From positions 8,853 to 40,852 of the forward strand of contig NZ_JAYKGW010000086.1 in NCBI RefSeq assembly GCF_035285525.1: a stretch of DNA of 32,000 nucleotides, in the 5' to 3' direction. The notes beneath the pieces are model-generated. The model saw nothing but the letters and a program-made list of their open reading frames with translations. It was not told the origin of the DNA and made no database searches. The translations under genes were made by a program, and so were the position numbers. This document shows, piece by piece, positions 1 through 32,000 of this stretch (position 1 is the stretch's first letter; every line of letters begins with the position of its first letter). This DNA comes from Okeania sp. GTDB lineage: Bacteria; Cyanobacteriota; Cyanobacteriia; Cyanobacteriales; Microcoleaceae.

Positions 1-61
1 CTTTGGCTTCTCCTTGGGTTTTGTACATTTTCCAGTTCCCAGCAATTATTATTTTTCTCAC
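1..61 (-). CDS. tpiA: triose-phosphate isomerase, first 20 codons only (gene continues past the left edge)
   Basis: Reverse-strand translation from GTG at 61-59 reads VRKIIIAGNWKMYKTQGEAK. AGNWKM is the hallmark N-terminal TIM motif. Absent from the ORF track because the window edge cuts it. Confidence 0.7.
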   Translation of the reverse strand, partial: MRKIIIAGNWKMYKTQGEAK

Positions 62-142
62 TGTTGATTTTATACACCTTAAACTTAAGTATCTGCAAAA
101 CACCAGTTTAAAGCTTTATGAGACGTTTTTCTAGTTTTAGGC

Positions 143-192
143 AACAGGGAACAGGTATGGAGGGAACAGGTATGGAGGGAACAGGTAAGGGT
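143..192. repeat. 15-bp tandem repeat, about 3 copies of GGGAACAGGTATGGA
   Basis: Direct reading of 147-191 shows period 15. The reverse complement is near-identical to the 15-mer ATTCCCTCCATACCT repeated at 23350-23480. Confidence 0.85.
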
Positions 193-282
193 TACGGTTC
201 CCGATAAATCAGTTTTTTTATCTACTTTTTGATTTGTCACAACATCAGCACGGATTGCTATAAAAATGAAATAATGTTGGCT

Positions 283-468
283 TTACTGGCCAAATTCTAA
301 TCTGGCTTGCTCAACTATTTCGACAGTTACTATTTGGGCTTCTGTTTCTCTGGCCAATTCTTCTATTCGTTTTCGTGCCTGAGTCCTAACAAAATAGGGA
401 ATATTTTGCAATTTAGTCTTAGCTTCTGGTGTCCATTGTAGTTCGTCTATGAAATTAGAATCGTTCAT
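283..468 (-). CDS. PCP-reductase-like small protein (stand-alone ChlB/BchB C-terminal-domain family)
   Basis: 61-aa ORF with the pattern [32 protein letters not shown]. This is typical of the small cyanobacterial 'PCP reductase family' proteins. Recognised from memory of the family. Confidence 0.6.
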
Positions 469-630
469 AATAATTCTGTAATTTGAAAAGGTACTCTAAT
501 TATTTCATTTGACCAAAAAGGAAAGTCTTAAACTTCTCCTTTTTAGTGAAATAAAAATAATAAGCTTTAGTATTTTTAGTATAAGGTTTAGGGGTAGATA
601 CTGATAACTGATAACTGAAATTATATCAAC

Positions 631-1794
631 CTAATTTTGCCAATAATTGTTTCTCTTTCGCCAGTGTCGTCGAGCTGAATCTATTGTAATTAATATATAG
701 ATTAAAGCAACAGTTGGTAAACCCATAGCATATATTGGTGAAAGTCGATAAAATTTAATAATAGGTAAGTAAGCTAAAAACATTAATAATCTTGCTAATC
801 AAGCGATCGCTACTATTTCCCACCAGTTAAAAATTGCTCCTCAAACTATTCCTAATGAAAGAATTAAATAAATTAATTTCATTTCTATGACTTTGACTAA
901 TAGCAAGAATGGAGAATAATTTAACTGAGCAAAAGCAGTCCGAGCTATCATATTCCCAATACTCATCAAATCAGGATAAGAACGCCGACTTTTAGTCTCT
1001 GAAGTTAGACCTAACCAAATCTTTTTATTAGTTGATTTTTCTTTAACTATTTTAGCCAAAGCACAGTCATATATTAAAGTATTTTTAATAACTTCTATTC
1101 CGCCAATTTCATCTAAAATTTGATGACGAATTAACATACAAGCACCAGCAGCAGCCGTAGAATTTTGAGGATTATTTACCCATTTAAACGGATATAATTT
1201 TTGCCAGAAAAATACAACTGCTGGAATCATTAATTCCTCTGCTAAAGTTTCACATTGTAATTTCGGCATTAGAGAAAATAAAGCTAAATTTTCCTGTTCA
1301 GCTTTAACAATAAGTTGACGAATATTTGTGGAACTATGTTCAATATCTGCATCAGTTAATAAAAAATAACCTGGGGTTGAAATTTGTTGTTTTGCATAAT
1401 TAATTCCTTGATTAATTCCCCAGAATTTTCCTATCCAACCATTAGGTAAATCTGTTGCTGAAATAACTTATAGTTTTGTATAATTATAATTTTGTTGAGC
1501 TAAATTTTTGGCGAAATTGACTGTATTATCTTGGCTATTATCGTCTACTAATATTATTTTAAAATACCCTGGATAATCTTGGTTTAACAGAGAATTTAAA
1601 GTTTTTCGTAGTAATTTTTGTTTATTTCTAGCAGGAATTATTACATAAACTAACGGCCAAAATTCGAGATTCTTAATTTCTGTTGGTGATGTTGGTAATA
1701 GTCGTTTTTCTACTAGCCAAAACTTACCGCGAAATAATAATAAATATATCTATATTATTAAATTGAAAATTACTGTTATTAATATAGCAATCAT
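631..1794 (-). pseudogene. family-2 glycosyltransferase (HpnB-like), inactivated by four in-frame stop codons
   Basis: One reverse-strand frame runs from ATG 1794 to TAG 633-631. It reads MIAILITVIFNLII*..VYVIIPARNKQKLLRKTLNSLLNQDYPGYFKIILVDDNSQD..TKL*VISATDLPNGWIGKFWGINQG..LLTDADIEHS..LMPKLQCE..AAAGACMLIRHQILDEIGGIE..LSLGIV*GAIFNWWEIVAIA*LARLL..IDSARRHWRKRNNYWQN*. Internal stops are at 1752-1750, 1470-1468, 843-841 and 801-799. No frameshift is needed. The ORF track shows only the 841-1269 piece. Confidence 0.75.
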
Positions 1795-1859
1795 ATTTCA
1801 TTTTTGAGATTTTATGTAGTAACTAAACTAAGAGTAATACTAAATCTGGCTTACATAGT

Positions 1860-1972
1860 CAGGACTTACACGGGAGGCACTATATATAGAGTCTTGGTGG
1901 GTTGTGCGTTGTGCGCTTTTCATGTCGCGTAGCGAAACGCAACCTACCAATAGCGTTCATGGCTTTAGTCCT
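1860..1972. mobile_element. MITE-like small dispersed repeat (CAGGACTTAC-terminus family), copy A
   Basis: The left end CAGGACTTACACGGGAG is the exact reverse complement of the right end of the copy at 8729-8820. The interior (ACTATATATAGAGTCTTGGTG...CATGTCGCG...) recurs at 2951-3165 and 25714-25975. Confidence 0.6.
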
Positions 1973-2094
1973 AATACTAATAGGTAATAATTCTAATATT
2001 TCACCTTGACGGCAATTCAGATCCCACACTTCCCACACTCCCTACCTTATGGCACAATAATATAGGAAAATTATTGCCAAAAGGACTAAGTTCC

Positions 2095-2853
2095 ATGATA
2101 ACTCAATCTAGATTACAGACTGCCTTAAAAAATGGCCAAGCTTTAAAAGTAATTAGTGGCTTAACTAATTTGGATAAAGAGAAAGTCGCTGCCACAGTTA
2201 AAGCTGCTACTGTGGGTGGAGCAACCTTCCTGGATATTGCTGCCGATCCTAGTTTAGTAGAAATGGCACGCAACTTAACCAACTTACCTATTTGTGTATC
2301 TGCCATTAAACCTGCTAAATTTGTACCAGCAGTAGTAGCAGGAGCTGACTTAATTGAAATTGGTAACTATGAAGCATTCTACGCTCAAGGAATGCGTTTT
2401 GAAGCAGAAGAAGTTTTGCGGTTAACTCAAGAAACTCGCGAGCTATTACCTAATATTACTCTTTCTGTAACTGTTCCCCATCTTTTAGAACTTGATCGCC
2501 AAGTACAACTAGCGACTGACTTAGTAAAAGTTGGTGCTGATATTATTCAAACTGAAGGTGCTGTTAGTGCTAACCCAACTCATCCTGGAACTTTAGGTTT
2601 AATTGAAAAAGCTGCTCCTACTATAGCAGCAGCTTATGAAATTTCTCGTGCTGTTAGTATACCTGTCTTGTGTGCTTCCGGTATTTCTAATGTTACAGCT
2701 CCATTAGCGATCGCTGCTGGTGCTGCTGGCGTTGGTGTAGGTTCCGCTATTAACAAACTGAATGATGAAGTAGCAATGATAGCAGCAGTTCGTAGTTTGG
2801 TGGAAGCTTTGGCGAAGGTTCGTTCTGTAAAAGCAGATGCAATGTCTGTTTAA
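2095..2853 (+). CDS. DUF561 / Ycf23-like TIM-barrel protein
   Basis: LKVISGLTNLDKEKVAATVKAATVGGATFLDIAADPSLV...LPICVSAIKP...GADLIEIGNYEAFYAQGMRF...IIQTEG...ASGIS matches the Ycf23/DUF561 pattern from memory. The ORF-track start 2074 is a TTG. The first ATG is 2095. Confidence 0.75.
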   Translation: MITQSRLQTALKNGQALKVISGLTNLDKEKVAATVKAATVGGATFLDIAADPSLVEMARNLTNLPICVSAIKPAKFVPAVVAGADLIEIGNYEAFYAQGMRFEAEEVLRLTQETRELLPNITLSVTVPHLLELDRQVQLATDLVKVGADIIQTEGAVSANPTHPGTLGLIEKAAPTIAAAYEISRAVSIPVLCASGISNVTAPLAIAAGAAGVGVGSAINKLNDEVAMIAAVRSLVEALAKVRSVKADAMSV

Positions 2854-2870
2854 TTAGTTTCACCTGGAAT

Positions 2871-2910
2871 GTTATCGTTAATGAAAGTGATTCATAAACG
2901 ATAACTTTTT
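2871..2910 (+). terminator. candidate intrinsic terminator of the DUF561 gene
   Basis: 9-bp perfect stem: GTTATCGTT (2871-2879) pairs with AACGATAAC (2897-2905). It is followed directly by TTTTT (2906-2910), 18 nt after the stop codon. Confidence 0.55.
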
Positions 2911-2950
2911 GAATGTAGGTTGGGTTGAGGAAAGAAACCCAACACAAGCT

Positions 2951-3165
2951 TATGATGTTTGGTTTCGCTCCATGCTTTGCAACAAAGTTATATCATGTCC
3001 GGTTGAATAGTGTCGCTCCAGTAGGGTGCGTTTGCTACGGGACATGAAAAGGGCACAACGCACAACGCACCAAGACTCTCTTTGTGTAAGTGTATATCAT
3101 GTCCGGTTGAATAGTGTCGCTCCAGTAGGGTGCGTTTCGCTACCATTAGCGTCCATGGGTAAGTT
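2951..3165. mobile_element. composite or duplicated MITE-like element abutting the miaB stop codon
   Basis: A 44-bp direct repeat ATATCATGTCCGGTTGAATAGTGTCGCTCCAGTAGGGTGCGTTT lies at 2990-3033 and 3094-3137. The repeats flank a core (GACATGAAAAGGGCACAACGCACAACGCACCAAGACTCT) homologous to the reverse complement of copy A. A fragment GATATCATGTCCGGT recurs at 19939-19953. Confidence 0.55.
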
Positions 3166-4506
3166 CTATATAACTTCACCAGTTAAACTAAACGGACGTA
3201 CTTCCGTAATTTTCACTTTAACTAATTTACCCTTCAACTCATTAATATCCCCTGCAAAAAATGTCAGACGGTTGCCACGGGTACGCCCCATAACTTGAGC
3301 CGAATTTTTAGGATTAGTATCTTCCACTAAAATTTCTTCCATACGACCCATATAACGTTGGGATCTTTCCGCAGCTTTCACCCCCACTAAATGATTCAAC
3401 CGTTGCAGTCTATCTGCTTTCACTTCCTCACTCAATTGATTTTCCCATAAAGCTGCTGGAGTTCCTGGTCTCGGAGAATAAGCAGCAGTATTCAATTGGT
3501 CGAACCCAATATCCTCTACCAACTTCAGGGTATTCTCAAATTGTGCGTCAGTTTCCCCAGGAAAACCTACTATAGCATCAGCACTAATAGAAGCATCTGG
3601 CATCAGTTCCCGAATTTTATTAATAATTCGGCGATATTTTTCATGGGTGTAACCTCTTGCCATTGCTTTCAATAATTTATTATCTCCAGACTGAAAAGGA
3701 ATATGAAAATGTTCGCAAACCTTGGGCAACTCAGCACAAGCTCTAATTAGACGTTCTGTGAAATAGCGGGGGTGACTCGTAGCAAAGCGAATACGTTCCA
3801 CACCAGGAACATCATGCACATAGTAAAGTAAATCTGTGAATGTGTGTTTTTTGCGTCCTTCTGGTGTTACTCCCGGTAAGTCCCGTCCATAAGCATCAAT
3901 ATTTTGTCCCAACAATGTAATTTCTGGATAACCTTGTCGCCCTAAATCTTCCATTTCCGCGCGGATAGCTTCAGGATAGCGAGACTGTTCGACACCCCGC
4001 ACACTGGGAACAATACAATAAGTACAATGTTCGTTGCAACCATAAATTATATTTACCCAAGCTGTGATTTTACTATCCCGTCTGGGTTTGGTGATATCTT
4101 CGATAATATGAATAGGTTCAGTGGCGACTACTTGGTTGCCATTGAAAACTTGTTCTAATAAATCTTGCAACCGGTTAGCGTGTTGAGGCCCCATAACTAA
4201 ATCTAATTCCGGGACTCTTCGCAGTAGTGCTTCCCCTTCTTGTTGAGCAACACATCCAGCCACAATAAGAGTAAGGTCTGGTTGTTTATGTTTGCGTTTA
4301 GCTTGTCTACCCAGGTAAGAGTAGACTTTTTGTTCAGCATTATCGCGAATAGAACAGGTATTGTAGAGAATAATGTTAGCATCGTTGGGGTCATCCGAAC
4401 AGATAAAACCCATATTATCTAGAACACCTGCCATACGTTCCGAGTCGGCCTTGTTCATTTGACAGCCGAATGTGGTAATGTGATAGCGATGGGAATTTGT
4501 ATTCAT
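3166..4506 (-). CDS. miaB: tRNA-i6A37 methylthiotransferase MiaB (radical SAM)
   Basis: [16 protein letters not shown]-terminal cluster region, radical-SAM [11 protein letters not shown] (CxxxCxxC), and a C-terminal TRAM-like LVKVKITEV. The likely start is ATG 4506 (MNTNSHRYH). The ORF-track extension to 4599 is not family-like. Confidence 0.9.
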
Positions 4507-4671
4507 AAATGGACTTTGGGAATAAAATGATAGTATACAAGAGTTTAATATTATATCACAATCGGACACAGATGTTATTGCCCCATTAATATCTATCACT
4601 TTTATAAATCAATAGACATCTACAGTTATAATCTAGGTAAATTAAATTCATAATCTCCCCCTACTTCTATT

Positions 4672-5250
4672 TTAAAACAAACGTGCCACTGGACAGCTAA
4701 AACCAGGCAAGATCGGAGAAGCAAGAGTATCATTAGGAAGCAAAGTAGCAATTAATTCTAACATCGCCCGATCGCCTCGTCTATACACTTCAATTTGTTG
4801 ATTTCGCCAATCCACAATCCAATATTCCCGAACTCCTCGTTCTAAATATAGCTTTAATTTCAGTTCCCGGTCTCGTCTTTCATTAGTTTGACCTGCTGAC
4901 AATACTTCTACTACTAACTCCGGTGCCGCCGTCAGATGTCCGCTATCGTCAATAATTTTTGAGAGGCGATCGCTACTAACCCAAACCAAATCTGGCTCTA
5001 CATTATTGCCATCGCTAAAAACGATACCCGGAGCAAAAAAAGGCTCGCCCAGATTAGTAGAATCAGACCATTTCTCCAAATATCCATAAATTTTACCACA
5101 GGTGCGTTGATGGTATATATGGGGCGATCTAGTTATCAATAATTCTCCGTCAATAATTTCATAGCGGTTGCCGTTATTTGGCAAGAGTTCTAAATCTGCT
5201 GTTGTCCAGTAAATGCTGTCTTGGTAGTTTTGCGTAAGTTTTGTCTTCAT
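4672..5250 (-). CDS. Uma2-family (DUF820) putative endonuclease
   Basis: YEIIDGELLITRSPHIYHQ...VEPDLVWVS...APELVVEVLSAG...KLKLYLERGVREYWIVDWRNQQIEVY is the classic Uma2 pattern. It starts 11 nt after the mazF stop. Confidence 0.8.
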   Translation of the reverse strand: MKTKLTQNYQDSIYWTTADLELLPNNGNRYEIIDGELLITRSPHIYHQRTCGKIYGYLEKWSDSTNLGEPFFAPGIVFSDGNNVEPDLVWVSSDRLSKIIDDSGHLTAAPELVVEVLSAGQTNERRDRELKLKLYLERGVREYWIVDWRNQQIEVYRRGDRAMLELIATLLPNDTLASPILPGFSCPVARLF

Positions 5251-5261
5251 TAGTTTTCAGC

Positions 5262-5615
5262 TTAGACATCATAATCAATACAGGTAATTAACACTGCTAA
5301 CAGTTCCTGAAGAACAGTCTCAGAAACCTGCCCCAAACACCTAACAAATCTTTCACTAGAAATACTCCGAACTTGGAGAACATTACCAGCAGAGTCGCTA
5401 TCCAAACCATTATTCTGAGAACGGGGAATAGAAACCATAAAAGGGCGGTTTTGAAATTTAGGTTGCCATTTAGCTATAGGAATAACAATTCTGATAGGAA
5501 TGGAACTAAAAAGGTCAGAACTAATGACAACAGTCGGGCGAGTTTTTTTGATTTCTTGTCCTCTAGTTGGATCGAGTTCCACCAGCCATATTTCTCCTCG
5601 TTTAGGATTCTTCAT
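5262..5615 (-). CDS. mazF: MazF/PemK-family type II toxin (endoribonuclease)
   Basis: N-terminal RGEIWLVELDPTRGQEIKKTRPTVVISSD motif, 117 aa. It overlaps the upstream ORF by 14 nt. Confidence 0.75.
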   Translation of the reverse strand: MKNPKRGEIWLVELDPTRGQEIKKTRPTVVISSDLFSSIPIRIVIPIAKWQPKFQNRPFMVSIPRSQNNGLDSDSAGNVLQVRSISSERFVRCLGQVSETVLQELLAVLITCIDYDV

Positions 5616-5988
5616 CTTCTAAATCCCAATCTTCCCCATCAAGAACCGAAAACTCTGTTAACTCTGGATCGTTTAAAAAATCTTCAGCAGTTCCAGCTAT
5701 ATAAGGAGCCAAAATCTTGTGGCGTTCTGCAACTGGAAGCCGAGAAATTTCCGTCATAGATAGACGACTTGGCGACTCCATAGCTACAGCTTGACTATCA
5801 ATAGCACCAATTAAATCTCCTGTCAACTCGGACAAAAGTGGTTCTGGCGTTGGTGTAGTATTTGGCAGAACTCTCTCTTTAGACAATTGAGCAGCAATCC
5901 AATTTTCAGGAGTTATACCTTGTTGTCTGGCAACCTCTAAGAGAACTTTGTAAGTTTGTTCAGGCAGAATAATAGTATGATTTGACAT
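5602..5988 (-). CDS. putative cognate antitoxin of MazF (family not recognised)
   Basis: 128-aa ORF directly upstream of mazF, overlapping it by 14 nt (5602-5615). Acidic tail DGEDWDLEDEES. Assigned by position only. Confidence 0.5.
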   Translation of the reverse strand: MSNHTIILPEQTYKVLLEVARQQGITPENWIAAQLSKERVLPNTTPTPEPLLSELTGDLIGAIDSQAVAMESPSRLSMTEISRLPVAERHKILAPYIAGTAEDFLNDPELTEFSVLDGEDWDLEDEES

Positions 5989-6342
5989 AAGTTTATAAGT
6001 AATTTCTTAGCATTTTAACGCAAAACTCAATATTAATTTTCCTTTGGTGGGAAGAAGTGCTGATGGAGCCTAGAGACAGCTATATCGGCTTTCCAACAAC
6101 AACCTTCTCCACTATAAACTCAATCAAGTCCGAGTTGTCGTTGCACCTCCTGAAATTTTTTGCTCAAGGGAACAAACAAAGAAAATTGGCATTGGTGATT
6201 TTGGCTATGGTTTTTCCAAGCAGAGAAACCGGGTTTGTCTTAGATCGCTTATCATACTAACATCTATCTCCAATAAACTAGGTTTCTTATAAGATTTCAT
6301 AGTTCTATTCACCAACGCCAGAAAATTCAGTAGCAGATACTG

Positions 6343-7305
6343 TTAACTACGATCAATTTCTGCCAAAATTTCATCTAAAATTTCTTGGGCACCTTGCTCT
6401 CTCAATTTTTTCGCTAGTTCAATACCTATGTTTTCTGCATCAACAGCAGCACCAATAACAACATCTTTAACTAATTTTTTACCATCCAAACTGGCAACTA
6501 AACCAGTCAAAGTTAGTTGTTCTCCTTCTAGTTGGGTATCAACACCAATGGGAACTTGACAACCTCCTTCTAGCTCTCTCAAAAAAGCACGTTCTGCATA
6601 ACATCTCTGAGCAGTGGGAGTATGTTCCAAACTTTTCAATAAGTCGAAAATCTCACTATCTCCCTGACGACATTCTATTCCTAAAGCACCTTGTCCGACT
6701 GCATGGAGAGATACTTCCGGAGGTATAACTTGATGAATGCGATCGCTCATTTCTAATCTATACAAACCAGCATAAGCTAAAATTAGGGCATCATATTCAC
6801 CAGCATCCAATTTTGCTAGTCTGGTATTGAGATTACCACGAACATCTTTAAATTCCAAGTGGGGATAATGGTAGCGGAGTTGTGCTAAACGTCGCAGAGA
6901 GGAAGTACCGATAACAGCACCTTCTGGCAAAGTCTCCAGTTGTTTATCTTTGAATTTTTCATGGACAACTAGAGCATCTGCTGGGTTTTCCCGTTCGGTA
7001 ACGCAACCTAACATTAGACCTTCTGGCAAATTTGTTGGTAAGTCTTTGAGGGAATGAACTGCTAAGTCGGTTTTATTTTGCAGCATTCCTAATTCTAGTT
7101 CTTTGGTGAAGAGTCCTTTATCTCCAATTTTAGATAAGGCTACATCTAGAATTTTATCTCCTTGAGTAGACATGGTCTCGACTTCAAAGGTAATGTCTGG
7201 GAAATTTTTCTGGAGTTCTCCTTGCACCCAATGGGTTTGAACTAGGGCGAGTTGACTTTTGCGGGAACCGATCCGAACGGTGCGGGTAGAAGCAGATACT
7301 GTCAT
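6343..7305 (-). CDS. hemC: hydroxymethylbilane synthase (porphobilinogen deaminase)
   Basis: [37 protein letters not shown] and [17 protein letters not shown] motifs across the full 320-aa length. Confidence 0.92.
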
Positions 7306-7614
7306 ATCTTAATGTTAAAATAACTAAATTTGGTCATTCTTTCTAGAATACCTTAAATTGGCACATAAATTTTTGAATTGAAAAGTTAAGATATTTTTAA
7401 CTAAAATTTTCGGTAATTATTTCATATAATTAAGTATGAAATTATTTGTGGTTTATCTACAGTGAATAGGTATCATAAAATGAATCAAGAAAAAATAGAA
7501 GTATTAGAAAAAATTGCTCAGGTTATGGAAAATTTGCCTAGTGAAAGTTTGTTGGCAAAATGTTAGACTGAAGACCAAAAAGAGAAATGGTATCAACAGA
7601 GAAAGCGGAATCTT

Positions 7615-8349
7615 TTGATTGCTAAAGCTTGGCGAGAACAATTGAAATTAACTCCAGGCTATACTTTGGATACTGCTGTCGATAATCAAGAAATTGACGC
7701 TATTGAAAAAGAAGGAATATTACTACTTATCAAATGTTACTATACCTTATGGCAGATAGTTAAAATTGTTGAAACTGATGTACATTCTTTTCATTCATTT
7801 CTTCAGTCTATAGTTTCTATTGCCGATTATTTTTCTTGGTCTCTACCTCAAATTTTTCTTAACTTTTTTAGCAATATATTAAGTCAAAAGTATTCTTTTG
7901 ATTCTCCCTATGAACTATTTATCGAAATTCTCAGGGAAAATGAGGATGATATTTTTTCTGTATGTCTGAGGTACGAAGAAATATCTTTAAAAAAAGCAGA
8001 AAGAGGCAGCGAATTAATTAGTAATTTATTATTTGAGGGAATAAAAGAAGGTTTTTATTATCAACCAAATGATGATGAAATTAAACAAATAAAAAAATAT
8101 TTCTCTTGGGTAGGTTTTTCTGCTTCATGGCAAGTTATGGTACTTACTGTTAGTCAATTTTCTGTTCTGAGAAATCCTCAACTTGCCTTGAAATTAAAAG
8201 AATTTAATAAATTGACAATAGAATGCAACGATTTAACTAAAACTGCCTGTCGAAAACGGAAATCAAAAACATGGGATAAGCGTCGCTCCGTTGCCTGGAA
8301 AAATGGGAAAAAAGCTTATGCTGAAAATGGTGTATATAAATTCCCTTAA
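7615..8349 (+). CDS. hypothetical protein; possibly the 3' part of a gene starting at ATG 7480 and interrupted by TAG 7564-7566
   Basis: The ORF-track start is a TTG. The same frame is open from ATG 7480 (MNQEKIEVLEKIAQVMENLPSESLLAKC*TEDQKEKWYQQRKRNL...) apart from one TAG. No recognisable domain. Confidence 0.45.
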   Translation: MIAKAWREQLKLTPGYTLDTAVDNQEIDAIEKEGILLLIKCYYTLWQIVKIVETDVHSFHSFLQSIVSIADYFSWSLPQIFLNFFSNILSQKYSFDSPYELFIEILRENEDDIFSVCLRYEEISLKKAERGSELISNLLFEGIKEGFYYQPNDDEIKQIKKYFSWVGFSASWQVMVLTVSQFSVLRNPQLALKLKEFNKLTIECNDLTKTACRKRKSKTWDKRRSVAWKNGKKAYAENGVYKFP

Positions 8350-8445
8350 CAAAACTTAATACCCAAAACACATTTCCTCTACCCCACAGATAAAGGGATT
8401 AAGTTGGAATAGTCAAACTTCAGCTAACAAAACAGGAGAGAAAAA

Positions 8446-8721
8446 ATGTTGACTTCTAATACTCCAAAAACTGAACGATTCCAACTCGATAATATCTCTG
8501 AAATAACAATAGACAAAACGTTAGACAAAATGGAAGAAAATGGAATTAAAATGGTGAGACAGTTATTTCAAAATTATCAAAATGAAATTCATCAACTTCA
8601 GCAAGAAGTTAGTAATCTAAAGATGGTTATCCGCGATAAAGATGAAAAAATCCAAGAACTAGAATCTTTACCACATCCTGAATCTCCAAATGGAGACGGT
8701 ATTTGTAACTGGTTAGATTAA
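8446..8721 (+). CDS. hypothetical small coiled-coil protein
   Basis: 91-aa ORF with an AGGAGA Shine-Dalgarno about 8 nt upstream of the ATG. Heptad-like segment QNEIHQLQQEVSNLKMVIRDKDEKIQELE. Confidence 0.5.
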   Translation: MLTSNTPKTERFQLDNISEITIDKTLDKMEENGIKMVRQLFQNYQNEIHQLQQEVSNLKMVIRDKDEKIQELESLPHPESPNGDGICNWLD

Positions 8722-8728
8722 TCTTAAT

Positions 8729-8820
8729 CAGGACTTAGACATAAACGCTATAAGTAGGGTGTGTTAGCGCTAGCGTAACGCACCAAGACGCTGTATATAG
8801 TTTCTCCCGTGTAAGTCCTG
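8729..8820. mobile_element. MITE-like element, copy C, with a 5-bp target-site duplication
   Basis: Termini are CAGGACTTAGAC... and ...CTCCCGTGTAAGTCCTG. It is flanked by TTAAT at 8724-8728 and again at 8821-8825. Confidence 0.65.
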
Positions 8821-8836
8821 TTAATAATCGGAGACT

Positions 8837-8880
8837 TGCCTAAAAATGATGAAATAATCCACTACTTTTTTAGGCATTTT
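8837..8880 (+). terminator. weak candidate terminator between convergent genes
   Basis: 10-bp AT-rich stem: TGCCTAAAAA (8837-8846) pairs with TTTTTAGGCA (8867-8876). A 20-nt loop, followed by TTTT. The stem is mostly A-T, hence the low confidence. Confidence 0.3.
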
Positions 8881-8908
8881 AGTCCAGTAGGTTAGCTTAA
8901 GCGATCGC

Positions 8909-9520
8909 TCACCCCAACCTACATATCTCCTTGAGTTGAGGGAGTAATATTTCAAAAGCTCGACCACGATGAGAGAGCGATCGCTTCATTTCTCCAGACA
9001 TTTCGGCAAAAGTCTTTTCTTCAGAAGGAACATAAAAAATAGGATCGTAACCAAATCCACCATCACCACGGAGACTATACAAAATTTCTCCACGGGAGAT
9101 TCCTTCTGCTTCTAAAGCAACCGTACCATCAGGTTTAGCAATAACTAGAGCGCAGACAAACTGTGCCTGACGATTAGGGTTATTTCCTAATTCTTGCAAG
9201 ACTCGCTCTATTTGTTCGGGAACAGTAGGAGCGTAACGAGCAGAATAGATTCCTGGTTTACCATCCAAAGCATCTACAGCTAATCCGGAATCATCAGCGA
9301 TCGCCCATTCTCCAGTTGCTTTTGCCACTTCAGTTGCTTTGAGGCGAGCATTATCTAGAAAAGTTTCCCCAGTTTCTTCTACTTCTAAATCTTTAGGTTT
9401 TAACTGTAATTCTAAATTCAAATCTGCCAGATATTCTTGCATTTCTATAACTTTTCCCGGATTACCAGTAGCGACAACTAGCAATTTTGGGCTTGTTTTT
9501 GTGGGAGTAATATTTGTCAT
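8909..9520 (-). CDS. rdgB: RdgB/HAM1-family dITP/XTP pyrophosphatase
   Basis: LLVVATGNPGKVIEM, the EETGETFLDNARLKA region, and FGYDPIF...SHRGRA across 203 aa. Confidence 0.88.
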   Translation of the reverse strand: MTNITPTKTSPKLLVVATGNPGKVIEMQEYLADLNLELQLKPKDLEVEETGETFLDNARLKATEVAKATGEWAIADDSGLAVDALDGKPGIYSARYAPTVPEQIERVLQELGNNPNRQAQFVCALVIAKPDGTVALEAEGISRGEILYSLRGDGGFGYDPIFYVPSEEKTFAEMSGEMKRSLSHRGRAFEILLPQLKEICRLG

Positions 9521-9569
9521 TTTAGTTATTAGGTTTTAGGGTTATCAGTGTCTTATTAGGTGGAATCTA

Positions 9570-9600
9570 GAAACCCGGTTTCTTCAAGAAACCGGGTTTC
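9570..9600. repeat. perfect 13-bp-stem palindrome (GAAACCCGGTTTC / GAAACCGGGTTTC)
   Basis: Arms at 9570-9582 and 9588-9600 with loop TTCAA. A half-copy GAGAAACCGGGTTTG occurs at 6224-6238. It looks like a dispersed palindromic repeat rather than a gene-specific terminator. Confidence 0.7.
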
Positions 9601-9652
9601 TTTGCATAAATCCTAATTAAATCTTACTACAAAAACTGTTTCTGTATTAGTT

Positions 9653-10015
9653 AATCTTCTCTCTTTTAGAGACAGGTAATTATTAATTATCCATTATCGA
9701 TGTAATACAGCTTTCTAGGCTGTAAAAACCTGGAAGGTTGTGTGACAATAAATAGTAAATTTTCTCTCTTTTAGGTAATTATTAATTATAATTATCCATG
9801 TAACACAGCCTTCTAGGCTGTAACAACCTGAAATGTTGTGTGACAATAAATAGTCAATTTTCTCCCTTTTAGAGACAGGTAATTATTAATTATCAATTAT
9901 CCATGTAACAAAGCCTTCTAGGCTGTAACAACCTGGAATTTTGTGTGACAATAAATAGTCAATCTTCTCTCTTTTAGAAAAAGGTAATTATCAATTATCC
10001 ATTATCCATTATCCA
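9653..10015. repeat. tandem array, about 3.5 units of 98-105 bp
   Basis: Units start near 9653, 9758, 9856 and 9961 (TTCTCTCTTTTAGAGACAGGTAATTATTAATTATCC...GTGTGACAATAAATAGT). Each full unit carries the hairpin ACAGCC-TTCTA-GGCTGT (for example 9805-9821). The array ends in (CCATTAT)x3, which abuts the DUF4058 stop codon. Confidence 0.85.
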
Positions 10016-10810
10016 TTATCTTATTCCTTCTTGTCGCAACCAAGTATCTGCCCAAACTGCATCCTTTTCTGATAATCCTGGTACTGGTTGTTGAGTATAA
10101 TCTATTTTTAAATCATAACGGCCAACATCATAAATAGTAGTTAGTAAACTTTGTAAATCTATAATTGGTTCTGTATCTTCTGGGCGTAATGGCAAAGGAA
10201 ATTTAGGAATTTTATTTTGGATATTAAAGGCATATAAATCAGCTCTTGGTCGTTGCTTTTTCCGACTAACTAATATCCGATAATTACTTTCATTTTTATG
10301 ATTTGAAATAGGCATCATTTCACCACGACGTAGTAAATCTATTTCGACAAAATTAGTCAAACTATATAATATTTTTTCTCTTTTTTCTAAATACATTTCT
10401 CTACCTTTTCCACCTCTTTTATTAGCAGGAGATAATATTTCTATAGCAGTGATAACTTCTTTAGTTGCTACTTCCTGAATTTCTAAATATCCTTCACGAA
10501 TAGTAATTGGTATTGGCAGAGTTACTGTTGTAGGTTTTGTAGAAGGTTCTATTACTGCAACTTGAGATTCTGTAGAATTTGATGTGTTAATTTGACCTTT
10601 TTTTGATAACACTGAAACATCAGGAATACCTACAAGTAAAGATTCTATATTGTTAGTTTCATACATTCTGACATCTAGAGAAACTGAATATTTATCGCCG
10701 AGTTCACCAGATAATAAGTCAGCCATTCTGACAATGAGTCGATTATGTAATCCTGGCCATAAATCGGGATGTTCTAAATATGGGTCCATACCTGGAAATG
10801 GGGAGGGCAT
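10016..10810 (-). CDS. DUF4058-family protein
   Basis: The N-terminus MPSPFPGMDPYLEHPDLWPGLHNRLI is the signature start of cyanobacterial DUF4058 proteins. 264 aa. Confidence 0.8.
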   Translation of the reverse strand: MPSPFPGMDPYLEHPDLWPGLHNRLIVRMADLLSGELGDKYSVSLDVRMYETNNIESLLVGIPDVSVLSKKGQINTSNSTESQVAVIEPSTKPTTVTLPIPITIREGYLEIQEVATKEVITAIEILSPANKRGGKGREMYLEKREKILYSLTNFVEIDLLRRGEMMPISNHKNESNYRILVSRKKQRPRADLYAFNIQNKIPKFPLPLRPEDTEPIIDLQSLLTTIYDVGRYDLKIDYTQQPVPGLSEKDAVWADTWLRQEGIR

Positions 10811-10944
10811 AATTTTTTATCCTTTGGTTTTAATTAATTATAGTAAATATGATAATTATTTTGGTTTTGATTGTATTTTAACAAAATTTTATGGGTAGAG
10901 ATAATACCTATAGCAATTTTTTAATTTGTGAGGTCTTGATATTC

Positions 10945-11016
10945 GATCCCCCCTAACCCCCCTTAACAAGGGGGGAACTTCAAAGTCCCCCTTTTAAAGG
11001 GGGATTTAGGGGGATC
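10945..11016. repeat. 72-bp nested palindromic element built of G5/C5 runs
   Basis: GATCCCCCCTAACCCCCCTTAACAAGGGGGGAACTTCAAAGTCCCCCTTTTAAAGGGGGATTTAGGGGGATC. Outer arms are GATCCCCCTA / TAGGGGGATC, with two internal C-run/G-run hairpins. Confidence 0.7.
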
Positions 11017-11073
11017 GTATTTGTGTACCTAATCAATTTGATAATTGCTATACCCTCAAATTTTTCCATTAAT

Positions 11074-11307
11074 TTAGACTGACTGAATTTCTTGCCAAAA
11101 ATGCCATCCCCATACTGGTTTATATCCGAGTTTAAATGCAATTGTTAAACAGTCTCCTAATGTGAAATATTTAGAGCGTTTATCTTGTAAAAGATTGTAA
11201 TAAATCCACCCTTGACGGTAGCCATTATATTTTTGAGTTTTTATTAGTTCGTCAACTATAATTTGATGTTCTTCATTAACATAAAAGTTGACAGAAAAAT
11301 TGTTCAT
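11074..11307 (-). CDS. hypothetical small protein, divergent from the STAND gene
   Basis: 77-aa ORF with an internally repeated aromatic motif (NGYRQGWIYYNL and LGYKPVWGWHFW). No family assigned. Confidence 0.4.
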   Translation of the reverse strand: MNNFSVNFYVNEEHQIIVDELIKTQKYNGYRQGWIYYNLLQDKRSKYFTLGDCLTIAFKLGYKPVWGWHFWQEIQSV

Positions 11308-11484
11308 TTTTTCATTTGTTTTGATTGTCTACAATTTATATCTTAAGTTAAATAAATAGGTTTTTTGGGTCAAATAAAGCTGCATTTTTCCACTGCATCA
11401 AAAAGTGAGCAAAAACTGAGCCAAGTGAACTTTGGAGAAATGTTATAAAATAAAAGGTGTGTAAATTAAGTAGAAAAAATAACT

Positions 11485-12906
11485 ATGGCAGCTACTATTG
11501 CAGCATCAGAACAAGGTCTGAAAATTATTGATATGGCTAGAAAAAAGAAAGGATGGAATAAGTACGAAAGTGCTTGGCATGACTTAGCATTCACTTCTAA
11601 AGCAACACTAAAACGATTTTGGCAAGGAAAAGCAATTGCACAAGATACCTTTATAAATATTTGTAAAACTGTTGGAGAAAACTGGGAAAAAATAGTTGAT
11701 AATAACCCACTATCTCGAAGTAAGAAAAAAGATTTTTTTGCTTATGATTATGCTTGGGTGGGACGAGAAAATTTAGTTACTGAATTAACTAATAAAATTA
11801 AAGATACTTGTCGAGTTGCTATTATTGTTGGCATTTCTGGTATTGGTAAAACGGCATTAGCTGAAAAGGTAGTATCAGAGTTAGATTGGAATAAGTTTCA
11901 CCAGGAAAATTTTGAGTTAGATAACCAAGCTTCAGATTTTGCTAGTGTGGCAAGTCGATGGTTGGAAAAGTGGGGCGATCGCCTCCAGGAAGAAGACCGC
12001 AAAGATACCGGCAGATTATTAAATCGGTTGGTGAAGCGGTTACAGGATAATGAATATTTGATATTGATGGATTCTGTGGAAAATATTATGGAGGGAAATG
12101 AGCTGGAAGGTGGGAATAATTTCCGGGATGAATGGTGGGGGAAATTTTTTGAGAGTTTCTTAGGAACAGAATCTTGTAAAAGTCGAATCATTTTAACTTC
12201 CCAAGATTTTCCCCATCAAATACCAGAGCGTTATAAAAATTTCTGGCACTGCATACTGTTGACTGGGTTATCTGAGTCGGAGCGTTTGGAGTTATTCGAG
12301 AAAACTGGGTTAGAGGTAGATGCAGATTCACCAAGTTACGAATATTTAAAACGTATTGGTGCTGCTTATGAAGGTCATCCTCTGGCATTGCGTGTAATTT
12401 CTGGGGAAATAGGTGCTAAACCTTTTGATGGTAATGTTGTAGCTTACTGGAAAAAGTACGGCCATGAAATAGAGGAGGTAGAAAAGGCGATCGCTGAAGT
12501 AGATCGGGGAATAATAGAGGGTGCTGATGATGAGTGGAAGTTGGATCGATATACTCGCAAGCTCCGAAAAAATGTGCAAGAGCGTTTGGAAAAGACTTTT
12601 GGCAGACTGAAACAGGATACGATTGATAGTTATCGGTTATTATGCGAGGGTTCGATTTATCGTTGTGCAGTACCGGAAAAGTTTTGGTTGAATCATTTAG
12701 CTGATTGGGATTGTGATGAGGATGAAGCAGATTTAGCTTTGGAGGTTTTGCGCGATCGCTTTTTGCTTGAGGAAGTTGTGGAAAATGATGATGTGTTCGT
12801 GAGGCAACATAATTTAATTCGTAGTGTAGCATTGGAACATCATAAAAAATTGGACGAGGATGGGCAAGACAGGGATTTGGCCACGGATGCACGGATGGTG
12901 AATTAG
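11485..12906 (+). CDS. STAND NTPase: N-terminal HTH-like domain + NB-ARC NTPase + winged-helix-like end, with no repeat sensor domain
   Basis: HTH-like TSKATLKRFWQGKAIAQDTFINICKTVG. Walker A GISGIGKT (nt 11830-11853), Walker B YLILMD, RIILTSQD, GHPLAL (GxP motif), and an MHD-like QHNLIR about 27 aa before the stop. Confidence 0.8.
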   Translation: MAATIAASEQGLKIIDMARKKKGWNKYESAWHDLAFTSKATLKRFWQGKAIAQDTFINICKTVGENWEKIVDNNPLSRSKKKDFFAYDYAWVGRENLVTELTNKIKDTCRVAIIVGISGIGKTALAEKVVSELDWNKFHQENFELDNQASDFASVASRWLEKWGDRLQEEDRKDTGRLLNRLVKRLQDNEYLILMDSVENIMEGNELEGGNNFRDEWWGKFFESFLGTESCKSRIILTSQDFPHQIPERYKNFWHCILLTGLSESERLELFEKTGLEVDADSPSYEYLKRIGAAYEGHPLALRVISGEIGAKPFDGNVVAYWKKYGHEIEEVEKAIAEVDRGIIEGADDEWKLDRYTRKLRKNVQERLEKTFGRLKQDTIDSYRLLCEGSIYRCAVPEKFWLNHLADWDCDEDEADLALEVLRDRFLLEEVVENDDVFVRQHNLIRSVALEHHKKLDEDGQDRDLATDARMVN

Positions 12907-13089
12907 AGTATATTGAGATTAGCGATCGCTATTTACAGCAGTTTTTATTTGTAGGGGCGAATGGCATTTCCGTGCCGGAATGCTCCGCAAACGCCCTAAA
13001 GAGTTTTGGCTATTTTCACAGAATTAGGAGTACCAAGAAATTAAAAGAGCGCCAAAAATTGAAAAAACAATTAATGAATCAATAAAATA

Positions 13090-14646
13090 ATGACAAATAT
13101 TACACCAAATGGCGAATTAGTATTAAGAGAAATTAGTCTCGAATCAGCAATTATTAAATCAATTAAACCACATTCAAAAAGGTCTCAATATCGGGGAGTT
13201 GTTAACTGGTTAGTATTCTATAAAGCACATAAAAATGCTTCTAACTTGGAGAAGGTTAAAGGTTATTTAGAAGCTTTTTATCATTTGTGTCAAGTGGAAG
13301 ATTGGGATAGGGCAACTAAATTAATTTTTGTTAGACTTAATACTCCGACAAAAGAAGAATTTCACAAGCAACTTTATACTTGGGGATATTATCAAATACA
13401 AATTGAAATTTACACTCAAGTTTTGAGTTTTAGCGAACTAAGTCTGTCAATAAAGGCGACTATATTAACAAATTTAGGAAAAGCAAATATGGCTTTATTA
13501 AAGTTTGACAAAGCCATAGAATATCTAAAACAAAGTTTGAGTATTGCTCAAGAAATTCAATCTCCTGAAGAAGAGGAAAAAGCAATACAAAATCTCGGTC
13601 ATGCTTATCTATCTAAAGGAAACTTTGTTGCAGGAAAAGACTTGGTGGGAAATTTTAATGCTAAATTGCAATTTCGTCGAGCATGGAGATACTTTCAGCA
13701 AAGTTTAAAAATTAGTCGAGAAATTAACGACGTTTACAAAGAAGGAAGAGCTTTAGGAGGAATAGCAAATTTCTATACAGTTATTAGAAAGTATGACCAA
13801 GCTATTGATTATTATCAAAAGCAAATAGCTATAGGTAAACAAATTCAAAATTTAAGTCTTGAAGCAACGGCTAAGTGTAATTTAGGAATTGTTTATTGTG
13901 AATTGAGAGATTACGACAAAGCAATTGAATTTTCTCAGTCAAGTTTAGCTATAGCTAGAGAACTTCAAGATAGTCAGTTAGAAACTGGAAATATAGAAAA
14001 TTTAGGATTTATTGAGCGTCGTTTAGGAAATCATGATCAAGCAATTGAATTATCTCAAAAGCTTTTAGTAACGGCAAAAGAAACAAATAATATTTCAAGA
14101 AAAAATCTAGCATTAGAAAACTTAGCAAATATACATTATTCACAGGCATATGATGAGAAAACAACAGGGAATTATGACAAAGCTATAGAACATTATCAAC
14201 AAAGTTTATCTCTTGTAAATAAAATTCAATCTTCCCAGGAAGAAAGAGTATTATTTTTGAAATATTCGATACTTTTTAATTTAGGGGAAATCTATATAGC
14301 CAAAAAAGATTATGATAAAGCCATAGATTATTTTAAAAATACTTTCTTTGCTGCTGAAAAAAACAAAAGCATTGAAGGTCTCATTTTATCAGTAATGAGT
14401 TTAGCTAAAGTATATGCAGAACAAAACAATGGCAGACTATCAAACAGTTCTTATCTAGGGTTAGCTCAGATTATAATTTTCGTTGTTTTTGTGCAATTAA
14501 TAGATTTAATATTAGCAAGATTTTTATATTTAGCAGCTTTGATTTTAGATATTTTCAGTCCAGCTATATCCATAGTTCTTATAGTTTTCAAGTCCTTGAG
14601 AAATATTATTGGAATCAAACAACATACAAAAGTCAATGAAAATTAG
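13090..14646 (+). CDS. TPR-repeat protein with hydrophobic C-terminal anchor (paralogue 1)
   Basis: About seven ~40-aa TPR units by eye, for example ALGGIANFYTVIRKYDQAIDYYQKQIAIGKQI and AKCNLGIVYCELRDYDKAIEFSQSSLAIAREL. C-terminal hydrophobic stretch IIIFVVFVQLIDLILARFLYLAALILDIFSPAISIVLIVF. Confidence 0.8.
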   Translation: MTNITPNGELVLREISLESAIIKSIKPHSKRSQYRGVVNWLVFYKAHKNASNLEKVKGYLEAFYHLCQVEDWDRATKLIFVRLNTPTKEEFHKQLYTWGYYQIQIEIYTQVLSFSELSLSIKATILTNLGKANMALLKFDKAIEYLKQSLSIAQEIQSPEEEEKAIQNLGHAYLSKGNFVAGKDLVGNFNAKLQFRRAWRYFQQSLKISREINDVYKEGRALGGIANFYTVIRKYDQAIDYYQKQIAIGKQIQNLSLEATAKCNLGIVYCELRDYDKAIEFSQSSLAIARELQDSQLETGNIENLGFIERRLGNHDQAIELSQKLLVTAKETNNISRKNLALENLANIHYSQAYDEKTTGNYDKAIEHYQQSLSLVNKIQSSQEERVLFLKYSILFNLGEIYIAKKDYDKAIDYFKNTFFAAEKNKSIEGLILSVMSLAKVYAEQNNGRLSNSSYLGLAQIIIFVVFVQLIDLILARFLYLAALILDIFSPAISIVLIVFKSLRNIIGIKQHTKVNEN

Positions 14647-14656
14647 GAATCTAGAA

Positions 14657-16030
14657 ATGAATAATATTACACCAAGGGTTGAATTAGTTTTAGAAAAAAT
14701 AGGTCTAGAATCAACAACTATTAAATCAATCAAACCACGTCGAAAAAAGTCTCACTATCGGGCAGTTATTAACTGGTTAACAGAGTATAAACCCCATGCA
14801 AATGCTTCTAATTTACAAATAGTTAAAGGTTATTTAGAAGCTTTTCATCATCTTTGTGAAGTAGAAGATTGGGAAAGAGCTACAACAATTATTGATATTA
14901 CTCTCAATACCCCCACTAATGAAAAATTACGAGACCTATTAGGAACTTGGGGTTACTATCAACAACAAAAAGAAATTTATGACCGACTTTTAGGCAAATT
15001 AAATGATGAGTGGCAGCTCATTTGTTTAAATGGTCTTGGTAATTGTCACTTTTATACAGGTAGTTATCAACTAGCTATTAATTACTTTAATCAAAGTTTA
15101 GTAATTGCTCAAAAAAATCTCCTGACTGAAAAAGAAGTAGGCATACTAATAAATCTAAGTGTTCCTTATCAAGAAATAGGAAATTATGAAAAAGCTATAG
15201 ATATTTTATCTCAAGCTTTGAAAATTAATAAAGCAATAAATAACCCTCTTGGAGAAGGTTCAATATTCACAAATTTGGGTTCTATTTATGATGCTATTGG
15301 CGATTATGAAAAAGCAATTCAGTTTCATACAAAAGGTTTAGATATTGCTAGAGAAAATGTTAACCTCTATCAAGAATGTGTAGCACTTGGAGGTATGGGA
15401 AATGTTTATTTTGCTCTGCAAAACTATCATGTGGCAATGACTTATTACCAACAACAATTAAAAATAGCAAAAGAAATAGGCGATCGCCAAAGTATTAAAA
15501 CTGCTTTAGGCAATATTGGTATTATTTACCGCTTTCTCAACACATATCCTGAAGCTATTACTAATCTTCAAAAAAGTTTAGAATTAGCAATAGAAGTTGG
15601 CGATTTGAATGGAAAAGAAACTGCACTAATAAATCTAGGTTTAATTGAAGTTGAATTAGGAAATTTTACTCAAGGAAAAGAGTCTTTAGAAAAAGCTTTA
15701 AATATTGCCAAAATGATAGGCGATCGCCGAGGTGAAAGTTTTATATTATTCGGTTTAGCTCAGTATTATTATAGGTGTGGTAAATTTCAACAAGGTTTTA
15801 CTGTCTCTCAAAAATCTCTGAAGATAATGATAGAATGTGGAGTAACAGTAAATGCTTTATTATTGCCAAAATGGTATAAATCATTCTTAAAATTTAGTCA
15901 AAGAGGTAAATTTCAGCTAACTTTATTCCTCTTATTTGTATTAATAGGATTTCCCTTTGCCATCATTGTATCTTTCATAACTACATTATTTTGGGGTTTA
16001 TATAATAAGCAGAAACTCATCAACACTTAG
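14657..16030 (+). CDS. TPR-repeat protein with hydrophobic C-terminal anchor (paralogue 2)
   Basis: The N-terminal ~112 aa are about two-thirds identical to paralogue 1 by hand alignment. About seven TPR units, several ending in IGD. Tail LTLFLLFVLIGFPFAIIVSFITTLFWGL. The preferred start is ATG 14657 (MNNITP, AGGA 8 nt upstream), which matches the MTNITP start of paralogue 1. The ORF-track start 14609 would overlap paralogue 1. Confidence 0.8.
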   Translation: MNNITPRVELVLEKIGLESTTIKSIKPRRKKSHYRAVINWLTEYKPHANASNLQIVKGYLEAFHHLCEVEDWERATTIIDITLNTPTNEKLRDLLGTWGYYQQQKEIYDRLLGKLNDEWQLICLNGLGNCHFYTGSYQLAINYFNQSLVIAQKNLLTEKEVGILINLSVPYQEIGNYEKAIDILSQALKINKAINNPLGEGSIFTNLGSIYDAIGDYEKAIQFHTKGLDIARENVNLYQECVALGGMGNVYFALQNYHVAMTYYQQQLKIAKEIGDRQSIKTALGNIGIIYRFLNTYPEAITNLQKSLELAIEVGDLNGKETALINLGLIEVELGNFTQGKESLEKALNIAKMIGDRRGESFILFGLAQYYYRCGKFQQGFTVSQKSLKIMIECGVTVNALLLPKWYKSFLKFSQRGKFQLTLFLLFVLIGFPFAIIVSFITTLFWGLYNKQKLINT

Positions 16031-16050
16031 GAAATTTAGATAAAGAGTTA

Positions 16051-16346
16051 GGGTTTGGAGAGCAAACCCCTACAGTAAACTTTTCCCAATATTGATGGTA
16101 AAATCTTATTCTCCAAAAAAGATTCCTCTCCACAGAAAAGCGATCGCTGCTTATTTATGTACTTTTAGCTTCTATTTGACTTTGATTATCGACAAAATTT
16201 ACTAGCAATTGAAAAAGTATTTTTTTGATATTATTTCGACCATAAATTCATAATTGTAGTTTAAATTATAATAACCTAATAAGAGTAAAAATAGCAATCC
16301 TAAATAGATTGTAATATTGAACCGTAGGGGTTTGGTTTCCAAACCC
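16051..16346. repeat. inverted pair of 24-25-nt hairpin-containing repeats bracketing the intergenic region
   Basis: GGGTTTGGAGAGCAAACCCCTACAG (16051-16075) against CGTAGGGGTTTGGTTTCCAAACCC (16323-16346), which are reverse complements apart from 2-3 positions. Each arm is itself a 7-bp-stem hairpin. Confidence 0.5.
16291..16307 (+). repeat. conserved intergenic 17-mer ATAGCAATCCTAAATAG
   Basis: Identical 17-mer on the minus strand at 28455-28471. The 15-mer core also occurs at 22932-22946. A partial TATAGCAATCC occurs on the minus strand at 252-262. Confidence 0.7.
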
Positions 16347-16376
16347 AAGCGCCAAGAAAATTGTCTAATTCTTTCT

Positions 16377-18167
16377 ATGTTTAATCCTCCTCCAGAAATA
16401 TTTGAAAATCCCAGAGATTCTTATCATAATCCCTGGATTTTTGGTATCTTAATTATTGTTGTTATTTTCATATTTATAATTATGTATTCTGTAGAGTCTC
16501 AATCTAAGTTTTTAACCGATCCATTTCTCCAAGCTCCGACAAAAAATTCTGTGCAAGTTGTTTGGTTTACTGAATTTCCTGGCCAACGAAATTTGGTGTT
16601 TTATGGTGAAAATTTGACTCAAGTTGTTGAGGCAAATACTACTAAACTTAGTCGCACTCGTGAAGACCAAGATTCTTTTGTGGGAAAACAAATAGAAAAG
16701 GGTTTAATTTATCAACAACCTATGATGCGAGATATCTGGCGACATGAAGCTAAAGTTATTGATTTAATTCCTAATAATTCTGTGCCATATCAAGTTATTA
16801 GCGAACAGGAAAATGGGGAAAACATTAGCAGTAAAATTTTTAGTTTAGCTCCTAAACCAACTGCTGATCAACCTTTAAAAATTCTCCTAACTTCTGACCA
16901 TCAATTAAAACCAATGACTTCTGCAAATCTGCAAAAGGTAACAGAAACTTTTGATAAATTAGATGCTGTTTTTTTTGCTGGAGATTTAGTTAATATTCCG
17001 GATCGCTCTTCAGAATGGTTTGATGATAATCGAGGAAATGCTTTTTTTCCAAATCTCCAAGGTAGGGCTAATTATGAATTAGAAAAAAATGGGGAAAAAA
17101 CTATTTATCAAGGTGGGGAATTAATTCAAAATATGCCTTTATTTCCAGCGATTGGCAACCATGAAGTTATGGGTATATTCTCGATGGAAAGTTCTTTAAA
17201 TGATCAATTTAGTCAGCCATATCCTCTGGAAGTTGTGAAAAATTTATCTTCACAAAATACTGAAAATATTAATTCTGAGACTTGGTTAAAAAATAATTCT
17301 TTTAACACAGATACTTATCAAGAGATTTTTACTTTCCCTGAAAATAATTCAGAGAAAAAAAATTATTATGCTGTGACATTTGGTGATGTTCGTTTAGTGG
17401 TTTTATACATTACAAATATCTGGCGATCGCCCAGTTTAGAGGATGATGCTAGAGGCAAATATCGGGAACGAAAAAAAGATTTTGATAATCCGGCTGAATG
17501 GGGTTATGGTCAACATATTTTTGAACCTATTATTAAAGGTAGTGAACAATATAATTGGCTAGAAAAAGAATTAGCAAGTCAAGAATTTCAAGAAGCTAAA
17601 TATAAGGTAGTTATGTTTCACCATCCGCCTCATTCTTTAGGTGAAAATGCTATTCCTGCTTATACTAATCCCATTCAATATATTGACCGAGATAAAAATG
17701 GTAAAATTACCATGATTCGTTATGAATATCCTCAACAAAATGACTATATTATTCGGGATGTTTTACCATTATTAGAAAGTGCTGGCGTGCAGTTAGTATT
17801 TTACGGACATTCTCATCTTTGGAATCGTTTTGTTAGTCCGAGTGGAATGCACTTTTTAGAAACATCAAATGTGGGTAATAGTTATGGAGCTTATATAGGA
17901 GATAAAAAGCGAACTGTGCCTTTAAATTATCAGGAAAAATATGCTGAAGTTGGTAATCCTAATGGTTTAGAACCGATAATTCCAAGTATTGCACCTTTGC
18001 GAGATGAAAATGGTAAAGCTTTACCTTATATTGCTAGTAATGATATTACAGTTTTTAGTATTTTTGAGACTGAAACAGGAACAGTTAGTAGTTATTATTT
18101 TGATACGAGAAAGCCTAATTCTGAAGTTGTAAAATTTGATGAATTTCAGCTTCAGAAAAAGGACTAA
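16377..18167 (+). CDS. membrane-anchored purple-acid-phosphatase-like metallophosphoesterase
   Basis: N-terminal TM WIFGILIIVVIFIFIIMYSV. PAP-type N-terminal domain DPFLQAPTKNSVQVVWFTE. Metallophosphoesterase motifs in order: LTSDHQ, AGDLVN, GNHE, MFHHPP, GHSHLW. The ORF-track TTG start 16317 lies inside a repeat arm. ATG 16377 is preferred. Confidence 0.8.
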   Translation: MFNPPPEIFENPRDSYHNPWIFGILIIVVIFIFIIMYSVESQSKFLTDPFLQAPTKNSVQVVWFTEFPGQRNLVFYGENLTQVVEANTTKLSRTREDQDSFVGKQIEKGLIYQQPMMRDIWRHEAKVIDLIPNNSVPYQVISEQENGENISSKIFSLAPKPTADQPLKILLTSDHQLKPMTSANLQKVTETFDKLDAVFFAGDLVNIPDRSSEWFDDNRGNAFFPNLQGRANYELEKNGEKTIYQGGELIQNMPLFPAIGNHEVMGIFSMESSLNDQFSQPYPLEVVKNLSSQNTENINSETWLKNNSFNTDTYQEIFTFPENNSEKKNYYAVTFGDVRLVVLYITNIWRSPSLEDDARGKYRERKKDFDNPAEWGYGQHIFEPIIKGSEQYNWLEKELASQEFQEAKYKVVMFHHPPHSLGENAIPAYTNPIQYIDRDKNGKITMIRYEYPQQNDYIIRDVLPLLESAGVQLVFYGHSHLWNRFVSPSGMHFLETSNVGNSYGAYIGDKKRTVPLNYQEKYAEVGNPNGLEPIIPSIAPLRDENGKALPYIASNDITVFSIFETETGTVSSYYFDTRKPNSEVVKFDEFQLQKKD

Positions 18168-18426
18168 AACAGATTCCAACAAGCGTGAAGTACATCCACA
18201 TGGACAAGATGCCCGCACTGGTAAAATTTACAGCGAATTCCAATTTAGTGAGGTACATTCACGCCAGCAGGATGGAGGGTTCCCGAAAAATCGCACTGTT
18301 AAGATTTAACTATTAATACCTGTACTTCAGAGATTTGAATTGTTGCTTATATTTAGCTGCTTTTCTCGTGACTAACCAGCTAAAATAATGATAAAATTAT
18401 CCTCTAAAATAAACAAGCTCAAAACT

Positions 18427-18657
18427 ATGTCAGTTTACCACCAAATACTCCATCAAGCTCAAAATTTAAGCTTAGATGAACAAGAGCATCTCTTAAAAGA
18501 GCTAGGTCACCTCATTGAGCAGAGGGCAAAAATTCAAAAACAAAACAATAGTTATACTTCATCACCATTAAACTGAAAGCGATGGCAAGGTTTTCCCTCT
18601 AAAGGGGTTGATGGTCTGGAATTTCAGGTAAAAATCAGACAAAAATGGCATCAATAA
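18427..18657 (+). pseudogene. type II antitoxin-like gene with an in-frame TGA
   Basis: MSVYHQILHQAQNLSLDEQEHLLKELGHLIEQRAKIQ...SPLN*KRWQGFPSKGVDGLEFQVKIRQKWHQ*. The frame continues through TGA 18574-18576 to TAA 18655-18657. The shape resembles short cyanobacterial antitoxins that precede PIN toxins (from memory). Confidence 0.45.
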
Positions 18658-18668
18658 TCAATATCTTT

Positions 18669-18713
18669 ATGGATACCAATATTATAATTTATTAGTTCAA
18701 ATGTTTGGTATAA
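18669..18713 (+). pseudogene. stub of a PIN-domain (VapC-like) toxin
   Basis: ATG GAT ACC AAT ATT ATA ATT TAT TAG reads MDTNIIIY*, the typical PIN N-terminus (xDTNxxIY), placed right after the antitoxin relic. The rest of the gene is missing. Confidence 0.3.
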
Positions 18714-18750
18714 TTATCTCCTAATAAAATATCTAATTTTAGTATCTAAT

Positions 18751-19933
18751 ATGACTATGAATTTCTATCAAATGATTGAATCAAAGGTAAGTTGTGGAGA
18801 TTTAAAAATCATTTGCATTATTTCTCCAGCTCGAGCAGGTTCAACATTTTTTATGAATGTCTTAGCTCAATCACCTTCAGTGCATGGCTTTATTAATCAA
18901 CCTTTTCATTTAACTTATTCTTTTCCATATATACCTCCCCATAATCGTGAATAAATTGCTTATCAACGGATATGGGATAAATACTTAAAAGCCAGAAAAA
19001 TACACTCTCAAAAAGTAATTACCCTGGTAATTAAGTGTATGGCACGCAATCTAGGTATTGGGCAACAAGTCATCCGACTTCTTAAATTAATAGACAAACC
19101 TATTTTATTAATTCGCAATCCTTTTTTTGAGTATTGACTCCTTATTAAAAATGCAAGTAATTTCAATTGAGGATATGCCTGAAGCAACTCAAAATGATTT
19201 AGATACTTATGCTCTTCAAAAGGGTTTTATGGATAAGACAGGAAATAGAAATTATTGGCAAGTTTTACGAAATTTTATTTTAGAGACAAAGAATTACCAA
19301 GTGATTTCAGATTTGCTTATTGAAACTTTAGCTTTTATTGAGTTAAATCAATATCAGATGAATATGGTTAATGATTATCAATATTGTTTTAATCACGATA
19401 ACGATGGCGATAAAAACAATTTTTTTGCCTTGAGTTGGACAGGATGGTATAACATGGCATTTACATATAAGCAGTATATCTCTGTAGCTTTAGACTACCT
19501 TGTGGTTGATTCAACTGTTCTCAGATGTATACCTGAAAAAGTTTGTCGTGAAGTAAGTCATGCTCTGGAAATAGAATACACATCATATATGATCGATGAT
19601 TGGCAAGTAGTTGAAGAAAATATAATAGATGATGCAGTCATAAAGACTTCATAGATGAAACATTGTTATAATGAAGTCAAAAATAGTTCAGGAGTTAGAC
19701 CTCCAAAAGAATCTCCTATTTCAATTAAACTTTTTCCAAATATTTTTCAAGATCATCTTTTAAATACAGCTTACCCAGTTTATGTTGCTTTATTTAAAGA
19801 TAGCCATGCTATTCGTCCACATAGTTATGAAGAAACCCAAAATTTGCTGAATAAAACTATTACTAAAGATGGTAAAATTATGACGCAGATTGATATAATT
19901 TTTACAGCAGTAATTTTGGATTCATTGTACTAA
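18751..19933 (+). pseudogene. sulfotransferase-like gene broken by two in-frame stops and one homopolymer frameshift
   Basis: IICIISPARAGSTFFMNVL (PAPS-loop-like) ...PHNRE*IAYQRIW...ILLIRNPFFEY*. TAA at 18952-18954. A +1 shift in the T7 run 19122-19128 restores IRNPFLSIDSLLKMQ. TAG at 19652-19654 is followed directly, in frame, by ATG 19655. The family call is tentative. Confidence 0.55.
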
Positions 19934-20345
19934 ACAATGATATCATGTCCGGTAGGATCGTTTGTGTATAATAGAAAAGGAAAAAATAATTTCCCGCAGC
20001 GATCGCTACTCTTCAAGCACTTGACAAATCATCAGTAGGCTACCAACGAAAACAAGTGAGACCTGTTTGGGAGCGATCGCTGTTTCATTAAGTTGATACA
20101 TTGCTCAAAAACTATATCTTCCATCTGGGACAAATTTTCAAAGTCAGTTGATTAAGACTGTAATTTATCGGAATAAGTATTCATTGCAAATTAATGGGAA
20201 TCATATCATTATTAATGAACCAGGTGTATTAGTTAATCATTCTAATGTCTAATTTTCTAGATAACTATCTAATGTTCTAATTCTCCATTGATAATTATCC
20301 ATTGTAAATTAAATAAAGTAAGGTTTTAACCATAAGTAATATTAA

Positions 20346-21422
20346 TTATTCGTTATTAATTATCCCTCCTCCTAATAAAATATCTCCCTCATACCAAACC
20401 GCAGCTTGACCAGGAGTTATGCCAAAAACTGCTTCTTCAAACATTAATTTAACTCGAAAACCTTCTTCTGATTTCTCTTCATTAATTCCCAAAGGAATAA
20501 TATCTGCAACAACAGGTAAACTACGATATCTGACTTGCACTTTTGCCCGGATTGTGGTAGAGGGTGCAGCAATAGAAACCCAGTTAACCAACTTCACAGT
20601 ACACTCCATTTTGGCCGCACTGTGGCGATCGCCCACTACTACGCGATTCATCACTGGGTCTAAATCAATCACATATAAAGGATGAGGGGCAGAAACTCCT
20701 AAACCTTTTCTTTGGCCAATTGTATAATGATGGACACCATCATGTTTTCCTAAGACTTTCCCTTCTTGGTCAACTATGTCACCTTGATGGGGAGTAATAT
20801 ATTTATCTAAAAATTCCCGCATCGAACCGCTCGCTTCTACCAGACATAAATCCTGACTTTCTGGTTTATCAGAAGTTTTCAAACCATATTCTGTGGCAAT
20901 GCGTCGGGTTTCGCTCTTCACCATTTCCCCTAGTGGAAATACGGAACCCGCTAGTAAGTCTTGTGTTAAATCATACAAGAAATAAGATTGGTCTTTGTTT
21001 CGGTCAACGGCACGTTTTAATAGATAGCGATCGCTTGCTGAATCATAATCAATTTTTGCATAATGCCCGGTGGCAATTTTGTCAATACCTAATTTTTCCC
21101 GACCATAAGCTAGCATCGGACCAAATTTAACAGTTTTATTGCATTGAGAACAAGGCAGTGGAGTGATTCCGGCGCTATAACCTGCGACTAAATAATCCAC
21201 AATATTTGTCTGAAATAGTTCGCGAGTATCAACAATATGATGGGGAATACCTAATTGTTCACAAATATGGGCAGCATCAACCATACCATCGGAACAGCAT
21301 TGACCTTTTCCTTTCATTAACCACAAAGTTAAGCCCTCGACTTGATATCCTTGATGATGTAATATTGCTGCTGCTGTGGAACTATCTACTCCACCAGAAA
21401 GACCGACTATAATTTTATTCAT
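20346..21422 (-). CDS. mnmA: tRNA 2-thiouridine(34) synthase
   Basis: PP-loop [12 protein letters not shown], catalytic-Cys regions (CCSDGM, PCSQCN), and KDQSYFL across the full 358 aa. Confidence 0.92.
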
Positions 21423-21498
21423 TGGATTTAAGATTATAAAGTCAAAACTATATTTATTTATCTTAATTATAGATTTTTTTTCTATATTTAAAATTTAA

Positions 21499-21526
21499 GG
21501 GAGTAGGGAGTAGGGAGTAGGGAGTA
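21499..21526. repeat. heptamer tandem repeat (GGGAGTA)x4
   Basis: Direct reading. STRR-like heptamer array in the mnmA upstream intergenic region. Confidence 0.9.
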
Positions 21527-21925
21527 GTTAAGAGTTAGGAAGAATAGTAGTTATATAGGAGGCAGAATTCAGCAATAAAGCCATGAACAATTAATAATTA
21601 ATAATTACTCTTTCTTGAAAGAAGGGGATTGACTAATTATGAAAATTTTTGATTTATCCCCTTTAAAGGGGAGGCTTCCAAACGTTAATTGTTGAATAAA
21701 TAATTATTGACTATCAACTATTAATTATTCGGTAAAAATGGTCTCTTGATTTTTTGGTTTTAGTGAGCCTTTTATGCTAAATTAAAGAACCTTTTTGACC
21801 TAAAATATTAATCTTGAAAAGCTTTCATATTTAATCAACAAACCCTAAGTATTCAGCTATTAGCACTCAGCTTTTCCACAGGAAGAGCTTACCTGAAAAT
21901 TAATGATTTATTTGAGTAACTAACT

Positions 21926-22774
21926 ATGCTAAATCAACCTCATATAATATTGTGCTACGAAAAAACAAAAATGTCATTATTACCAATTATGTTCGGAGGA
22001 TTTTTAGTTTTGAGCTACCAGACATTATGCCTGGGAAAAGTCATCAAAACTAAAACTTTAACCACCCATCCAAATCAAAACCAAAACACAATTTTTATCT
22101 CCAATAACAGCACATCAAAAAATCAAACACTGATAACACAAATTCCCAGATATCCAAGACCTCTGGAAAAATTACCATCATCAATTTTAACACCTTCAAA
22201 TATACAACCAGAACCAATATTTAATCCTATCGAAACTAATCCATTTCCCTATTTACGATATGTTGTTTATGTTGAGTCAGCGAGTCCTATTTTGTTAGGA
22301 ATTATTCGGCAGCAAGTTGAACCAAGGGCAGTATTACGCTCTTTGGGAGACGAAAAAGTTATTCAAGTCGGAAGCTTTTCTCAATTGTTTTTTGCATTAG
22401 ATTTGTTAGATTTTTTAGAAGAGAAAGGTATTAATGGTAGATATAAAAGGTGGAATCCTGGAGAAGCATTTGGCGACCCTGTAACATCTACAACTTTAGC
22501 AACTACTGTATATCCTCCAGTTACTCATTCAATAGCTTATGGATTGAGCAATAAAAAACATTATTATCTACTAATTCCTAGTCGGTTAAAAGATTTAGAT
22601 TTAATTACAAATAGATTGGGATTATTGGGAGTTCCTGACCAAGGTATTCAGATGACAGAAACACCAGAAAATGTGGCTATAGGACCTTTTGAAAATCAAG
22701 AAACTGCTGAAAAATGGCAACGTTATTTGTTAGACTCAGGATTTATTAATGTTGTTATTTATAATGGTCGTTAG
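21926..22774 (+). CDS. hypothetical exported or membrane protein with two SPOR-like segments
   Basis: Hydrophobic N-terminus MSLLPIMFGGFLVLSYQTLCLG (alternative start ATG 21971). Two segments resemble SPOR repeats: IQVGSFSQLFFALDLLDFLEEKGINGRY and VAIGPFENQETAEKWQRYLLDSGFINVVIY. The domain call is tentative. Confidence 0.45.
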   Translation: MLNQPHIILCYEKTKMSLLPIMFGGFLVLSYQTLCLGKVIKTKTLTTHPNQNQNTIFISNNSTSKNQTLITQIPRYPRPLEKLPSSILTPSNIQPEPIFNPIETNPFPYLRYVVYVESASPILLGIIRQQVEPRAVLRSLGDEKVIQVGSFSQLFFALDLLDFLEEKGINGRYKRWNPGEAFGDPVTSTTLATTVYPPVTHSIAYGLSNKKHYYLLIPSRLKDLDLITNRLGLLGVPDQGIQMTETPENVAIGPFENQETAEKWQRYLLDSGFINVVIYNGR

Positions 22775-22776
22775 AA

Positions 22777-22856
22777 GGAAGAGGGAAGAGGGAAGAGGGA
22801 AGAGGGAAGAGGGAAGAGGGAAGAGGGAAGAGGGAAGAGGGAAGAGGGAAGAGGGA
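22777..22856. repeat. heptamer tandem repeat (GGAAGAG), about 11 copies
   Basis: Direct reading. It starts 3 nt after stop codon 22772-22774. Confidence 0.9.
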
Positions 22857-22931
22857 GTAAATATTAGACATTTCTAATCATCAAAAATCAAATCAATTAT
22901 TTCTATTTTATCCGATGGGAATGACACAACT

Positions 22932-22946
22932 ATAGCAATCCTAAAT
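22932..22946 (+). repeat. conserved intergenic 15-mer ATAGCAATCCTAAAT
   Basis: Same core as 16291-16305 and 28457-28471 (minus). Confidence 0.7.
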
Positions 22947-23089
22947 TAGGTTGCGGGTAATCAAAAAGTAAACAAAAAAAACCGTAACTCTTACCTTTTC
23001 GATGTTCCCGAAAAAGCAGTAAGATTTTTGCCACGAATAAAATAGGATTGGTCTAAAACAGCGCGTTACATTATTACATTATTAGGGGG

Positions 23090-23149
23090 AGGGGCGGGTT
23101 TATATAAATCTTAGAGTAACCGTGAAAATTTCTTCTAAAACCCGCCCCT
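23090..23149. repeat. 12-bp perfect inverted repeat AGGGGCGGGTTT / AAACCCGCCCCT
   Basis: Arms at 23090-23101 and 23138-23149 with a 36-nt spacer. Confidence 0.75.
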
Positions 23150-23313
23150 ACTATTCACTATTTAAGGAGTTTTAGCTACTAATCTCTACTTTTGAATACC
23201 TCTTTTATCTTGAAAAAAATGGAAAACAATGCTATACTTCCTCAATACTTAAGCTATTAATTAATAATTCAGGTTTAGTAATTTTTTTAACGATTGTATT
23301 CTTCTAGTCAAGC

Positions 23314-23553
23314 AATGAAAATATATTATGTCTAATTTCCCTAGTTCCTATTCCCTCCATACCTATTCCCTCCATACCTACTCCCTAAAAATGAAAATAT
23401 ATTATGTCTAAATTTCCCTAGTTCCTATTCCCTCCATACCTATTCCCTCCATACCTATTCCCTCCATACCTATTCCCTAAAAATGAAAATATATTATGTC
23501 TAATTTATCTAATTCCTATTCCCTATTCTCTAATTCCTATTCCCTACTCCCTA
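23314..23553. repeat. three tandem copies of the nnr start region interleaved with 15-mer repeats
   Basis: AATGAAAATATATTATGTCTAA(A)TTT begins at 23314, 23390 and 23482. Between the copies are 2-3 copies of ATTCCCTCCATACCT. Only the third ATG (23496) opens the long ORF. Confidence 0.85.
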
Positions 23554-25097
23554 AATTTATAGTTACTGCTGCACAAATGCGACAAATAGAAGAACGAATA
23601 TTTGCTGCGGGAATGCCAGTAGCTGCTTTAATGGAAAAAGTTGCTGGATTATTAACCCGAAAAATATTAGAATTATTAAATCCTAATATTAAAAAAATCG
23701 GTGTATTAGTGGGTCCTGGTCATAATGGTGGAGATGCTTTAGTCATAGCTAGAGAATTATATTTTCAAGGTTATGAAATAATAGTCTACTCCCCTATTTA
23801 TAAATTGAAAGAATTAACAAATTATCATGCTAAATATCTCCAATCTCTAGGAGTTAATTTTGTCGAAAATATTTCCTTGCTCAAAAATTGTGACTTGCTC
23901 ATAGATGGTTTATTTGGCTTTGGTTTAGACCGGGAAATTTGCGGAAATTTAGCTGAAGATATCAATCAAATTAATAGTTGGCAAAAACAGATATTCAGCA
24001 TTGACTTACCTTCTGGAATACATACAGATACAGGAGCAGTTTTAGGAACAGCTATTCGTGCTACTCATACATTTTGTTTAGGTATTTGGAAACGAGCATT
24101 TTTACAAGACCAAGCTCTAGAATATATTGGTAAGTCTGAACTAATTGACTTTAATATTCCCCTGGCAGATATTACAGCAATTTTAGGAGAATTTCCTACA
24201 ATTGAAAGAATTACAAAAACATCTGCTATGGAAAATTTACCCCTACCTTTTTCCCCAATAACCTATAAATATAAAAATGGTAATTTATTATTAATTGCAG
24301 GTTCTCGTCGTTATAGTGGAGCAGCAATTTTAACAGGATTAGCTGCTAGAGCAACAGGTGTGGGAATGTTATCTATTGCTGTACCAGAATCCATTAAACT
24401 GATACTAAATAGTCAGTTACCAGAAGCACTAATTATTGGTTGTCCGGAAACAGAAACTGGAGCGATAAAAGAATTACCAAAAGATATTGATTTGAGTAAA
24501 TTTGAAGCTATTGCCTGCGGACCTGGTTTAACTATGGAGCCTACATTGATAATAGAACAATTATTATCTGTAAATTGCCCTTTAGTTTTAGATGCTGATG
24601 CTTTAAATATTTGTGGAAATTTAGCAAACAATTCTTTAGTAAGTCAACGTCAAGTACCAATAATTATTACTCCCCATCCAGGAGAATTTAAACGTTTATT
24701 TCCTCAGCTAAAAAATCAACTTAATAATCGGATATTAGTGGCAGAAAAAGCTGCTGAAAATAGTAATTTTGTGGTAGTTTTCAAAGGAGCAAAAACAATT
24801 ATTGCTGATAGTCAAAAAATATTGATAAATCCAGAAAGCACTCCTGCATTAGCAAGGGGAGGAAGTGGAGATGTACTTACAGGATTAGTCGCTGGTTTAT
24901 TAGCTATTACTGCAACTAAAATTCCTCCATTTGAAGCTGTCAAAACAGCAGTTTGGTGGCACGCTCAAGCAGGAATATTAGCAGCAAAAGAACGCACAGA
25001 ATTAGGAGTAGATGCTTTTACCTTGACTCAATATTTAATACCAAGTATTAGAAACTGTTTAAGTATTCAGCAGTCAGCTAACAGCTCTCAGCTTTGA
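23496..25097 (+). CDS. nnr: bifunctional NAD(P)H-hydrate repair enzyme (epimerase + ADP-dependent dehydratase)
   Basis: YjeF-N region GVLVGPGHNGGDALV and C-terminal carbohydrate-kinase-like region GGSGDVLTG. 533 aa. The first ~20 codons are repeat-derived. Confidence 0.88.
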   Translation: MSNLSNSYSLFSNSYSLLPKFIVTAAQMRQIEERIFAAGMPVAALMEKVAGLLTRKILELLNPNIKKIGVLVGPGHNGGDALVIARELYFQGYEIIVYSPIYKLKELTNYHAKYLQSLGVNFVENISLLKNCDLLIDGLFGFGLDREICGNLAEDINQINSWQKQIFSIDLPSGIHTDTGAVLGTAIRATHTFCLGIWKRAFLQDQALEYIGKSELIDFNIPLADITAILGEFPTIERITKTSAMENLPLPFSPITYKYKNGNLLLIAGSRRYSGAAILTGLAARATGVGMLSIAVPESIKLILNSQLPEALIIGCPETETGAIKELPKDIDLSKFEAIACGPGLTMEPTLIIEQLLSVNCPLVLDADALNICGNLANNSLVSQRQVPIIITPHPGEFKRLFPQLKNQLNNRILVAEKAAENSNFVVVFKGAKTIIADSQKILINPESTPALARGGSGDVLTGLVAGLLAITATKIPPFEAVKTAVWWHAQAGILAAKERTELGVDAFTLTQYLIPSIRNCLSIQQSANSSQL

Positions 25098-25317
25098 GTT
25101 ATTAACTTAATTATCACACCAAAGAGGAAATTAGTTTAATAGCAAGAATTAAAAGTTATAAATGAAATTGTTGATCAGCTAATTTTAGAATTGCTTGATT
25201 CTTGACAAAAGCTTTTTGCGCAGCATTCAGCATTTCCTGCGGAATGCTTACGAACCTGCATTCCTTTAGGAGGTAAAAATCAGACTTCATAGGATATTTT
25301 GCATGACATTTATATAA

Positions 25318-25680
25318 CTAACTAAATAAATATGCAATAGATAATTGCCAATCTTTTAATAAATTTAGAACTGGCAAATTATCAGAATTATATCTAATTT
25401 CTGGTTGTTGGTTAGGTTGAAAAATCACTACATATTTATCTTCAGAATCTATTAACTAACCTAACTGAGTACCATTATTAAGACAGAAAATAATTTTATT
25501 AATTAATTGATGATAACTTTGTTCTGGCGATAGAATTTCTATTACCTAATCTGGTGCTATTTCAAATCTATTTTCGATTGTAGCATTGGGTTTTCTCAAA
25601 ATACTTTGCCATAGAAAAACTGAAATATCTAGAACTATGGAAAGTCTGCTAAAAGTACATCTTAATTCTGGCAATGCCAT
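25318..25680 (-). pseudogene. Uma2-family endonuclease remnant, 5'-truncated, with two in-frame TAG codons
   Basis: The reverse frame reads ...ENRFEIAPD*VIEILSPEQSYHQLINKIIFCLNNGTQLG*LIDSEDKYVVIFQPNQQPE...WQLSIAYLFS*. TAG at 25548-25546 and at 25458-25456, the latter where the family has Trp. Only about 120 of the expected ~190 codons remain. Confidence 0.7.
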
Positions 25681-25713
25681 AGGAGTTTATCCTACAAATC
25701 AATTCTATGGATA

Positions 25714-25800
25714 GGTTGTGGTGCGTTAGGCTTTTTAACCCTAGTACCTTTTCATGTCGCGCAACGTTTTATGTCCGCTCAAGCGCGGAAAACCCACCCT
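25714..25800. mobile_element. internal fragment of the MITE-like family (no termini)
   Basis: GGTGCGTTAGGC...TTTTCATGTCGCGCAACG...CCCACCCTAC parallels the interior of copy A (GGTGGGTTGTGCGTTGTGCGCTTTTCATGTCGCGTAGCG...AACCTACC). It sits where the Uma2 remnant loses its 5' part. Confidence 0.45.
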
Positions 25801-25884
25801 ACTAAAATACAAATCAAAAACTTATTCTTTAGTATTGCGCAATAGTAAAGTCTCAAAATTCTGCAAATACTCAAATAATACCAA

Positions 25885-25975
25885 CAGGACTTACGCAAAG
25901 GTACTATATATAGAGTTAAAAAACTATTGTGCAATAGTTTTCAGCACTATATCTAGCGTCGCTGCGTAAATCCTG
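25885..25975. mobile_element. MITE-like element, copy D, with a 5-bp target-site duplication
   Basis: Termini are CAGGACTTACGCA... and ...TGCGTAAATCCTG. It is flanked by ACCAA at 25880-25884 and again at 25976-25980. The interior carries ACTATATATAGAG and the palindrome AACTATTG-TG-CAATAGTT. Confidence 0.65.
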
Positions 25976-26021
25976 ACCAACCTACCATAATTAAAAAGAA
26001 ATGGCTTGGTTATTATTGGTG

Positions 26022-26385
26022 ATTAATTCAACTGTTGTACAATAGTTATTTTTCATATATACCAAAGGCGACGATAATTATACACACCGCTAAAGGAGCG
26101 CTCAATCTGTATTTAATTGAAAATTAATTCAACTGTTGTACAATAGTTATTTTTCAGATTTACCAAAGGTTATGATAGTTCTACACACCGCTACGGGAGC
26201 GCTCAATATCTATTGAATTGAAAATTAATTCAACTGTTGTACAATAGTTGTTTTTCAAATATGCCAAAGGTGACGATAATTCTACACACCGCTAGGGGAG
26301 TGATCAATATCTATTTAATTGAAAATTAATTCAACTGTTGTACAATAGTTTCTAGACTTTATTAACGCGGTGTGCAACTTTCTAC
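26022..26385. repeat. tandem array of 101-bp units, 3 full copies plus a degenerate partial
   Basis: ATTAATTCAACTGTTGTACAATAGTT begins at 26022, 26123, 26224 and 26325, an exact 101-bp period. The body ...CCAAAGG(C/T)(G/T)A(C/T)GATA(A/G)TT(A/C)TACACACCGCTA(A/C/G)(A/G)GGAG(C/T)G(C/A)TCAAT... is conserved. Confidence 0.9.
26077..26105 (-). promoter_or_regulatory. sigma70-like promoter inside repeat unit 1 (TTGAGC-N17-TATAAT on the minus strand)
   Basis: The minus-strand -35 TTGAGC corresponds to plus 26100-26105 and the -10 TATAAT to plus 26077-26082, with a 17-nt spacer. Equivalent positions in units 2 and 3 read TTGAGC-N17-TAGAAC and TTGATC-N17-TAGAAT. Confidence 0.35.
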
Positions 26386-26498
26386 GAAAATACAAAAGCT
26401 TATCGACATAAAGTTGAAAAGGCTATTTTCAGAACTCCCTAAATGTAGTAAGTCAGGAAAAGTTACACACGGCGTTTATTAGTAAAAATGGTCATGTC

Positions 26499-26780
26499 TC
26501 ATTTTTGAGTACGAGCTTGTTTGAGCATATCAATAAGAGTATGATGAGCATCTTCGGCATCTTTTAACGTATGATCAAATTCAACTCTTATGGGTAAATT
26601 TTCCCCACTAACTTCAGCAGTTAAATTCATACCTTGAGCATCAATAGAAAGCATTTTTGCTGCCGTAGCATTGGGAGAACTACCAAATTTTTGAGCATAC
26701 AAAAGTACCGCATCTTGATGGTCTTCGTTTATATGGGAACAAATGCGATCGCTAATTTCTGAAGTAAATAAATCAGACAT
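26499..26780 (-). CDS. DUF2470-domain protein
   Basis: MSDLFTSEISDRICSHINEDHQDAVLLYAQKFG... matches the DUF2470 (HugZ-C-terminal-like) pattern from memory. The likely start is ATG 26780. The ORF-track extension to 26852 is hydrophobic or low-complexity and not family-like. Confidence 0.65.
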   Translation of the reverse strand: MSDLFTSEISDRICSHINEDHQDAVLLYAQKFGSSPNATAAKMLSIDAQGMNLTAEVSGENLPIRVEFDHTLKDAEDAHHTLIDMLKQARTQK

Positions 26781-26913
26781 ATTTTCAAATCTTTTTAAGG
26801 GAACAAGGAATAGGGAATATTGGGAAAAATACTTCCATTTGCTAAGATTCATCAGTAGAAAAATAGAGGTACAATATATTCCTCCTATTTTCTCTGTTAT
26901 TAATTATTAATTA

Positions 26914-26962
26914 TCCATCACTTTACTTTTTCACCAAATCCTAATTATTAATTATTCATTAT
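26914..26962. repeat. ~50-bp direct repeat, copy 1 (partner at 27214-27263)
   Basis: TCCATCACTTTACTTTTTCACCAAATCCTAATTATTAATTATTCATTAT compared with TCTATCACTCTACTTTTTTCACCAAATCCTAATAATTAATTATTCATTAT. Confidence 0.8.
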
Positions 26963-27213
26963 CAACTCGACAGTGCAAATTTATAGGAATAACTATTGCT
27001 AGCTAAGGATTTCAGCCATCTAAAATTTAGAAACTTTTTCTGGAAAAATGTAGGTGCTGTAAGCCTTTGCCAGTAATACTTTAACCCTTGAAAGCAAATA
27101 ATTTTTTAGGAGAACTTTGTACTCTCCAGTTATTAATTACATTCCTCCTACTTGATTTTTCCTCCCCACTTTCTCCTTTTTTTGAGTAAACAATAATTAT
27201 CCATTATAAATTA

Positions 27214-27263
27214 TCTATCACTCTACTTTTTTCACCAAATCCTAATAATTAATTATTCATTAT
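27214..27263. repeat. ~50-bp direct repeat, copy 2 (partner at 26914-26962)
   Basis: See copy 1. This copy runs up to the stop codon of the J-domain gene. Confidence 0.8.
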
Positions 27264-28408
27264 TAATTATTAATTATATTAATTGAAAGCCACCAACCAA
27301 AACTCAAACCAAATCCAGAAATAATCACCAAAATCACAAAAGTAAAAAAGCCATTCAAATACTCTATCAACTTTTCTCCAGCCAACATCTGAGAAATTAC
27401 TCCAGCCACAATACCAATAGCCACCCAACACCCAATAATAATATTAGGTCCAGCACTAACCAAAGCGATCGCCACATTTTTAGACCTAGTAGAGTTCCAA
27501 GCCGCAGACCAAGCTCCAACCCAAGCTCCCAAAACAAAACCCAACATACCACTCACTCCAGTACCAGTCTTAGAGGTAATCGCAGCATCAACTATTGTCC
27601 CAAAAACAAATCCACTAGCAGACCAAATAATTGAACCAACCACAACGACGAAAATATTTTCTGCCCCCTGACCAGCCAAAAATCCTATTAAAGCAATTAC
27701 TCCATCAATAGTCACCACAGCAGCAACAGTTTTAGCCTTTGGTTCAGTACCAGCAATTATCCCTAGACTACATCCCACTATAGTCCATGCCCAAGCAGTT
27801 GCGATACCCCCCACATAATTTCCAGCTATCCAACCTGCTCCACCACCAGCACCCAACATGGCGAGTGCCCAACACCTCTGGGAACTGGACCCCTCAATTG
27901 CCAAAACAGTCATTCCCATCCATGCTACACCTTCAACCACAGCCCAAGTCCAGGTAGGAGCTTGAGAAGCAACTAATACCCAAGCTGTCATAGTATAAAA
28001 AATAAATGTACTAATCAAGCTACCCCAAGGAATACAAAAAGTAGTTGAATTTGGTTGACGAGTGGATGTTTGAGTGTATACCTGCTGACCATGATTAGTG
28101 TAGGAATTTCGTGGTCTTTGAGGAGACTGAGGAGGAGTATAAGGGTTAGGAGGAGGTGGGGGACGATGTGGTGTTGGTTTTGGTGAAATAACTTGATTTT
28201 GAGAATTATTTAAAAAATGTCGCAATTTGTGGTAAGCTTCATTAATTTCTTTTAGACGAATAGTTGCTCTTGCTTGTAGACGAGTATTATGGACAAAGCG
28301 ATCTGGATGCCAGACAAAAGCTAAATCTCGGTAAGCTTCTTTTACTTCTTCTAGGGAAGCGCCTGGTTCAAGTTCTAGAATTTTATAGTATTGGTTGATG
28401 TCATCCAC
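27263..28408 (-). CDS. J-domain protein with Pro-rich linker and polytopic Gly/Ala/Trp-rich membrane domain
   Basis: GTG start. YYKILELEPGASLEEVKEAYRDLAFVWHPDR (HPD motif). Linker PKPTPHRPPPPPNPYTPPQSPQRP. Then about 250 aa of repeated hydrophobic G/A/W-rich segments. Confidence 0.8.
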   Translation of the reverse strand: MDDINQYYKILELEPGASLEEVKEAYRDLAFVWHPDRFVHNTRLQARATIRLKEINEAYHKLRHFLNNSQNQVISPKPTPHRPPPPPNPYTPPQSPQRPRNSYTNHGQQVYTQTSTRQPNSTTFCIPWGSLISTFIFYTMTAWVLVASQAPTWTWAVVEGVAWMGMTVLAIEGSSSQRCWALAMLGAGGGAGWIAGNYVGGIATAWAWTIVGCSLGIIAGTEPKAKTVAAVVTIDGVIALIGFLAGQGAENIFVVVVGSIIWSASGFVFGTIVDAAITSKTGTGVSGMLGFVLGAWVGAWSAAWNSTRSKNVAIALVSAGPNIIIGCWVAIGIVAGVISQMLAGEKLIEYLNGFFTFVILVIISGFGLSFGWWLSINIINN

Positions 28409-28454
28409 GCTTGAATTTCTCTTGAGACATTACTTTCTATTCTACTACTACTAT

Positions 28455-28471
28455 CTATTTAGGATTGCTAT
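28455..28471 (-). repeat. conserved intergenic 17-mer ATAGCAATCCTAAATAG (minus strand), 46 nt upstream of the J-domain gene start
   Basis: The plus strand reads CTATTTAGGATTGCTAT. Its reverse complement is identical to 16291-16307. Confidence 0.7.
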
Positions 28472-28561
28472 ATAACAGGAAAAACAATAAGTTCATAAAT
28501 AAATTAATTATACATCATCTTCTTCTTATTCCCTGTTTCTTCTCTGAAAAAAGTAACAATT

Positions 28562-28828
28562 ATGTCAAGGGAAAAACTGGATATTCAAGAATTACAAATT
28601 AGTGTTAGTGAGTTACTATCTTTGGTTGAAAATGATCGATAAATAGTAATTACTAATGGTAATATTCTGATTGCTAGATTAATTTTACTTAGTTCTATTA
28701 AACAAAATATTGGAGAATCAGAAAAAACACCACAACCAGGATTAAGTTTAGGTTCAATGGTTATGAGTGATGATTTTGATAGACCTTTAAAAATAGGTTT
28801 TTATGATAACTTGAGTAGTCTTGTCTAA
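28562..28828 (+). pseudogene. Phd/YefM-like antitoxin with an in-frame TAA; no partner toxin
   Basis: MSREKLDIQELQISVSELLSLVENDR*IVITNGNILIARL...GSMVMSDDFDRPLKIGFYDNLSSLV*. TAA at 28640-28642. SVSELLSLVEN..IVIT.GN..IARL and ...SDDFD.PL are typical of this antitoxin class (from memory). Confidence 0.6.
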
Positions 28829-28862
28829 TTGTCTGATCTTTACTTTCTAATTTTATATAAAA

Positions 28863-29557
28863 ATGCTTTTTCATTCAAGAGATTTTCCAATATTTTTACC
28901 AATATTTTTTATTCTATATTGGTTTGTAACTAACAGAAATTTGAAGTTGCAAAACTTGTTAATAGTTGCAGCAAGTTATTTGTTTTATGGTTGGTGGGAT
29001 TGGAGATTTTTATCACTAATACTAATCAGCACTATGATTGATTATAGTCTGGGAATAAGACTTTATAAAGAAAAAAAATTAACCAAAAGAAAAGTTCTAC
29101 TTTAGGATAAGTATTTTAGTAAATATTGGCTGGCTTGGCTTTTTTTAAATACTATAACTTTTTCCTAGAAAACTTTATAAACGCATTTTCTTGGTTTGGA
29201 GCAGATTGGAGACGTTAGCATATTTGACTTTCCACATGGTTTAGAGATTATTTATATATTCCTTTAGGTGGGAGTGGTGGTGGTACTTGGATGAAAGTTA
29301 GAAATACTTTTATCATATTTATAGTTAGCGGTTTTTGGCACGGAGCAAATTGGACTTTTATTATTTGGGGTGCTTTAAATGCTATTTACTTCTTGCCACT
29401 TTTACTTACTAAAAACAACCGTACAAATTTAGATATTGTGGCTCAGGGAAAATATTTTCCTAGTTTGAAAGAGCTATTACTTATGTTAATAACTTTTGGG
29501 TTAACTGTTTTTGCTTGGATATTTTTTAGAGCCAAAAATATTAATCATCCAATATGA
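28863..29557 (+). pseudogene. MBOAT (AlgI/DltB-like O-acyltransferase) wreck: frameshifts, nonsense codons and a large internal deletion
   Basis: The N-terminal piece is MLFHSRDFPIFLPIFFILYWF...ASYLFYGWWDWRF. There is a frame change near 29103 (ISILVNIGWLGFF) and another in the T7 run 29140-29146 (KYYNFFLENFINAFSWFGA). That segment joins directly to DWRR*HI*LSTWFRDYLYIPLGGSGGGTW...SGFWHGANW, with stops at 29216-29218 and 29225-29227. About 200 aa of the family core between these segments is absent. Confidence 0.75.
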
Positions 29558-29730
29558 TTCCTGATGAGATGATTTTTAATACACCATATCATTTGAACAA
29601 AAAAGGGGTTGATTATAGAATAGGTTGATTAATTGAAGATTTTAAAAATTATAACAAGCAAATCTTTGTAGAGTAATTTTGTCCTAATCTATAGCTAAAA
29701 TAAAAGAACATCTCAAAATATTAATCTCAA

Positions 29731-32000
29731 ATGTCAGCTAATTCTCCTACCGCTCTTTTAATTGATGGTCATTCTCTCGCTTTTCGTTCCTATTACGCTT
29801 TTGCTAAAAGTCGTAGTGGAGGTTTGAAAACCTCTACAGGGATTCCCACCAGTGTTTGTTTTGGTTTCCTGAAATCTTTACTAGAAGTAATAGATACGGA
29901 AAAACCAGAATATTTAGCGATCGCCTTCGACTTAAAAGAACCTACTTTTCGTCATAAAGCTGATATTAATTATAAGGCAGATAGACCTGAACCGCCAGAA
30001 GATTTAATTATTGATTTAGAAAATTTAAAGGAGCTTTTAAATGCTTTTAATTTAAAAGTTATTACTTTTCCTGGTTATGAAGCTGATGATATATTAGGAA
30101 CTTTAGCACAAAAAGCTAGTGCTGTTGGTTTGCGGGTAAAAATTCTTTCGGGAGACCAAGATTTATTCCAATTAATAGATGTAGAAAAAGGTATTAGTGT
30201 TTTACATTTACCAGGAGGAAAAGGTAGTACACCTAAAGAATTTTTGGCTGAAGAAGTGAAGCAGAAATTAGGAATTTTGCCGAGTCAAGTTGTTGACTAT
30301 AAAGCTCTTTGTGGAGATAAGTCTGATAATATTCCTGGTGTTAGAGGGATAGGGGAAAAAACTGCTAGTAAGTTGTTGAATGAATATGGTTGTCTGGAAA
30401 AAATTTATGCTTCTTTGGATAAAATTAAAGGAGCAAATCAGAACAAGTTAGTAGAAGGAAAAGCTAATGCAGAACATTCTCAGTTTATGGCAAAAATAGA
30501 AGTAAATATGCCGTTAAATATTGATATAGAAGATTGTCAGATCAAAGGATTTTCTAGGTCAAAAATTGAACCTGTTTTGCAAAGATTAGAATTACAACAT
30601 TTTCTCAATCAAATTCCTAATTTAGAACAGCAGTTTGATGGGTTAGCTGGAGTTAAGTCTTTGCCGGATGAGTCAGAAAGTCAGCAACCAGAAAAATTGA
30701 CAAATACTTTTGTTGAAGTAGAAAGTGATGATTGGTTTTTTAGTGCTGAAGATACAAAATTAGCTCAACAGCAAATTTCGATAAAATCAGATATTCAACC
30801 TCAAGTTATTGATACTCCAGAAAAGTTAAAGGAGTTAGTAAATATTTTAAAAGAACAGAGAAATTTTCAGACTCCGGTTGCTTGGGATACGGAAACAACT
30901 TCTTTGGAACCGAGAGATGCTGAGTTAGTTGGAATAGGTTGTTGTTGGGGAAAAAATATAGAGGATGTTGCCTATATTCCTACCGGACATAAAATCGGAA
31001 AAAATCTGGATAAGGTGAAAGTTTTGGAGGCTTTAAAACCTATTTTGGAAAGTACGGAATATCCAAAAGTTTTTCAGAATAGTAAGTTTGATAGATTGAT
31101 TTTTCGGTGTCAAGGAATTAGATTAGCTGGAGTTGTTTTTGACACAATGTTGGCAAGTTATGTATTAGATCCTGGAGCCAAACATAGTCTGGAAGAAATA
31201 TATATTAGATATCTCAGAGATATGGGAATAAGTTTACAAAGTTATAATGATGTTGTCTCTAGAAATCAAACTATTGCTGACCTAGATATTGGGAAGGTAT
31301 CTGACTATTGTGGTACTCAAGTTTTTGTGACTTTTCAGTTAGTAGAAAGATTAAGAACAGAATTAGAAAAAGCGGATAAAAATCAACCTTCAGAAAAATC
31401 TTTGTACAAATTATTAGTAGATGTAGAACAACCTTTAGAAGTTGTTTTAGCAGAAATGGAACTTCAGGGAATTAGAATTGATATTGAGTATCTCAAAAAA
31501 TTCTCAATTCAACTGCAAAAAGATTTAGAAAAAATTGAAAAAAGAGCTTGTCAAACAGTAGATATTCAAATTTTACAAGAATATCTGAAGACAGAAATTA
31601 ATAAAATAGATTCTAATTCATTTACCAATCAACAAGAATTAAAAAAAGCAATATCTAGCCCTATACTCAAAGCATATATCAGTAAATTATCAAAAGAAAA
31701 AAGAGAAAATTTAGTAACTATTGAAAACCAAATAAATCAAGCAAAAACCAGTGACTTATTAAACCTAAACTCACCATCTCAATTAAGTGAACTTCTGTTT
31801 GAAATATTGAATCAAAATCAGAAAAAATCGCGCAAAATAAAAACAGGTTATTCCACCGATGTAGTAGTCCTAGAAAAATTACAAACAGAACCAGAACATC
31901 ATCCTATTATTGATGAAATATTAAATCATCGAACCTTATACAAACTCTTTTCTACCTATGTCGAAGCCATACCAAAATTAGTTCGTTCAGATACTCAAAG
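29731..32000 (+). CDS. polA: DNA polymerase I, N-terminal ~756 codons (continues past the right edge)
   Basis: ATG 29731. LLIDGHSLAFRSYYAF and GYEADDILGTLA mark the 5'-3' exonuclease. VAWDTETTSLEPRDAELVGIG is Exo I of the 3'-5' exonuclease. IKTGYSTDVVVLEKL begins the polymerase domain. Absent from the ORF track because no stop lies in the window. Confidence 0.92.
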   Translation, partial: MSANSPTALLIDGHSLAFRSYYAFAKSRSGGLKTSTGIPTSVCFGFLKSLLEVIDTEKPEYLAIAFDLKEPTFRHKADINYKADRPEPPEDLIIDLENLKELLNAFNLKVITFPGYEADDILGTLAQKASAVGLRVKILSGDQDLFQLIDVEKGISVLHLPGGKGSTPKEFLAEEVKQKLGILPSQVVDYKALCGDKSDNIPGVRGIGEKTASKLLNEYGCLEKIYASLDKIKGANQNKLVEGKANAEHSQFMAKIEVNMPLNIDIEDCQIKGFSRSKIEPVLQRLELQHFLNQIPNLEQQFDGLAGVKSLPDESESQQPEKLTNTFVEVESDDWFFSAEDTKLAQQQISIKSDIQPQVIDTPEKLKELVNILKEQRNFQTPVAWDTETTSLEPRDAELVGIGCCWGKNIEDVAYIPTGHKIGKNLDKVKVLEALKPILESTEYPKVFQNSKFDRLIFRCQGIRLAGVVFDTMLASYVLDPGAKHSLEEIYIRYLRDMGISLQSYNDVVSRNQTIADLDIGKVSDYCGTQVFVTFQLVERLRTELEKADKNQPSEKSLYKLLVDVEQPLEVVLAEMELQGIRIDIEYLKKFSIQLQKDLEKIEKRACQTVDIQILQEYLKTEINKIDSNSFTNQQELKKAISSPILKAYISKLSKEKRENLVTIENQINQAKTSDLLNLNSPSQLSELLFEILNQNQKKSRKIKTGYSTDVVVLEKLQTEPEHHPIIDEILNHRTLYKLFSTYVEAIPKLVRSDTQ

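Follow-up and report, generated by a model that had tools for sequence, protein, structure and literature searches.

In STAND/NLR proteins as described, NOD and repeat sensor share one chain, and the sensor keeps the NOD autoinhibited in cis. In the 32,000-nucleotide stretch of Okeania sp. DNA analyzed here (the window), an NB-ARC gene ends without a sensor and is followed by two genes for TPR proteins with hydrophobic tails. The locus raises the question of whether it is the debris of a single-chain protein, a set of unrelated neighbors, or a receptor whose switch and sensors are encoded apart. An earlier note on this DNA had proposed a three-polypeptide switch running from membrane to DNA, and all three open reading frames are present where it placed them.

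An NB-ARC switch protein that ends just past its winged helix

11485..12906, + strand: ORF1, switch subunit (473 aa), with an HTH-like N-domain, a linker, and a complete NB-ARC NOD
11485..11709, + strand: HTH-like N-terminal domain of ORF1 (aa 1-75), at the STAND output position
ORF1 aa ~96-459: NB-ARC NOD (NBD-HD1-WHD), with the MHD-like RQHNLIR at aa 440-446

[quoted passage not shown] Residues 96-331 matched the Pfam NB-ARC profile (PF00931), as the earlier note had anticipated, with an E value of 1.6e-11 and 44.4 bits (cut-off, 23.5). The motifs GISGIGKT, YLILMDS, SRIILTSQD, GHPLAL, and RQHNLIR were found in the canonical order and correspond to invariant columns of a 21-sequence family alignment, in which the Walker A, Walker B, sensor-1, GxP, and MHD columns are all invariant (ORF1 positions G116/G119-T123, D196/S197/E199, S233/R234, G297-L302, and R440-L444). 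The stop codon lies 27 aa past QHNLIR, just beyond the winged helix. The polypeptide thus has no repeat sensor (TPR, WD40, or LRR), as first reported, and the ORF1 homologues are likewise short (457 to 490 aa).

The fold comparison was made on a model of P0091, a homologue 60% identical to ORF1, and not on ORF1 itself. The best structural match of the modeled NOD was 6mfv (E value, 2.9e-15), a single-chain NB-ARC/AP-ATPase-TPR STAND from Pyrococcus. The NOD also resembles Apaf-1·ADP (1z6t; TMt, 0.54), NRC1 (8bv0; TMt, 0.63), and NRC2, with further matches to MalT (8bob; TMt, 0.61) and CED-4.

The P0091 model shows the HTH-like N terminus of about 75 aa described earlier as a bundle of four helices, placed with confidence (pLDDT, 82 to 97), but this domain has weak support in sequence. 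HTH_26 matched 6 of 18 family members below the Pfam cut-off (best E value, 0.0037), HTH_3 matched 2 of 18, also below threshold, and a PDB sequence search returned no HTH match. Residues K43, R44, and F45, in the putative recognition helix, are invariant. The domain is probably an HTH of the Cro/C1 (XRE) type, although it could instead be an adaptor that does not bind DNA.

Two TPR proteins that share an N-terminal module

13090..14646, + strand: ORF2, sensor subunit 1 (518 aa; TPR_12, 2e-34)
13090-13434, + strand: N-module of ORF2 (aa 1-115), followed by the TPR array (aa ~116-440)
14443-14598, + strand: two-segment hydrophobic tail of ORF2 (aa ~452-503; KD19 up to 2.58)
14657..16030, + strand: ORF3, sensor subunit 2 (457 aa; TPR_12, 5.9e-45)
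14657-14992, + strand: N-module of ORF3 (aa 1-112)
~15005-15838, + strand: seven TPR units of ORF3
15905-16003, + strand: single long hydrophobic helix of ORF3 (aa 417-449; KD19, 2.87)

ORF2 and ORF3 are TPR_12-type superhelix proteins, each with about seven TPR units, a conserved N-module of ~115 aa, and a strongly hydrophobic C-terminal tail; the TPR_12 scores confirm the arrays that had been read from the translations. In the AF2 model of ORF3 (pLDDT, 90.6; pTM, 0.85), the TPR region forms 14 paired helices with pLDDT above 94, and Foldseek matched the model to LGN, to NprR/Rap (RNPP peptide sensors), and to MalT domain III (1hz4; TMt, 0.70; rmsd, 3.8 Å). The N-module and first repeats of ORF2 matched the PADLOC TPR model PDLC01169 at 3e-54. 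A start at 14636 was called for ORF3 by one gene caller; the orthologues, however, begin with MNNITP, so the ATG at 14657 and the 10-nt spacer between ORF2 and ORF3 stand as originally given. The two proteins are 64% identical over the N-module (113 aligned residues), 31% over the TPR array, and 23% over the tail. In loci L001 and L003, ORF2 orthologues are 74 to 83% identical in the N-module and 55 to 61% in the tail, and the ORF3 tail is 64 to 83% identical in L001, L003, and L045.

A hydrophobicity scan placed about two TM-length stretches in the ORF2 tail, and in the ORF3 model a single extended helix at the terminus makes up the tail (426-463 when numbered on 464 aa). Basic residues lie on the N-terminal side of the hydrophobic segment, and the ORF3 linker before the tail carries a conserved juxtamembrane motif, LPLP(R/K)WYKSFLKFSQRG(K/R)F. 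With hydrophobic segments of at least 19 aa, ORF2 and ORF3 are predicted to be C-terminally anchored (tail-anchored or hairpin) membrane proteins. In a survey of 80 loci, TM tails were found only in the clade of the window (L001 and L003), a Microcoleus clade (L011, L021, and L046), L022, and the second gene of L045. The partner C terminus is variable, being empty in most, a TM segment in at least three separate lineages, and a PNP-like nucleosidase, called by eye and motif, in L039, L062, and P0216. TM tails are lineage specific, and a membrane anchor does not belong to the core of the family. The membrane tethering proposed earlier thus holds as a prediction for ORF2 and ORF3 but fails as a defining property, since most partner proteins are soluble and have no TM tail.

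The tails might themselves be effectors. NOD oligomerization would then cluster the TM helices of the sensors and permeabilize the membrane in abortive infection, with the HTH domain serving in autoregulation or nucleic acid sensing. Such exchangeable effectors would be expected to give a variable partner C terminus, and the tails are very hydrophobic (KD19, 2.6 to 3.3). However, one helix or a hairpin is the bare minimum for a pore, ORF3 has a conserved, positively charged juxtamembrane stretch of the kind typical of a plain tail anchor, and NODs of the HTH type whose partners are soluble would lack any effector. We regard this explanation as unlikely.

The gap between the switch gene and the first sensor gene

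12860..12935, + strand: element A, an intergenic repeat of ~75 nt that encodes the final 14 codons of ORF1 (GQDRDLATDARMVN and the stop) and the start of the gap
13006..13089, + strand: element B, left over from the 3' end of a partner gene for a soluble TPR protein, now the 5' flank of ORF2

The 183-nt gap between ORF1 and ORF2 bears on whether the split arose by recent decay of a single-chain HTH-NB-ARC-TPR gene, or whether ORF2 and ORF3 are unrelated TPR neighbors. Such a reading could draw on the frame that ORF1 and ORF2 share, the existence of single-chain relatives, the abundance of TPR genes in cyanobacteria, and the coding-derived sequence within the gap. However, the gap has seven in-frame stops counting that of ORF1, and its coding-derived part is the 3' end of another TPR gene rather than an ORF1-ORF2 linker. 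Element B reads ..LAIFTELGVPRN(stop)KSAKN(stop), compared with ALAIFTELGVPELKECQEL in the intact cap; blastn aligned it at 80 to 97% with the 3' coding ends of the partner genes of L014, L015, L031, L029, L027, and L024. Further matches lie in the spacer that precedes the ORF3-type gene in L045 (10330-10416) and L002 (3870-3955). Element A is present in five copies at ~120-nt spacing in L001 (4988-5664) and again directly past TPR gene stops in L045, L012, and L018. ORF1 ends in ...KKLEDDDE in L002 and L003, with the partner ATG 1 to 2 nt on; at the Okeania locus, this native acidic C terminus has been replaced by the 14 repeat-derived codons.

Comparison of these elements indicates that the gap is a cassette-recombination scar and not lost ORF1-ORF2 coding sequence. 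The earlier note had tied decay to a match between 12907-13089 and the coding sequence of fused orthologues; there is a coding match, but to the 3' ends of other TPR genes, and the relatives are not fused ORFs, which leaves decay unsupported.

The tight stop/start coupling of ORF1 and ORF2 has been lost at the Okeania locus through this 183-nt insertion-like scar. Element B also contains a promoter-like site at 13059-13088, whose hexamers are a consensus match only.

A split family in filamentous and colonial cyanobacteria

ORF1 homologues form more than 100 clusters (53 to 89% identity) in Okeania, Trichodesmium, Microcoleus, Coleofasciculus, Planktothrix, and Anabaena. In GTDB species genomes, a scan recovered 279 relatives, with hosts that are almost all filamentous or colonial cyanobacteria; the earlier note had taken Nostocales as the host group, which does not fit the Okeania sp. 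host of the window, borne out by a protein match at 100%. A gene for an N-module-TPR protein lies within 300 nt downstream of the NB-ARC gene on the same strand at 70 of 79 testable loci, so the suggested recurrence of a sensor-less NOD next to TPR genes was borne out. The longest partner ORF begins at or before the NOD stop in 51 of 76 loci. The number of partners per NOD is one at 59 loci, two at 11, and three, four, and five at 2 loci each. The two alternative sensor versions first described are one case within a range of one to five partner genes per NOD.

Natural NOD-N-module-TPR fusions are rare (P0091, 769 aa; P0198, 758 aa; P0237, 765 aa; and an ORF of 1,292 aa in L043). The junction in P0198 and P0237 reads ...RQHNLIRSVAY...W.TAYKP..NLE.VKGYLEAFHHL, with the N-module directly after the MHD motif and winged helix, and P0091 joins NOD and N-module through a linker of ~10 aa. 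These fusions agree with the original identification of the N-module as what comes after the winged helix when relatives have both parts on one chain. At the junction of the P0091 model (473-494), pLDDT drops below 50, in keeping with two units that fold independently.

The N-module family comprises 566 representative clusters at 50% identity, and ~91% of the top 150 proteins carry the module at the extreme N terminus, with 7 internal cases at ~430-590 (the fused forms). By these comparisons, the N-module is a distinct, family-specific domain family. It is also the constant part of the sensor: the N-module is more conserved than the TPR array in 38 of 39 paralogue pairs from 14 loci (medians, 48% versus 35%), where the pairs are nonindependent and TPR register problems can lower the TPR-array identity.

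These data also speak against decay and unrelated neighbors, in that the stand-alone length is kept in more than 100 clusters, the two-gene layout recurs with mostly overlapping genes, and ~91% of the top N-module proteins stand alone. That reading, which we consider highly improbable, is effectively refuted by the gap content, the conserved lengths, and the 70/79 synteny.

The comparative evidence indicates that the split between NOD and sensor is ancient and under selection rather than a product of decay, and it supports the view that a sensor-less NOD and stand-alone TPR proteins form a genuine, selected, cofunctional unit. The earlier note had argued for selection from the intactness of the three ORFs among dead genes; selection stands, but that argument is superseded by the much stronger comparative evidence. 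The Okeania locus is thus one switch gene with two membrane-tailed sensor genes, within a widespread cyanobacterial split family.

Exchangeable outputs and gene neighborhood

The HTH is the majority N-domain across the family. In one nested sister clade, its place is taken by PNP_UDP_1 (2e-26), SEFIR (1.6e-17), or TIR_2 (4.7e-23), and NODs 54 to 60% identical to ORF1 carry HTH, PNP, TIR, SEFIR, or PNP+TIR N termini. The HTH is apparently the ancestral N-domain, with the PNP/TIR/SEFIR clade nested among HTH forms. PNP, TIR, and SEFIR are typical suicide or immune effectors, and through this swap at the HTH position the family points to a conflict-type STAND with exchangeable outputs. At the family level, a constant NTPase core is combined with a highly variable effector position and with hosts that are almost all filamentous or colonial, as in the NTP-dependent conflict systems of Kaur et al. 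(2020), which have undergone lineage-specific expansion in multicellular bacteria.

The earlier note had seen a possible conflict context in nearby MazEF, Uma2, and DUF4058 genes, but the surroundings are mostly housekeeping genes and not a defense island, and DUF4058 is merely a lineage-specific positional neighbor. ORF1 matched no PADLOC defense model (best E values, 0.0038 and 0.008, to the P-loop only). Identity in the module is ~61% in cases in which the DUF4058 gene beside it reaches 77 to 91%. Partner genes of T. erythraeum contain 14 to 18 homogenized 120-nt repeat units; no such homogenization was seen in ORF2 and ORF3. The family is present on 9 cyanobacterial plasmids, and no members were found on phage records. 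No conserved target gene was found adjoining the modules. Fast module divergence, the cassette scar, repeat homogenization, and plasmid carriage suggest immune-like dynamics.

Proposed mechanism

The comparisons establish the architecture and how well it is conserved, the coupling of the genes, the natural fusions, and a constant adaptor combined with a variable sensor. Concerning the biological function of the locus, we infer, with a probability of about 0.5, that it encodes a two-part (split) STAND/NLR-like receptor, consisting of a switch and alternative docking sensors, from a conflict- or immune-type family with exchangeable outputs. ORF1 would be the switch-and-output subunit, and ORF2 and ORF3 would be alternative sensor subunits, each with a seven-TPR ligand-binding superhelix. 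The N-module would dock on the C-terminal face of the NOD, and the TPR array would keep the NOD ADP bound and off in trans. Once a protein or peptide ligand bound the TPR sensor on the cytoplasmic side of a membrane, the NOD would be released for nucleotide exchange and then oligomerization, which would gather the N-terminal HTH domains for DNA binding as the output. One NOD would serve one to five interchangeable sensor paralogues that differ in specificity and keep the docking module.

A physiological transcription switch, the main reading of the earlier note, would use the same parts otherwise. The TM-tailed TPR proteins would hold the HTH-NOD at the membrane or relay a membrane or envelope signal, and the oligomerized NOD would activate ordinary promoters, as a MalT/AfsR-like regulator in three polypeptides. 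The HTH majority and its apparent ancestry fit such an ordinary regulator as well as an immune sensor, and the MalT NOD and MalT domain III among the structural matches, the housekeeping surroundings, the lack of a PADLOC defense match for ORF1, and the 64 to 83% conservation of the ORF3-type tail and juxtamembrane motif all favor it. However, with most partners soluble, the core mechanism cannot be sequestration at the membrane, and a nested clade with the same NOD carries PNP, TIR, or SEFIR. Variable partner number, cassette recombination, and divergence above that of the flank are unusual for a housekeeping regulator, and no conserved target gene adjoins the modules. A membrane-to-DNA switch is possible from the sequences, but we think it rather improbable that the locus is such a regulator.

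Within the split-receptor reading, we tentatively consider a combinatorial innate immune receptor, an elaboration that we think less likely than not. One NOD chassis would take one to five plug-in sensors that are swapped between loci by cassette recombination, each recognizing a different invader-derived ligand and some bringing an effector along (a TM tail or PNP nucleosidase). The two sensors encoded in the window would sit in the membrane and scan its cytoplasmic face; once activated, they would cluster their TM tails and also turn on HTH-driven transcription. If true, this would be a prokaryotic precedent for placing sensor and signaling NOD on separate chains.

Comparison with known systems

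At the Okeania locus, switch and sensor are on separate chains; the STAND chassis itself is known. No description of a split STAND with one switch gene and two membrane-tailed sensor genes was found in the literature searched. Published surveys define NLR-like NB-ARC-TPR proteins as single chains that carry a NOD together with repeats (PMC8195603; bioRxiv 10.1101/2020.01.06.895854), and architecture surveys with this requirement undercount bacterial NLR-like systems (here, 279 relatives and 566 N-module clusters). The chains part precisely at the boundary of winged helix and post-WHD module, which would make the family a natural system for testing autoinhibition and activation in trans. It would also suit the questions of how one NOD handles several sensors and how sensors are shuffled between loci. 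In the nested PNP/TIR/SEFIR clade, classical immune effectors sit on the chassis of a STAND with HTH output, a direct link between the two.

Single-chain NB-ARC-TPR STANDs (6mfv and the cyanobacterial and actinobacterial NLR-like proteins) have the NOD motifs and fold in common with ORF1, as well as a TPR_12-type sensor. In the Okeania family, however, the sensor and post-WHD module are a separate polypeptide, often in 2 to 5 paralogues and sometimes with a TM or PNP C terminus of its own. MalT and AfsR unite a STAND NOD with a helical-repeat sensor and an HTH output that binds DNA, as proposed for the Okeania locus. In contrast to that locus, their sensor is in cis, with no membrane tail and no arrays of sensor paralogues; the HTH is C-terminal and of the LuxR type in MalT and part of an N-terminal SARP in AfsR, whereas that of ORF1 is N-terminal and Cro/C1-like, at subthreshold scores.

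Avs proteins and NTP-dependent conflict systems (PMC7159879) share with the ORF1 family the tripartite effector-NOD-sensor logic and a variable N-terminal output (TIR, SEFIR, PNP, or HTH); the ORF1 family is also enriched in filamentous cyanobacteria, with diversifying sensors. The splits known from these systems detach the effector (EADs or separate effector genes), whereas the ORF1 family detaches the repeat sensor. In FxSxx peptide systems, a TIR-AP-ATPase is encoded apart from a TPR-bearing vWA protein, in a different context (Kaur et al. 2020, PMC7159879). NAIP-NLRC4 and the plant sensor NLRs with their NRC helpers also pair several interchangeable sensors with one oligomerizing module, a likeness of concept only, with no homology of arrangement. 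Their sensors each own a NOD, whereas the sensors of the Okeania family have none and would plug directly into a single NOD.

Organization of the module and the switch subunit

The module consists of three ORFs, all at the positions that the earlier note had assigned to them:

11485-12906, + strand: ORF1, 473 aa, HTH-like domain and NB-ARC NOD
13090-14646: ORF2, 518 aa, TPR partner (TPR_12, 2e-34)
14657-16030: ORF3, 457 aa, TPR partner (TPR_12, 5.9e-45)

A start for ORF3 at 14636, proposed by a gene caller, was ruled out by the N-termini of its orthologues, which favour 14657. ORF1 scored 44.4 bits on the Pfam NB-ARC model over residues 96-331 (cut-off, 23.5), with weaker scores for AAA_22, nSTAND1, and NACHT, so the domain call made from motifs stands. 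The five motifs on which it was based (GISGIGKT, YLILMDS, SRIILTSQD, GHPLAL, and RQHNLIR) are present in canonical order and fall on invariant columns of a 21-sequence family alignment. The Walker A lysine is K122, and the histidine of the MHD-like motif is His442. The protein ends 27 residues past the MHD-like motif and carries no sensor, as had been described. The AlphaFold2 model of P0091, a single-chain homologue, had as its best PDB match 6mfv, an archaeal STAND-with-TPR protein (E 2.9e-15), followed by Apaf-1·ADP, the NB-ARC domains of NRC1 and NRC2, MalT, and CED-4. Sequence-profile searches of the PDB with the ORF1 family and the N-module, the conserved ~115-aa N-terminal part of ORF2 and ORF3, gave P-loop-level or insignificant matches only.

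The N-terminal ~75 residues of ORF1 are likely, but not established, to be a Cro/C1-type HTH. Of 18 family members, six matched HTH_26 in this region (best E 0.0037) and two matched HTH_3, in both cases below threshold, and the P0091 model has four confident helices. A match to the FADD death domain (E 0.15, 17 residues) was treated as chance because it is weak and lies at the extreme end of the ~75-aa domain, a position that a six-helix death fold does not allow.

Conservation of the split

ORF1 and ORF2 are in the same frame, with seven in-frame stops between them, ORF1's own included. ORF1 homologues formed more than 100 clusters (53-89% identity) from Okeania, Trichodesmium, Microcoleus, Coleofasciculus, Planktothrix, Anabaena, and other hosts, and every one was 457-490 aa long. 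These stops and, more decisively, the uniform stand-alone length indicate that the split, as read from sequence, is not a lesion. A 100% match to an Okeania sp. record places the host among the oscillatorian filamentous cyanobacteria and outside the Nostocales.

With each GTDB species represented by one genome, a scan returned 279 relatives, from which 80 loci were retrieved (comparison loci carry L numbers). Tractable relatives with the module include Anabaena/Nostoc and Leptolyngbya boryana. The survey shows a conserved, tightly coupled two-gene unit. An N-module gene lay within 300 nt 3' of the NB-ARC gene on the same strand in 70 of 79 testable loci, and the NOD stop codon fell at or after the start of the longest partner ORF in 51 of 76. 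Most NODs had a single partner gene (59 loci), and the others had two (11 loci), three (2), four (2), or five (2).

The N-module as a link between the proteins

Natural single-chain relatives place the N-module directly after the winged helix. In P0198 (758 aa) and P0237 (765 aa), '...LLRQHNLIRSVAY...' runs directly into '...W.TAYKP...NLE.VKGYLEAFHHL...', and P0091 (769 aa) makes the same join via a short linker of ~10 aa. An additional fused ORF of 1292 aa was found in L043. The P0091 model had an overall pLDDT of 84.4 that dropped below 50 at the junction (residues 473-494), as would be expected if a linker connected two units that fold independently.

An earlier homologue search with the N-module alone returned short fragments only and was uninformative on architecture. 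An exhaustive profile search with it against 1.84 billion representative proteins gave 566 clusters (E ≤ 0.001). Among the best 150 of these, ~91% had the module at the extreme N-terminus, and seven had it at ~430-590 in proteins of 776-980 aa. In fused forms the match begins at profile position ~22-29, so only the stand-alone form has the first ~25 residues. Six N-module residues (W40, E61, F63, H65, C67, and W72) are invariant. In 38 of 39 paralogue pairs from 14 multi-partner loci, conservation was higher in the N-module than in the TPR array (median identity, 48% versus 35%), although the pairs are non-independent and TPR register problems may lower the TPR figure. This comparison shows a constant adaptor and a variable sensor. 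ORF2 and ORF3 themselves are 64% identical over their first ~115 residues and 31% identical over their TPR arrays.

Sensor subunits and their C-termini

The AlphaFold2 model of ORF3 (pLDDT 90.6, pTM 0.85) comprises a helical N-module, 14 paired TPR helices (seven units), a low-confidence linker, and a long terminal helix. Its TPR array resembles those of peptide- and ligand-binding TPR sensors, including LGN, NprR, Rap, and MalT domain III, with a TMt of 0.70 and an rmsd of 3.8 Å for the last of these. No repeat homogenisation was found in ORF2 or ORF3. Both matched the PADLOC TPR model PDLC01169 (ORF2, 3e-54; ORF3, 1e-68), which raised the possibility of a CRISPR-accessory origin. This lead was dropped because the CRISPR-linked STAND of Shmakov et al., a single-chain, type I-E-associated protein (bioRxiv 10.1101/270033), is a different protein.

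The earlier note described both partners as membrane anchored. Strongly hydrophobic tails are indeed present: ORF2 has about two TM-length stretches within residues 452-503, and ORF3 has one of 31 residues at 417-449 (hydropathy score of 2.87, 19-aa window). Most partners in the family, however, are soluble and end in a conserved cap, '..ALxIAxELGIPLAxECQELxxKL'. Partners with TM tails come from the window clade (L001 and L003), a Microcoleus clade (L011, L021, and L046), and L022, and the second gene of L045 encodes another. A third kind of end, a PNP-like nucleosidase domain ('..GGEMEG..'), was assigned by eye and motif rather than by HMM scan in L039 (9208-11619), L062 (4194-6296), and protein P0216; a sensor subunit can thus carry its own effector-type domain. 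These three kinds of C-terminus indicate that membrane anchoring was elaborated in particular lineages and lies outside the core properties of the family. In this lineage the ORF3-type tail is predicted to be functional, since L001, L003, and L045 conserve both the tail and its basic juxtamembrane motif at 64-83%. That the TM tails are themselves the effectors we consider improbable.

Exchangeable N-terminal domains

NODs 54-60% identical to that of ORF1 carry other domains at the HTH position, namely, PNP_UDP_1 (2e-26), SEFIR/TIR_2 (1.6e-17), TIR_2 (4.7e-23), or PNP plus TIR. Neighbour joining on the NOD region groups the PNP/TIR/SEFIR forms into one clade nested among the HTH forms, indicating that the N-terminus behaves as an output domain that can be swapped while the chassis of NOD plus trans-acting sensor stays constant.

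Eight PNP-type loci from several genera, including Oscillatoria, Microcoleus, Hyella, and Moorena (L049, L039, L047, L055, L062, L066, L078, and L080), have in common a predicted membrane protein of ~204 aa (L049 277-891, - strand), encoded just upstream and divergently in seven of the eight. It may be an extra component of PNP-output systems.

The gap between ORF1 and ORF2

In the close relatives L002 and L003, ORF1 ends in '...KKLEDDDE*' and the partner ATG follows 1-2 nt later. The window (183-nt gap) and L001 (Okeania sp. SIO3I5) instead have a mosaic of two elements with a short dispersed repeat in the middle:

12860-12935: element A, ~75-nt repeat, source of the last 14 codons of ORF1
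13006-13094: element B, 80-97% match to the coding 3' ends of soluble partner genes from at least six loci

Element A also lies just 3' of the stops of TPR genes in L045, L012, and L018, and five copies ~120 nt apart are found at 4988-5664 of L001, where they occupy the 1.25 kb that separate the NB-ARC gene from the first of its TPR genes. Element B reads '..LAIFTELGVPRN*KSAKN*', compared to 'ALAIFTELGVPELKECQEL' in the intact cap. In L045 and L002 it also matches the spacer that precedes the ORF3-type gene, and in the window it contains a promoter-like site (13059-13088). Because the gap aligns to the coding sequence of another TPR cassette's tail, it is a recombination scar among sensor cassettes and not a broken ORF1-ORF2 fusion. 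The result that the earlier note named as a sign of recent decay, fused orthologues whose coding sequence aligns to the gap, was therefore not found. GC content rises locally to 0.41, compared to ~0.32, in the interval 12001-13000, over the gap and the 3' half of ORF1, and the GC skew there is strongly positive (0.37).

Neighbourhood and evolutionary dynamics

The genes around the module are mostly housekeeping genes (encoding a MiaB-like enzyme, HemC, RdgB, MnmA, and Nnr), with Uma2 and DUF4058 genes dispersed between them. Three neighbours were considered as components:

10016-10810, - strand: DUF4058 gene, next to the module
11074-11307, - strand: 77-aa ORF, divergent from ORF1, no Pfam match
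16317-18167, + strand: calcineurin-like metallophosphoesterase, 616 aa, N-terminal hydrophobic segment, directly 3' of ORF3

The DUF4058 gene was rejected as a component, being a positional neighbour only in 11 Okeania, Dapis, and Trichodesmium-type loci (L003, L012, L014, L015, L017, L018, L019, L024, L025, L027, and L045); L023 and L029 retain no more than a 24-aa relic of it. In the 11 loci DUF4058 is 77-91% identical, whereas the NB-ARC protein is mostly ~61% identical (91% versus 61% in L012), indicating that divergence or replacement is far quicker in the module than in the flank. The DUF4058-adjacent locus looks like a fixed site at which the module is replaced or evolves fast. The 77-aa ORF was found only in the closest loci (L001, L002, and L003; 68-80% conserved) and was not retained. 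The metallophosphoesterase adjoins the module in none of the 80 related loci and is therefore probably unrelated to it. All-against-all clustering of 812 flanking ORFs revealed only lineage-specific synteny among other recurrent neighbours.

Trichodesmium erythraeum IMS101 has a tandem pair of NB-ARC/TPR modules (L031 4890-7058 and 9951-11637) whose partner genes contain 18 and 14 tandem 120-nt TPR-coding units with 83-90% DNA identity and are highly homogenised. Homogenised tandem repeat units are a known signature of fast-diversifying NLR sensors. The family occurs on nine cyanobacterial plasmids, and no phage record carries a member. On a Tolypothrix sp. PCC 7712 plasmid (L082 7455-10185) the NB-ARC and partner genes overlap by 4 nt, and the partner is interrupted by an IS701 transposase. 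The products are annotated as "ATP-binding protein", "hypothetical protein" (the N-module fragment), and "tetratricopeptide repeat protein" (the remainder).

Proposed mechanism and role

The family contains both rosetta-stone fusions and exchangeable output domains. We propose that the N-module docks on the NOD and positions the TPR array for autoinhibition in trans. A ligand bound by the sensor would free the NOD for nucleotide exchange and oligomerisation, which would activate the N-terminal domain, here an HTH that presumably binds DNA and in the sister clade a PNP, TIR, or SEFIR domain in its place. One NOD may serve several sensor paralogues.

A conflict or immune role is favoured on account of the PNP/TIR/SEFIR clade, the shuffling of cassettes, and the fast divergence. 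A purely physiological regulator resembling MalT or AfsR is a less probable alternative, though one that deserves some weight.

Comparison with known systems

None of the parts is new: the NOD is of the NB-ARC type, the sensor is of the TPR_12 type, and the output is HTH-like. STAND NTPases are typically coupled to their repeats in one polypeptide (PMC8195603), and a 2026 STAND survey mentions "split proteins" in its methods only (PMC13581612). The NOD/sensor split is undescribed in these two papers, in PMC7159879, in bioRxiv 10.1101/2020.01.06.895854, and in the full-text literature searched, and an earlier description elsewhere is possible. In the known splits (PMC7159879) the separated part is the effector, unlike the separated sensor here, and in FxSxx systems a TIR-AP-ATPase is apart from a TPR-bearing vWA protein (PMC7159879). 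The present arrangement differs in that the WHD and the module that follows it are on separate chains, each NOD has one to five sensor subunits, and some of these subunits carry TM or PNP ends of their own.
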